Origin: an uncultured Acidobacteriota bacterium
Lineage (GTDB): Bacteria > Acidobacteriota > Vicinamibacteria > Fen-336
Assembly: GCA_963720545.1 (NCBI GenBank)
Contig: OY970399.1
Location: forward strand, 992,001 to 1,056,000
Direction of reading: 5' to 3'
DNA: 64,000 nt
The position numbers were made by a program, and so were the translations under genes. Shown in pieces: positions 1-64,000 of this stretch. The notes below the pieces were generated by a model that was not told the origin of the DNA, made no database searches, and was given only the letters and a program-made list of their open reading frames with translations. The stretch's first letter is position 1. Each line of letters starts with the position of its first letter.

Positions 1-415
1 CGCGCGCGGCATGGGTGCCGATGCCGGCGAAGGCCTTCGCCATCTCGTACCCCTCGAAAACCAGCTCACCGTCGGCGGCGAAGCGCTCGGAAAGCGCAGC
101 CGCAGCGACGGAATGCGTATGGCCGACGGCGCCGGCGCCCACGCCTGTCACGAGTGCCAGGTGGATCCGGGTCTCCGCGGAGGGGACGATACCGCTGCCG
201 CCGATGCCCGCGCCCTGGTCATCGACCACCACGAAGTCCGCTGCCGTCAAGGCGCCCTTGTCGGCGCCGCTGCGGGTCACGACGAGTTGCAGCGGGTCGC
301 GGCCGACGACAGCGCTGAAGTTGCCGCTGGTCGCACGGTTCAGTCCCTGCGCGGCGCACCGCCGCGCCCACTCGATGAGCGCCGCGATTTCGCCACCAGC
401 CTGCGGCGGCATCAT
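1..415 (-). CDS. mtnB: Methylthioribulose-1-phosphate dehydratase-like (class II aldolase/adducin family), 3'-truncated by window edge
   Basis: Not in the ORF track; translated by hand from ATG at 415 (ATGA overlap with kbl stop): MMPPQAGGEIAALIEWARRCAAQGLNRATSGNFSA...TRSGADKG...PSAETRIH...HTHS...EGYEMAKAF. The ATSGN, SGxDKG, PSAET and HTHS motifs are typical of MtnB. Confidence 0.8.
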   Translation of the reverse strand, partial: MMPPQAGGEIAALIEWARRCAAQGLNRATSGNFSAVVGRDPLQLVVTRSGADKGALTAADFVVVDDQGAGIGGSGIVPSAETRIHLALVTGVGAGAVGHTHSVAAAALSERFAADGELVFEGYEMAKAFAGIGTHAAR

Positions 416-1626
416 CGGGCGGAGAGCACCTGAAGCGAACGGCCAACGCGGGTGAACGCCGCGACCGCCGCCTCGATGTGCTCGACCGTGTGCCCCGCCG
501 AGATCTGCACACGGATCCGCGCGCGGCCCTTCGGCACCACCGGAAAGAAGAAGCCCTTCACGTAGACACCCTCGTCGAGCAGGGCGCGCGCGAACTTCTG
601 CGCGAGCGGTGCGTCATCGGGAGCGAACCTGGAGAACATGATGGGCACGATCGGGTGGACGCCGGGGCGAATGTCGAAGCCGGCCGCCGTCATGCGCTCG
701 CGGAAGAGGCGCGTGTTCGACTCGAGCCGGTCGCGCAGCTCCGTGGTGCCCGACAGCAGCGCCAGAGCCGCGCGGGTCGCGCCGGCAACCACCGGCGGCA
801 GCGAGTTGGAGAAGAGGTAAGGGCGGCTGCGCTGCCGCAGCATCTCGATCACTTCCCTGCGGCCCGCGGTGCAGCCGCCGGCGGCGCCGCCGAGCGCCTT
901 GCCGAAGGTGGTGGTGATGATGTCGACGCGGCCCGCAACCCCGCAGTGCTCGGGCGTGCCGCGGCCGGTCTTGCCCATGAAACCGGTGGCATGGGAGTCG
1001 TCCACCATCACCATCGCCTTGTACTTGTCGGCGAGGTCGCAGATCTCGGCGAGCGGCGCCACGTGTCCGTCCATCGAGAAGACGCCGTCAGTGACGATCA
1101 GGCGAAAGCGCTGCGCCTGCGCCTCCTGCAATTTCTTCTCGAGATCCGCCATGTCGGCGTTCTCGTAGACGTAGCGCTTCGCCTTGCACAACCGCACGCC
1201 GTCGATGATCGAGGCGTGATTGAGCTTGTCGGTGAGGATCGCATCGGCGTCGCCGAGCAACGGTTCGAAGACGCCGCCGTTCGCGTCGAAGCAGGCCACG
1301 TAGAGGATGGCGTCGTCCATGCCGAGAAACGCCGCGGCACTCGCCTCGAGGTCCTTGTGCAGCTGCTGCGTGCCGCAGATGAAGCGCACGCTGGAAAGGC
1401 CGTAACCCCATTCGTCGAGCGTCTGGTGCGCGGCTTGCAGCAGCTGCGGGTGCGAGGACAGCCCGAGATAGTTGTTGGCGCAGAAGTTGAGCACCTCCTG
1501 CTCGCGGCCGGCGACGCGGATCTTCGGCCCCTGCGGCCCGAGGATCGGCCACTCCTCCTTGTACAGTCCCTGGGCCTTGACCTGTTCGATCTCGCCCGCC
1601 AGGTGTCGCGCAAAGTCGCTGTCCAT
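412..1626 (-). CDS. kbl: Glycine C-acetyltransferase (2-amino-3-ketobutyrate CoA ligase)
   Basis: NFCANNYLGL, SVRFICGT, LNHASIIDG, DDSHATG, TFGKALGGA and RPYLFSN motifs. Confidence 0.93.
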   Translation of the reverse strand: MDSDFARHLAGEIEQVKAQGLYKEEWPILGPQGPKIRVAGREQEVLNFCANNYLGLSSHPQLLQAAHQTLDEWGYGLSSVRFICGTQQLHKDLEASAAAFLGMDDAILYVACFDANGGVFEPLLGDADAILTDKLNHASIIDGVRLCKAKRYVYENADMADLEKKLQEAQAQRFRLIVTDGVFSMDGHVAPLAEICDLADKYKAMVMVDDSHATGFMGKTGRGTPEHCGVAGRVDIITTTFGKALGGAAGGCTAGRREVIEMLRQRSRPYLFSNSLPPVVAGATRAALALLSGTTELRDRLESNTRLFRERMTAAGFDIRPGVHPIVPIMFSRFAPDDAPLAQKFARALLDEGVYVKGFFFPVVPKGRARIRVQISAGHTVEHIEAAVAAFTRVGRSLQVLSAR

Positions 1627-1652
1627 CGCGGAATTCTACGGCGGGCGCTTAC

Positions 1653-1698
1653 CCCTTGCTTACCGAGGGAAGGCTCGCTATGCTTCTCACGGTAACCG
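1653..1698 (+). promoter_or_regulatory. Putative sigma70 promoter of padR with candidate operators
   Basis: TTGCTT (1656-1661), 17 nt, TATGCT (1679-1684). Imperfect inverted repeat CCCTTG-N5-CGAGGG (1653-1669) over the -35, and CGGT-A-ACCG (1690-1698). Confidence 0.45.
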
Positions 1699-1700
1699 AT

Positions 1701-2036
1701 ATGAGCAAACCGAGCGACCTCGTCCAGGGCACCCTCGACCTGCTGCTGCTGAAGATCCTGGCGCTCGAGCCCCTGCACGGCTGGGCCATCAGCCTGCGCC
1801 TGCGCTCGATCTCGAACGACGTGCTGCAGGTGAGCGAAGGCTCCCTCTACCCTGCCCTGCACAAGCTGGAGCAGGAAGGCTGGATCGCGGCCGAGTGGAA
1901 ACAGACCGAGAACAACCGCCGCGCCAAGTTCTATTCGCTCACGCGCGCGGGCCGCAAGCAGCTCGACACCGAGGCCGCCAACTGGCAGCGCCTCTCGAGC
2001 GCCATCTCGCAGGTGGTGCGGCTGTCGGAGACCTAG
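1701..2036 (+). CDS. PadR-family transcriptional regulator (acidobacterial type)
   Basis: MSKPSDLVQGTLDLLLLKIL...LHGWAI...EGSLYPALHKLEQEGWI...ENNRRAKFYSLT. Confidence 0.92.
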   Translation: MSKPSDLVQGTLDLLLLKILALEPLHGWAISLRLRSISNDVLQVSEGSLYPALHKLEQEGWIAAEWKQTENNRRAKFYSLTRAGRKQLDTEAANWQRLSSAISQVVRLSET

Positions 2037-2040
2037 CCGT

Positions 2041-3915
2041 TCACCGGTAACCCGCCGCCTGCAGCTCGAAGAGCTCGGAATAGCGGCGGCCGGCGGCCAG
2101 CAGCTCTTCGTGGGTGCCGACCTCCTCGATCTCGCCTTCGTGCAGCACCAGGATGCGGTCGGCCATGCGCACCGTCGAGAAGCGGTGCGAGATGAGCACC
2201 GCGGTCTTGGCTTCGCTCAGGTCCTTGAAGCGCTGGAACACTTCGTATTCCGAGCGCGCGTCGAGCGCCGCGGTGGGCTCGTCGAGTATCAGGAGCTGCG
2301 CGTCGCGCATGTAGGCGCGGGCTATGGCGACCTTCTGCCATTCGCCGCCCGAAAGGTCGACGCCCTTGCGGAAGCGCTTGCCGATGACCTGCTGGTAGCG
2401 GTCCGGCAGCTTCTCGATCACCTCGTTGGCCAGGCTGCGCGCGGCGGCTTCCCGGATGCGCGACTGGTCGTCGCGCGCCTCGATGCGGCCGACGGCGATG
2501 TTCTCGCCGGCCGTCATGTGATAGCGCACGAAGTCCTGGAAGATGACGCCGACGTTGGCGCGCAGGTCGTCGAGGCTGTACTCGCGCAGGTCGTGGCCGT
2601 CCAGCAGGATGCGCCCCTCATCGGGATCGTAGAGCCGCGCCAGCAGCTTCACGAGCGTCGTCTTGCCGGCGCCGTTCTCGCCCACCAGCGCCAGCACCTC
2701 GCCGGCGCGCAGCGAGAAGCTCAGGTTGCGGTTGGCCCAGCGCTCGGCGCCGGGATAGCGAAAGCCGACGTTTTCAAAGACGACGCCTTCGCGCATCGGC
2801 CGCGGGAACGGCCGCGGCTTGTCGGGCGAGCGGATTTCCGGCTTGATCTCGAAGAACGAGAACAGGTCGTCGAGATAGAGCGACTGGCCCGCGACCGAGG
2901 AAAACCCGCCGAGGAACGCCTCGAGCAGCTGGCGCAGGCGGCGGAACGAGCCGGCGAGAAACGTCAGGTCGCCGATGGTGAAGGCGCCGCCGATGGTGCG
3001 CAGGGCGATGTAGACGTACGCGGCGTAGTAGCCCGCGGTGCCGATGGTCGTGAGGATCGCACCCCAGAAGGCGCGCTGTTGCGCGAGCTTGCGGTTGGCG
3101 GCGTAGAAGCGTGTCGCCAGTTCCCAGTAGCGCGCGATCAGGAACGACGACAGGCCGAAGATCTTCACTTCCTTCGCGGTCTCGACGCTGGCGCCCGCCT
3201 GGCGCAGGTAGTCGAGCTCGCGGCGCTCCGGCGTCCACAGGAACGCGAGCGAGTAACTGCGGGCGTTGAAGTGCGCCTCGCCGATGAACGCGGGCACCAG
3301 CGCCAGCGCCATCAGGCCGATGAGCCACGGCGCGTAGATCGCCATCGACGCCGCGAACGTGAGGATGGTGACGAAGTCCTGAGCGTAGCCGAACACCTGG
3401 CCGAGGAGCGCCGTGCGTCCCGAGGTCTGGCGGCGCGCGCGCTCGAGTCGGTCCTGGGTGTCGCTGTCCTCGAAGTCCTCGAGGTCGAGCGTGGCGGCGT
3501 GCTCCATGAGGCGGATGCTCATGCTGTTGCTGACGCGCTCGGAGAGCAGCGCATCCATGAGACCGACGGTGCGCCCGAAGACGTCGGACGCGATCGCCAG
3601 CCCGAACTCGGCGCCGAGCAGCCACCACAGGTGCCGCGGCACCGCGGCCGAGCCGCCGGCGGTGAGCAGGTGCGCGACCTCGTCGATAATGAGCTTGCCG
3701 ACGTAGAGGGTTGCGACCGGCAGGAAGGCGCGAATGAGGCGCAGGAACAGGACGCCGGCCGTGAGCGACGGGCTGGTCCGCCAGACGAGCAGCAGGAAGG
3801 CCGGCAGGTTGCGCATGGCGCCGAGGCGCTCGCGCAGGGTCTTGGGCGGCGTCAGTCCGTCACGCCGGGCCGAGCCTTCCTGGAAGCCTGGCCGGATACG
3901 ATCGCCACGAGCCAC
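2041..3915 (-). CDS. ABC exporter, fused permease/ATP-binding protein
   Basis: N-terminal TM region; GENGAGKT, LSGGEWQK and LILDEPT; GTG start supported by TAAGAT 6 nt upstream. Confidence 0.92.
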   Translation of the reverse strand: MARGDRIRPGFQEGSARRDGLTPPKTLRERLGAMRNLPAFLLLVWRTSPSLTAGVLFLRLIRAFLPVATLYVGKLIIDEVAHLLTAGGSAAVPRHLWWLLGAEFGLAIASDVFGRTVGLMDALLSERVSNSMSIRLMEHAATLDLEDFEDSDTQDRLERARRQTSGRTALLGQVFGYAQDFVTILTFAASMAIYAPWLIGLMALALVPAFIGEAHFNARSYSLAFLWTPERRELDYLRQAGASVETAKEVKIFGLSSFLIARYWELATRFYAANRKLAQQRAFWGAILTTIGTAGYYAAYVYIALRTIGGAFTIGDLTFLAGSFRRLRQLLEAFLGGFSSVAGQSLYLDDLFSFFEIKPEIRSPDKPRPFPRPMREGVVFENVGFRYPGAERWANRNLSFSLRAGEVLALVGENGAGKTTLVKLLARLYDPDEGRILLDGHDLREYSLDDLRANVGVIFQDFVRYHMTAGENIAVGRIEARDDQSRIREAAARSLANEVIEKLPDRYQQVIGKRFRKGVDLSGGEWQKVAIARAYMRDAQLLILDEPTAALDARSEYEVFQRFKDLSEAKTAVLISHRFSTVRMADRILVLHEGEIEEVGTHEELLAAGRRYSELFELQAAGYR

Positions 3916-3939
3916 GCCGCGATCTTAACGGAGACAGCG

Positions 3940-4911
3940 ATGACCATTCTGCCGAAGGCACCCCTTGCTCTGATGGCCGCCGTGCTGTTCGCCGCATCGG
4001 CAGCCGCTGCCGCGGAACGCCAGGTGGCGGTGACCTTCGACGACCTGCCGGGTCCCGCGGCAGGACTCGTCTCACCAGATGCGGCATTCGTCTGCGACAA
4101 CACGCGCAAGCTGCTCGCCGCCTTCAAGGCGCACGGCGTGCCGGTCGTCGGCTTCGTCAACGAGAACAAGCTGAACCGCCCGGGCGAGACGGCTGAGGAC
4201 GCGGCGCTGCGCCTCGCGACGCTCGACCTGTGGCTCGACGCCGGCCTCGAGCTCGGCAACCACTCCTTCTCGCACCGCAGCCTCAACCGCACCCCTCTCG
4301 AGGAGTTCGAGGCCGACGTGGTGCGCGGCGAGACCGCCACCAAAGAGTTGCTCGCTCGCCGCGGCAAGACGCTGCGCTACTTCCGCCATCCGTTCCTGCA
4401 GGTGGGGCTCGACCTCGACAAGCGGCGCGCCTTCGAGGCGTTCCTGAAGGTGCGCGGCTACACCATCGCTCCCGTGACCATGGACAACGACGAGTACATG
4501 TACGCGTTCGTCTACGCCGACGCGCTGCGGCGCAAGGACGCGGCGCTTGCGGGAAAGGTCGCCGCCGATTACCTGCGCTACATGGACGAGACGTTTGCCT
4601 ACGCGGAGGCACTGGCGCAAAGTGTCGTTGGCCGCGACATCTGCCACACCCTGCTGCTGCACGCGAACACGCTGAACGCCGACCACTTCGGTGCGCTCGC
4701 CGATGTGCTCCAGAAGCGCGGCTACAAGTTCATCACCCTCGAGGAGGCGCTGAAGGACGGCGCCTATGCCCTGCCGGACGCGTACGTCGGCGGCTGGGGC
4801 GTCTCCTGGCTGACCCACTGGGAGCTGAGCGCCGGCCGGAAGCGCACGCCCGCGCCCGATCCGCCGCAGTGGCTCCTCAAGGCCTACGAATCGCTTAGCA
4901 TTTCGCAATGA
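3940..4911 (+). CDS. Secreted polysaccharide deacetylase family protein
   Basis: Signal peptide from ATG 3940; VAVTFDDLP, LGNHSFSH, FRHPFL and LLLH motifs. The real gene is only the 3' part of the 933-aa track ORF. Confidence 0.85.
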   Translation: MTILPKAPLALMAAVLFAASAAAAAERQVAVTFDDLPGPAAGLVSPDAAFVCDNTRKLLAAFKAHGVPVVGFVNENKLNRPGETAEDAALRLATLDLWLDAGLELGNHSFSHRSLNRTPLEEFEADVVRGETATKELLARRGKTLRYFRHPFLQVGLDLDKRRAFEAFLKVRGYTIAPVTMDNDEYMYAFVYADALRRKDAALAGKVAADYLRYMDETFAYAEALAQSVVGRDICHTLLLHANTLNADHFGALADVLQKRGYKFITLEEALKDGAYALPDAYVGGWGVSWLTHWELSAGRKRTPAPDPPQWLLKAYESLSISQ

Positions 4912-5501
4912 GCGATCCTCTCAGGCGGCGTGTCGTGGTGGGCCTCACCGGCGCCACCGGAGCCGTCTACGGCGTGCGGATCCTCGAGTCGCTGCGCGCC
5001 ATGGACTCGGTCGAGACCCATCTCGTCCTCAGCATGCCGGCGAAGCGCACGCTGGTGGAGGAAACCGACTACACCGTTCGCGACGTCGAGGAGCTGGCGG
5101 ATGTCGTCTACGACAACCGCGACATCGGCGCCGCCATCGCCAGCGGTTCGCTGCGGACCGCGGGCATGGTCATAGCACCGTGCAGCATCAAGACGGCATC
5201 GTGCCTTGCCACCGGCATCACCGACAACCTCATCACCCGGGCCGGCGACGTGGCGCTCAAGGAGCGCCGGCCGCTGGTGGTGCTGGTGCGCGAGTCGCCG
5301 CTGCACCTCGGCCACCTGCGCCAGCTCGCGGCGCTCGCCGAGATCGGCGCCGTCATCCTGCCGCCCATGCCCGCCTTCTACCCGCGCCCGAAGTCGGTGG
5401 ACGACCTCGTCAACCACACCGTGGGCCGCGCCCTCGACCACCTCGGCCTCGACCACGATCTCGTCCCCGAGTGGTCCGGCACCGGCCGGTTCCCGAAATA
5501 G
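4908..5501 (+). CDS. ubiX: Flavin prenyltransferase UbiX
   Basis: VGLTGATGA, IASGS, APCSIKT, LKERRPLV, RESPL and PPMPAFY. Confidence 0.93.
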   Translation: MSDPLRRRVVVGLTGATGAVYGVRILESLRAMDSVETHLVLSMPAKRTLVEETDYTVRDVEELADVVYDNRDIGAAIASGSLRTAGMVIAPCSIKTASCLATGITDNLITRAGDVALKERRPLVVLVRESPLHLGHLRQLAALAEIGAVILPPMPAFYPRPKSVDDLVNHTVGRALDHLGLDHDLVPEWSGTGRFPK

Positions 5502-5894
5502 TCATCGACGGATTGGCGGTCGTTCGCATCCAATCCGTCGATTCCTTTCTTGTCTTTCCCCAGGCGCTTGCGTCCGCCATCGACGGATTGGCTTTCCGTC
5601 TCCGTCCAATCCGTCGATTTCCTTTCCTTTCGTTCCCCAGGCGCTTGCGTCAATGTCCGTTCGTTGTCCGTCCCCCCAGGCGCTTGCGTCAGCGTCCGCT
5701 GCCACAGTGGCGTGCAACTCAATTGCTGCCCCGCAAGTAGCGCGGACTAAAGCCACGGGGTTTTACTCGGCGGGTTCTTCGGGCCAGCGGCAATCGCAAG
5801 GAGCCTCGGAACTTCGGGCTGACGCAAGCGCCTGGGAAACGGAAGAACGGAAATCGACGGATTGGACATGAACGACCGCCAATCCGTCGATGAC
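5501..5894. repeat. Modular intergenic repeat locus 1, with about 75-bp imperfect terminal inverted repeats
   Basis: Three ATCGACGGATTGG-N13/14-CCAATCCGTCGAT hairpins (5504-5542, 5579-5618, 5853-5891); CCCCAGGCGCTTGCGTC at 5558, 5635 and 5674, inverted at 5821-5836. Confidence 0.92.
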
Positions 5895-5895
5895 G

Positions 5896-7287
5896 TCAGG
5901 CTACCTCGGCGTGCGGCAACGCCGGGGTATCGCGGTCGTCGGGGGCCAGCTGCCAGAAGATGAGCGCGGACGCGGCGGTGATCAGGCCGACGCTCAGGAA
6001 ACTCCACTGGAAGGACGGCAGAGCGGCGAGGCCGGCCTCATGGCCGGTGCCGGTGAAGATCGCGAGCAGCAAGCTCGAGCAGGCGACGCCGAGGCTCATG
6101 GAGAGGGTCATCACCATCGACAGCAGGCTGTTGCCAGCACTTGCGTGCTGGGTGTCGAGGTCCTTGAGGGTCACGGTGTTCATGGCCGTGAACTGCAGCG
6201 AGTTGAAGGCGCCGAACAGCGAGAACTGGGCGATCCGGAGCCACTCCGCCTGGCCCGGTGAGATGAAGACGAAGCTCGCCATCGACAGGCCGACGAGCAC
6301 CGTGTTGCCCACCAGCACCTTGCGGTAGCCGAGCCGGGTGACGAGCGGCACCGCCAGCTGGCGCGCCAGCAGGCCGGCGATCGCCACGGGAATCATCGCC
6401 ATTCCCGATTGCAGCGCGTCGTAGCCGAGGCTCACCTGCAGCACCAGCGGGATGAGGAACGGCATGCCGCCGGTGCCGAGCCGCGAGAACAGGTTGCCGA
6501 GGATGCCGACGCGGAAGGTGTGGTTCGCGAACAAGCCCGGCGGGAACAGCGGATGCGGCACGCGCGTCGCGTGCAGCCAGTAGGCGACGAAGGTGGCCAT
6601 GCCGAAGATGAACATCACCAGGATGGTGGCGCGGCGCAGGCTCAGTTCGGCAAGGCCGTCGAGCGCCAGCGACACCGCCATCATGGTGAACGCGAGCATC
6701 AGGTAGCCGATCGCATCGAAGCGCGCCACCTTCAGCCGCGAGTCTTCCATGTACAGGAACGTCGCCGCGATGGCCGCCAGGCCCACCGGGATGTTGATGA
6801 GGAAGATCCAGTGCCATGACGCCACCGCCACCAGCCATCCGCCGAGCGGCGGGCCGACCAGCGGGCCGATGAGGCCCGGGATCGTCACGATCGTCATGGC
6901 GCGCAGGAACTCGCTGCGCGGCACCACGCGTATCAGCGCCAGCCGGCCCACCGGCATGAGCATCGCGCCGCCGATGCCCTGCAGCGCGCGCGACGCGACC
7001 AGCGCGCCGAGGGTCGTGGAACGGGCGCAAAGGAACGAACCGGTGGTGAACACTATGATCGCGCCGAGGAACGCCTTGCGGGTGCCGAAACGGTCGGCGA
7101 TCCAGCCCGAGGCGGGAATGACCATCGCCATCGCCAGGCCATAGGCGATGACCACCGCCTGCATGCGCAGCGGGCTCTCGCCCAGGTTGGCCGCGATCGC
7201 CGGCAGGGCGGTGTTGACGATGGTCGAGTCCAGCATCTGCATGAACGCGGCCACGGCCACGAGGCCCATCAAGGAGCGGTGTTTCAC
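5896..7287 (-). CDS. DHA2-family MFS efflux transporter (MdtD/EmrB-like)
   Basis: FMQMLDSTIVNTALP, GWIADRFG, GPLVGPPLGG and WHWIFLINIPVG; about 14 TM segments. Confidence 0.9.
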   Translation of the reverse strand: MKHRSLMGLVAVAAFMQMLDSTIVNTALPAIAANLGESPLRMQAVVIAYGLAMAMVIPASGWIADRFGTRKAFLGAIIVFTTGSFLCARSTTLGALVASRALQGIGGAMLMPVGRLALIRVVPRSEFLRAMTIVTIPGLIGPLVGPPLGGWLVAVASWHWIFLINIPVGLAAIAATFLYMEDSRLKVARFDAIGYLMLAFTMMAVSLALDGLAELSLRRATILVMFIFGMATFVAYWLHATRVPHPLFPPGLFANHTFRVGILGNLFSRLGTGGMPFLIPLVLQVSLGYDALQSGMAMIPVAIAGLLARQLAVPLVTRLGYRKVLVGNTVLVGLSMASFVFISPGQAEWLRIAQFSLFGAFNSLQFTAMNTVTLKDLDTQHASAGNSLLSMVMTLSMSLGVACSSLLLAIFTGTGHEAGLAALPSFQWSFLSVGLITAASALIFWQLAPDDRDTPALPHAEVA

Positions 7288-7293
7288 GTCAGG

Positions 7294-7923
7294 TCACTTC
7301 ATCCAGGTCCGGCGGTTCGCGTAGTACTCCGGCTTGCGCCCGCCATGCGCCTGCTTGTAGGCGAGGTAACGGCGGCGCAGCGCGTGGTAACGGGAGTTGG
7401 ACATGCCGATCTTCTGGTGCGGATGGTAGATGAGCCACTGCTCCACCTTCCAGCGATTGTCGAGCGACAGGCGCCAGTCGTAACCGCCGAGGTCGCGCAG
7501 GTCGGCGAGACCGAACCCGACCACCCGGCCGGTCTCGTCCACGTACGTGTCCATGTAGCTCCTCGCGAGCGCCTTGACCGTGGCGAACAGCGGCCGGCGG
7601 CCGGTGAGCCCGGGATCGCGCGAGCGTGCCACGGCACCCCACTTGCCGCGCTCGCGGAAGACGTAGATGACGTGGTCGAGCCGGTCCTGCGACTGGAAGC
7701 TGACGAGCAGCGGCGGGTGGCCGTGCTGTTCCAGGATGGTGGCCGCGCTGAGCGCCGCTTCGAGGCAGTGAGCGGCGCCGTGGCGCACCACCTGGCGGAA
7801 GGCGCGCTGCGTCTCGCCACGCCTTTCCCAGTTGTACGGCAGCGCCGTGAGCCAGCGCTGCACCGCCCGCGGCGTGCGCAGCGCAGCGATGAGGCGGCGC
7901 TCCCGCGCTGTGAACGGCTTCAA
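7294..7923 (-). CDS. Hypothetical protein; transglutaminase-like/vasohibin-like cysteine protease candidate
   Basis: TTG start overlapping the SPFH stop (TTGA); VQRWLTALPYN, HCLEAA, DHVI and GKWGAVARSR motifs. Confidence 0.7.
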   Translation of the reverse strand: MKPFTARERRLIAALRTPRAVQRWLTALPYNWERRGETQRAFRQVVRHGAAHCLEAALSAATILEQHGHPPLLVSFQSQDRLDHVIYVFRERGKWGAVARSRDPGLTGRRPLFATVKALARSYMDTYVDETGRVVGFGLADLRDLGGYDWRLSLDNRWKVEQWLIYHPHQKIGMSNSRYHALRRRYLAYKQAHGGRKPEYYANRRTWMK

Positions 7924-8867
7924 CGCCGCGGCAGCGGCGGTGTCTCGGATCCCTTCTGGCTGATCACTGTCATGGCCGCGGAGATCATCGAGGTGATGTC
8001 GGTGAGGTTGGCGGGGACGATGAGCGTGTTGCCGGCCTTCGCGAGGTTGCCGAAGCGCTCGATGTACTGCTCGGCGACGCGCAGCTGCACCGCCTCGAAG
8101 CCGCCCGGCTGGCCGATCGCGGCCGCCACCAGGCGGATGCCCTCGGCGGTCGCCTTCGCCACCGCCTCGATCGCGTTGGCCTCGCCGTCGGCCTCGTTGA
8201 TCTGCTGCTGGCGCTTGGCTTCGGACGCCTTGATCACCTGCTGCTTCTGGCCCTCGGCGGTGTTGATGGCGGCGTCGCGCTCGCCTTCCGAGCTGAGGAT
8301 GAGCGCGCGCTTCTCGCGCTCGGCGCGCATCTGCTTTTCCATCGCGGCGATGATGTCCTGCGGCGGCGTGATGTTCTTGATCTCGTAGCGCAGCACCTTC
8401 ACGCCCCATGCTTCCGAGGCCTTGTCCACCTCGGTGACCACCTGGGTGTTGATGTGGGTACGCTCCTCGAAGGTGCGGTCGAGGTCGATCTTGCCGATCT
8501 CGCTGCGCAGCGTCGTCTGCGCCAGCTGGATGATGGCGAAGTTGTAGTTCGAGATGCCGTAGGAGGCGCGCTCGGCGTCCATGATCTTGAGGTACAGGAT
8601 GCCGTCGATGTGCACCGTGACGTTGTCGCGGGTGATGCAGACCTGCTCGGGAATGTCGATCGCCTGTTCCTTCAGCACGTGGCGGTAGCGCACCACGTCC
8701 ATGAATGGCACCAGGATGTGCAGGCCGGCGTCGAGCACGCCCGCGAAGCGGCCGAGCCGCTCCACCACGTAGGCATGCTGCTGCGGCACGACCACCACGG
8801 TGCGGAAGAAGGCCCAGAAGACGAACAGCGCCAGGATGATGGCTACGACCACGAAACCCTCGAACAT
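7920..8867 (-). CDS. SPFH/band 7 (stomatin-like, QmcA/YbbK-type) protein
   Basis: N-terminal TM, VVERLG, ITRDNV, QTTLRSEIG, WGVKVLRYEI and QMRAEREKRA. Confidence 0.92.
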   Translation of the reverse strand: MFEGFVVVAIILALFVFWAFFRTVVVVPQQHAYVVERLGRFAGVLDAGLHILVPFMDVVRYRHVLKEQAIDIPEQVCITRDNVTVHIDGILYLKIMDAERASYGISNYNFAIIQLAQTTLRSEIGKIDLDRTFEERTHINTQVVTEVDKASEAWGVKVLRYEIKNITPPQDIIAAMEKQMRAEREKRALILSSEGERDAAINTAEGQKQQVIKASEAKRQQQINEADGEANAIEAVAKATAEGIRLVAAAIGQPGGFEAVQLRVAEQYIERFGNLAKAGNTLIVPANLTDITSMISAAMTVISQKGSETPPLPRR

Positions 8868-8889
8868 GTCGTCTCCTCGCTCGCCGATG

Positions 8890-9318
8890 TCACTCGCTGC
8901 GCACCCACAACGTCAGCCCCTCGCGCCGCACCACGCGCGTGCGCTGGCCGCGCGGCAGGGTCGCGCCGTCGCAGCGGGCCGTCCAGCTGGCGCCGCGCAG
9001 CTCCACCTTGCCCACTTCGCCGGCGCGGATCTCCTCGGTGACGATCGCCGACTCCTCCTCGATTGCATCGACCGCACCCGGCCGGCCGCCGCTGTTGAAG
9101 CGCGCCTGCAGGGGCTTGCGGAGGAAGGCGAGCGACAGGATGCTGAAGACGGAGAAGAGCAGCCACTGGACCCAGGTGGGGCCCGCGGCGCCGACCAGGG
9201 CCAGCATGCCGACGATCAGCGCGCCGATGCCGAAGAAGAGAGCCATCAGGCCGCCGGGGGCCGCCAGTTCCAACCCGAGCAGGACCAAGCCGAGCACGAG
9301 CCAGTACCACCAGACCAT
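8890..9318 (-). CDS. Short NfeD-family (YbbJ-like) membrane protein
   Basis: MVWWYWLVLGLVLLGLEL, TM helices and C-terminal GKVELRGASWTA; directly upstream of the SPFH gene. Confidence 0.85.
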   Translation of the reverse strand: MVWWYWLVLGLVLLGLELAAPGGLMALFFGIGALIVGMLALVGAAGPTWVQWLLFSVFSILSLAFLRKPLQARFNSGGRPGAVDAIEEESAIVTEEIRAGEVGKVELRGASWTARCDGATLPRGQRTRVVRREGLTLWVRSE

Positions 9319-9453
9319 GCGGGGGAGGCTAGTGCCCTTCGGCAGCCATTTCAAATCGTCAGGCCGCCGCGGATGGTACATTCTTGAACAGTTTCAGTAC
9401 GTTCGGCTAGACTGCCGCCGCTGCCCTCTACAACGACGCGAGGTCGCGCCCAG

Positions 9454-9879
9454 GTGCCTGACGATCGTTCGTCGCTGCCACTTTCCCACCGCCGGGTCGT
9501 CGTCGTCGATGACGACGTCATCGTGCAACGCGTCGTCAGCCAGGCCCTGATCCACAGCGGGGCCGATGTCGAGTCCTGCGACGACGGCGCGGCGGCGCTC
9601 GCCGCCATCACCCGCCAGGTGCCCGACCTCGTGATCCTCGACATCAGCATGCCGGTGATGGGCGGCCTGGAACTGCTCGAGAAGCTGCGCGCCCGCGCCG
9701 AGACCGCCGACCTGCCGGTGGTCATCCACACCGGCTGCGCCGAGCACGAGTATCTCGAGGAGGCGCGCACCCTGCGCGCGGCTGCGGTCCTCAACAAGCC
9801 GACCCGGCCCAGCGAGGTCGTTAACACCGCGCGGCAGGTGCTGGAAGGCGCCCGCCCGCTGCTGCAAAGCGCCCGCTAG
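9454..9879 (+). CDS. Single-domain response regulator (CheY-like)
   Basis: VVVVDDD, LVILDISMP, HTG and NKP receiver motifs; start uncertain. Confidence 0.85.
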   Translation: MPDDRSSLPLSHRRVVVVDDDVIVQRVVSQALIHSGADVESCDDGAAALAAITRQVPDLVILDISMPVMGGLELLEKLRARAETADLPVVIHTGCAEHEYLEEARTLRAAAVLNKPTRPSEVVNTARQVLEGARPLLQSAR

Positions 9880-9890
9880 ACTCGCTTCTC

Positions 9891-12206
9891 ATGCCGCTGT
9901 CGCGCCCGCGAGCTGCTCTCTTTGCAGCTGCCGTCGTCGCTGTTGTCCTGGCTGCCGCCTATGCCTGGCGCAGTGGCGCGCTGGCACGCCTCGGCAGTGG
10001 CGGACGCCCGCGGAACCTGCTGCTCGTCACCATCGACACGCTGCGCGCCGACCGCCTCGGCAGCTACGGCTATGCGGCGGCGCAGACGCCGAACCTCGAT
10101 GCCCTCGCCCGCCGCGGCCTGCGCTTCACGCAGGCGACGACGGTGGTGCCGCTGACCCTGCCGGCGCATTCGTCGCTCCTCACCGGCACCTTCCCCGCCT
10201 GGCACGGCGTGCGCGACAACGGCGGCTTCTACCTGGGCGACGACCAGCTGACGCTCGCCGAGGTGCTGAAGGACAAGGGCTTCCGCACCGGCGGCTTCGT
10301 CTCGGCGTTCGTCCTCGACCGCCGCTGGGGCATCGCGCAGGGGTTCGAGCGGTTCTTCGACGACTTCGACCTCGAGAAGTTCAGCAAGGCCCCGAGCATG
10401 GACTTCATCCAGCGCCCCGGAAGCGAGACGGTCGAGCAGGCGATGGCCTGGCTCGGTGAGGACCGGGCCCGGCCTTTTTTCGCCTGGGTGCACCTCTACG
10501 ACCCGCACGCGCCCTACGAAGCTCCCGAACCGTACCGGTCGCGCTTTCCCGCGACGCTCCAGGGCGCCTACGACGCCGAGATCGCCTCGGCCGACGCAGA
10601 CGTCGGCCACCTGCTCGACGGCCTGGCGCGCCAGGGGCGGCTCGAGGACACGCTGGTGGTGGTGCTCGCCGACCACGGCGAGATGCTCGGCGAGCATGGC
10701 GAGCAGCAGCACGGCTTCTTCATCTACGACGGCGCGGTGCGCATCCCGCTGCTGATGGCGGGTCCCGGTCTCGCGCCGCGCACGATCTCCGACCAGGTGC
10801 GCATCGTCGACGTCATGCCGACGGCGCTCGAGCTGCTCGGCGTCGCGCGGCCCGCCGCGGTCCAGGGGACGAGCCTGCTGCCGCTCACCCACGGGCAGCG
10901 GCTTGGCCTGGTGGCGCACTCGGAAACCTGGTATCCGCGCTATCACTACGGCTGGAGCGAGCTGCGCTCGGTGCAGGACGGGCGCTTCAAGCTCATCGAG
11001 GCGCCGCGTCCCGAGCTCTACGATCTCGACTCGGACCGTAGCGAAGGCACCGACCTGGCGGGCGGCGATGCGGCGCGGGCGCAGTCGATGCGCGCCGCGC
11101 TCGCCGCCTTCGAAAGCCGCACCACGCGCGCCGGTGCAGCCAAGGGTCCGGCGCCGGTCGATGCCGAGACCGAGGAGAAACTGGCGGCGCTCGGCTACGT
11201 CGGCAGCGTCAGCGGCAGCCACATGAAGGACGTCGCCGGCGTGGTGCGCGGCGATCCCAAGGACAAGATCGGGCTTTACAACCTGCTGAAGAAGGCGGGG
11301 AGCGCCTCGGGCGGCGACAACCAGGACGAAGCGATAGCGCTGGTGCGCAGCGCGCTGCGCCAGGATCCCACGATCGTCGAGGGCTACATGCTGCTCGGCA
11401 ACTTCCTCAGCAAGGCGAAGCGGCTCGACGATGCGGTGGCCGCCTACAAGCAGGCGCTGGCGCTCGACCCGGAACACCAGAACGCGCTCTTCAGCCTGGC
11501 GGTCGCCTACAAGGACGGGAACCGGCTCGAGGACGCCCGCCTCGGCTTCGAGCGGGCGCGCGCGCTCGACCCGCGGAACGGCAAGGTGCTGTTCCAGCTC
11601 GCCGACCTCGCGCTGCGGCAGAAACGGCCGCAGGACGCCGAAGCCATCATTCGCGACGCGCTCGCGCGCAAGGTGGACGAGCACCGCTTCCTGCAGAAGC
11701 TCGGCGAGAGCTACATCGAGTCGAAGCGTTACGCGGAAGCGGAGAAGGCACTGAAGGAAGCGCTCGCGAAAAAGGCCGACCTGCCCGCGGCGCAGTTCGA
11801 CCTCGGCCTCGTTTACGAAGACACCGGCCGCCCCGAGATGGCGATCGTCGCCTATCGCGCCGAACTGGCGCGCGCGCCAACCGCGCACCGCGCGGCCTTC
11901 AATCTGGCCAAGCTTCTGGCGCGCAAGGGCGAACTGGCCGAGGCCACCTCCCTCTTTCGCAAGGTCGTCGAGGTCGATCCCAACTTCGGCACCGGGCGCC
12001 TGTACCTCGCCAAGGCGCTGCTCGACGCGAACGACCTGCCAGGCGCCGAAGACGAAGCGAAGAAGGGGCTCGCGCAAAACCCCGACCCGCAGATGGCGCC
12101 CCTCGGCCACTACGTCCTGGCTGACGTCTACTCGCGCCTGGGGCGCGAGCAGGAGGCGCGGCGCGAGGCGGCCTTGGCGAAGCGGCTGGAGCGGCCGGTC
12201 GACTAG
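9891..12206 (+). CDS. Sulfatase-like (alkaline phosphatase superfamily) hydrolase/transferase with C-terminal TPRs, copy 1
   Basis: N-terminal TM/signal; NLLLVTIDTLRAD, PLTLPAHSSLLTG, HLYDPH and ADHGE; TPR repeats. Confidence 0.85.
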   Translation: MPLSRPRAALFAAAVVAVVLAAAYAWRSGALARLGSGGRPRNLLLVTIDTLRADRLGSYGYAAAQTPNLDALARRGLRFTQATTVVPLTLPAHSSLLTGTFPAWHGVRDNGGFYLGDDQLTLAEVLKDKGFRTGGFVSAFVLDRRWGIAQGFERFFDDFDLEKFSKAPSMDFIQRPGSETVEQAMAWLGEDRARPFFAWVHLYDPHAPYEAPEPYRSRFPATLQGAYDAEIASADADVGHLLDGLARQGRLEDTLVVVLADHGEMLGEHGEQQHGFFIYDGAVRIPLLMAGPGLAPRTISDQVRIVDVMPTALELLGVARPAAVQGTSLLPLTHGQRLGLVAHSETWYPRYHYGWSELRSVQDGRFKLIEAPRPELYDLDSDRSEGTDLAGGDAARAQSMRAALAAFESRTTRAGAAKGPAPVDAETEEKLAALGYVGSVSGSHMKDVAGVVRGDPKDKIGLYNLLKKAGSASGGDNQDEAIALVRSALRQDPTIVEGYMLLGNFLSKAKRLDDAVAAYKQALALDPEHQNALFSLAVAYKDGNRLEDARLGFERARALDPRNGKVLFQLADLALRQKRPQDAEAIIRDALARKVDEHRFLQKLGESYIESKRYAEAEKALKEALAKKADLPAAQFDLGLVYEDTGRPEMAIVAYRAELARAPTAHRAAFNLAKLLARKGELAEATSLFRKVVEVDPNFGTGRLYLAKALLDANDLPGAEDEAKKGLAQNPDPQMAPLGHYVLADVYSRLGREQEARREAALAKRLERPVD

Positions 12207-12209
12207 CGA

Positions 12210-15028
12210 CTAGAAGCGGATCTTCGCGCCCAGCATGAAGCGGCGCGGAAACACCGGCGACGAGAACTGGTTGAAGAGCGGCGAATCGACCAGGCTGCTC
12301 AGCACCGTCTCCGGGGCGTCTTCGTTCAGCAGGTTCAAGGCGTCGACGAACACGCCGAATTTCGCTTCCTTGCCGAGCTTGAAGTCTTTCTGCAGCCGCA
12401 TGTCGAGCTGCGTGACGTCGGCGATGCGCGGCGTCGTGCCGCGCTCCTGCAGCAGGAGGGTCGTGCCCTCTGGGATGTTCGTGATCTCGGGGAGGACCGA
12501 CGTGCGCCGCACGGACCACGCGCCGTTGCGAAACGCCATGTTGGCCGAGACCAGCACGTCCCACGGCAGCTTGTAGAGCAGTTGCGCCTTGGCCGACCAG
12601 GTGACGTCGAGCGGCAGGCGCCCGCCAGTGTTGATGAGGTCGTTGGGGTTCTTGCCGAAGTCGCGGAATTGCAGCCCGCCGCGCTGGGCGATGCCGACGC
12701 CCGAGACGCTGTCGGTCACGCGGCCAGTGCCGCGCAGCCAGGTCACCGAGGCGTTCGCCTGCCAGTTGCCCGACATGCGCTTGATGAACGAGACGCTCAC
12801 GGCGTTGACGGTGCTGCCGATCGTGGGGCCGTTCACGATCTGGAACTGCCGGTCGGCCGGGTCGCTCGTCAGCCGGAAGATGTCGAAGGTGTTGCCGGTG
12901 CCCTCGTCGGTGAACGGGATGCGCTCGTAGGTGCCGGTGGTGTCCGTCCAGCTCGCATAGTCCTTGGCGCGCTTGTGGCTGTAACTGACGGTCATCCCCA
13001 GGGATTCCATCAGCTCGCGTTCGAAACTCACGGTGAACTGGTCGGTGCGCGGCGAGCGGTAGTTGGGATCGACGCTGAGGTTGGTGTTGCCTTCCAGGAA
13101 CGTCAGCTCGGTGAACTCGCCGGTGTCGAAATCGTAGCCGGTACCGGCGAACGTCGGCTTGATGCTGGCCCCCACGACGTTCGCATACTCGCCAGTCGCC
13201 ACCGCGCGGTGGTAGCGGCCGTAGAAGCCCTTCAAGACTGTCTTGCCGTCGCCGCGTGAGCTTCAGGTTGAAGCCGACCCGCGGCGACCAGCTCTTCCAG
13301 GTGAAGAAGTCCTGCTCGGGGAAGGTGTTTCCGGTCGTGGCGCCGAACTCGTCGACTTCGTCCTGCGCCGCGGAGAACGCCTTGTTGTGGTCGTAGCGCA
13401 CGCCGAAGTTGAGCGACAGGCGGTCGTTGACGCGCGCGGTGTCGTCGAAGAAGACGCCCAGCGTTCCTGGCATTGCCGCTGTAGCTGAACGGCTGGCGCT
13501 CGTAGCCGTAGCCGTAGCGCGTGCCGTTGTAGGTGTAAGTGAACACCAGGTCGTTGTAACCGTAGTTGCCCTTGGCCTGCGCATCCGAGTACTGCACGCC
13601 GAAGCGGAAGTCGTGGCCGGCGCCAAGGAAGTGGTCAGCCTGGTGCGAGATCTTGGCGGTGTAGGTCTGGCGCTTGGTCGGGTCGGTGTCGTACCAATAG
13701 TAGAAGCCGCCGCTCGTGAGCCCGGTGTCGAGGTCGTAGAAGCGGTCGAGGTCGCGCGGCTGGTTCGGGTCGGTGGGGCCGCCCTGGACGCGGCCGTAGA
13801 AGCCCGAGTAGCGCACGTCCAGCACTGTCTTGTCCGAGAGCACGCCGGTGTAGCCGATGCCCGGAGTCGGCGTCTTGCCGCGGCGCGTGAACGCCTCGCT
13901 CAACTGCTGGGTGACGCCGATACCGTAGTCGTCGTCGCGCTTGTCGAGGCTGAAGGTCGCGACCACCTTGTGGTTCGGGTTGATCTGCCAGTTGATCTTG
14001 CCGAGATAGCGGTCCGACTTGCGGCGCCGCTCCGAGAGCGGGTTCGACGTCTCGGTGCCGGCTTCGGCGAAGTAGTCGCGCTGGAAGCCGTAGGACGCGA
14101 AGAACCACAGCTTGTCCTTGATGATCGGCCCGCCGAGCTGCGCCGAAAAGTCGCGGTACTGGTCGCGGAAGAACGGGCAGCGCAACGTGGCGTCGCTGGG
14201 GCAGGCGTCGAACGGCGTGCCGTCGTTGAGACGCACGTTCTTCGTGTTGTCGGAGGTGAGGCCGTCCGACTGCAGGTAGAAGTTGACGTCGCCGTGGTAT
14301 TCGTTCGTCCCCTGCCGCGTCACGATGTTGTAGACGGCGCCCGAGGCGTTGCCATACTCGGCCGGAGCGCCGAGCGACAGCACCTCGACTTCCTCGATGG
14401 CGTCGGTGCTCGGCTCGGCGAGCGCCTCGTTGAAGAAGGTCTCGGTGATGTCGACGCCGTCGAGCTGGAACGAGTTCTCGTCGTACGACGACCCGTAGGC
14501 CATGGTGCGCTGGGCGTTGAAGCCGTTGTCGCCCGCCTGCATCGACCCCGGCGCCGCCGCCACCAGATCGAAGAAACTGAGTCGCCGCAGCGGCGCGTTC
14601 TCCACCAGCGTGCGGTCGAAGTTGCTGCCGACTTCGTTCGAGGTGGTGTCGACGACCGGCGCGTCCGCGACGATCGTGACTTCCTCCTGGAGCGCCGACA
14701 CCTCGAGGTTCGCGCTCTCCTCGACACCCTGCCCCAGGCCCACGCGCAGGCCGGTGCGAGTCATGGTCTTGAAGCCGCCGATCGTGAAGCTGATCTGGTA
14801 CTGCCCCGGCGGCAGCCCGAGCACCCGGTAGAAGCCCAGCTCATTGGTGGTTGCGGTGCGCGCGCCGACGATGTTCTCGCCGCTGATGCTGACGGTGGCG
14901 CCGGGCAGGATGGCGCCGCTGGTGTCGCGCACGGTGCCGGAGACGCTGCCTGTCGTCCGCTGAGCGAGGAGCGCCATGGGACAGAGGCCGGTGAACACGG
15001 CGACCAGGAACGCGATCCGCTTCCGCAT
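12210..15028 (-). pseudogene. TonB-dependent (Oar-like) outer-membrane receptor 1, interrupted by two apparent +1 frameshifts
   Basis: AAGGAG RBS, signal peptide, carboxypeptidase-regulatory-like domain, LGGPIIKDKLWFF and C-terminal Phe. Frame switches near 13465 and 13255; possibly an intact gene with assembly errors. Confidence 0.8.
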
Positions 15029-15108
15029 CTGGGGTGACTCCTTGGTGGCAGGTTTGTACACCTGCACGGAGGCCAATGCAAGGGAACGGGCGTGCGTCGG
15101 CCCCGCGT

Positions 15109-16199
15109 CTAGCGGCCGAATTCGTCGAGCGCCAGGCCGATGCGGCGCAAGCCCTCGCGAAACGTCCCGGGGTCGATGCCGAGGCCGACACGGAATCCGT
15201 CCGCGGCGCCGAAGAAGCGGCCCGGCACCACGCTCGTCTCGTGGCGTTCGCGCAGCAGCCGCGCGAAATCGTCCACCGAGCCGCCGCGCAAGCGCGGGAA
15301 GCGCACCGTGCCGGCACGCGGCGACGCATCCTGCAGGTCGCGGCGCAGCGCCACGAACGTGTCGAAGGCGGCGCGGTTCGGCTCCAGCAGGCCCTGCGCT
15401 CGCAGCCGCAGCTGGCCGAGCCGGTTGAGTGCCACGAGGCTCAGGCGCTCGGCCGGGTGCGCCGGTACGTTCACCATCACGTCGTGCATGCGGTGGGCGC
15501 GCAGCGCGATCTCGGGCGCCGCCAGGATGTAGCCGCAGCGCAGGCCGGACAGCCCGAAGGCCTTGGTCAGGCTCGAGGTGGCGATGAACGCCGGGCCGAG
15601 GCGAAAGGCGCTCGGCAGCGGGTCCGAATAAAGCGCCTCGAGATAGACCTCGTCCACCAGAACGCGCGCGCCGACCGAGGCTGCCAGCCGGCCCACCTCC
15701 GTGAGTACTGCGTCGTCGCTGCGCACGCTGGTCGGGTTGTGCAGGTTGGTCAGCGCCACGAGGCGGGTGCGCGGCGAGAGCGCGGCCCGCACCGCCGCCG
15801 GGTCGATGGCGTAGTGGTCGGCCGCGCGCCGCGCGAAGCGCTTCACCACCGCACCGAGGTGGTGCGCCATGTCCACGAGCAGCGGATAGGTCGGCTCCTC
15901 GATGACCACCTCGTCGCCCTTGCCGAGGCAGAGCGACATGACGATGAAGTTCGCGAGCGAGGTGCCGCCGGCCGCCACCAGGCACTCGGCCGGCACGTCG
16001 AGGCGGCGCGCCAGCTGCTGCTGCAACGGCGGCCATCCGTAGGCGCTCGGACCGGTCAGCTCGAGGTCGGCAAGCGTTGCGCCCAGCTCGGCGAGGCTGA
16101 CCGGCGCCACGCCGCTGACCGCCAGGTTGAAGGTGGCGTCGGCGCGGGTCTTGGCCCACTCCATGTACTCCGATGCCGATTCGCGCAGCGCCGGCACCG

Positions 16200-16203
<4 letters not shown>
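15109..16203 (-). CDS. PLP-dependent aminotransferase class I/II
   Basis: TNLHNPT, VDEVY and SSLTKAFGLSGLRCG; ATG overlaps the kinase stop. Confidence 0.88.
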
Positions 16204-18773
<2,570 letters not shown>

Positions 18774-18868
18774 TTCGAGGAGGGGTTCACGGTGTTGATG
18801 GTACCCGAACTCCGGGCAGCGGCCGGGGCCGCGAACGCGCGATACCCGTATTCCCGAGGAGTGGACTA

Positions 18869-18945
18869 TGACGCAAGCGCCTGGGGAACGGACTAACGGA
18901 AATCGACGGATTGGAGGGGGACGGAGAGGCCAATCCGTCGATGGC
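18869..18945 (-). repeat. Modular intergenic repeat locus 2 (one hairpin plus one box)
   Basis: TGACGCAAGCGCCTGGGG at 18869-18886; hairpin arms 18902-18914 and 18930-18942. Confidence 0.9.
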
Positions 18946-18946
18946 C

Positions 18947-20245
18947 TTACTCGTTCTTGTAGACGGTGCCGCCCTTCATCACGAACTTCACCTTCTCGGT
19001 GAGCTTCACGTCCGCGAGGGGGTCGCCAGGAACCGCGACGATGTCGGCTTCCTTGCCGGCTTCGAGCGTGCCGACGAGCTTGTCGAGGCCGAGGAGCGTC
19101 GACGCTCCCTGGGTGGCCGCGCGCAGGGCGGCCGCGGGCGTCATGCCCGCTGCCACCATGAAGGCGAACTCCTGCGCGTTGACGCCGTGCGGGCTCACGC
19201 CCGAGTCGGTGCCGAAGGCGATCTTCACGCCCATCGCCACCGCCTTCCTGAGCACCGCCTCCTGCGAATCGGCAGCCGCCTTCGCCTTCGCGGCGATTTC
19301 CGGCGGCAGGTTGCGGGCGCGCCGCCCCGAGTATTCGGCGGCGAGGCAGGTCGGCACGTAGTACGTGCCCTTCTCCTTCATCATGCGCAGCGCCTCGTCG
19401 TCGAGGAACGAGCCGTGCTCGATCGAGTCGATGCCGGCGCGCACCGCCACCTTGGCCGCTTCCGCACCGTGCGAGTGCGCCGCCGCCTTCTTGCCGAGCT
19501 TGTGGGCTTCGTCGACGAGCGCGTTCATCTCGTCCTGGGTGAGCTGCGGGGTGTCCACCGCGTCGCCCAGCGACAGCACGCCGCCGCTCGCACAGGTCTT
19601 GATGACGTCGGCGCCGTACTTCACCTGGAAGCGCACCGCGTCGCGGAACTGGTCGGCGCCGGCGGCAATGCCGTCCTGGATGCCGCTCTCCTTGCCGAAG
19701 AACATGTACGGAAAGCCGCCGTTATCGCAGTGGCCGCCGCGCGAGCCGAGCGCGTGCACCGAAACCAGCAGGCGCGGGCCGGGCACGACGCCGGCGTTGA
19801 TGCTGTTGCGCAGCGCGACGTCCACATAATCGGTCGAGCCAAGGTCGCGGGTGGTGGTGAAGCCGGCGAGCAGCAGGCGCTTCGCGTAGACGGTCGCGCG
19901 CACCGCCACCTCGGGCGCACCCATGCGCATGCCGTTGACGGTGTCCACATACCAGTTCTCGCCCATCTCACCGGAGACGTGGGTGTGGGAATCGATGAAT
20001 CCCGGAACCAGGGTCGCATCGCCGAGATCGATGACCTTCGCACCGGCGGGCACGCTGCCGCCCGAGGAAACCGACTTGATCTTCGTGCCCTCGACCACGA
20101 TGACGGCGTTCGGCGTGGCCTTGTCGCTCTTCGCGTCGAAGTAGCGCGCCGCCTTCAGCACCGTCACTGACGCAGCCGCCGGCGCTTGCGCCCATGCGGG
20201 CGAGACCAGGAACGCCACCGCCGCCGCCAGCAAACCGAACCTCAT
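18947..20245 (-). CDS. Secreted amidohydrolase family protein (Xaa-Pro dipeptidase-like)
   Basis: Signal peptide; PGFIDSHTH, AAHSHG, IEHGS and FGTDSG; GGAGG RBS. Confidence 0.88.
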   Translation of the reverse strand: MRFGLLAAAVAFLVSPAWAQAPAAASVTVLKAARYFDAKSDKATPNAVIVVEGTKIKSVSSGGSVPAGAKVIDLGDATLVPGFIDSHTHVSGEMGENWYVDTVNGMRMGAPEVAVRATVYAKRLLLAGFTTTRDLGSTDYVDVALRNSINAGVVPGPRLLVSVHALGSRGGHCDNGGFPYMFFGKESGIQDGIAAGADQFRDAVRFQVKYGADVIKTCASGGVLSLGDAVDTPQLTQDEMNALVDEAHKLGKKAAAHSHGAEAAKVAVRAGIDSIEHGSFLDDEALRMMKEKGTYYVPTCLAAEYSGRRARNLPPEIAAKAKAAADSQEAVLRKAVAMGVKIAFGTDSGVSPHGVNAQEFAFMVAAGMTPAAALRAATQGASTLLGLDKLVGTLEAGKEADIVAVPGDPLADVKLTEKVKFVMKGGTVYKNE

Positions 20246-20302
20246 CCCATTGCCTCCCATTGAAGTCGCGTCGGGATCCTAGCCCATGGGCGATAATGCC
20301 GT

Positions 20303-21730
20303 ATGCAGCGACGCTCCGACAGTCGTTTCGCCGCGTTTCTCCGCCGTCTCGTGGTGCTCGCCGCCGTCGTGGCGGCGGTCGCGCTACTGCTGGCGCTGGT
20401 GCGTACGGGCGGCAAGCCGACAATCGCGATGCGTGCCAGCTCCGCCGCGATCGGCCGCAAGACCAGCGTCACGATCGACGTCGCCGAGCCGGGCCGCGGC
20501 GTCTCGAACGTGAGCGCCGAGCTGGTGCAGGGGACGAAGACAACGCCGCTCGGCGAGATCAGCTTCCCCGTCCGGCCGTTCTGGGCGTTCTGGGGCCACC
20601 GCACGCAGACAGCGCAACTGAACGTCGCTGTGGGCCGCGACGCGATCCCGTCGCTCACCGCCGGCGAGGCGGTGGTGCGCGTCAGCGCGGCGCGTGCGTC
20701 CACCTGGCTGCGCCATCCAGCGCCCGTGGTGGCCGAGCTGAAGATGCCGGTGCGGCTGGCACCGCCGGCGGTGCAGCTGGTGTCGAGCAAACACTACGTG
20801 GCGCAGGGCGGCTGCGAGGCGGTCGTCTACAAGGTCGGCGAGGCGGCGGTGCGCGACGGCGTGCGCGTCGGCGACTGGTTTTTCCCCGGCCATGCGCTCC
20901 CCGGCGGCGGCAAGCAGGACCGGTTCGCGCTGTTCGCGGTGCCCTACGACCAGGGCGACTCGAGTGCCGTCAAGCTGGTGGCGGCCGACGACGCTGGCAA
21001 CGAGTCGGCGGTCGCATTCGTGGACCAGTTCTTCCCGCGGCCGATGAAGGCCGACACCATCGAGCTGAACGACGGGTTCCTCGGCAAGGTGGTGCCGGAG
21101 ATCATGGCGCAGACCGCCGGCTTCGCCGACCGCGGCGGACCGCTGCCGAACTACCTCGCGATCAACGGCGAACTGCGCCGCGCCAATGCCGCCGAGCTGA
21201 AGAAGCTGGCCGAGGCGTCGCAGGAGAAGTTCCTCTGGAGGGATGCGTTCGCGCCGTTTCCGGGCGGCCAGGTGATGTCGAACTTCGCCGACCATCGCAC
21301 CTACATCTACAACGGCCAGAAAGTGGACCAGCAGGATCACCTCGGCTTCGACCTGGCCTCGACCGAGAAGGCGAACGTGCCCGCGGCCAACGCCGGCGTC
21401 GTGGTGCTGGCACGCTACTTCGGCATCTACGGCAACACCGTGGTGCTCGACCACGGCTACGGCCTCCTGTCCCTTTACGCGCACCTGTCCTCGATCGACG
21501 TGCACGAAGGCCAGGCGGTCGAGCGCGGCACGGCACTGGGACGTAGCGGCCAGACAGGCCTGGCCGGCGGCGACCACCTGCATTTCACAATGCTGCTCGA
21601 CGGCCTCGCGGTGACGCCGGTCGAGTGGTGGGATGCGCACTGGCTGCAGGACCGCCTCTCGGGCAAGCTCGGCAACGCGCTGCCCTACACGCAGCAGGCC
21701 GCGGCCGCGCGACCGGCGCGGCGGCGGTAG
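20303..21730 (+). CDS. M23 family metallopeptidase
   Basis: N-terminal TM; HLGFD (HxxxD), YAHLS and HLH motifs. Confidence 0.88.
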   Translation: MQRRSDSRFAAFLRRLVVLAAVVAAVALLLALVRTGGKPTIAMRASSAAIGRKTSVTIDVAEPGRGVSNVSAELVQGTKTTPLGEISFPVRPFWAFWGHRTQTAQLNVAVGRDAIPSLTAGEAVVRVSAARASTWLRHPAPVVAELKMPVRLAPPAVQLVSSKHYVAQGGCEAVVYKVGEAAVRDGVRVGDWFFPGHALPGGGKQDRFALFAVPYDQGDSSAVKLVAADDAGNESAVAFVDQFFPRPMKADTIELNDGFLGKVVPEIMAQTAGFADRGGPLPNYLAINGELRRANAAELKKLAEASQEKFLWRDAFAPFPGGQVMSNFADHRTYIYNGQKVDQQDHLGFDLASTEKANVPAANAGVVVLARYFGIYGNTVVLDHGYGLLSLYAHLSSIDVHEGQAVERGTALGRSGQTGLAGGDHLHFTMLLDGLAVTPVEWWDAHWLQDRLSGKLGNALPYTQQAAAARPARRR

Positions 21731-21733
21731 CGC

Positions 21734-22528
21734 ATGAGTCTCGTCGGCTACCAGCCGGGCAGCGACGGCATCGCCCTCATCACCCTCGACGACCCGCCCG
21801 CCAACACCTACTCGTACGACATGATGCGCGAGCTGGATACGGCGATCCTCGCGGCGCGCATGGACGACGCGGTGCATGCAATCCTCATCACCGGCGCGGG
21901 CGAGAAGTTCTTCTGCGCCGGCGCCAACATCTCACTCCTGCAGGCGATGACGCCGCGCTTCAAGTATGCGTTCTGCCTGCACGCCAACGAGACGCTGAAC
22001 CGCCTCGAGCAGACGCCGAAGCTCGTGGTCGCGGCCATCAACGGCCATTGCGTCGGCGGCGGGCTGGAGGTGGCGATGGCGGCCGACCTGCGCTTCGCGC
22101 GCAAGGGCGCGGGCAAGACCGGCCTGCCCGAGGTTTCGCTCGGCGTGCTGCCCGGCACCGGCGGCACACAGCGGCTGGTGCGCCTGCTCGGCAAGGCGAA
22201 GGCGATGGAACTGATGACGAGCGGCCGGCTCGTCGACTTCGACGCGGCGGCGGCGCTCGGCCTGGTCGGCGAGGTCGTCGCAGCCGACTCGGCAGCCGCG
22301 TTCCTGGCCGCGGTGCGCGACAAGGTGCGCGAGCTGGTGCCGCCGGCGAAGGCAAGCAAGGCCGTCGGCCTCATCAAGCGCGCCGTGCAGTCGGGAGCCG
22401 AGATGAGCTTCGTGGACGGCCTCGCTCTGGAGCGCGAGCTGCAGCAGCAGCTCTTCGAGTCGGACGATGCGCGCGAGGGCCTCGCGGCCAGCGTCGCGAA
22501 GCGCAAGGCGGTGTTCAAGGGCGTGTAG
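21734..22528 (+). CDS. Enoyl-CoA hydratase/isomerase family protein
   Basis: FCAGANI, GGGLEVA and PEVSLGVLPGTGGTQRL. Confidence 0.9.
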   Translation: MSLVGYQPGSDGIALITLDDPPANTYSYDMMRELDTAILAARMDDAVHAILITGAGEKFFCAGANISLLQAMTPRFKYAFCLHANETLNRLEQTPKLVVAAINGHCVGGGLEVAMAADLRFARKGAGKTGLPEVSLGVLPGTGGTQRLVRLLGKAKAMELMTSGRLVDFDAAAALGLVGEVVAADSAAAFLAAVRDKVRELVPPAKASKAVGLIKRAVQSGAEMSFVDGLALERELQQQLFESDDAREGLAASVAKRKAVFKGV

Positions 22529-22561
22529 GCGCGCTCCTTCGCTTAAGCTCTGCGGACCCCA

Positions 22562-24709
22562 ATGCCTTCAAGGAGGTCCTCTTTGTTCAGCATCGCCAAG
22601 CGCGGGTTCGTTGCGTGCGCCGCAGCCGCCTTCCTGACGTTCGCGGCGCCGTCGGCGGTTCGCGCGCAGACCTCGCCGTTCCTGCCCGACGACTTGTACC
22701 GGACGCTCGTGAACGAGATTTCCGGCGACCGCGCCTACGAGAACGTCCGGCACCTCAGCCACTTCCACCGCGTCGAAGGCAGCAAGGATTACTTCGCGGC
22801 CAACGACTGGGTGCTGGAGGCGGCGAAGGACGCGGGTCTCGAGGACGTGAAGCTCATCCACCAGAAGAACGACAACCTCGGCTGGACCTGCGCCTCCGGC
22901 GAAGCGTGGCTGGTGCCGGCGCAAGGCGCCGAGAGCAAGCTCGCCGCCTATGGCGAGGTCGCGGTCTCGATCGCCGACAACAGCCGCACCACGCACGTGG
23001 TCGCCGACCTCGTCGACGTCGGCGCCGGCAATGCGGAGCGCGACTACCAGGGCAAGGACGTGAAGGGCAAGGTGGTGCTCGCGTCCGGTCCGCTCGGCCC
23101 CGTGCACCAGGAGGCCGTATGGAAGCGCGGCGCGCTCGGCGTGCTCTCTTACCAGTCGCACCGGCCCGAGGCCTTCGACGCGCCCGACCAGGTCGCCTGG
23201 TCGCGCATCCCGTACGCGGCCAAGGGTGTCGCGGGCGTCAAGGACGGGACCCCGGCGACCTTCGCCGTCCTGATCTCGCCGCGCCGCGCACGCCTGGTGC
23301 AAACGCAGCTCGAGGCCGGCCCGGCGCGCATCCGCGTCGATATCGAGAGTTCGTTCCAGGCGCAGGGCGAGCAGGTGCTCGTCGAAGGCTTCATCCGGGG
23401 TTCGGAGATCCACGACCAGCAGATCGTGCTGACGGCGCACACCCAGGAAGGCGCAGGCGCCAACGACGATGCCAGCGGCTGCGGCAACACTCTTGAAATC
23501 GCGCGCGCCCTGACGCGCCTCATCAAGGACGGCAAGATCCCGCGCCCGCGCCGCGATCTGCGCTTCTGGTGGGTGAACGAGTTCGCGAGCGAGGAGCGCT
23601 ACTTCCGCGAGAACCCGCAGGAGCCGCGCAAGCTGCTGCTCGACCTCAACCAGGACATGGTCGGCGCGCGGCAGAGCCTCGGCGGCCGCGTGCAGTACGG
23701 AGCGCGCCTGCCGTGGAGCATTCCGCACGTACTCGAGGACGTGATGGAGTCGGTGCTCGGCACCGTGAGCGCGGGGAACACTTCGCTGCTCACCACGCGC
23801 GGCACCGCCCTGCCGGTGCCGTTCACGCGCGAGATCACCGCGGTGAAGGGTTCGCGCGAGCCCTACCACGCGCGCATGGTGCCGTACTACAACTCGACCG
23901 ACCACCACGCCTTCACCCCGGCGCACATCGGCGTGCCGGCGACGAGCCTCACCAACTGGCCGGACGAGTTCATCCACAGCACCGGCGACGACATCGACCA
24001 GCTGGACGCGACCCAGCTGGAGCGCAACGCCGTGGTGGTTGCGGCCGTCGCCTTGTTCTTCGGCAGCGCCGGGGACGGCGGCCTGCCGCTGCTCGCGTCG
24101 TACTCGGGCGCGCGCGGCGTCGCGCGCCTCGCCGCCGACGGCGCGACCGCGCAGCAGCTGCTGTTCGCGGGAACCGATCGTGCCGCGGCCTACCAGGCGG
24201 CGCGCAACCTCATCGTCCATTCCGCGCGCAAGGAGCGCGGTGCCCAGGCGTCGATACCGCGACTCGGGAGCGCCAGCCCTGCGCCGGCCTTCAAGGCGCT
24301 GCAGGTCGGCAGCTCCGCGGCCATCGACCGCGCCGAAGCGGCGCAGCTTCAGAGCCTCGACCTGGCCTACGCCACCCTCGGCGGCAAGCCGGGATCACGG
24401 GTGTTCTCGGCGGACGAGAAGGCCCTGGCGGCGCGCACCTACAGCCCGGGCGGCACCATCGCCGAGATCCAGGACGGTCTCGAACGCATCGACAATGTGC
24501 CGTCCCTGCATTCGATGATGCGCTTCGAGGTGCTGAACTTCGCGAACGGCAAGCGCAGCGGCCTCGACGTCTACGACGCCGTGTCGGCCGAAGCCGCGTC
24601 TGCCGGCGAGTGGTACTACGGCAAGGTCAGCGCCGCCGACGTGAAGACCTACCTCGAGAATGCGGTCAAGGCGGGCGTCCTCAAGGGCGCGCCGCGCGCG
24701 GCGCAGTAA
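22562..24709 (+). CDS. Secreted M28-family aminopeptidase-like protein with PA domain
   Basis: Signal peptide; DVKGKVVL (PA domain), TAH, GANDDASG, NQDMVG, STDH and HSTGD. Confidence 0.78.
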   Translation: MPSRRSSLFSIAKRGFVACAAAAFLTFAAPSAVRAQTSPFLPDDLYRTLVNEISGDRAYENVRHLSHFHRVEGSKDYFAANDWVLEAAKDAGLEDVKLIHQKNDNLGWTCASGEAWLVPAQGAESKLAAYGEVAVSIADNSRTTHVVADLVDVGAGNAERDYQGKDVKGKVVLASGPLGPVHQEAVWKRGALGVLSYQSHRPEAFDAPDQVAWSRIPYAAKGVAGVKDGTPATFAVLISPRRARLVQTQLEAGPARIRVDIESSFQAQGEQVLVEGFIRGSEIHDQQIVLTAHTQEGAGANDDASGCGNTLEIARALTRLIKDGKIPRPRRDLRFWWVNEFASEERYFRENPQEPRKLLLDLNQDMVGARQSLGGRVQYGARLPWSIPHVLEDVMESVLGTVSAGNTSLLTTRGTALPVPFTREITAVKGSREPYHARMVPYYNSTDHHAFTPAHIGVPATSLTNWPDEFIHSTGDDIDQLDATQLERNAVVVAAVALFFGSAGDGGLPLLASYSGARGVARLAADGATAQQLLFAGTDRAAAYQAARNLIVHSARKERGAQASIPRLGSASPAPAFKALQVGSSAAIDRAEAAQLQSLDLAYATLGGKPGSRVFSADEKALAARTYSPGGTIAEIQDGLERIDNVPSLHSMMRFEVLNFANGKRSGLDVYDAVSAEAASAGEWYYGKVSAADVKTYLENAVKAGVLKGAPRAAQ

Positions 24710-24711
24710 CG

Positions 24712-24740
24712 AAAAAAGGGCCGCCCGTTGGGGCGGCCCT
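24712..24740 (-). terminator. Intrinsic terminator of TonB-dependent receptor 2
   Basis: AGGGCCGCCC-GTTG-GGGCGGCCCT stem; the A-run at 24712-24717 reads as a U tail on the minus strand. Confidence 0.8.
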
Positions 24741-24769
24741 GCGCATGCGCCGTTTCTTTACCTGGCGAA

Positions 24770-27538
24770 CTAGAAGCTCCAGCGCCCCGACAGAAACAGC
24801 TGCCGCGGCTCGACGATCGCGAGCGGGGTGCCGAAGAGAGCGCTGTTCACGTTGGCCGAGACGTCGGTGACGTAGGGCGCGTTGAACAGGTTGTAGACGT
24901 CCGCGTAGACGCCGATCTCGTTCTTGCCGCTGGCCTTGAAGACCTTCTCGAAGCGCAGGTCGAACTTCTTCTGGAAATCGGTGCGCTTCGAGCCGCGCGG
25001 CTCGAGGTAGACGGCGCGCGCCGACGAGGAGACGAGCGCGAACGGCACGTTGACGTCGCTGCGGGAGAGGTTCTGGAAGTCGGCGTACGGGAAGCCGCTG
25101 ACACCGGCCCAATACACGCCCAACTTCACGTCGACCTTCGGGATGTCGTAGTCGAAGCGCACCTTGACCTCGTGCGGCCGGTCGTAGGTCATCGGCCCTT
25201 CGAAGAAGCGCAGCGGGATGTTGGGCGTGAGGAAGTTCGCCGTGCGCGTGCCGTTCGTATCGTTGTCGACGGTGCCGTCGGTCTTCGACCAGACGTAGCT
25301 GATGTCGGCGCCCCAGCCGTTCGAGTGGCGTTTGTTGAACTGGAACGTGACGCTCTTGTGCTGGCGATTGGCATGCGCGACGCCGATGACGTTGCCCGAC
25401 GGATCCTTGTACTGGAAGCCGTCGACGTTCGTGATCAGGAAGTTCGCCGTGGCCTCGTCCGGGTTGGTCAACGCCCAGAATGTGAGGGGCTCGCCGGTCA
25501 GGTCGTTCGCGCCCTCGAAGGCTTCCCAGCGCGCGTCGGGCAGCACGGTGTCCGCGAAGTTGTGCCACTTGCGGTAGACGCCGGTGACGCTGACGCGCAG
25601 GTCGCTGCTGAGCGCGCGCTCCAGGGCCAGGCTGTACTGGCGCACCCGTGGATGTTTCAGGTTGGGGTCGACGTTGTAGTACGGATAATCGACCTGGCGT
25701 GAGATGTCGAAGGTGTTGCCTTGCGGGCCGACGAACACGCCGGTGCCGTCGGCATTGTATGTGTAGCCGACGTACGGCCCGAGCTTCGAGGCCGCATACC
25801 GGAAGTAGGTGGCCGCGAGCTGGTCGACGAAGTCGCCGTAATGCGCCTTCAGCACCGTCTTCTGGTCGCCGGTGAGGTCGAGCGCGAAGCCGAGGCGCGG
25901 CGCGAACGCGCTGACCGAGTACACCTTGCCGAGGTTGTTGGGGTCGGCGCCGCCAGGGTAGCCGCCAGCGTTGTCGTAGCGGACGCCGGCGGTGATGGTG
26001 AGGCGACTATTGACCTTCCACGAGTCCTGCGCGAACACCGACTGGCGCTTGATCTTCGAGTCGAGCTCATAGGACGAGTCGTAGCCGTAGTACTGGCCAA
26101 TCGGGTAGTAGTCGCTGGAGTCGTAGTAGAAGATCCCGTTCTCGTAGGTGTTGCGGTTGCGCGAGCGGCTGCGCTCCACCTCGACGCCGAACTTGAGGTC
26201 GTGCTGGCCGTACCCTTCGGCAAAATGCGTCAGCGACGCGTTCAACTGGTTCCGCTTGCGGTCGAAGAGCGTGCGATATCCGGCCGAGACCGAGTTGATG
26301 TCGGTGGACACGTCGTAGTGGCCCGAGACGCCGAGGCCGGCGGGCTGCGGGAACAGGTCGAAATAGCCCGAGTACCCGGTGAACTTCGCCTCGAGGAACG
26401 TGTTGGGCGTGAACAGGTGGCGCCACTGCGCGTTGTACATCACGTTCGGCGCTTCCTCGTTGACGTTCTGGTCGTCGCCGTTCTCGAGGCCGGTCCAGCC
26501 CGAACGGCCCTTGACGTTGAACTGGTCGTACTGACCGCTGAAGGTGAGCGTGTTGCTCGCGTTCGGTAGGTAGGTGAGCTTGCCAAAGAGGCGCGGCGAG
26601 ATGTCGGTGCGCAGCGTCCGGGCGCCGGCGGGGTCGATGGTGATCGACTCACGCTGCGCGGACAGGAAGTAGAAGAGCTTGTCCTGCTTGATCGCACCGC
26701 CGAGCTGCGCGGTCATGTCCTTGCTGTTGAGCGTCTTCGACGGCGTCAGCGAAGAGTTGAGGGCCAGCTGTTCGGCGGTTATGTTGTTGCTCGAGAACGA
26801 GCCGCGCGAATAGCGCATTTCGAACAGGCCGTGCGGGAGGTTCTCGCCCGAGCGCGTCACCGCGTTCATGATGGCGCCGGTGAACGAGCCGTACTCGGCG
26901 TTCAGGCCGAGCGTCTGCACCTGCACTTCGTCGACGATGTTGTAGTTCGAGAACATCCACGCCGTGCCGGCCTGCGGATCGCGGGTGTCGACGCCGTCGA
27001 AGTAGAGCCCATTCGAGACGCCCGCGCCGCCGCCGAAGGCCGAGCCGTCGTTGACGCCGGGCGTGTAGTTGAGCAGGTCGGCGGTGAAGCGTCCGAGCGG
27101 CAGGTTCGCAAGCGACTCCTGGCTGATGTTGTTGTCGGTCTGGGTGGTGCTGATGTCGACGATCGGCGCCTCGGCGGACACCTCGATGGTGTCGGTCAGG
27201 CCGCCCACCTTGAGGCTGAGGTCGACCGCGGCGGTCTTGCCGATCGTGACCGTGACAGGCTCGACCTTGCGCGACTGGAAGCCGGCGAGCGTCGCCTCGA
27301 CCGAGTAGCTGCCGGTCTCGACCGCGGCGAAGCGGTAGCGGCCGTTGCTGTCGCTGACGGCGGTGACGGCGCCGCGCGCACCGGTGAGGGTGACGGTGGC
27401 GCCCGGCAGCGTCGCGCCGCTCTCGTCGGTGACCGCGCCGGTCACGACGCCGAGCAGCGACTGGGCCATTGCGGGCACGGCAAGGAGCAGGAGGGCGAGT
27501 GCGGCCGGGATCAGCTTGCGGAAATTCTGCATTGTCAT
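24770..27538 (-). CDS. TonB-dependent (Oar-like) outer-membrane receptor 2
   Basis: Signal peptide, GAVTDESGATLPGATV, AEYGSFTG, LGGAIKQDKLFYF and C-terminal RWSF; the start could be 27532. Confidence 0.88.
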   Translation of the reverse strand: MTMQNFRKLIPAALALLLLAVPAMAQSLLGVVTGAVTDESGATLPGATVTLTGARGAVTAVSDSNGRYRFAAVETGSYSVEATLAGFQSRKVEPVTVTIGKTAAVDLSLKVGGLTDTIEVSAEAPIVDISTTQTDNNISQESLANLPLGRFTADLLNYTPGVNDGSAFGGGAGVSNGLYFDGVDTRDPQAGTAWMFSNYNIVDEVQVQTLGLNAEYGSFTGAIMNAVTRSGENLPHGLFEMRYSRGSFSSNNITAEQLALNSSLTPSKTLNSKDMTAQLGGAIKQDKLFYFLSAQRESITIDPAGARTLRTDISPRLFGKLTYLPNASNTLTFSGQYDQFNVKGRSGWTGLENGDDQNVNEEAPNVMYNAQWRHLFTPNTFLEAKFTGYSGYFDLFPQPAGLGVSGHYDVSTDINSVSAGYRTLFDRKRNQLNASLTHFAEGYGQHDLKFGVEVERSRSRNRNTYENGIFYYDSSDYYPIGQYYGYDSSYELDSKIKRQSVFAQDSWKVNSRLTITAGVRYDNAGGYPGGADPNNLGKVYSVSAFAPRLGFALDLTGDQKTVLKAHYGDFVDQLAATYFRYAASKLGPYVGYTYNADGTGVFVGPQGNTFDISRQVDYPYYNVDPNLKHPRVRQYSLALERALSSDLRVSVTGVYRKWHNFADTVLPDARWEAFEGANDLTGEPLTFWALTNPDEATANFLITNVDGFQYKDPSGNVIGVAHANRQHKSVTFQFNKRHSNGWGADISYVWSKTDGTVDNDTNGTRTANFLTPNIPLRFFEGPMTYDRPHEVKVRFDYDIPKVDVKLGVYWAGVSGFPYADFQNLSRSDVNVPFALVSSSARAVYLEPRGSKRTDFQKKFDLRFEKVFKASGKNEIGVYADVYNLFNAPYVTDVSANVNSALFGTPLAIVEPRQLFLSGRWSF

Positions 27539-27548
27539 TCTCCTGGTC

Positions 27549-27905
27549 CTACTTGCGAACCGGGTTGTCGATGCGGTCGCTGAAAGTGGATTTCACCACC
27601 CAGGCGGTGCCGATGACCATGAGGCCGATCGCGAAGACGCCGCGCGTCCCCGAGAAGAAGCCGCGGTCGCTCGACGGCTGGGCCGGTGCGGCCGGGGCCT
27701 GCGCGGCGGGCGCTTCGGACTGCGAGGCGCTCATCGCGGCGCTGAGGTCGCGGCCAGCGAGATTCTGTTCGATTGCCGCAGCCAGGGTGGCTGGCGGCAT
27801 GGCCGGTTCGCCGGATTCGGCATGCGCGAGAGGCGCCGCCAGTGTCACACCGAGGGCCAGGGCGGTGGCAGCCGCCGTGATGGAACGTGCCAGTGTCCTC
27901 TTCAC
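27549..27905 (-). CDS. Small exported protein with signal peptide, Ala/Pro linker and C-terminal TM helix
   Basis: GGAGG RBS; AHA cleavage site; GVFAIGLMVIGTAWVV helix; ends 10 nt before the receptor 2 start. Confidence 0.7.
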   Translation of the reverse strand: MKRTLARSITAAATALALGVTLAAPLAHAESGEPAMPPATLAAAIEQNLAGRDLSAAMSASQSEAPAAQAPAAPAQPSSDRGFFSGTRGVFAIGLMVIGTAWVVKSTFSDRIDNPVRK

Positions 27906-27964
27906 GTATTTCCTCCGGCGCAGGGGCGCGCGCTCAAACGGTTGGAGTCCTGCAAGTTGGACTA

Positions 27965-27987
27965 GTTGCGCATTATGAATGCGCGAC
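27965..27987. promoter_or_regulatory. Inverted repeat (candidate operator) in a divergent promoter region
   Basis: GTTGCGCATT-ATG-AATGCGCGAC (9/10 match); overlaps minus-strand TTGCAG-N17-CATAAT. Confidence 0.45.
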
Positions 27988-28035
27988 CTTCCCGCTGCAA
28001 CCCGCGGGCAGGGATGCTAGCTTTTCAGCGGGACC

Positions 28036-30381
28036 TTGAATTCACGGACGAAAACCCGGGTCGGCTGGGCGCTGCTGGCCGCGGCACTGGCCGTTGGCCT
28101 GCTCGCCCGCTTCGTCATGCGGCCGCCCGCGACCGAGGACGCGGCCCGCACTCGCCTGCTCCGCCTGCGTCCCACGGCCAAAAACGTGAATGTGGTGGTC
28201 GTCACGCTCGACACCACCCGGGCGGACCGGCTGGGCTGCTACGGCTTCAGCGGCATCAAGACCCCCAACATCGACCGCCTTGCGGCGGAAGGCGTCTTGT
28301 TCGAGCAGGCGACCGCTGCCGTGCCCCTCACGTTCCCGTCGCACTCGACGATGTTCACCGGGCTCAACCCGCCGCGGCACGCTGTCCACGACAACGGTGG
28401 TTACTTCCTCGACACAAAGCAGGTGACTCTCGCCGAACGTATGAAGGAGGCGGGCTACCAGACGGGTGCCTTCGTCGGCGCGTGGGTGCTCGACTCGAAG
28501 TGGGGACTGAACCAGGGGTTCGACGAGTACGACGACAAGTTCGACCTTTCGAAGTTCAAGGTCCTGTCGCTCGGCACGGTGCAGCGCGAGGGAGACGACG
28601 TCATGAACCGCGCCCTCAAGTGGATGGAGGGCGCCGAGACGAAGGGCCGGTTCTTCGCCTGGATCCACCTCTACGACGCGCACACTCCCTACGACCCGCC
28701 CGAGCCGTATGCCTCTCAGTACAAGGGCCAGCCGTACATCGGCGAGATCGCCAAGGTGGACGGCATCGTCGGGCGTCTCATGGCGCACCTCGAAACCAGG
28801 GGCCTCATGGACAATACGGTGGTCGTGCTGACCGCCGATCACGGCGAGAGCCTGGGCGACCACGGCGAGTCCACCCACTCGTACTTCATCTACGACGCGA
28901 CCACGCACGTGCCGCTCATCATCCGCACGCCCTGGGGCTTCAAGGGCCGCACCCGGGCGCAGGCGGCCGGCGCCGACCTGTTCCCGACCGTCCTCGACCT
29001 TGCGGGACTTTCACCCCAGCCGGACATCGACGGCCATTCGCTGGCGCGCGCCGTCATGGACCGCGCCGCCGACTTGCAGCACGTCGCGTACTCGGAGACC
29101 TTCTACCCGCGTTTCCACTACGGCTGGAGCGAGCTGCGCAGCCTGCGCGACGGCCGCTACAAGTTCATCGCGGCGCCGACGCCGGAGCTTTACGACCTGC
29201 AGAAGGACCCGGCGGAGAAGGACAACATCTACAAGGCGTTCTCGAAGCGCGGCGAGGACATGCGTGCCCGTCTCGACCGCTTCGTGGGCGATACGGCCAC
29301 GAGCGCACCGGAGAAACAGCAACTCGATCCCGACACGCTGCAGCGGCTGGCAGCGCTCGGCTACGTCGGCTCGACGCCGGTGATCGCGCCGGGTGCGGTG
29401 CTCGCCGACCCCAAGGACAAGCTCCGCCTGTACGCCCTCATCCACGAGGCGCGCGACCTGGGACAGGCGAACAAGCTCGACGCCGCGATCGGCAAGATGC
29501 ACGAGGTGCTTCGGGAGGATCCGCACATCGTCGACGGTTACATCTCGATCGGCAACTGGGAGCTGAAGGCGAAGCGCCCCGACAAGGCGATCGAGGCGTA
29601 CGCGCAGGTGCTGGCGCAGCAGCCGGACAACGAGATCGCCATCGTCAACCTCGCGAACGTCTACCGCCAGCGCGGCGAGACGGAAAAGGCGGTCGCCGGC
29701 TACCACGCGGCGCTCAAGCTCGACGCGAAGTCGTCACAGACCTGGTACCAGCTCGCGACCCTCTTCCTCGACGACGGCCGTGTCAAAGACGCCGAGAGCA
29801 CCTTCCGCCAGGCACTGCAGTCGAACCCGAAGATGGGCGCCGCCTACAACAGCCTCGGGGCGATCGCCTGGAGCCGCGGGCAGAAGCAGGAGGCGGAGCA
29901 GCTGATCGCGCGCGGCCTCGAGCTCGAGCCGGAAGTGCGCACCGGTCGCTTCAACCTGGCGCGCATCGTCGAGGCGCGCGGCGATACCGCCGGGGCCGAG
30001 CGCCTGTACCGCGAGGAGCTCGCGACCTACGCCGACAACGGCAAGGCGCGCTTCAACCTGGCGCAGCTGCTGCGCGAGCGCGGCGACCGCCAGGGCTACC
30101 TGCACGAGCTGCTCGAGTCGATCGACAAGGCGCCGGAGTTCGGGCCGGCGTTTTTCTTCCTGGCGCGCGAGGAACTGCGCAACGGCGGCCTCGCCGGCGC
30201 CGAGGAGCTGGCGCGGCGCGGCCTCGAAGTCGATCCCCGTTCCGAGATAGCGCCGCTCGGCCACTTCGTGCTCGCCGACGTCTACGGCCGCCAGGGCGAC
30301 GCCGCCAGGGCGCGTGCGGAAGCGCTGAAGGGGCAGCAGCTCGAGGCCCGCATCCGGTCGCGGCCGAAGCCGGTGGTCTAG
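28036..30381 (+). CDS. Sulfatase-like hydrolase/transferase with C-terminal TPRs, copy 2
   Basis: VVTLDTTRAD, PLTFPSHSTMFTG, HLYDAH and ADHGE; TPRs; colinear paralog of 9891-12206. Confidence 0.85.
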   Translation: MNSRTKTRVGWALLAAALAVGLLARFVMRPPATEDAARTRLLRLRPTAKNVNVVVVTLDTTRADRLGCYGFSGIKTPNIDRLAAEGVLFEQATAAVPLTFPSHSTMFTGLNPPRHAVHDNGGYFLDTKQVTLAERMKEAGYQTGAFVGAWVLDSKWGLNQGFDEYDDKFDLSKFKVLSLGTVQREGDDVMNRALKWMEGAETKGRFFAWIHLYDAHTPYDPPEPYASQYKGQPYIGEIAKVDGIVGRLMAHLETRGLMDNTVVVLTADHGESLGDHGESTHSYFIYDATTHVPLIIRTPWGFKGRTRAQAAGADLFPTVLDLAGLSPQPDIDGHSLARAVMDRAADLQHVAYSETFYPRFHYGWSELRSLRDGRYKFIAAPTPELYDLQKDPAEKDNIYKAFSKRGEDMRARLDRFVGDTATSAPEKQQLDPDTLQRLAALGYVGSTPVIAPGAVLADPKDKLRLYALIHEARDLGQANKLDAAIGKMHEVLREDPHIVDGYISIGNWELKAKRPDKAIEAYAQVLAQQPDNEIAIVNLANVYRQRGETEKAVAGYHAALKLDAKSSQTWYQLATLFLDDGRVKDAESTFRQALQSNPKMGAAYNSLGAIAWSRGQKQEAEQLIARGLELEPEVRTGRFNLARIVEARGDTAGAERLYREELATYADNGKARFNLAQLLRERGDRQGYLHELLESIDKAPEFGPAFFFLAREELRNGGLAGAEELARRGLEVDPRSEIAPLGHFVLADVYGRQGDAARARAEALKGQQLEARIRSRPKPVV

Positions 30382-31358
30382 GCTGTCGTCGTCGCCGCTG
30401 CCGGCGCCGTCATCAGGGCCAGCGCGTTCGCGAGATCGACGTTGCCGCCGCTGATGATCACGCCGACGCGCGCGCCGGCGAGGTCCATGTCTTCGTTCAG
30501 GGCGGCCGCGAGGCCGAGCGCACCGGTTGGTTCGATGATCAGCTTCATGCGTTCCCAGGCAAAGCGCATCGCCGCGACCAGCTCGGCATCGGTGACCGTG
30601 ACCATGTCGTCGACGTTGGCGCGCACCAGCGGCAAGGTCAGCTCGCCGAGCGACGGCGTGCGCGCGCCGTCGGCGATGGTGTCCGGGTTGTGGACCTTCT
30701 GCAGCGTGCCGCTGTGGAACGTACGCGTCGCGTCGTCGCCCGCCAGCGGCTCGACGCCGATGATGCGGCAACGCGGCGACAGCGCGCGCGCCGCGAGCGC
30801 CGACCCGGACAGCAGCCCGCCGCCGCCGCAGGGCACGAGCAGGACGTCGAGGCCGCCGGTGGTGTCGAACAGCTCGCGGGCCGCGGTCCCTGCCCCGGCG
30901 ATGACGTCGAAGTGGTCGTACGGCGGGATCAACACCGGGTCGCCGTCGCGGCGGATCGCAGCCGCGACCTCCTCGCGGTCCTGCGTCTTCGGGTCGTACT
31001 CGACGATCGCCGCCCCGTAGCCCTCGGTCGCGAGGCGCTTGATGGCCGGCGCCGTCTTCGGCATGACCACCGTCGCCTTGGCCCCGAGCAGGCGGCTCGC
31101 GAGCGCTATCGCCTGCGCATGGTTGCCCGACGAATACGCGAGCACGCCGCGGCGCTTCTCTGCCAGCGTCAGGCGCGACACCGCATTGTAGGCGCCGCGG
31201 AACTTGAAGGCACCCATGCGCTGCAGGTTTTCGCACTTCAGGAACCCGGCGCCGCCCAGGCGGGCATCCAGGGTGCGCGAGGTGGCAACGGGCGTGCGAT
31301 GCGCGATGCCCGACAGCACCTGTGCGGCTTCCAGCACGTTTTCGAAGGTGGGCAGCAT
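30378..31358 (-). CDS. PLP-dependent threonine/serine dehydratase family (threo-3-hydroxyaspartate ammonia-lyase/serine racemase-like)
   Basis: KCENLQRMGAFKFRGA, SSGNHAQ, GGGGLLSG and SGGNVD. Confidence 0.88.
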   Translation of the reverse strand: MLPTFENVLEAAQVLSGIAHRTPVATSRTLDARLGGAGFLKCENLQRMGAFKFRGAYNAVSRLTLAEKRRGVLAYSSGNHAQAIALASRLLGAKATVVMPKTAPAIKRLATEGYGAAIVEYDPKTQDREEVAAAIRRDGDPVLIPPYDHFDVIAGAGTAARELFDTTGGLDVLLVPCGGGGLLSGSALAARALSPRCRIIGVEPLAGDDATRTFHSGTLQKVHNPDTIADGARTPSLGELTLPLVRANVDDMVTVTDAELVAAMRFAWERMKLIIEPTGALGLAAALNEDMDLAGARVGVIISGGNVDLANALALMTAPAAATTTA

Positions 31359-31400
31359 TGCAGTCGTGAGTGGCGGGAGTGTACGACGTAAGATCGCGTC

Positions 31401-32303
31401 GTGCCCAATTGGTCCGCGTTTCCCGGTGATCCGTCGCGGGCGGTGACCGCCCTTGCCGAGCGCGTGACCGCAGACGGCGGCCAGGTGCTGTCGGCCTACA
31501 AGGACCCGGTGGGCGATCACTGGCAGCTGTTCGCGCTGCTGCCGATCGACAAGGTGGCGCCAACGCCGTACCAGCGCGACCTCTCCCCCACGCACACCAA
31601 GAAGCTCACCGGCATGATCAAGAAGATCGACCGCTTCGTCGATCCGATCGTCGCGGTGTCGCCGGAAGCGGGGACGTACTGGACGCCCAACGGCCATCAC
31701 CGCCTGAAGTCCCTCGAGAAGCTGAAAGCCCAGTGGGTGCCCGCGATCGTCATCGCCGAGACCGAGGTCGCGTACCAGATCCTGGCCCTCAACACCGAGA
31801 AGGCGCACAACCTCAAGGAGAAATCGCTCGAGGTGATCCGCATGTACCGCGGGCTCACCGCGAGCGAGCCGCGCAGCGGCGAATCCGACTATGAGTTCCA
31901 GTTCGAGGCGCCGCACCTCATCACGCTCGGCGTGCTCTACGAAACCAACAAGCGCTTCGCCGGCGGCGCCTTCGCCCCCATCCTGAAGCGCGTCGACAAA
32001 TTCCTGGACGGCACCTTCGCGAAAACGCTGCCGGAACGCGAGCGCCGCGGCGAACGGGTGCGCGCGGTGGACGAGGCGCTCGCGAAAGTCGTCGCCGCCA
32101 TCAAGAAGCGCGGCATCAACCATCCCTTCGTCAAGAACTACGTCCTCGCCCGCACCACTCCCCTCACCCGCGCCCGCAAGACCATGCCGTCCTTCGAAAA
32201 CGCGATGTCGAAGCTGCTCGCGAACATCGAGGAGTTCGACGTCGACAAGGTCCGCTACCAGGACGTCCAGCGCGGCGCCATCTACGCCGCCCCGGTGGAG
32301 TAG
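31401..32303 (+). CDS. ParB/Srx N-terminal domain-containing protein (orphan)
   Basis: PTPYQRDL...DPIVAV...PNGHHRL...LALNTEK resembles ParB N-terminal boxes. Confidence 0.7.
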   Translation: MPNWSAFPGDPSRAVTALAERVTADGGQVLSAYKDPVGDHWQLFALLPIDKVAPTPYQRDLSPTHTKKLTGMIKKIDRFVDPIVAVSPEAGTYWTPNGHHRLKSLEKLKAQWVPAIVIAETEVAYQILALNTEKAHNLKEKSLEVIRMYRGLTASEPRSGESDYEFQFEAPHLITLGVLYETNKRFAGGAFAPILKRVDKFLDGTFAKTLPERERRGERVRAVDEALAKVVAAIKKRGINHPFVKNYVLARTTPLTRARKTMPSFENAMSKLLANIEEFDVDKVRYQDVQRGAIYAAPVE

Positions 32304-32337
32304 CGCATTGATGGCCGCTCTGTAGAATCGAAGCATC

Positions 32338-32778
32338 GTGACGGACGAAGTTCGGCTTTCCACGAGTCGCGCCAAGCGGGCCTTGTACAGCGCCCTCGGG
32401 TTCGTGTTTCTCGGCATCGGCATCGCCGGCATCTTCCTGCCGCTCGTGCCCACGACCATCAACATCATCCTGGCGGCGTACTTCTTCTTCCAGTCGAACG
32501 AAAAGATGTACCGGTGGCTCATGAACCACCCGCGCTTCGGACCGGCGCTGCGCGACTATCGCGCCGGGCTCGGCATCCCGCTGCGCGCCAAGATCTGGGC
32601 GGTGGCCGCGGTGGCGTTGACCTTCACGACCACCATCCTGCTCGCGATCCAGACGCTGCGTGGACGCCTGGCGATGATCGCGCTGGCGCTTGCCATCTGC
32701 GCCTATATCGTGAGCCGGCCGACGAAGGAGAAGGTGCTCGCGGCGCGCGCCGCATCGCTCCGCGCCAGCACCTCCTGA
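32338..32778 (+). CDS. YbaN (DUF454) family membrane protein
   Basis: GIFLPLVPTT, WLMNHPRFGP and GIPLRAK. Confidence 0.8.
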   Translation: MTDEVRLSTSRAKRALYSALGFVFLGIGIAGIFLPLVPTTINIILAAYFFFQSNEKMYRWLMNHPRFGPALRDYRAGLGIPLRAKIWAVAAVALTFTTTILLAIQTLRGRLAMIALALAICAYIVSRPTKEKVLAARAASLRASTS

Positions 32779-32788
32779 GCACACCCTC

Positions 32789-33841
32789 GTGACGACGACG
32801 ATGGCGGCGCCCCCGGTGACGCGCGAATCGCTGGCCGCGGTGCCGTTTCAACGCCTGGCGGAAATCCTCGGCAGCAAGAGCCGCGCGCTCGCGACGCGCC
32901 GCTGGCTGTTCAGCGCCGAGACGCCGCAGACGCTGCCGGAAAGAATTCCCGGAGTTGCGCCGCAGCCTTGGGCGGCGCTTCGCCAGGAGATGGACCTGCC
33001 GCAATGGTCGATCGGCGCACGGCTCGCTGCCGACGACGGCACCGTCAAGTTCACGGTGCGCTTTCCGGGCGCGGCCGTGGAGACGGTGCTGATCCCGGCG
33101 CGCGGTCGCAGCACCGTGTGCCTCTCCAGCCAGTCGGGCTGCACCAGGAGCTGCCGCTTCTGCGCCACCGCCACGCTCGACTTCGACCGCAGCCTGACCG
33201 CGGGCGAGATCGTGATGCAGTACGCGCTGGCGCGCGCGGAGGCGCCGCCGGAGGCGCCGGCGCGCAACATCGTGTTCATGGGCATGGGCGAGCCCATGGA
33301 CAACCTCGATGCGGTGATGACCGCGATCGACCGCCTCTGCGAGGAAGGCGAGCCGCGGCTCGCGGCGGAGCACATCACCGTCTCCACGTCCGGCGTCGTC
33401 CCGGGCATGCGTCGCTTCCTCAAGGAGAGCCAGCGCGGCCACCTGGCGCTGTCGCTGAACGCGACGAACGACGCGCTGCGCACGCGCCTCATGCCGCACA
33501 ACCGCACCTGGCCCATCGCGCAGCTGCTCGAGGTGCTGCGCGACGACTACCGCGGCCTCTCGGGCCGCCGCTATTTCATCGAATACATCCTGTTCGACGG
33601 GATCAACGACAGCGATGCCGACGCGGCGGGGCTGGTCGCGCTGCTGCGCGGCTTGCCGACCCACGTCAACCTGATCCCGTTCAACACGTTTGCGGAATTG
33701 CCGTTCGCACCGTCGCCGCGCGAACGCGTGCTCGCGTTCCGCAGGATCGTCCACGACGGCGGCCTGCGCTGCCTCATTCGCCGTCCGCGGGGACGGGACG
33801 TGGCCGCCGCCTGCGGCCAGCTGGCCCGCACCGCGGGCTAA
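32789..33841 (+). CDS. rlmN: Radical SAM RNA methyltransferase, RlmN family
   Basis: [34 protein letters not shown] and AACGQL; may be a paralog rather than the housekeeping RlmN. Confidence 0.8.
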
Positions 33842-33851
33842 GGAGAACGCC

Positions 33852-34244
33852 ATGGAAAAAGTCGCGAAAAGCGAGACGGAATGGAAGGAGGAGCTGAGCG
33901 AGGAGCAGTACCGCGTGTTGCGCGAGAAGGGCACCGAGCGCGCGTTCACCGGCGAGTACTGGGACAAGCACGACAACGGCGCCTACCTGTGCGCCGGCTG
34001 CGGGGCGAAGCTCTTCGACTCGGAAGCGAAGTACGACTCGGGTACGGGATGGCCGAGCTTCTACAAGCCGGCAGCGCCCGACGCGGTCGCCGAGGAATCC
34101 GACGACAGCATGGGCATGCGACGCACCGAAGCGGTGTGCGCGCGCTGCGGCGGCCACCTCGGCCATGTCTTTCCCGACGGGCCGAACCCGACGGGCACGC
34201 GTTACTGCATGAACTCGGCGTCGCTCAAGTTCGAGAAGAAGTAA
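33852..34244 (+). CDS. msrB: Peptide-methionine (R)-S-oxide reductase
   Basis: [17 protein letters not shown], Cxx[16 protein letters not shown] and RYCMNS. Confidence 0.95.
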
Positions 34245-35962
34245 GCACGCACTTCAGACACGGTGCCGGCGGCGCTGCCGATCCGCAGCGCCGCAACCGT
34301 GGCGGGCGGCGACACGGCCCACGACTGGCCAAGCGGCGCGCCGGGTCGCAGCCGCGAGAGCCGGCCCGGACGCAGCGGCCAGACCGCGAGGGGCGTGAAA
34401 TCCGTTTTGCCGGGCAAAAGCGCTTCGATCGTCATCGAACGCAGCGCCGCGGCCTCGGCATCCACCTCGATGCGGGTCACCGTGAACGGCGCATCGCTGG
34501 CCGACTGCCAGACGCCGCCCGCTGCGTCCCGCAGCCAGCGGAGCGGCTGCTGCCGCAGCCGCCCGGGGCGCGGCCGTGCGACGACCAGCGGCTGCTCCTC
34601 GTCCACGCCGCCGAAGCGCGCCACCACCGGCCAGTCGCCCGCGTCTTCGGGCGGCACCACCAGCAGTTGGTATTGCGACAGCACGTCGCGTGGCGTGCCG
34701 CGGCCCGCGGCACGCACCTCGAACCGCTCGCTGTCGAGCCGCAGCCGCGGCAGCGTCGTGCCGACGAGGGGCGGCGCGTCCTCGAGCGCTTCGACGTAGG
34801 CGGCAGCGGCATCGATTGCGGGCGTGCGCGCGTAGCGCACCGCGAGGCGCACGCCATCGACCGCGGGCTGCGCGAGCACCAACGCGGCGAGGCCGGCGGC
34901 AGCAGCCTTGCTCCGCAGCGCCGGCACCAGGCGCATTGCCGCCGCGACCCCGAGTGCGGCGAGTACCGAGCAAGTTGCGCTCACGCTCAGCACGTGGCGC
35001 GGATAGACGAGCTTCGCCGGGGCCATCGCTGCAAAGCCTCCGGCGGCGATGGCGATTGCGGGAAGGGCGGCGCGCCACGGTCGGTGCAGGAGCGCCCCGG
35101 CAAGCGCAGACGCGATGCCCGCGGCACCGAGGTTCACGTACAAAAGCCATGAGACGCCGGCCATGGAACCGCTCGACACCGCGCCCGCGCGATTGGACGC
35201 GTGGCCGGAGCCGAAGTAGTCGGCGAGCGCGCGCGTGAAGCCGCCGCCGATGGCGTCGGAACCGCCCATATGGAGGACGGCAAAGGGCGCAGCCAGGAAA
35301 AAGACGACGGCCGCGGCTGCTGCCGCAACCACGAAGCGGCGCCAGCGCTTCGGGCCGGGCAGCAGTGCCACCGCAACGCCGGGCGCGAGGAACAAGCCCG
35401 TGTACTTCACTGCCAGCGTGCCGCCCAGCAGCGCACCGAGCGACGCGGCGAACCGCGTGCCCGGGCCCGGTGGCGCATCGCCTCGGCGCGCAGCCAGGAG
35501 CAGCACGCCCAGTGCGGCAGCGGCCACGAGCGTGTCCGGCGTGATGTAGTGCGCCGCGCGAATCTCGCCGCGGCTCAGCGCCAGGAGTGCCGCCGCCAGC
35601 AAGCCGGCATAAGCACCCGCAAGCCTGCCGACCAGCGCATAGGCAAGCCATACGGAAAGCACGGACGCGGCGGCCGTGAGCGCGCGTCCCGCCACGAAGG
35701 CGCCCACCTCTCCGCCCCACTTCTGCCCCGCACCGATCGGCAGGAACGCCAGCCAGTTGAAGAAGCCGGGATACCCCGTGTAGACGGTGGGGTCGAGCGT
35801 CGGCTGCGACCACATGCGCAGCACCGGCTCGACGAAATTATTGGCCTCGTCGAAGTCGGCGCCGGCGCGACGCAGGTGATGGTCGATGCCGACGAAGCGC
35901 GACCAGGCCGCGAACAGGAGGATCGCGGCAAGCGCGAAACGGCCGGAGCGCGCCAGCGTCAC
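34202..35962 (-). CDS. Membrane glycosyltransferase (GT39/ArnT-like, GT-C fold)
   Basis: GTG overlapping the kinase stop; first TM followed by DFDE loop; many TMs; AVKYTG. Confidence 0.6.
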
Positions 35963-38763
35963 TTCCGCCCGAGCACGATCACGGGCGACTTGTAGAGCGG
36001 GCTCTCGCCGGTGCCGGAACGCTCGATGGCAAGCACGCGGTCGCGCGCGTGGTCGATGCAAAAACGCGCCGCGGCGGAGGCGACGAAGAGCCGCTCGCTC
36101 CCTGGCGGCGCGGCATTCTCGGTGCCCCAGAGCGGCACCGAGGGCAACGCCGCGAGGGTGCCGCCGCGTTCCTCGACCTGCACGACGCGCATCCGGCTCG
36201 GCCCGGTGTGCCAGAAGACCACCTTGCCGTTGCCGTTCCATTCCGGAACGCGCCCGCCGCCTTCCGAGGCACGCGCCTTCGGCATCGCGGCCAGCAGCGG
36301 CCGCACGTAGATCTGGAACACGGAGTCCAGTTCGTCCGACTCGAAGGCGATGAGGCGTCCATCGGGCGAGATGCTCGCGGACGCCTCGTCGAAGCGGCTC
36401 GCGGAAATGTCCGCGGGGGCTCCGCTGGTGCGGCCCGACGCGTCGAGGCCGAGGAGCCGCAGGTCCCAGCTCGTTTCCAGCCGCTTCTCCTGGAAGACGA
36501 GATAGCGGCCGTCGGGCGTGAAGGCATCCGGATACACACGGTTCTCGCTCTCGTAGAGCGTTAGCGGTTCGCCGCTGCCATCCGCCGCCAGCGACAGGAT
36601 CCGCCACTTGCCGTCCTTCGCCACACTCACCGCGATCCTCTGGCCGTCCGGCGAATACGCCGGCCGGTGCGGGGCGAGGCCGAAGGAGATGCGCGACAGG
36701 TTGCTGCCGTCGTCGTCGAGGGTCCAGAGGTCGGAGTCGGTGGAGCTGCCGATGACCACGGCGATCTTGCGGCCGTCCGGACGCAGGCTCGGATCGCGGA
36801 ACGGCCGCGGCGTGTCCACCACGCGCCGCATGACGCCGGCGCGGTCGATCCACATGAGGTAGTAGTCGCCGGGAACCACCGCACCCGGCCCGTACACCAT
36901 GGCGCCGGAGCGTGACACCGCGAGGTGCGTGCCACCGTTGCGCGAGTCGTAGCGCACCGCGTCCACCACCATCTCCGGCTCGCCGCTCGCCTGCATCTTC
37001 TGCAGGTCGAACGCGACGCCCTGCAGGCGTCCCTCGCGCACGAACAGCAGGCGCCCCGCGGCGTAGCGCGCGAAGCCGGCGTTGGGCAGCAGCTGCCGGC
37101 GCTCATGCGTGCGCAGCGAAACCGCCTCGATGCGGCCTTCGTCGAACGCCGCGTCCTCGAAGCCGACGGTGAACAGCACCCATTCGCCGCCGGGCAGCGC
37201 CATCGGCCAGCGATGCGAATACTCGCCGTGGGCGGTGTCGAGCGTCGTCAGCGCCTCGAGCTTGCCGCCCTGGTCGGCAAGCCGCATGAGCCCGGAGCTT
37301 TGGGACGGCGCGACCACGATGGTGCCGTCTTCCGCCCACGTGCCGCCGCGCGGGTTGCCGCCCACCTCGACGAGCGGCAGCACCACGCTGCCGTCGGTCG
37401 AGGCTCGCGACAGCCTGCGGTTCGCGAAGAAGCCGATCGCGCGGCCGTCCGGCGAAAAGAACGGCTGCACAGCGTCCTCGGTTCCCGGCAGACGCCGCAG
37501 CTCGGTGCTGTCGAGGCTGCGCACCTGCAGCATCGTTGCATCGCCGTGGCGCGTCTGCAGCACCAGCGTCGTACCCGCCGGGTCGATGTCGAAGGGGCTC
37601 GCCCAGCCGTCGCCGAGGGGGCTGTCCGGCGGCAGCTCGAGGCTCAACCGCAGCGGGCTGCCAGGCGCGGCGGGCGGCGTCCGGCGCGCCGCGAGCGCTG
37701 CGAGCGCCGCGAGCGCCGTCGCGGCCGCGATGGCAGCGATGCCCCACGGCAGCACCCGCCGCCAGGGCGGCGGCACGGCGGCCGGCGCCCCACCGTGGGT
37801 CTCGCTGTCGGCTTCGGTCAGCTCGAGGCGCGCGTCGCCGACGTGCTGCAGGCGCTCCGCGGCGTCCTTGCGCAGGCAGCGGCGCAGCAAACGGTGGATG
37901 GCGGGGGGCGTCGCTGGCGGCAGTGCGCTCCAGTCGGGCTCGTCGCGCAGCACCGCGGCCAGCACCTCGCCCATGGAGCGGCCGCGGTAGACCGGCCGGC
38001 CCGCGAGCATCTCGAACACCAGGCAGCCAAACGACCAGACGTCGGTGCGCGCGTCCACTTCCTCGCCGTGGATCTGCTCCGGGCTCATGTAGGCCGCGGT
38101 ACCGATCACCGCGCCGGCGGCGGTGATGGGGTCGTCGGCCACGGGGCTCGGCGTGCGCGGGTCGGGCGGCGGCGCCGACTTCGCGAGACCGAAGTCGACG
38201 AGCTTGGCGCGTCCGCCGATCGACAGCATGACGTTCGACGGCTTGAGGTCGCGGTGAATGACGCCCTTCGAATGCGCCTCTTCGAGGCCGCGCGCCACCT
38301 GCACGGCGATCGCCTGCGTTTCGCGCAGGCTCAGCGCACCGCGCCGCAGGCGCTCGGCGAGCGATTCACCGTCGACATGCTCGAGGATGAGGTACGGCGC
38401 GCCGTCGTGGCGCTCGAAGCCGTAGATCGAGGCGATGTTCGGGTGGCTGAGCGCCGCCAGCACCCGCGCTTCGCGCTCCAGCCGCCGCAGGTTCGCGGAG
38501 TCGGCGCGAAACGCGTAAGCGAGCGCCTTGATCGCGACTTCCCTCCCGAGCGTCTCGTCACGCGCCCGGTACACCCGCCCCATGCCGCCGGCGCCGAGCA
38601 GGTGCAGCACCTCGTAGCGACCCAGTTGGCGCCCTGGCGTGAGCGGCGCGCCGTCCGGCGGTTCGTTCTGCGCCGCGACAATGGCCGCGGCGTCGCCGGC
38701 GCTGACGCCGCGAGTGGCGTCCAACGCATCGCGGGTCTGGTCCTTGTCCTGCTCCGGCTCCAT
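35959..38763 (-). CDS. Eukaryotic-like Ser/Thr kinase with TolB/PD40-like beta-propeller
   Basis: GAGGMGRVY, VAIK, HRDLKPSN, DFG and YMSPEQ; TM; repeated SPDG motifs. Confidence 0.9.
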   Translation of the reverse strand: MEPEQDKDQTRDALDATRGVSAGDAAAIVAAQNEPPDGAPLTPGRQLGRYEVLHLLGAGGMGRVYRARDETLGREVAIKALAYAFRADSANLRRLEREARVLAALSHPNIASIYGFERHDGAPYLILEHVDGESLAERLRRGALSLRETQAIAVQVARGLEEAHSKGVIHRDLKPSNVMLSIGGRAKLVDFGLAKSAPPPDPRTPSPVADDPITAAGAVIGTAAYMSPEQIHGEEVDARTDVWSFGCLVFEMLAGRPVYRGRSMGEVLAAVLRDEPDWSALPPATPPAIHRLLRRCLRKDAAERLQHVGDARLELTEADSETHGGAPAAVPPPWRRVLPWGIAAIAAATALAALAALAARRTPPAAPGSPLRLSLELPPDSPLGDGWASPFDIDPAGTTLVLQTRHGDATMLQVRSLDSTELRRLPGTEDAVQPFFSPDGRAIGFFANRRLSRASTDGSVVLPLVEVGGNPRGGTWAEDGTIVVAPSQSSGLMRLADQGGKLEALTTLDTAHGEYSHRWPMALPGGEWVLFTVGFEDAAFDEGRIEAVSLRTHERRQLLPNAGFARYAAGRLLFVREGRLQGVAFDLQKMQASGEPEMVVDAVRYDSRNGGTHLAVSRSGAMVYGPGAVVPGDYYLMWIDRAGVMRRVVDTPRPFRDPSLRPDGRKIAVVIGSSTDSDLWTLDDDGSNLSRISFGLAPHRPAYSPDGQRIAVSVAKDGKWRILSLAADGSGEPLTLYESENRVYPDAFTPDGRYLVFQEKRLETSWDLRLLGLDASGRTSGAPADISASRFDEASASISPDGRLIAFESDELDSVFQIYVRPLLAAMPKARASEGGGRVPEWNGNGKVVFWHTGPSRMRVVQVEERGGTLAALPSVPLWGTENAAPPGSERLFVASAAARFCIDHARDRVLAIERSGTGESPLYKSPVIVLGRK

Positions 38764-38776
38764 GCCGCGCGTTCCG

Positions 38777-40087
38777 TTACGCCCGCGCTTCGGCAGCCAG
38801 GGTGCGCAGCGCTGCCGCGAGCCGTGCGGCGTCGTCGGGCGTGTTGTAGAGCGCGGGGGTGACGCGCACGCAGTCGCCGCGCTCGATGCCGGTGCGGCGG
38901 ACGGTGAACAGAGAGTAGCGGGTGCGCAGGTCGGCGGTGGTGCGCAGCGTGTCTTCCTTCGAGACGCGGCCGGCGAGGCGGAACGAGGTGATGGCGGCGC
39001 ACATCCCCGGCTCATCCGGGGTGAGGATCTCGATGCCGGGCAGGCCGCGAACCGCGTTCACCCACAGGTCGCGCAGGTGGCGCACTCGCGCCGCCTTCGC
39101 CGCGGGCCCGACCGCTTCGTGGAAATCGAGCGCCGCCGGAACGCTCAGCATGGTCGCGAAGTTGGCGGTGCCCGAATGCACCCGGCTGGTGATGCTGTCA
39201 GCCGGCTCGTCCTCGTCGCCCATCATGCGGTCGATGTCTGCCAGGCGCGCGCGGCGGACAAACAGGACGCCGACACCGACAGGAGCGCCGATCCACTTGT
39301 GCAGGTTGAAGCCGGCGAAGTCGACGCCGAGGTCCCCCACCTTGATGTCCACCTGGCCGAACGAGTGGGCGGCATCCGTGATGGTGTCGGCGCCGCGTGC
39401 GCGGGCCAAAGCCGCGATCTGCGCCACAGGCGTCATCAGGCCGGTCTTGTTGTTGACGTGCGTCGTCAGCACCAGCCTGGTGCCGGGATTTGCATCGAGC
39501 GCCGCTTCGTAGGCTCCGAGCACGTTGGCGCGCGAGGCTGGCTCCGGAATCACGAAGCGCACCGGCTTCGCGCCGCGGCGGTCGGCGAGCCACTTCATCG
39601 CCGACTGCATCCCGGGATAGTCGAGGTCGGCGTAGAGGACGGTGTCGCCCGGCCGCAGCCTGTTGTAGCCGCCGATCAGGCACTGCATCGCCTCGGTCGC
39701 GCCGCGGGTGAACGCGATCTCCTCGACGTCCGCACCGAGCGCTTTGGCTGCGCGTGCGCGCACCGCCCTCATGTCGTCGAGATAGGCGCCGCGCGCGTAG
39801 AACGAGCTTTCGCGATTGACGCGCTCCGTCTGGCGGAAGAACTCGCGCATCACCGGCGCCGCCATCATCCCCCAGAACCCGGCCTCGAGGTTCGTGACCT
39901 GCGGCGAAACCACGTAGTGCGCCGCGACGCGCCGCCAGTACGCTTCATCGCGAGCAATCACCTCGGCCGCACCCTCGGGCCGCGCGAGCGCCGGAAGCTC
40001 TTCGCCCTCGCGCGAGGCGTGTACGGGTGCAGCCAGCGCCATGCCGGCAAACCCTGCAGAGCCGAGAAAGCCACGGCGGGAGTTCAC
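38777..40087 (-). CDS. Aminotransferase class V (isopenicillin N epimerase/cysteine desulfurase-like) with Tat signal
   Basis: MNSRRGFL twin-arginine leader; TRGATEA, DAAHSFG and NLHKW. Confidence 0.85.
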   Translation of the reverse strand: MNSRRGFLGSAGFAGMALAAPVHASREGEELPALARPEGAAEVIARDEAYWRRVAAHYVVSPQVTNLEAGFWGMMAAPVMREFFRQTERVNRESSFYARGAYLDDMRAVRARAAKALGADVEEIAFTRGATEAMQCLIGGYNRLRPGDTVLYADLDYPGMQSAMKWLADRRGAKPVRFVIPEPASRANVLGAYEAALDANPGTRLVLTTHVNNKTGLMTPVAQIAALARARGADTITDAAHSFGQVDIKVGDLGVDFAGFNLHKWIGAPVGVGVLFVRRARLADIDRMMGDEDEPADSITSRVHSGTANFATMLSVPAALDFHEAVGPAAKAARVRHLRDLWVNAVRGLPGIEILTPDEPGMCAAITSFRLAGRVSKEDTLRTTADLRTRYSLFTVRRTGIERGDCVRVTPALYNTPDDAARLAAALRTLAAEARA

Positions 40088-40129
40088 GTTCGCAGTTTAG
40101 CGTCTGAGGTTGTTACGGGGACCGACTGC

Positions 40130-40149
40130 CACTGTGTCCGGACACAGTG
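40130..40149. promoter_or_regulatory. Perfect 20-bp palindrome CACTGTGTCCGGACACAGTG
   Basis: Exactly self-complementary; 43 nt upstream of the class V aminotransferase start. Function is inferred. Confidence 0.5.
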
Positions 40150-40191
40150 ACTCTGTGACTGGAGGACGCAGTCCGGGCTCAAAAAAACCGC

Positions 40192-40448
40192 TGGCGCAAG
40201 CGCCTGAGGAAGCAACAACAAACCGTTGTCGCAAGCGACTGGGTAACGAACAACGATCCATTGTCGCAAGCGCTTGGAAAACGGAAGGAAAGGAAATCGA
40301 CGAATTGGGCAGGGACAGCCGGCCAATTCGTCGATAGCGGGCAAGCGCCTGGGTAACGAACAACGACCCATTGTCGCAAGCGCTTGGAAAACGGAAGGAA
40401 AGGAAATCGACGAATTGGGCAGGGACAGCCAGCCAATTCGTCGATGAC
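40192..40448 (-). repeat. Modular intergenic repeat locus 3, with a 110-bp-period tandem duplication
   Basis: Two ATCGACGAATTGG-N14-CCAATTCGTCGAT hairpins (40296-40335, 40406-40445); five GCAAGCG(C/A)(C/T)TG boxes. Confidence 0.92.
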
Positions 40449-42000
40449 TACCGCCTTCGCAACCTGCCTTCCGGATCTCGCGGGGCGACCCGGAGCGTCT
40501 CCGAATAGCCGATGACGACGCGGCCGGGGGAGCCTTTTACCGAGCGCAAGTGCTTGCGGCGGGTGGTGTGGACGTCCACGGCGCCGTCGTCTTTCGCGTC
40601 GCTCAGGAAAGCGGCGACTTCGGCGGCCTCGCGCTGGTCGTCGGCGGTGGCGCGGCCTTCGTTGTCCACCAGGATCACGTGCGCGCCCGGGCGATCGCGG
40701 ACGTGGAACCACAAGTCGTCCGGCCTTGCCTTGCCGAACGTCAGCTCGTGGTTTTCGCGGGCGCCGCGGCCGGCCCACAACGTGAGCCCCCGGGTCGTGA
40801 GATAGCGCAGCGGGCCTTTGGCTGCGGCGGCCGCGTGGCGCTTGCCCGCTGGCGTCTCGCTGCCGCCGGCGATGCGCTGCAGGTCGGCGATGCTGCGCGC
40901 GTTTTCCAGGGCCTGGCCGCGACGCGCGAGCGCCTCGCGGGCGGCCTCGGTGTCGGCGAGGCGCTGCACGAGCGCCGCGCGCGCCTTCGCCAGGCGGCGG
41001 GCGCGCTCGTACAGACGGTCGGCGGTGCCGCGCGGGCCGAGCGCCGGATCGATCGGGATGCGCAGGACGGTCTGCGGCTCGTAGGGATCGGGCACGGCGG
41101 CAACGCCGTCTTTCCCCGGCACGGCGCTCGGCGCCGCGAGCAGCGCTTCGGCGGTGCGCCGCAGCGCATCGGCGCCCTCCACCTTCGCGAGGTCCTGCGT
41201 CAGATGCTTCTGCAATGTTGTCTTGCGGCGCTGGTCGCGCGTAATGGCGTCCCTCAGCGAGCGGCGCTGCGCAGCGAACCGCTCGCCGCGCTGCCGCAGG
41301 CGAAATGCGGCCGCGGTCGCTTCGAGCCACGAGGTGAAAGCGGTTGCGACGCGGCCCGCGCCTGCCGGCGTCTCGCCGGCCGTGGCAACCGTCACCGGAC
41401 TCTCGGCGGCGTCACGGTCGTCGAGTTCGGCAAACGGCCTGGCTGCGACAAGCATCGGCGACTCGGCTGGGTCGCGCGACGCCTCGGGAGAGATCCCTCG
41501 ATCGCCGCGCGAAGCGATGGACTCCTCGGGAAAACGGGGCACCGGCCATGCCGCGTCCTGCCCGATCGAGGCGAGCACCTCCTCGCCGACCACGAGGCTC
41601 AGCGCCGGCCGCTGGTCCATGCGCAGCGCAATCCGCACGCTCCCCGCGGAGATGACCACAAACGGCTCGCCGGGAACGGCGTCGACGGCGTGGATTCGCG
41701 GGCCGGCGGCGTGCTTGCGGAAGAGCAGGAGAGCCTGGCGTGCCGTGCCGGGCACGGTTGCGTCATCGGCATCGTCGTCTCGCGGCGCTTGCGGCAGGTC
41801 CGCACGTTCCAGCAACGTCAGCACCGGGTGCCGGCGGTGGGCGCCAAGGAGCAGCCAGCGTCCGCGCGAACCCGTGATCTCGAATGCGATTGCGGCGGGG
41901 CCCACGAGCCGCGGGCGGTCCAGGCTGTGGCCGAGCAGCAACGGGCGAAGCTCGGCGATCAGGCCGCCGAGAGGCGCCGTGGCCCGCGGCGTGGGCGGCC
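40448..42000 (-). CDS. NFACT/FbpA (RqcH/Rqc2-like) family protein; start codon uncertain
   Basis: Coiled-coil middle (IPIDP...ADRLYERARR) and NFACT-R C-terminus GRGARENHELT...DLWFHVRDRPGAHV. Confidence 0.75.
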
Positions 42001-42002
42001 GC

Positions 42003-42953
42003 CTACTGTCGGACGACGCGGGTGCGGAAAATGCGGTCGTGGAAGGAGCGGCCGGCGGGATCGAACGCCGCCGGCACCACACCGGCGCCGCACAGCGCCA
42101 CACCGGCAGCGCCGAGGGCAGAGCGGCCGAGGGCGCGCACGAAGCCCGGCGCCTTCCCCGACTCGTCCACCACGCGCAGGCCCTGGATCATCTTGCCCGG
42201 CGTCTGGCCGTTGGTGCCCGTGAAGTAGCCTGTGTAGAAGGCGGCGAGCAGGAGCGCGAAGCCCACGAACCACGGGCCGGAAGCGCCCATCTCGATGCCG
42301 ACGGGCGCCATACGGCTCGTGAAGTAGGCGACGACGGCGATCATGCCGGCGACGATGCCAGCATCGACGAGGCCGGCGCTGACTCTCTCGATCCAGCGGG
42401 CGTGGCGCTCGAGCGGACCGGTCGGCACCCCGGAGGCTTCCGAATCCGATTCCGCTTCGACGGCTGGCGCCAGCGAGAACGCAGCGACCGTGTCCATGCC
42501 GGAGAGCGGTTCAGTGCGATCGAATTCGGCCGGGTCGATGGCATCGATGGCGGCGCGAACGTCCGCGGTCGAAACCTGGTCGGCGGCGGCGCGGCCGATT
42601 GCGACAGCTCCCGACGGCCGCATCGGCCAGACACGGGTTGGCACCGGTGTTTCGTCGGGCGGCTCGGCCAAGGCAGTGGCTGCGGCATCGGCAAGCGCGG
42701 GTTCGGGGGCCGCCACGTACAGCGGGAGGTCGGGGGCGGCCAGCGGTTCGTCGCCCTTCCCGTCGGCCCGCGGCTCCTCGACGAGCGACAAGCCGGTGAA
42801 CAAGGGCAGGTCGGCGCCCCCGGCCGCGAGCTTCTTGTTGCGGCGGACCCGCATCCGTTCCCGAATCTCCTGCTGCCAGGCAGTCTCACGATTGGGACGC
42901 AAGAGCAGCGGGTCGATGCGTTCCTGCTGCGGCGCCGCGGCCTTGTTTCGCAT
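42003..42953 (-). CDS. RDD family membrane protein
   Basis: RVSAGLVD...GQTPGKMIQGLRVV...RSFHDRIFRTRVV; acidic Ala/Pro-rich N-terminus. Confidence 0.8.
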   Translation of the reverse strand: MRNKAAAPQQERIDPLLLRPNRETAWQQEIRERMRVRRNKKLAAGGADLPLFTGLSLVEEPRADGKGDEPLAAPDLPLYVAAPEPALADAAATALAEPPDETPVPTRVWPMRPSGAVAIGRAAADQVSTADVRAAIDAIDPAEFDRTEPLSGMDTVAAFSLAPAVEAESDSEASGVPTGPLERHARWIERVSAGLVDAGIVAGMIAVVAYFTSRMAPVGIEMGASGPWFVGFALLLAAFYTGYFTGTNGQTPGKMIQGLRVVDESGKAPGFVRALGRSALGAAGVALCGAGVVPAAFDPAGRSFHDRIFRTRVVRQ

Positions 42954-43187
42954 CTGTTTCAGCGGCTCCCTGACGGGGTCGAGGTCAGTTTGTGCACCAG
43001 GTCGTCGCGGCGGCTCGCAAAAGTTGCCGCAGCGCTCATCACGACGAGGATGCAGGTGATGAGGAAAAGACGGCGGTAGAAGGGGGAAGACTCCGCGATT
43101 TCGGGCAGGCCCTGAACCTCTTGCAAAACGTGAGAATTATTGCCCGAACCTATGACCAATGCAAGAGAAAAGTGTTAGCGTCCGGCC

Positions 43188-44090
43188 ATGGGACGAATCA
43201 TCGAGTCGGTGCCGAATGTCAGCGAGGGCCGCCGCCCGGAGGTGATCGCGGCCCTGGTGGCAGCCATCCGGAAGGCTCCCGGTGTCCGGGTCCTCGACGT
43301 GCAATCGGACAAGGACCACAACCGCAGCGTGCTGTCCCTCGCCGGCGACGATGCCGGGCTGAAACAGGGCCTCCTCAACCTGTTCGAGGCGGCGGTCGAG
43401 TCGATCGACCTGCGCACCCACAAGGGCGAGCACCCGCGCATGGGGGCTGTAGACGTCGTCCCTTTCATCCCCATCGAGGGGGTGACGATGGCCGAGTGCG
43501 TGAGCCTCGCGAAAGACGTGGCTGCGGCGATCGCGGAGCGCTTCAAGGTGCCGACCTATCTTTATGAAGAGGCGGCGGCTTCGCCGCAGCGGCGCAACCT
43601 CGAGGACATCCGCCGCGGCGAGTTCGAGGGCTTGCAGGCCAGGATGCTGGACGCGGCCTGGGCGCCCGACTTCGGGCCGCGAGCGCCCCATCCGTCGGCC
43701 GGCGCCAGCGTCATCGGCGCGCGCATGCCGCTCATCGCCTTCAACATCAACCTCGCGACCCCCGATGTCTCGGTCGCCAAGGCGATCGCCAAGGGCATCC
43801 GCCACTCGAGCGGCGGCTACCGCCACGTGAAGGCCATGGGCCTGCGCCTCGAGGAGCGCAACATCGCGCAGGTGTCGATGAACATGACCGACTTCCGGAA
43901 GACACCGCTCTACCGCGTGTTCGAGACGGTGCGCGCCGAGGCGGCGCGCTACGGCGTCAACATCGCCGGCAGCGAGATCGTCGGCCTCGTCCCCAACCAG
44001 GCGCTGGTCGATGCCGCCGACTACTTCCTGCGCCTCGAGGGTTTCGACGGCGACCAGATCCTCGAGCAGAAGCTGCGCGACGCCGAGTAG
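43188..44090 (+). CDS. ftcD: Glutamate formimidoyltransferase
   Basis: ESVPNVSEGR, DKDHNRSV, HPRMGAVDVVPF and QVSMN. Confidence 0.92.
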   Translation: MGRIIESVPNVSEGRRPEVIAALVAAIRKAPGVRVLDVQSDKDHNRSVLSLAGDDAGLKQGLLNLFEAAVESIDLRTHKGEHPRMGAVDVVPFIPIEGVTMAECVSLAKDVAAAIAERFKVPTYLYEEAAASPQRRNLEDIRRGEFEGLQARMLDAAWAPDFGPRAPHPSAGASVIGARMPLIAFNINLATPDVSVAKAIAKGIRHSSGGYRHVKAMGLRLEERNIAQVSMNMTDFRKTPLYRVFETVRAEAARYGVNIAGSEIVGLVPNQALVDAADYFLRLEGFDGDQILEQKLRDAE

Positions 44091-44095
44091 CTGCG

Positions 44096-45493
<1,398 letters not shown>

Positions 45494-45501
45494 GAGTCTC
45501 C

Positions 45502-47703
45502 TTAGACCGGCAGCTCGACCACGAAGCGCGCGCCGCGCGGCAGGTTGTCCTCGACGCGGATCGTGCCCTGGTGCTCCTGGACGATGCGGCTGACGATGGC
45601 GAGGCCGAGCCCGCTGCCGCGCTTCTTCGTCGAGAAATTCGGCACGAACAGCCGCTCGCGGTCTTCGGCGGCGATGCCCGGTCCGTCGTCGGCCACACCC
45701 ACGCGCACCACCCCGCCGGCGGCGTCCACGTCGCTCGAGATTTCGACCGTGCCGCTGCCCGCCGTTGCCGCAATGGCGTTGTCGAGCAGGTTGATGAGCA
45801 CGCGCTTGATCTGTTCCGGGTCGAGGCGCAGCAGCGGCAGCGACGGCGCCAGGCGCTTGCGCAGCGCCACCTCGCCCATCGCGCCGTCATAGAGCGACAG
45901 CGTCTCGTCGATGACGTCGTTGATCGGCGTCGGCTTGAGGCGGGCCGTCGGCAGGCGTGCGAACTGCGCGAACTCGTCCACCAGGTTCTTGAGCGCCTCG
46001 ACCTCGCTGACGATGGCGCCGGTGGAATCGACGATGATCTTCTCGATGTCGGGCGCGCCCTTCACGTACGCCTTGCGGATGCGCTGCGCGGACAGCTGGA
46101 TCGGCGTCAGCGGGTTCTTGATCTCGTGCGCCAGCTTGCGCGCCACCTCGCCCCAGGCCGCAACTTTCTGCGCGCGCATCAAGGGCGTCAGGTCGTCGAG
46201 CACCACCAGGGCGCCCGGCGGCGTGCCCGGCGCGCGCGTCAGCCGCACCACCGTCATCGCCAGTTGCTTGTCGACGCCGGTCGCCGCTCCGCCGGCCGCC
46301 GGAAACGCGATCTCGCGCTCCTGGCGGCTGACGCGGCCGGAAAGCACGCGGTCCACCATCTCGACGATGCCGCCGCGCGTGCCGAGTACCGCGTCGAGCC
46401 GCCGGCCCGCCATGGAGAGGTGCAGGTCGAGGAAGCGGCCGGCCGCCGCGTTCCAGCTGGCGAGCGTGCCGTTGGCGTCGATCACCAGCACGCCGGTGCC
46501 GACGGTCTCGAACACCGTCTCCATGAGCGCGCGCCGCTCCTCCAGCTCCTCGTTCTTGCGCACCAGGCCCGCGCGCGTGTGGTCCACTTCCTCCTCGCTG
46601 CGCGCGAGGCGCTCGGACATGCGGTTGAAGGAGGCGATGAAGCTCGAGAACTCCTCGTCGGCGGTGACGAAGTCGACGCGCACGCCGCGCTCGCCGCTGG
46701 TGATGCGTTCGGCGCCCTCGGCTACCAGGCGGATCGGGGTGGTGATGCGGCGCGCCAGGTAGTCGGACAGCCACACCGCGCCGAAAATGAGCAGCAGGCC
46801 GGCGAATGCGTAGAAGAGCAGGTAGAGCGCCTTGATCGGCGTCTTGAACGACTCGGCGGTGCGGAACTTCGCGTAGCGTTCTTCCACCTCACGCGCGTCG
46901 TCCGCCACCTGGCCCGGCAGCATGGTGAGGCCGAGGACCACCGCGCGCACCTCGCCGTTGGCGCCGCGGATTGGCGCGGCGGAGCGCAGGGCCTCGCCGT
47001 CGGCCAGCGGGATGGAGGTGTCGGTGGCGGCGCCGGTGAAGGCGGCCGAGATCTGCGGGTCGCCGGGGTCCACCTGCGGCAGCAACTGCGATAGCCGCGG
47101 GTTCATCACCGACAGCAGCTCCCCTTCGGTGGTGAACACCGAAACGCCGTCGAGCCGCAATTCCTCCGCGCGCGACTCGACCAGGGCGCGCAGCCGCTCG
47201 CGCGGCTGTTGCAGCACACGCGCCTCGCCGATCTCGCGCGCCACCACCCGGGTGCCGCGTCGGCCGCGCTCGGCGACCGTCTCGCGCAGGCTGGTGGCGA
47301 GGCTCTGCGACGCCGACAGCAGCCGCTCAACGTCCACGTTGAACCAGCGGTCGATCGTCTGCTGGATGATGTTGCTGCCCACGGCAATCAGCACCACCGA
47401 TGGCCCCACCGCCATCAGCAGGAACACGAACGTGAGCCGCATGCGGAAGCGGGCGCCGAGCTTGCCGCGCCGGCGCTCCATCACGAAGCGCACGACGTTG
47501 CGCCCCAGGATCACGACCAGGATGAGCAGCAGCGTCAGGTTGACGACCGTCAGCCCGTAGAGCATCACCGACGCGAGGAAGTCGGGCGAGAAGTCGCGGC
47601 TCTTGCGCAGCAGGAACTCGCTCCCGGCCAGCAGCGCCAGGACCGAGAGGATGAGCCCGACGATCAGCCGGGCGTTGTTGCGGATGGGCGTGCGGTTTCG
47701 CAG
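45502..47703 (-). CDS. NtrY-like sensor histidine kinase (HAMP, PAS, HisKA, HATPase)
   Basis: AWGEVARKLAHEIKNPLTPIQL, NLLDNA, DDGPG and GSGLGL. The frame stays open with an extra TM helix upstream of the first GTG (47568) to CTG at 47703. Confidence 0.85.
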   Translation of the reverse strand: MRNRTPIRNNARLIVGLILSVLALLAGSEFLLRKSRDFSPDFLASVMLYGLTVVNLTLLLILVVILGRNVVRFVMERRRGKLGARFRMRLTFVFLLMAVGPSVVLIAVGSNIIQQTIDRWFNVDVERLLSASQSLATSLRETVAERGRRGTRVVAREIGEARVLQQPRERLRALVESRAEELRLDGVSVFTTEGELLSVMNPRLSQLLPQVDPGDPQISAAFTGAATDTSIPLADGEALRSAAPIRGANGEVRAVVLGLTMLPGQVADDAREVEERYAKFRTAESFKTPIKALYLLFYAFAGLLLIFGAVWLSDYLARRITTPIRLVAEGAERITSGERGVRVDFVTADEEFSSFIASFNRMSERLARSEEEVDHTRAGLVRKNEELEERRALMETVFETVGTGVLVIDANGTLASWNAAAGRFLDLHLSMAGRRLDAVLGTRGGIVEMVDRVLSGRVSRQEREIAFPAAGGAATGVDKQLAMTVVRLTRAPGTPPGALVVLDDLTPLMRAQKVAAWGEVARKLAHEIKNPLTPIQLSAQRIRKAYVKGAPDIEKIIVDSTGAIVSEVEALKNLVDEFAQFARLPTARLKPTPINDVIDETLSLYDGAMGEVALRKRLAPSLPLLRLDPEQIKRVLINLLDNAIAATAGSGTVEISSDVDAAGGVVRVGVADDGPGIAAEDRERLFVPNFSTKKRGSGLGLAIVSRIVQEHQGTIRVEDNLPRGARFVVELPV

Positions 47704-47721
47704 AACTCCGATTGTAGCCGC

Positions 47722-48192
47722 CTAGCGAAGATCCGCCTTCTGCGTCTCCAGCAGGCCCTTCAGCGTCGCCATGAACTGGTCGACGTCCTTGAAGTCGCGG
47801 TAAACCGAGGCGAAGCGCACGAACGCCACCTTGTCGAGCTTGCGCAGGCTCTCCATCAGGTATTCGCCGATCTGCGTCGAGGGCACCTCGCGGTCGGGGT
47901 TCTCCTGCACCATCTGCTCCACTCGCTCGGCGATCTCCTCGAGGGTCTTCACCGGCACCGGCCGCTTCTCGCACGCCTTCATCAGCCCGGAGAGCACCTT
48001 GTTGCGGTCGAAGCGCTCGCGGCCACCGTCTTTCTTCACGACGAGGTGCGGTATCTGGTCGATGCGCTCGTAGGACGTGAAGCGCTTCCCGCAGCTCAGG
48101 CACTCGCGGCGGCGCCTGATGACGTCGCCCTCGCGGCTCTCCCGGGAGTCGACCACCTTGTCTTCCGCGTGGGCACAGTAGGGACACTTCAC
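47722..48192 (-). CDS. nrdR: Transcriptional repressor NrdR
   Basis: KCPYC...VVDSR...IRRRRECLSCGKRFTSYE, ATP cone, VRFASVYRDF. Confidence 0.96.
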   Translation of the reverse strand: MKCPYCAHAEDKVVDSRESREGDVIRRRRECLSCGKRFTSYERIDQIPHLVVKKDGGRERFDRNKVLSGLMKACEKRPVPVKTLEEIAERVEQMVQENPDREVPSTQIGEYLMESLRKLDKVAFVRFASVYRDFKDVDQFMATLKGLLETQKADLR

Positions 48193-49217
48193 GCCTTGCC
48201 TCCTTCGGTCGCTGCCGCGACTCGCGACAGCGTCAGGCCTTCGCCGCGGAGGAACCAAAGGCCCATGAGCAGCACCGGAGCGTTCGCGCACAGGTGCGAC
48301 ACCAGCGCCGCCGCGGCGGCGGTTGCCGGCTTGACGCCCGTGAACGCCTCGGTCAGGGCCACCAGGTACGTCCCGTGATATCCGCCGACGTTTCCAGGTG
48401 TCGGGACGGCAACGCCCACGGTAAGAAAGGCGATGATGAGGAAGGCGGAGTGGAAAGGCAAATCGACCCCCATGGCCAGGTTCACCCAGTGGACGCCCAG
48501 GTCGATCGCGATCCACACCAGCACCGACTGCACCAGCAGCATGAAAACCTGGCGCGGCGGCGCCTTCAGCACCGCCAGGCCCTCGAGGAAGGAGCGCGTC
48601 ACCCCGGAGAGCAGTGGCCGCACCCGGGCCGGCAGCCACGCGATGATGCGGTCGAAGAACGCGGCGACCGCGGCGGCGTGACGGTGCGCGACGAACAGCA
48701 TCACGAGCCCTGCCAGCGCTGCCACGGCGGCGCCGAGGCCGCCGAGGCGCACCAGCGTCATCAGCTTCCCCGAGGTCACCGCGGCCGCGGGCAGCGGCAG
48801 CACGAACAAGTAGAGGGCGAAGAGGCACAGCACCGTGATGAGGTCGAACAGCCGTTCGAGGATGATCGAGGCGAAAGCGCCCGAGGCCGGGATCCCGACG
48901 CGCCTGCCGACGATCAGCGGCCGCAGCACCTCCCCGGCCCGCGGGATGAGGAGGCCGGCCATGAAGCCGACGCAGGTGGCGGCGAACAGCGTGTGGAACG
49001 GAACGATCGCGAGCGGGCGCAGCAACGCGCCCCAGCGCCAGGCGCGCAGCAGGTAGATGACGACGGTCATGAGCAGCGCCGCCACGATATAGCCGGGCCG
49101 GGCGGAGGCGAGGGCGGCGCGCAGGGCCGGCCAGTCGGTGGTCCGGAAGAAGAAATAGAGGAGTACGAGGGCCAGCGCAACCGAGGCAATCAAACGGCCC
49201 AAACTCTTTGGTTTCAT
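48189..49217 (-). CDS. Lysylphosphatidylglycerol synthase TM-domain (flippase-like) protein
   Basis: LRAWRW, PRAGEVLR, ERLFD and PTPGNVG; multi-TM. Confidence 0.8.
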   Translation of the reverse strand: MKPKSLGRLIASVALALVLLYFFFRTTDWPALRAALASARPGYIVAALLMTVVIYLLRAWRWGALLRPLAIVPFHTLFAATCVGFMAGLLIPRAGEVLRPLIVGRRVGIPASGAFASIILERLFDLITVLCLFALYLFVLPLPAAAVTSGKLMTLVRLGGLGAAVAALAGLVMLFVAHRHAAAVAAFFDRIIAWLPARVRPLLSGVTRSFLEGLAVLKAPPRQVFMLLVQSVLVWIAIDLGVHWVNLAMGVDLPFHSAFLIIAFLTVGVAVPTPGNVGGYHGTYLVALTEAFTGVKPATAAAAALVSHLCANAPVLLMGLWFLRGEGLTLSRVAAATEGGKA

Positions 49218-49281
49218 TAACTTGGAAGAACGCGCGAAGCGTACTACACTCCCCGCGAGCCGGTCAATGTCAGCAATTTCT

Positions 49282-49306
49282 GAACCGCGAATGCGCTTCC
49301 CCCGTT
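49282..49306 (+). promoter_or_regulatory. Putative ECF-type promoter GAAC-N17-CGTT
   Basis: Immediately upstream of the sigma ATG; the same motif and spacing recur at 50500-50524. Confidence 0.5.
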
Positions 49307-49313
49307 TCCGGGT

Positions 49314-49886
49314 ATGACCTTGGCCGAAGACACGCACCTCGTTGCCCGCTGTGTGCAAGGGGACGAAGGGGCGTGGCGGGAACTGGTCGAGCGCCACACG
49401 CGCCGGGTTTTCGCCATCGCCTACAAGTTCTGCGGGCGCGTGGACCAGGCCGAGGACCTGACACAGGAGATATTCGTCAAGGTGTACCAGAGCCTGGGCC
49501 GGTACCGAGCGGAAGACGGCAAGTTCGAGGCGTGGCTCGGCAGCGTCAGCCGCAACCACGCGATCGACAACTACCGCCGCACGCGCGAGGAACGCGCCCG
49601 CCGCCACGGCGATCCCGCGGTCATCGACTTCGTGGCCTCCGGTGCAGCCACCCCGCTCGAAGACCTGGAGAAAGACGAGCGCGTCGCGCTGGTGCGCCAG
49701 GGAATCGGCGCGCTGCCCGCGGACCTGCGCGAGCCCATCCTGCTGTGCGACCTGCAGGGCCTCGCTTACGAAGAGGCGGCCGAAACGCTCGGCATTCCTC
49801 TCGGCACCGTGAAGAGCCGGCTCAACCGCGGCCGGCTCGAGCTCGCCAAGCGCCTCAGCGGCAGGGTGCGGGGCATGGCGCAATGA
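49314..49886 (+). CDS. ECF RNA polymerase sigma factor
   Basis: AEDLTQEIF, AWL...RNHAID and YEEAAETLGIPLGTVKSRLNR. Confidence 0.93.
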   Translation: MTLAEDTHLVARCVQGDEGAWRELVERHTRRVFAIAYKFCGRVDQAEDLTQEIFVKVYQSLGRYRAEDGKFEAWLGSVSRNHAIDNYRRTREERARRHGDPAVIDFVASGAATPLEDLEKDERVALVRQGIGALPADLREPILLCDLQGLAYEEAAETLGIPLGTVKSRLNRGRLELAKRLSGRVRGMAQ

Positions 49887-50560
49887 CGACGATGACCTGC
49901 AGCCGCGCCGAGGAACTCTTCTCGGACGACCTCGAAGGCACGCTGCATCCGCTGCTGCGCTCGGAACTGGCAGAGCACCTCGCGGCGCATCCGCAGTGCG
50001 CCGCGCTGCGCGCCGACTTCGCGCTGGTGGTGGCGGCGCTGCATGCCGAACCCGCGGCGCTTGCGGTGCCGTCCGGGCTCGCGGAACGCGCCGCCTCGGC
50101 GGCGCTGGCCGCGGCGCGCGCGGTGCCGCGACAGCGGGCGACGCTCGCTGGCCTGCCCCGCTGGCTGCAGGCGACCGCCGCCGCTGCCGCCATCCTGATC
50201 GCCGGCGGCAGCACCTGGGTTGCGGTGCGGGGCGAACCCGGACGCATGGTCACCCGCCTTCGCGACCGCGTGGTGAGCGCGGGCCTGCAGCTCGCCGAAC
50301 AGAAAGACCGCGTCGCCGAAGACCTGCGCCTCATGGGCATCGTCGTCAGCACCGCGTTCGAGGCGCGAGTCGACAAGGTCAACGACCGCGTCGACGACTA
50401 TCGCCGCCTGCTGGAAAAGCGGCGCCTAGAGGAAGGCGCCCGCAAAGACCGCGAAACGCCGCCGCGCAAGCGGCCCGATGCCGATACCTCCTCGTTTTCG
50501 AACTCGCGGCCGCTGGCCCGCGTTACCACTTTCGAGCAGCACGCCTACAGGAGCTCATAA
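49883..50560 (+). CDS. Putative anti-sigma factor (zf-HC2/ZAS-like, single TM)
   Basis: ATGA-coupled to the sigma gene; N-terminal Cys, then HLAAHPQC; TM helix. Confidence 0.72.
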   Translation: MTTMTCSRAEELFSDDLEGTLHPLLRSELAEHLAAHPQCAALRADFALVVAALHAEPAALAVPSGLAERAASAALAAARAVPRQRATLAGLPRWLQATAAAAAILIAGGSTWVAVRGEPGRMVTRLRDRVVSAGLQLAEQKDRVAEDLRLMGIVVSTAFEARVDKVNDRVDDYRRLLEKRRLEEGARKDRETPPRKRPDADTSSFSNSRPLARVTTFEQHAYRSS

Positions 50561-50564
50561 ATAA

Positions 50565-51086
50565 ATGGCCGATAACGATCAGTTCCACGACAACCAGACG
50601 GCGCCGTCCATGCCCGCGCCGCCGCCGCCGCTGCCGCAGGCTGCCTACATGCCCGCGGTGCCGGTGAAGGCGGCACGCAGCCCTGTGGTTGCGCTGATCC
50701 TGTCCCTCTTCCCCGGGCTCGGCCAGATGTACAACGGCCAGATCATCAAGGCGCTGGTGTTCTTCTTCACCTGGGCGGGCTGCATCTGGCTCGCCACCGA
50801 CGACTGGCACTTCGGCATCATCATTCCGTTCGTCTACCTCACGAACCTCGTCGACGCCTGGCGCACCGCGAGCTACCTCGCGAACCGGCCGAATCCGGCG
50901 TTCGAGTTCGAGGAGAAGCTGGAGTCGCCCGCCTGGGGCATCGGCCTCATCGCGCTCGGCGCGGTGCTGCTCATGCACAACCTCGGCTGGCTGCAGCTGT
51001 GGTCGCTCGGCCGCTACTGGCCGCTGCTCCTCATCGGCGCCGGCGTGGTGTTCGTCTGGAACGCCATGAAGCGCAACCAGAGCTGA
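50565..51086 (+). CDS. Membrane protein (DUF5668/LiaF-like C-terminus)
   Basis: SLFPGLGQMYNGQ; GLIALGAVLL...YWPLLLIGAG. Confidence 0.7.
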   Translation: MADNDQFHDNQTAPSMPAPPPPLPQAAYMPAVPVKAARSPVVALILSLFPGLGQMYNGQIIKALVFFFTWAGCIWLATDDWHFGIIIPFVYLTNLVDAWRTASYLANRPNPAFEFEEKLESPAWGIGLIALGAVLLMHNLGWLQLWSLGRYWPLLLIGAGVVFVWNAMKRNQS

Positions 51087-51091
51087 CGCAG

Positions 51092-51289
51092 ATGCGCGGA
51101 TTCCGCGTGGAGCCGGTGGTCTTCGGCTCCTGCCTCATCGCCCTCGGCATCGCCGCCTTCCTCGCGACCTCGGGCCGCCCGGGAGTGCTCGACACGCTGC
51201 GCCGCTTCTGGCCCGTGGCGCTCATCTTCTGGGGCGTCCTCGACCTCGTCAACGTCCGTCTCATCCGCTCGGCTCGAGGTGACGCGTGA
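51092..51289 (+). CDS. Small membrane protein (DUF5668-like)
   Basis: LIALGI...FWPVALIFWG; GTGA overlap with the next gene. Confidence 0.6.
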   Translation: MRGFRVEPVVFGSCLIALGIAAFLATSGRPGVLDTLRRFWPVALIFWGVLDLVNVRLIRSARGDA

Positions 51290-52719
51290 GGTTCCGCCGC
51301 TTCGCCCTCCTCTGCTTCATCCTCTTCTCGGGCCTCACGCTCGAGGCGGCCTACCAGGCACGCCGCAACCTGCCGCTCGACTTCGGACCGCTCGGCTGGC
51401 GGGTGTTCGGCGGCGAGTTCAGCGGCCCGTCGTTCGAGTTCAGCGAAGACCTGACCGAGCCGCTCGGCACCGCGACGACGATTTCGGTGGCGAACAGCTT
51501 CGGTGCGGTGCGCATCCAGCGCGGCGCCGGCAAGGATGCAGTGGTGCGCCTGCGCAAGGTCGTCTACAAGCGCAGTGAAACCGAGGCCAGGGCTTTCGCC
51601 GACACCATCCACATCGAGAAGTCGCGCGTGGGCGACGCTCTGCGCCTCGCCACCAACCGCGCCACGCTCGGCGGCGGCGACTCCGGGTGGGCGGTCGGTT
51701 TCGAGACGAACTTCGAGATCGAGGTGCCCGAGGGCGTGAAGGTCAAGATCGAGAACGAGCACGGCGACGTCGACGTCGCGGACATGGCCGCGGCCGACAT
51801 CGCGAATGGCTTCGGCAGCGTGGTGGTGTCGCGCATCGCCGGGCCTGCCGACATCCGCTCCGAGCATGGCGACGTGCGCCTCAGCACGCTGGGCGACACC
51901 CTCAAGCTGGTGTCGCGCTTTGGTGACGTCGAGATCAGCGATGTGCCCAAGGCGGTCACGGTCGAATCCGAGCATGGCGACATGACGCTGGCGCGTCTCG
52001 GCTCGGTCGAGGCGCGCCTCGCGCACGGCAGCGCCGGCGTCGAGACGGTCACAGGCGACATCGCCTTCCACGGCGAGCACGCCGAGCTCGATGCGAAAGA
52101 CGTGACCGGCCGCGTGACCGTGGAAACCGGGTTTCGCGACGTCACCCTGACGCGCATCAAGGGCGAGGCCAGCGTCAAGAACTCGCACGGCGACGTCTCG
52201 GCGAGCCAGGTGGGTGGGGCGCTCTTCGTCGAGAGCGGCTTCGGCGACGTGGACGCGGTGGACGTCGGCGGCGCGGTCGAGATCACGGTGGAACACGGCA
52301 ACGTCACCGCCAACCGCATTCCGAAGGGCGCGAAGATCAAGGCACCCGGCGGCGACATCAAGCTCACCGAGTTCGGCGGGCCGGTGGAACTGAACAGCGA
52401 ACGCGGCAGCCTCACGCTCGAGCCCGCGGCGCCCGTGCTCGCGCCGATCAGCGCCACCACCCAATACGGCGAGGTCGAGCTGCTGGTGCCCGACGGTTCG
52501 CGCTTCGACCTCGACGCGCGCAGCGAAAGCGGCGACGTGCACGTGGACTTGCGCAACTATGTTGGCAACGAGGACGCCGATCGCAGCGGCGATGCCGACA
52601 AAAAGCGGCGGCATGCGACCGGCAAGCTGGCCGGCGGTGGCCGTGTCGTGACACTGCTGGCGAGCCACGGCGACGTGCGCGTCAACTCGAGCGCACGCAC
52701 CACGAGCGAGTCGAACTAA
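51286..52719 (+). CDS. DUF4097 beta-strand repeat protein
   Basis: Many xxHGDV/xxFGDV repeats. Confidence 0.8.
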
Positions 52720-52783
52720 ACGAGCGACGACGACGCTTGCGGCGCGCTCCGCCGATTGGTTAGACTCGCCGTCCTCGCCAACC

Positions 52784-53722
52784 ATGAGTGAAGCAACGAC
52801 AACCCCCGCGGCGCTCCTGCAATCCGACTTGCCGGGCGTGAAGCTCTGGCGGCGCGGCAAGGTCCGGGACGTCTACGATCTCGGCGACCGGCTCCTGATC
52901 GTCACCACCGACCGCCTCAGCGCCTTCGACGTGGTGCTGCCGACGCCGATCCCCGACAAGGGGCGCGTGCTGACGCAACTATCGCTCTTCTGGTTCGAGA
53001 AGCTGCGCTCGGTCATCGAGAACCACATCATCTCCGCCGACGTCGCCGACTTCGGCCCCGAGCTGGCACCACATGCCGCGCAGCTCGAAGGCCGCTCGAT
53101 GCTCGTGGCAAAAACCGATCCGCTGTCCGTCGAGTGTGTGGTGCGCGGTTACATCACTGGTTCGGGTTGGAAGGATTACAGGAGTTCCGGAGCCGTCTGC
53201 GGCATCGCCCTGCCCGCCGGCCTGCGCGAGTCGGACCGCCTCGAGCCGGCGCTCTTCACGCCATCCACCAAGGCCGAAGTCGGTCACGACGAGAACATCT
53301 CGTTCGCCGAAGTCGCGGCGCAACTGGGCGCCGAGCGCGCGGCGCAGATTCGCGATGTCAGCCTCGCCCTCTACAGCGCCGCTCGCGACCATGCCGAGAC
53401 CTGCGGCATCATCCTCGCCGACACCAAGTTCGAATTCGGCGTGAAGGACGGCCGCCTCATCTGGATCGACGAAGCGCTGACGCCGGACTCGTCGCGGTTC
53501 TGGCCGAAGGACGAGTACGCCCCGGGACGCGCTCAGCCCAGCTTCGACAAGCAGTACGTTCGCGACTATCTGGAAACCGTCACCTGGAACAAGACCCCGC
53601 CCGGGCCCGAGCTGCCCGAGGAAGTGGTCGCCCGAACCCGTGAAAAATACGTCGAGGCGTACGTCCGCCTGGCCGGCAAGCCGCTGCCGGGCGCCGCTTC
53701 CCCAAAGGAACCCGGAAAGTGA
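52784..53722 (+). CDS. purC: Phosphoribosylaminoimidazole-succinocarboxamide synthase
   Basis: [34 protein letters not shown] and DKQYVRD. Confidence 0.95.
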
Positions 53723-53925
53723 AGCAGGAACTCGAGGCGCTGGTGACTGAGATGGTCGACAAGGGCATCCGCTTCGACGACGCCCGGCGCGAGTTCGAGA
53801 AACGCTTCATCGTCAAGGTGTTGCAGCGCCACCGCGGCAACCTCTCGCGCGCCGCCCAGGACCTGCGCATCCACCGCAACACCCTGGGCAAGAAGGTCTC
53901 GGAGTACAAAATCCCCGTCGTCTAG
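53719..53925 (+). CDS. Stand-alone Fis-family HTH protein
   Basis: EFEKRFI...[17 protein letters not shown]. Confidence 0.8.
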
Positions 53926-53933
53926 AAGATCCT

Positions 53934-53960
53934 TTGGCACTCAAGGTCTTTGAGTGCTAT
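53934..53960 (+). promoter_or_regulatory. CIRCE element (HrcA operator) overlapping the groES promoter
   Basis: TTGGCACTC-N9-GAGTGCTAT versus consensus TTAGCACTC-N9-GAGTGCTAA. Confidence 0.88.
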
Positions 53961-54065
53961 ATTCTCAACAGGAACACACCCTCGAGCCCCCGGGTCGCAA
54001 TGCGGGCAGCGCGCCCCAGAATCCCCGGACAACTCGAAACTATTGCGTCCAAAGGAGATAGCTGC

Positions 54066-54353
54066 ATGAAGGTTCGTCCGCTTCACGATCGCCTCCTGAT
54101 CCGCCGGATCGAGGAGAAGGAGTCGGTCAAGGGTGGGATCATCATCCCGGATTCCGCGAAGGAAAAGCCCCAGGAGGGCGAGGTCATCGCGGTCGGCAAC
54201 GGGAAGATCCTCGAGAACGGCACCAAGGTGGCCCTCGACGTCAAGGCCGGCGACAAGATCCTGTTCGGCAAGTATTCGGGCACCGACATCAAGGTCGACG
54301 GCAAAGAGTTCCTCATCCTCCGCGAGGATGAGGTTCTGGCTGTCATCGGCTAA
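54066..54353 (+). CDS. groES: Co-chaperonin GroES
   Basis: [23 protein letters not shown] and KYSGT; AAGGAG RBS. Confidence 0.97.
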
Positions 54354-54380
54354 GCGAAACAAGGAATAAGGAGACTTTAG

Positions 54381-56006
<1,626 letters not shown>

Positions 56007-56073
56007 GCGTTTGCGAAGCAAACGCCTAGCCTCCTGAGCCGCCGCCCGTTGCGATCGGCTCAGGAGCCTCAGT

Positions 56074-56115
56074 AAAAAAAGGGGAGCCCGACTTCGGGCT
56101 CCCCTTTCCTTTTTA
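56074..56115. terminator. Bidirectional intrinsic terminator
   Basis: A7-GGGGAGCCCG-ACTT-CGGGCTCCCC-TTTCCTTTTT between convergent groEL and the S9 peptidase. Confidence 0.88.
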
Positions 56116-56162
56116 TTTCCGTTCGTCCGTTCTTTCGTTCCAGGCGCTTGCGTCAGCGTCCG
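56116..56162 (+). repeat. Modular repeat locus 4 (pyrimidine tract plus box)
   Basis: CCAGGCGCTTGCGTCAGCGTCCG at 56140-56162 is identical to 5676-5698. Confidence 0.8.
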
Positions 56163-58246
56163 TTACTTCGCCGGCTGTGCCGCCCCCGCCCCCGGCTTCA
56201 GGAACTTGCCGTACCAGTCCAGGTACCGCTGCAGCCGATCGCGCTCGTAGCTGGGCATCGTGATGCCGTGGTACTGGCCCGGGTAGATCACGAGCTGCGT
56301 CTCGACGCCGAGGCTCTTCAGCGCCTGGTACATCTGCTCGCCGCCGACGATCGGCACGTTGAAGTCCTTCTCGCCGCCCAGGAACAGCGTCGGCGTCTTG
56401 ATGCGGTCGGCGTGGAAGAACGGATAGGAGATCTTCATCCACAGGTCCGGGGTTCTTCCACGGCGGAGCGATTTCGAGGTCGTACTGGAGCGTGTAGCGG
56501 TCGACGCCGTACATGGTGAGCTGCAACGAGCTGCCGGCGCCGCTGATCGCCGCCTTGAAGCGCGTGATCGGTTGCGATCGTGTAGTTGGTGGAGATGCCG
56601 CCGTAGCTCCAGCCGCCGATGCCGAGGCGGTCGGGGTCGGCAATCCCCTGCTTCACCGCCTCGTCAACCGCGCCCAGCAGGTCCACCACTTCGAGGTGGC
56701 CCCAGTCGGCGTAAGATCGCCTTCTGGAACGCGTTGCCGCGGCCGGCGCTGCCGCGATAGTTGATCGCCAGCACCACATAGCCGTTGGCCGCGAACAACT
56801 GGCGGTCGAAGCTCCAGGCGTGCTCGTCCTGGCCGTTCGGTCCGCCGTGGATGTAGAGGATCGTCGGGTATTTCGTGCCGGGCTTGTAGCCGGCTGGCTT
56901 GACGATGAGGCCGTGAACCTCGGTGCCGTCCTTGCTCTTCGACTGGAAGTCTTCGGTCGTAGCCAGCTGCAGTTCAGCGATGCGAGCTTGTCGTTGTGCT
57001 TCGTCAGCTGCCGCAGCTTGCCGGCTTCGAGCGCGTAGACCTCGGCCGAGCTGGCTCGGCGTGGTTGCGAGACCGCGAAGTTGCCGTCCTTGCCGGCGCT
57101 CAGGGGCGCGCACCACCCGCCTGCCGGTGGCTGTGCGTCTGGAGCGTTGCCGTTCGGATCGCCAGCCGGCACCGCGGCCAGAGTGACGGTGCGATCGTCC
57201 TGCAGCAGGAAGGTGAGTCGCTTGCCGTCCGCTGACCACTCGGGGTTCGAGACGGCGCGATCGAGCTGCGGCATGCACCGCGGTCGGCTCGCTCACCGCG
57301 GCGCCGCCTGCCTTCGGCACGTTCACGACCATCAGCTTGTTCAGGCCGTAGGCGCTGTACTTGTCGACGTCGCCCAGGAGCACGGCGATGCGCGTGCCGT
57401 CCGGGCTCCAGCGCGGACGGCCGTTCTCGCCCGCCTCGGTCGCCGTCACGCGGCGCGGCTCGGCGCCGGCGCGCGCCTCGACCACCCAGACGTCGTCGTT
57501 CGCCGGTGCGATCCGGATCCTGCTCGGCCGCGCTTGCTGAGGAACGCGATCTGCTTGCCGTCGGGTGACCAGCTCGGGCTCTCGTCGTCGGCCTGGCCGG
57601 TCGTGATCGTGGTGGCGGTCCTGGTCGCGACGTCGAAGACGGCGACGTGCCCGTAGAGGCGCTTCAGGTAGCCCGACACGTCTTCCTTGAAGCGGTAGCG
57701 GTCGAGGACGATCGGCGTCGCGGTCTTGCGCTTCCAGCCTTCCTTCTTCTCCGGGTCGTCGAGTCGACGTCGAAGTCGTTGGCGATGAAGGCGATGCGCT
57801 TGCTGTCGGGCGACCACTGGATGTCCTCGGCGCCGCCCTTCAGGTCGCTGACCTTGATGCGCTTCGCCGCCGGCGCGGTTCAGCAGCCAGATCTGCGCGC
57901 CCTTCTTCTTTTCTTCCTCGTTGCCGCGCGACGACAGGAACGCGAGGTACTTGCCGTCGGGGCTGAAGCGCGGCGAGATCTCGCTGTCCTCCGAGGAGGT
58001 GAGCTGCACCTGCTCGCTGCCGTCCCACTTCACCATCCAGATGTCGGTGTTGCGCTTGTCCTTGTCGACGTTGGTGGTGCTCACGGTGTAGGCCACCCAG
58101 GCGCCTTCCGGCGAACGCTGCGGGTCGGAGACGCTCGCAAAGCGCGGCAGGTCGTCGACGCGGATCGGCCGGCGCGCCGTCTGCGGCTCGCTTCGCGATG
58201 CGCACGCAAACAGCACGGCAACAAGGACGGCGGTGCTACGGGTCAT
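56163..58246 (-). pseudogene. S9-family (acylaminoacyl/dipeptidyl) peptidase broken by many frameshifts
   Basis: Pieces in all three minus frames: SPDG propeller repeats, IHGGP, NYRGS, GWSYGG, EKDFNV and QYHG; at least eight frame switches. Confidence 0.8.
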
Positions 58247-58268
58247 GCTTCCTCCGACGAGTGTTGGC

Positions 58269-60335
58269 CTAGCGAGGCAGGCGGAATTCGACGCGCACGG
58301 TGATCCAGGTGCCAACCGGCGCACCGGTCCTGGTCGCGGGACGATAGCGCCGCTGGCGCACGTTGTCGACCGCCGCCTCGTTGAGCCCGGACTTGCCTGC
58401 GACGCCGCGCAGCACCTGGGTTTCGGTCACGACGCCTTGCGTGTCGACGAAGGCGCGCACCTCGACGGTGCCCTCGACGCGCTGGCGCAGCGCCAGCGGC
58501 GGGTAGTTGAGCCGCGGCGCGTTCTGCAGGATTGGCGGCACCACCACTGCGGGCGTCGCGGCAGCGATCGGCGACGCCGTCGGCACGGCGGTCGGCTCGG
58601 GAGTGGGTGCCACGGTCGGGACGACCGCTGGCTGTGCCACTTCGACGGTGGCGGTCGCCAGCGGCGTCGGCGCGGGCAGCGTTGGCGTCGGCGTCGGCAC
58701 CGGAGTCGCGGCGGCCGCCGCCGCAGCAGCCACCGCGGCGGCCTGCTGCTGCACTTCCAGCTCGCGCGCCAGGTCGGCGGCGCGGCGTTCCTGCAGCTGG
58801 CGCGACTGCTCGACCGCTTCGTCCTGCGCGCGGCGCAGCGCGGCGGGATCGACCGCCTGCCCGCGCTGGCGCGCCTGCGCCTCGATGCGCAGCCGCGCCT
58901 CCTCGGAAGCCTTCGCCGAAGCCGCGGCCTTTTCTTCCTCGATCGTCTTCAGCTTCGCCTCGAGCTCCTGCACCTTGTTGAGCGCCGCCTGCATCTCCGG
59001 CGTCAGCGGCGGGGGCGTCGGCGGCGCCGGCGCGCGGCGCGTCAGGAAGAAGGCCGCGAGGCCGCCCGCCAGCAGCACCGCCACGGCGCCGGCGATGAGC
59101 GGCCAGGAGGTGCTGCGCCGCGCGGTGGCGAGGATGATCGGCGGGTGATGCGCGGTCTCGACGCGCGGATGCGGCTCGGTCGTGTCCACGGGACGCAGCT
59201 CATCGAGGCGGTAGGGCTCGGTCCGGTCGCTCACGGCCGGATCGGGACGCGCCGCCGGGGCGGGCGGCGGCAGCGGCCGGGCTTCCGGAGGTGGTCCGGC
59301 CGGTGCGGGGCTCGGCGGCGCGCCACGAGGCACCTGCGGCGCCGGCGTCTCGTCCACCAGGAACTCGGCGTAGCTCGCCTCGCGCTCCTGCTTGATGAGC
59401 GCGGTCTCGCGCTCCAGCTGTTCGCGGAACAGCGAGTGCATCAGGAACGCAAGGTTGAAGGTGGTCGGTGTGAAGTCGCCGGAGAACAGCAGCGTGTCGA
59501 TCGCCTTGCGCATCTCCTCGATCTGCGCGTAACGGTCGCGCGGGCTCTCGGCGAGCGAGCGCCGCAGGATCTCGGCGATGTGCTCGGGGATGTTGCGCGG
59601 CTCGACCGACGGGTCCTGCAGGCGCGCGGCCGCGATGTGCGCCGCCACCTCGTCGGTCCTGCCTTCCTGGTTCCAGCGCTCGCCGGTCAGGCACTCGAAC
59701 AGGATGGCGCCCAGCGCATAGACGTCGGCGCTCGCGTCGCCGGGCCCGCCGCCGCGCTGTTCGGGAGCGAGGTATGCGAGGTCGTCGGCGCCGAGGGCAC
59801 GGCCTTCGCGAATGCGGCTGCGGCCGACGCCGAAAAAGCGCGTGCGCACCTCGCCGTCGTTCGAGAGCATCACCGCTGCCGGGTTGAGGAGGCCGTGCAG
59901 GAAGCGCTGGCCGTCTTCGGCCTTGCGCGCATGCGCGAAATCGAGCGCCGAGCACACCTTGCTCGCGATCAGCAGCGTGTGGTTCGCGGAGAAGGGAAAG
60001 CCCTCCTGCCGGCAGCGCGCCAGGATCGTCTTCAGGCTGCGCGCCTCGAGGAACTCGTAGGAGATGTAGTAGTTCGACTCGATCTTGCCGATGCCGTGGA
60101 CCTTGAGGATGTAGGGATTCTGCAGGGACGCCGCCTGCTTGACGTGCTCGAGCACGTCCTTGGCAAGCTCCGCCGTCGCGGAAATCGCGGGATTGAAGCG
60201 GATGATCGCGACCAGCCGTTCGAAGCCGGACGTGCTCAGCTTGGCGGCACGATACTCGGTGCCGAGGCCGGTCGTTTCGATCTCGTCGAGCAGAACGAAG
60301 CGCCCGAACTTCTCTCGCAAGTTGTCAGTCCCCAA
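58269..60335 (-). CDS. Kinase-like (pseudokinase) domain fused to TM, coiled coil, Pro/Thr linker and TonB C-terminal domain
   Basis: FGRFVLLDEI, YLAPEQ and DVYALGAIL; C-terminal YPPLALRQRVEGTVEV...RYRPA; start uncertain. Confidence 0.75.
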   Translation of the reverse strand: MGTDNLREKFGRFVLLDEIETTGLGTEYRAAKLSTSGFERLVAIIRFNPAISATAELAKDVLEHVKQAASLQNPYILKVHGIGKIESNYYISYEFLEARSLKTILARCRQEGFPFSANHTLLIASKVCSALDFAHARKAEDGQRFLHGLLNPAAVMLSNDGEVRTRFFGVGRSRIREGRALGADDLAYLAPEQRGGGPGDASADVYALGAILFECLTGERWNQEGRTDEVAAHIAAARLQDPSVEPRNIPEHIAEILRRSLAESPRDRYAQIEEMRKAIDTLLFSGDFTPTTFNLAFLMHSLFREQLERETALIKQEREASYAEFLVDETPAPQVPRGAPPSPAPAGPPPEARPLPPPAPAARPDPAVSDRTEPYRLDELRPVDTTEPHPRVETAHHPPIILATARRSTSWPLIAGAVAVLLAGGLAAFFLTRRAPAPPTPPPLTPEMQAALNKVQELEAKLKTIEEEKAAASAKASEEARLRIEAQARQRGQAVDPAALRRAQDEAVEQSRQLQERRAADLARELEVQQQAAAVAAAAAAAATPVPTPTPTLPAPTPLATATVEVAQPAVVPTVAPTPEPTAVPTASPIAAATPAVVVPPILQNAPRLNYPPLALRQRVEGTVEVRAFVDTQGVVTETQVLRGVAGKSGLNEAAVDNVRQRRYRPATRTGAPVGTWITVRVEFRLPR

Positions 60336-60415
60336 AAGCCATCACGGGTGGGCAGGCCGGAAAGTAGCAGATCGCGCAAACGACCGCAATTTGCGGCGTA
60401 CATCGCTCACAATGC

Positions 60416-61306
60416 TCAGTTTGGCGGCTCCAGGAGCTGCTCGGCGCCGCCCGGATTGCGCACCACTACCCGGTCTTCGGCGACGCTCACCACCGTGTAG
60501 CCGTCCAGGGTGCCGCCTGGGCCGAGGACGGCTATTTGCGACCCGAGGCCGAGGACCGCCAGCAGCGTCGAGCCCCTGCGGACCATGCCGACGAGCCGCA
60601 CGACGGGAACCGCCAGCGCCGGGTTCGGCGCGGCCGCCGGAGCCGTGCTCTCTGCGAGCGCGGGACGCCGTGGCCTGGAAAAGGCCAGTTCGGATGCGGC
60701 TGCCGGCGGCTCGGGCGCTGCGCCGAAGCGAAACGGATCGCGGCCCCAGGCACCAGCGGGTCGCTGCGCGGTGACCGGAGCGGCTGCCGCAGCCTCGGCT
60801 GGTGCGGCCGCCGCCGCCTCGGGCGCCGCCAGCTCGATGGCGTAGGCGATCTCCGCGTTCTCGTCGGCCTGGGACAATGCCGCGGTCTGGATCACGAAGC
60901 CGTTTTGTTCCGGGGCGAGGGCATCGAGCAGCTGCGACACCGCCGCAAACCGGGCGCTGCCGTTGATGCGTGCGCTCGCCGCGAAGGGCGGCTTGCCGGC
61001 TTCGACGTCGAGCTCCACGTCGCGGATGCCGGCGCGAGCGGTGACCGCGAGCACCTGGCGGCGCAAGGCGAGCGTGGGGTTCGAGGCTCCGCCGGCCGCC
61101 GCGGAGCGCGCTGTGCGGTTCCAGAGCCCCAGCTGCCGCGCCCGCTGCGCCGCCTCGGCGCTGTTGCGGGCCGCGGCGAGGCGCGCCTGCTGGAAGCTCG
61201 CGCGCAACGCGTCGGCTTCCGCCGCCACCGGGCGCGTGTAAGCAAGATAGAGGGCAGCGCTGCACAGCAGCAGCAGCGCGCCGATGCGCGCTGGGCCGGC
61301 CGTCAC
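60416..61306 (-). CDS. Hypothetical protein, PilO/GspM-like with PilP/GspC-like tail
   Basis: GTGA-coupled; TM plus coiled coil; RDPF motif and RLVGMV...GYTVVSVAEDRVVV tail. Confidence 0.45.
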   Translation of the reverse strand: MTAGPARIGALLLLCSAALYLAYTRPVAAEADALRASFQQARLAAARNSAEAAQRARQLGLWNRTARSAAAGGASNPTLALRRQVLAVTARAGIRDVELDVEAGKPPFAASARINGSARFAAVSQLLDALAPEQNGFVIQTAALSQADENAEIAYAIELAAPEAAAAAPAEAAAAAPVTAQRPAGAWGRDPFRFGAAPEPPAAASELAFSRPRRPALAESTAPAAAPNPALAVPVVRLVGMVRRGSTLLAVLGLGSQIAVLGPGGTLDGYTVVSVAEDRVVVRNPGGAEQLLEPPN

Positions 61307-61806
61307 TTGGCAACCCGCAGCGACGCGCGCACCCGGCCATCGACCTCGGCGCCGCGCGATTCGCCGCCCGGCAGCACCTGCTCGATCTCGGTGCGGCGCG
61401 CCAGCTGCTCGAGCACCGTGTCGTACGCTTCCGGGCGGGTCGCCGTGATCCCGAGGTCGAGACGCGATCCCGAAGCGTACACGATGGCAATGCGCGTGAA
61501 GCGCGCATCGCGCGGCAGCTCGGCGGCGAGTCCGGCCACGATCGACGCAGGTGAATGTTGTACGCCCTGCTCCAGCTGAGAGGCTGCCGCCAGCACTGGT
61601 TCCGGTCGGTTTCCCTGCGCCCGCGGGGACAGCGGCACCTGCGATTCGGCGCGAAGGAGCGACGCGCGCGCCGCGCTGCGGGCGGCGGTCGCGGCATACG
61701 CACCCCAGGCCGACCACAAGGCGAAGAAGGCGCCGACGCCAAGCAACAAGGCGCCGGCGCGCGGGGTATGGGCGCTGCGCCGCGACGAAAAGTCGGGGCC
61801 GCTCAC
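61303..61806 (-). CDS. Hypothetical protein, PilN-like
   Basis: DFS motif, TM, coiled coil and ELPRDARFTRI; operon position. Confidence 0.45.
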   Translation of the reverse strand: MSGPDFSSRRSAHTPRAGALLLGVGAFFALWSAWGAYAATAARSAARASLLRAESQVPLSPRAQGNRPEPVLAAASQLEQGVQHSPASIVAGLAAELPRDARFTRIAIVYASGSRLDLGITATRPEAYDTVLEQLARRTEIEQVLPGGESRGAEVDGRVRASLRVAK

Positions 61807-62651
61807 GCGCCGGCCCTGGCCCAGACGAGCTCGAAGGGCTCGACCGCGACGCCCTCGTGGCCCAGCGTCCAGCCGGCGGCCGCGCGCCGGCCGCGCCGCA
61901 GCAGCTCCGCGATCACCAGGGACGCGCCGCGGCCGACCACTCGGATCTGGTCTGGCTCCTGGCCGGCTGCCAGGGCGGTGCGCTCGGCTTCGTCGGCGAT
62001 GCGGCCGCTGTCTTTGGCGCGCGTGCGCCGGCGGGTGCGAAAGGCACGCAGGCCGCCGCCGTCCGAATGGGTGAGCGAATAGGCCGCGTCGCCCAGGATC
62101 ACGTCCACCACCCCGCCTTCGGCGCCCTTGCCGGCGCCGAGCCCCGCCACGGCGAGGAACGGTGCCAGTTCGGCGCGGGCCACCGCGGCGCCCGCATCCG
62201 CCAGCACCTGTTCGTATTCGCTCACGATGCGCCGCCAGACGAGGCCCGCTAGGTGTGCGCCGCCCGCGACCTTGAGCGTGCCGACGACCGCCTCCGAAGC
62301 CGGAAACGCGAGCCCCTGGCCCAGGCGGAAGCGCGCGAAATGGTCGGGCGCCACGTTGCCCGGCGGCTCCACCAGGCCGGTGCGCGCCGTACCGTCCGGC
62401 AGCACCAGGGTTACGGGCGAGGAGCCTGTGCCGAGCGCCGCGAGCACCCGCGCCAGGGCCTCCAGTACCGCGTCGCGGTCGAGGATGTTGGCTTCGAATG
62501 GCCGCGGCTCGAGCGCGCCGCCGGGAAGCGGCGCGGCGGCGAACGACGCGAGGCGCGGCCCGCGGAAGCCCGCACGCAGCTCGCCGCCCTCCACCTGGCC
62601 TCGGTCGATGGCGACGAACAGCGAGCCCGACGCGAGCTTCATGGGCTTCAT
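61803..62651 (-). CDS. Hypothetical protein, PilM-like
   Basis: APLPGGALEP...NILD...TLVLPD...RFRL...IVSEYEQ; start uncertain (62642, 62651 or 62687). Confidence 0.5.
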   Translation of the reverse strand: MKPMKLASGSLFVAIDRGQVEGGELRAGFRGPRLASFAAAPLPGGALEPRPFEANILDRDAVLEALARVLAALGTGSSPVTLVLPDGTARTGLVEPPGNVAPDHFARFRLGQGLAFPASEAVVGTLKVAGGAHLAGLVWRRIVSEYEQVLADAGAAVARAELAPFLAVAGLGAGKGAEGGVVDVILGDAAYSLTHSDGGGLRAFRTRRRTRAKDSGRIADEAERTALAAGQEPDQIRVVGRGASLVIAELLRRGRRAAAGWTLGHEGVAVEPFELVWARAGA

Positions 62652-62707
62652 CTTATTAGTTATGATGGCCGGAATTCGTTTTCGCACAACTGGGGAGGTC
62701 GCGTTTC

Positions 62708-64000
62708 ATGACCCAGGGCACGAGCCAGATACGCAACGTCGCAGTCGTCGGCCACGGCGGCTGCGGCAAGACCAGCCTCGTCTCCGCGTGTCTCTTCGCC
62801 ACCGGCGCCACCAGCCGCCTCGGCCGCATCGACGACGGCACCACCCCCACCGACTTCGACCCCGACGAGATCGAGCGCAAGATCAGCCTGCAGTCCGCGG
62901 TCGCGTTCGCCGAGTGGCGCAAGGTCAAGATCAACTTCATCGACGCTCCCGGCTACGCCAACTTCTTCGCCGAGGCGAAGTCGGCGCTGCGGGTCGCAGA
63001 CGCCGCGCTGTTCGTCGTCGACGCGGTGGCGGGCGTCGAGGTGCAGACCGCCAAGGCGTGGCGGGTGGCCGACGAATACGGCCTGCCGCGCCTGGTGGTG
63101 GTGAACCGCATGGACCGCGACCGCGCTTCCTATGACCGGGTGCTGGAGTCGCTGCAGAAGGCGTTCGGCCGCGGCTGCGTGCCGATCGCGATGCCGCTCG
63201 GCGAAGAGAAGGCGTTCGTCGGCGACGCGAACCTGGTGAGCGGCCAGGCGCTCGTCTACGGCCACGACCAGTCGGGCAAGTTCCAGCAGGTGGAGGTGCC
63301 CGAAGAGGTGCGCGCGCGTTCCGCGGCGAACCGCGAGGCGCTCATCGAGATGGTCGCCGAAACCAACGAGAGCCTGATGGAGGAGTTCTTCGAGAAGGGC
63401 AGCCTGCCCGCCGAAGACCTGTTGAAGGGGCTGCGCGAGGCGTTCCTGGCGCGCGCCATCTTCCCGGTGCTGCCGGCCTCGTCGCTGCTGAACGTCGGCA
63501 TCCATCCGATCCTCGACGCCATCGTCGACCTCGCCCCGTCGCCGGCCGAGCGCGAGCCCGTCTCGGGCCACGAGCCGCATTCGAAGGACGCCATCGTGCG
63601 CCGTCCCGATCCCGCCGAGCCGTTCGCGGCGCTGGTGTTCAAGACTCTCGTCGACCCGCACGCCGGGCACATCTCGATCTTTCGCGTGTTCTCGGGAACC
63701 CTGAAGGGCGACTCGGTGGCGCAGAACAGCAGCCGCGACACCGCCGAGCGCGTCGGCCACCTGTTCTTCCTGCAGGGCAAGAACCAGAGCCCGGTCGGCG
63801 AAGTGACGGCCGGCGACATCGCCGCGGTGGCGAAGCTCAAGGACACGCGCACCAACGACACGCTGTGCGACAAGGCGCACCCGATCGTGCTCGACCCGAT
63901 CGTGTTCCCCGAAGGCGCCACCACCTTCGCAATCGAGCCGAAGACGCGCGGCGACGAGGACAAGATCTCGGTGGCGCTGCACCGCCTCATCGACGAGGAC
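62708..64000 (+). CDS. Elongation factor G-like GTPase (EF-G2 type), 3'-truncated by window edge
   Basis: Not in the ORF track. GGGGAGG RBS; MTQGTSQIRNVAVVGHGGCGKTSL...ERKISL...DAPGY...NRMD...AIEPKTRGDEDK. Confidence 0.9.
   Translation, partial: MTQGTSQIRNVAVVGHGGCGKTSLVSACLFATGATSRLGRIDDGTTPTDFDPDEIERKISLQSAVAFAEWRKVKINFIDAPGYANFFAEAKSALRVADAALFVVDAVAGVEVQTAKAWRVADEYGLPRLVVVNRMDRDRASYDRVLESLQKAFGRGCVPIAMPLGEEKAFVGDANLVSGQALVYGHDQSGKFQQVEVPEEVRARSAANREALIEMVAETNESLMEEFFEKGSLPAEDLLKGLREAFLARAIFPVLPASSLLNVGIHPILDAIVDLAPSPAEREPVSGHEPHSKDAIVRRPDPAEPFAALVFKTLVDPHAGHISIFRVFSGTLKGDSVAQNSSRDTAERVGHLFFLQGKNQSPVGEVTAGDIAAVAKLKDTRTNDTLCDKAHPIVLDPIVFPEGATTFAIEPKTRGDEDKISVALHRLIDED

Follow-up and report, generated by a model that had tools for sequence, protein, structure and literature searches.

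A vasohibin-like cysteine peptidase of the CPR-C4 family encoded next to an nfeD-qmcA gene pair in an uncultured acidobacterium

The four-gene row and its peptidase gene

The window, a stretch of 64,000 nucleotides, carries a row of four genes on the minus strand, coding in order for an NfeD protein, an SPFH protein, a peptidase and an MFS transporter. The first gene (positions 8890–9318) encodes a YbbJ/NfeD1a-like NfeD of 142 aa with a hydrophobic N-terminus and an OB-fold. PF01957 (residues 84–140) is its only domain above cut-off and the sole PF01957 match in the genome, and a domain search of the 142 aa returned no ClpP-like protease domain; the NfeD is short and free of a protease domain, as the original prediction had it. 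The second gene (7920–8867) encodes a QmcA-like SPFH1a protein of 315 aa, which comprises an N-terminal membrane anchor, Band_7 and Band_7_C domains and a proline-rich C-terminal tail with arginine as the last residue. Its best match in the PDB is Escherichia coli QmcA (8z5g; E = 5.5e-59). The row ends with an MdtD-like DHA2 MFS transporter (5896–7287), located 6 nt downstream of the peptidase stop codon. A convergent gene on the plus strand (4908–5501) codes for a UbiX-like flavoprotein and represents a syntenic anchor that recurs in relatives.

The third gene of the row (7294–7923, minus strand) is a 209-aa open reading frame with a TTG start and zero internal stops, encoding a vasohibin-like cysteine peptidase of the CPR-C4 family, subtype A. 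Its start codon shares the sequence TTGA (7920–7923, minus strand) with the TGA stop codon of the SPFH gene, an overlap that had been pointed out before and is likely to couple the translation of the two proteins. The six motifs on which the earlier assignment was built are all present in the translation in the given order (residues 21–31, 52–57, 73–78, 83–86, 93–102 and 111–119), and the six VASH1 counterparts given with them were found in the PDB VASH1 chain aligned to the family profile. The reading frame is a real gene, since its GC content by codon position (0.68/0.49/0.91) resembles that of the neighbouring genes and homologues of its product make up 5903 of the 8000 candidates scored. 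Close homologues carry the source labels Vicinamibacteria or Acidobacteriota, which suggests that the window comes from this class. The protein has a pI of 10.8, lacks a transmembrane stretch (hydropathy peaks at 0.92 over 19 residues), is predicted to be cytoplasmic and is encoded by a single-copy gene in this genome.

The peptidase gene is probably co-transcribed with nfeD-qmcA in the window. Here, a promoter scan returned 0 promoters, and a terminator scan returned a single terminator-like site, which lies on the other strand and is no more than chance would give. Of the nfeD-spfh-protease-MFS operon that had been proposed, the row of four genes stands for the window, while neither the transporter nor the gene order extends far beyond it: with a threshold of E 1e-5, an MFS homologue adjoins the peptidase gene in none of 224 loci, and the order of the other three genes is confined to one family of the class. 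The placement of the transporter is particular to the genome of the window, and several relatives carry a DJ-1/PfpI gene and an unknown gene at this position instead.

Fold and predicted active site

A phmmer search against the PDB matched the protein to CPR-C4 (E = 5.2e-23, over residues 2–164), and a profile of 26 close homologues matched both CPR-C4 (E = 1.4e-29) and VASH1 (E = 6e-4). The Pfam family Vasohibin (PF14822) was hit with 17.3 bits (E = 0.003), under its gathering cut-off of 24. For the peptidase, NCBIfam gave no match above cut-off and PHROGs gave no match, and the ESM Atlas returned hypothetical clusters only, one of which has PF14822 in 13% of its members. An AlphaFold model (pLDDT 86.1, pTM 0.86) was then compared with known structures, including the vasohibins as had been suggested. 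Foldseek placed CPR-C4 first (TM 0.74), followed by VASH1/2 (E about 1e-6) and LapG. In a VIA-align comparison covering 48,161 chains, the model was matched to CPR-C4 (Z 22.0, rmsd 2.6, 187 residues aligned), VASH2 (Z 12.8, rmsd 3.8, 158 aligned), VASH1 (Z 11.6, rmsd 4.1, 159 aligned) and LapG (Z 8.5), while remoter fold matches with Z scores of 4–7.5 include transglutaminases, N-acyltransferases and protein glutaminases. The family match lies beyond chance because the sequence match to CPR-C4, the profile match to VASH1 and the fold match coincide. The assignment as a vasohibin-like cysteine peptidase was well founded in this respect.

Cys53, His84 and Leu106 align with C61, H93 and L115 of CPR-C4 in the phmmer alignment (tag offset 12) and with C169, H204 and L226 of VASH1 in the profile alignment. 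The alignments show a vasohibin-fold protein with its predicted catalytic residues intact, and the fold match implies that Cys53, His84 and the Leu106 carbonyl would be juxtaposed in space. A Cys-His-Ser triad, as assumed in the original prediction, needs correction: the place of the serine is taken by a leucine backbone carbonyl, as reported for VASH1, where it is provided by L226 (Liu et al., 2019; PMC6937246), and for CPR-C4 (PMC9108980).

The protein joins a known family, the existence, fold and casein-cleaving activity of which have been published (2016, 2022). Vasohibin-like proteins, those of Acidobacteria included, were described by Sanchez-Pulido and Ponting (2016; PMC4866520) as bacterial and algal homologues bridging the vasohibins to transglutaminase-like proteases; a Cys-His-Ser triad, later corrected to the leucine carbonyl, was proposed there, and neither gene neighbourhood nor substrate is given in the available text. 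For CPR-C4 (PDB 7OB6, 7OB7, 7PJO; subfamily CP01A), the structure was solved, cleavage of casein was reported and the Cys-His-Leu(carbonyl) triad was defined (Cornish et al., 2022; PMC9108980). As far as the available text of that report goes, it found neither a neighbourhood clue nor a natural substrate, and its authors propose amino-acid supply as a role. These two sources agree with the earlier statement that bacterial homologues had been noted and their substrate left unassigned. Our literature search on bacterial vasohibin-like or CPR-C4 peptidases likewise found no assigned substrate, and a search for vasohibin together with SPFH found no link.

CPR-C4 shares the fold of the protein encoded in the window at 28% identity and resembles it in being of similar size, stand-alone and without a conserved functional neighbour. 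It differs in having Asn, Thr and Asn at the positions of Tyr30, Ser101 and Arg102. The tri-aspartate Zn site of CPR-C4 is incomplete in the protein, the first aspartate (D83) being replaced by Ser75 (Ser in 88 of 94 subtype-A sequences) and D92 being kept as Asp83; this site is described as dispensable for family membership (PMC9108980).

VASH1 and VASH2, the tubulin tyrosine carboxypeptidases of PF14822, are 16–19% identical to the protein. VASH1 residues C169, E171, H204, L226, Y134, S221, R222 and Y247 have identical counterparts, among which Tyr30, Ser101 and Arg102 align with Y134, S221 and R222. In VASH1, hydrogen bonds link Y134, K168, H204, S221 and R222 into a network, and activity is impaired by changes at K168, S221 and R222/R223 (PMC6937246); S221 and R222 have been tied to C-terminal specificity (reviewed in PMC8358657). 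Four of the five network residues are identical here (Tyr30, His84, Ser101 and Arg102), and the fifth, K168, corresponds to His52. The loop containing VASH1 K145, K146 and R148 falls into a gapped alignment, where Arg34 and Arg35 are unconserved and Arg40 and Arg43 are kept in 83 and 94 of the 94 subtype-A sequences, respectively. Furthermore, the N-terminal helices with which vasohibins wrap SVBP are missing: the structural alignment starts at residue 97 of VASH2 and 106 of VASH1 as opposed to residues 6–7 of the model, leaving no room for them. The substrate must differ from that of the vasohibins.

Subtypes, distribution and gene neighbourhood

Across 224 homologous loci, a few of which repeat the same genome, identity to the protein is bimodal and defines subtype A (at least 50%, n = 94) and subtype B (below 45%, n = 130), the latter forming one clade with 100/100 support in a 58-row tree. 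The protein belongs to subtype A, which is separate from CPR-C4, itself absent from the tree. All 224 sequences, of either subtype, have Cys53 and His84. Subtype A retains Tyr30 in 93 of 94 sequences and Ser101, Arg102 and Leu106 in all 94; at the positions of Ser101 and Arg102, subtype B has Ser in 125 of 130 and Asn instead of Arg in 124 of 130. By sequence, subtype A is nearer to the VASH1 site than CPR-C4 is, because it keeps the Tyr/Ser/Arg set as opposed to Asn/Thr/Asn, although it has His in place of K168 and lacks a clear equivalent of the K145/K146/R148 loop. The whole family amounts to 1998 clusters at 50% identity. Within the class, 196 of 301 genomes have the peptidase, nearly always as a single copy; in the phylum, 93 of 401 genomes do (a tally including the unpublished genome G349 and used for no other result). 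Across the class, there is one copy per genome at 55–68% identity.

Several longer candidates were set aside. A programmed frameshift or SPFH-peptidase fusion was rejected, as the frame that is open for 531 codons in the window is open for only 210–381 in linked relatives. Two SPFH fusions (P0130 and P0137) among 22 longer matches are single-cluster records whose ends are garbled in a frameshift-like manner and were read as assembly errors; fusions with CusF-SCO and EEP look like the same kind of artefact (8 of the 22 longer matches read). A search for longer forms of subtype B retrieved 5 unrelated singletons only.

The association with the SPFH gene was analyzed within the window's own family (f1; 59 genomes), counting QmcA-like orthologues at E 1e-60 or better. 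The peptidase is found in 45 of these genomes (29 with subtype A, 16 with subtype B) and the orthologue in 29. The order nfeD-qmcA-peptidase occurs in 20 of the 29 subtype-A genomes, the window included (18 directly and 2 across contig breaks), with junctions that are often a few bases long or overlapping, and spans five of the eight genera. Both genes are present and apart in four further subtype-A genomes (G002, G024, G060 and G078); four others (G018, G095, G141 and G325; 75–97% complete) carry the peptidase behind other upstream genes, with no orthologue found, and linkage is undecided in G316. None of the 16 subtype-B genomes of f1 shows the linkage, and 4 of them carry the SPFH orthologue elsewhere. 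Linked and unlinked rows intermix on the 58-row tree with four changes, and a single ancestral origin of the linkage followed by losses may be compatible with this topology. In linked and unlinked genomes alike, a UbiX-like gene is located close to the peptidase; three genomes in which the peptidase sits elsewhere or was not detected have such a gene close to nfeD-qmcA. This is what a syntenic block undergoing slow erosion would look like.

Outside f1, typing within the class covered 132 rows for the peptidase and 95 for SPFH among the matches listed, f1 rows and 41 SPFH rows without a listed peptidase being left aside; 54 peptidase and 41 SPFH matches lie beyond those listed. Among the matches listed, none of 75 genomes has both genes within 10 kb: they lie on different contigs in 69 and at least 236 kb apart in 6, and 6 of the 75 are near a contig start. 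Presence of the two genes does not track, and each occurs without the other. The SPFH orthologue was found in 23 of 27 genomes of family f4 as opposed to 1 of 27 for the peptidase (a weak match), in 25 of 51 as opposed to 10 of 51 in f7, and in 3 of 6 as opposed to 0 of 6 in f12; conversely, f11 has the orthologue in 0 of 4 and the peptidase in 2 of 4. Family f8 is grouped with f4 and f12 as lacking the peptidase. The nfeD-qmcA order occurs at 3 of 80 genome-collection loci, where the usual neighbours are CusF-SCO (57), an EEP nuclease (49) and DUF72 (40), while in f3 an acyl-CoA dehydrogenase adjoins the peptidase. No neighbour shared across lineages was found in the loci surveyed.

A broad SPFH profile built from wider seeds, which recovers all three SPFH genes of the genome (a narrower first profile missed one), gave no match at 40 loci of other classes, at 12 subtype-B loci of the order or at 4 viral loci. 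Members of another SPFH subfamily, with 20% identity to the SPFH protein of the window, lie 1.2–5.7 kb away in 18 of the 80 genome-collection loci with other genes in between, and an SPFH gene lies about 2.6 kb off on the other strand in two further loci (L104, a weak match, and L227). In two near-identical loci (L259/L260) of 80 metagenome loci, only 41 of which have 1.5 kb upstream, a subtype-B peptidase has its start overlapped by a Band_7 gene of a third kind. One overlapping case among 198 distinct flanks compares with a rough expectation of 0.16–0.30 (P about 0.15–0.26, assuming about 3,700–4,600 genes per genome) and fits chance. The SPFH link, for which a survey of gene neighbourhoods had been suggested, is not conserved across lineages, the order being restricted to f1; since homologues do lie next to SPFH genes in most subtype-A genomes of that family, the functional link is weakened and not excluded.

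Possible function

By analogy with VASH1 and CPR-C4, the protein very probably acts as a thiol peptidase, in which Cys53 would serve as the nucleophile and His84 as the base, with the carbonyl of Leu106 orienting the histidine. Whether it is a carboxypeptidase is evenly balanced. In such an enzyme, Tyr30, Ser101 and Arg102 would hold the free carboxylate of the C-terminus, resulting in exopeptidase activity, and the basic surface would bind an acidic tail. Carboxypeptidase activity is a fair guess because subtype A keeps the Tyr/Ser/Arg set matching VASH1, which has no counterpart in CPR-C4; the histidine in place of K168 and the K145/K146/R148 loop without a conserved match speak against a trimming role. 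Taken as a whole, we consider it likely that the gene encodes a single-copy cytoplasmic vasohibin-like peptidase, which likely acts on an acidic protein or peptide by trimming its C-terminus and owes its own position to a gene order inherited within f1 rather than to a dedicated partnership.

It is unlikely that the protein is instead a broad-specificity cytoplasmic endopeptidase in protein turnover or peptide salvage. CPR-C4 was reported to cut fluorescent casein, an activity which does not demonstrate exopeptidase action and which fits the amino-acid supply suggested by its authors (PMC9108980), and a DJ-1/PfpI gene lies near the peptidase in part of f1. However, one copy per genome, the 55–68% identity across the class and the invariant VASH-like Tyr/Ser/Arg site are better explained by a specific substrate.

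Quite unlikely, too, is a functional partnership with the NfeD-QmcA cage in f1, in which the peptidase would cleave QmcA or its clients and replace the protease domain of long NfeD proteins. A precedent exists in Pyrococcus, where a protease is likewise encoded with an SPFH gene (PH1510/PH1511, a long NfeD1b/STOPP and a stomatin) and where PH1510 cuts the C-terminal region of its stomatin (PMC4208085), as the original prediction had stated for long NfeD proteins. In that system, cleavage has been shown and is the work of a fused ClpP-like Ser-Lys domain, whereas the window encodes a separate, predicted cysteine enzyme. Contact would be allowed by topology, given that the QmcA C-terminus is predicted to be cytoplasmic (PMC10434171), where the peptidase is expected as well; QmcA is also reported to interact with FtsH (PMC4208085). 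The gene order kept in most subtype-A genomes of f1, its possible single origin and the independent SPFH-overlapping homologue at L259/L260 point in the same direction. On the other side stand the separation of the genes in all 75 genomes outside f1 among the matches listed and in all 16 subtype-B genomes within it, the frequency of the SPFH orthologue where the peptidase was not found (above all in f4), and the agreement of the sole additional adjacency with chance. The proline-rich, arginine-ended SPFH tail is ill suited to a basic pocket and does not track linkage; being alike in linked and unlinked copies, it was rejected as a mark of a substrate.

The proposal that the peptidase supplies proteolysis missing from the short NfeD is poorly supported for the same reasons and for a further one. 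NfeD partners were reported for 229 of 353 SPFH1 members, with a ClpP domain in the NfeD1b form only and the short NfeD with SPFH1a as the common form (Hinderhofer et al., PMC2636767). The short NfeD is normal and leaves no proteolytic gap to fill, because it forms the standard pair with SPFH1a. In E. coli, ybbJ-qmcA (NfeD1a-SPFH1a) likewise consists of a short NfeD adjoining a QmcA-like SPFH gene, whereas in the window the pair is followed by the peptidase gene, an arrangement seen in one family only. The gene was correctly recognized, but the functional claim derived from its operon is mostly not borne out.

A more far-reaching proposal, which we regard as improbable, combines both ideas: subtype A would be the bacterial equivalent of vasohibin not only in fold but also in chemistry, a trimmer dedicated to C-termini in a bacterial post-translational cycle, recruited in f1 to the NfeD-QmcA cage and processing QmcA or cage clients. 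If true, the CPR-C4 family would gain its first natural target, and a protease would be newly paired with an SPFH protein. A real SPFH link would by itself add a new protease partner for stomatin-like cages, which the comparative evidence makes unlikely. The present work narrows the test for the natural substrate of bacterial vasohibin-like peptidases without answering it. Subtype A is a better candidate than CPR-C4 for a bacterial carboxypeptidase and for tracing the origin of tubulin detyrosinase, because the VASH1 residues associated with recognition of the C-terminus are retained in it and missing in CPR-C4.

That the protein employs its transglutaminase-like fold to catalyse an acyl reaction other than proteolysis (deamidation, isopeptide cleavage or acyl transfer, for instance), as could be read from the remoter fold matches and the varied chemistry of the superfamily (PMC4866520), is highly improbable in view of the three best fold matches, which are all peptidases, and the protease activity measured for CPR-C4 (PMC9108980). 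In a genome scan for tubulin-like acidic tails, one of 4445 crude ORFs was retrieved, no more than would be expected by chance; this candidate looks PilZ-like by eye and was dropped.

Subtypes of the peptidase and their gene neighbourhoods

Among the searched genomes of family f1, the window's own bacterial family, and of its order, each genome with the peptidase carries either subtype A (homologues at least 50% identical to the window protein) or subtype B (below 45% identity), never both. This lack of co-occurrence hints that the two subtypes perform the same job. At one subtype-B locus (L259:3703-5702, and likewise in L260), the peptidase gene begins at an ATG that shares bases with the stop codon of a preceding Band_7 gene. 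The latter is of a different kind from the Band_7 gene of the window, and the peptidase gene is followed by a convergent MFS gene. This is the sole independent SPFH-adjacent case found among the surveyed loci.

The commonest neighbour in Vicinamibacterales-type loci is a CusF-SCO copper-protein gene, located directly before the peptidase gene in 57 of 80 loci (e.g., L035:5124-5996). As the CusF-SCO protein looks exported, this adjacency probably reflects synteny. Many f1 genomes additionally contain, after the peptidase and DJ-1/PfpI genes, a gene of approximately 330 aa (L032:1607-2608), whose product has no Pfam match and which is present alike in genomes with and without the linked nfeD-qmcA-peptidase order.

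Homologues in other contexts

An intact vasohibin-like ORF of 202 aa, which retains the Cys and His, is located at L142:5001-5609 and is also found in L141 and L143, all contigs of the viral_contigs set. It may represent a virus-borne member of the CPR-C4 family. The surrounding genes are AT-rich and phage-like, with genes for RtcB ligase and for a glycosyl/methyltransferase close by. Another homologue, P0279 (563 aa), combines a MYND finger (E 4e-5) with a C-terminal vasohibin-like domain and appears eukaryote-like, judging by its domain make-up.

Other features of the window

Imperfect repeated stretches, recognised from recurring words in spurious ORF translations, lie within the gap (5502-5890) between the UbiX-like gene and the end of the MFS gene. 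A plus-strand gene (9891-12206) encodes a 771-aa protein that combines a sulfatase domain with numerous TPR repeats in one chain, and a stand-alone response regulator is encoded upstream of it (9454-9879).
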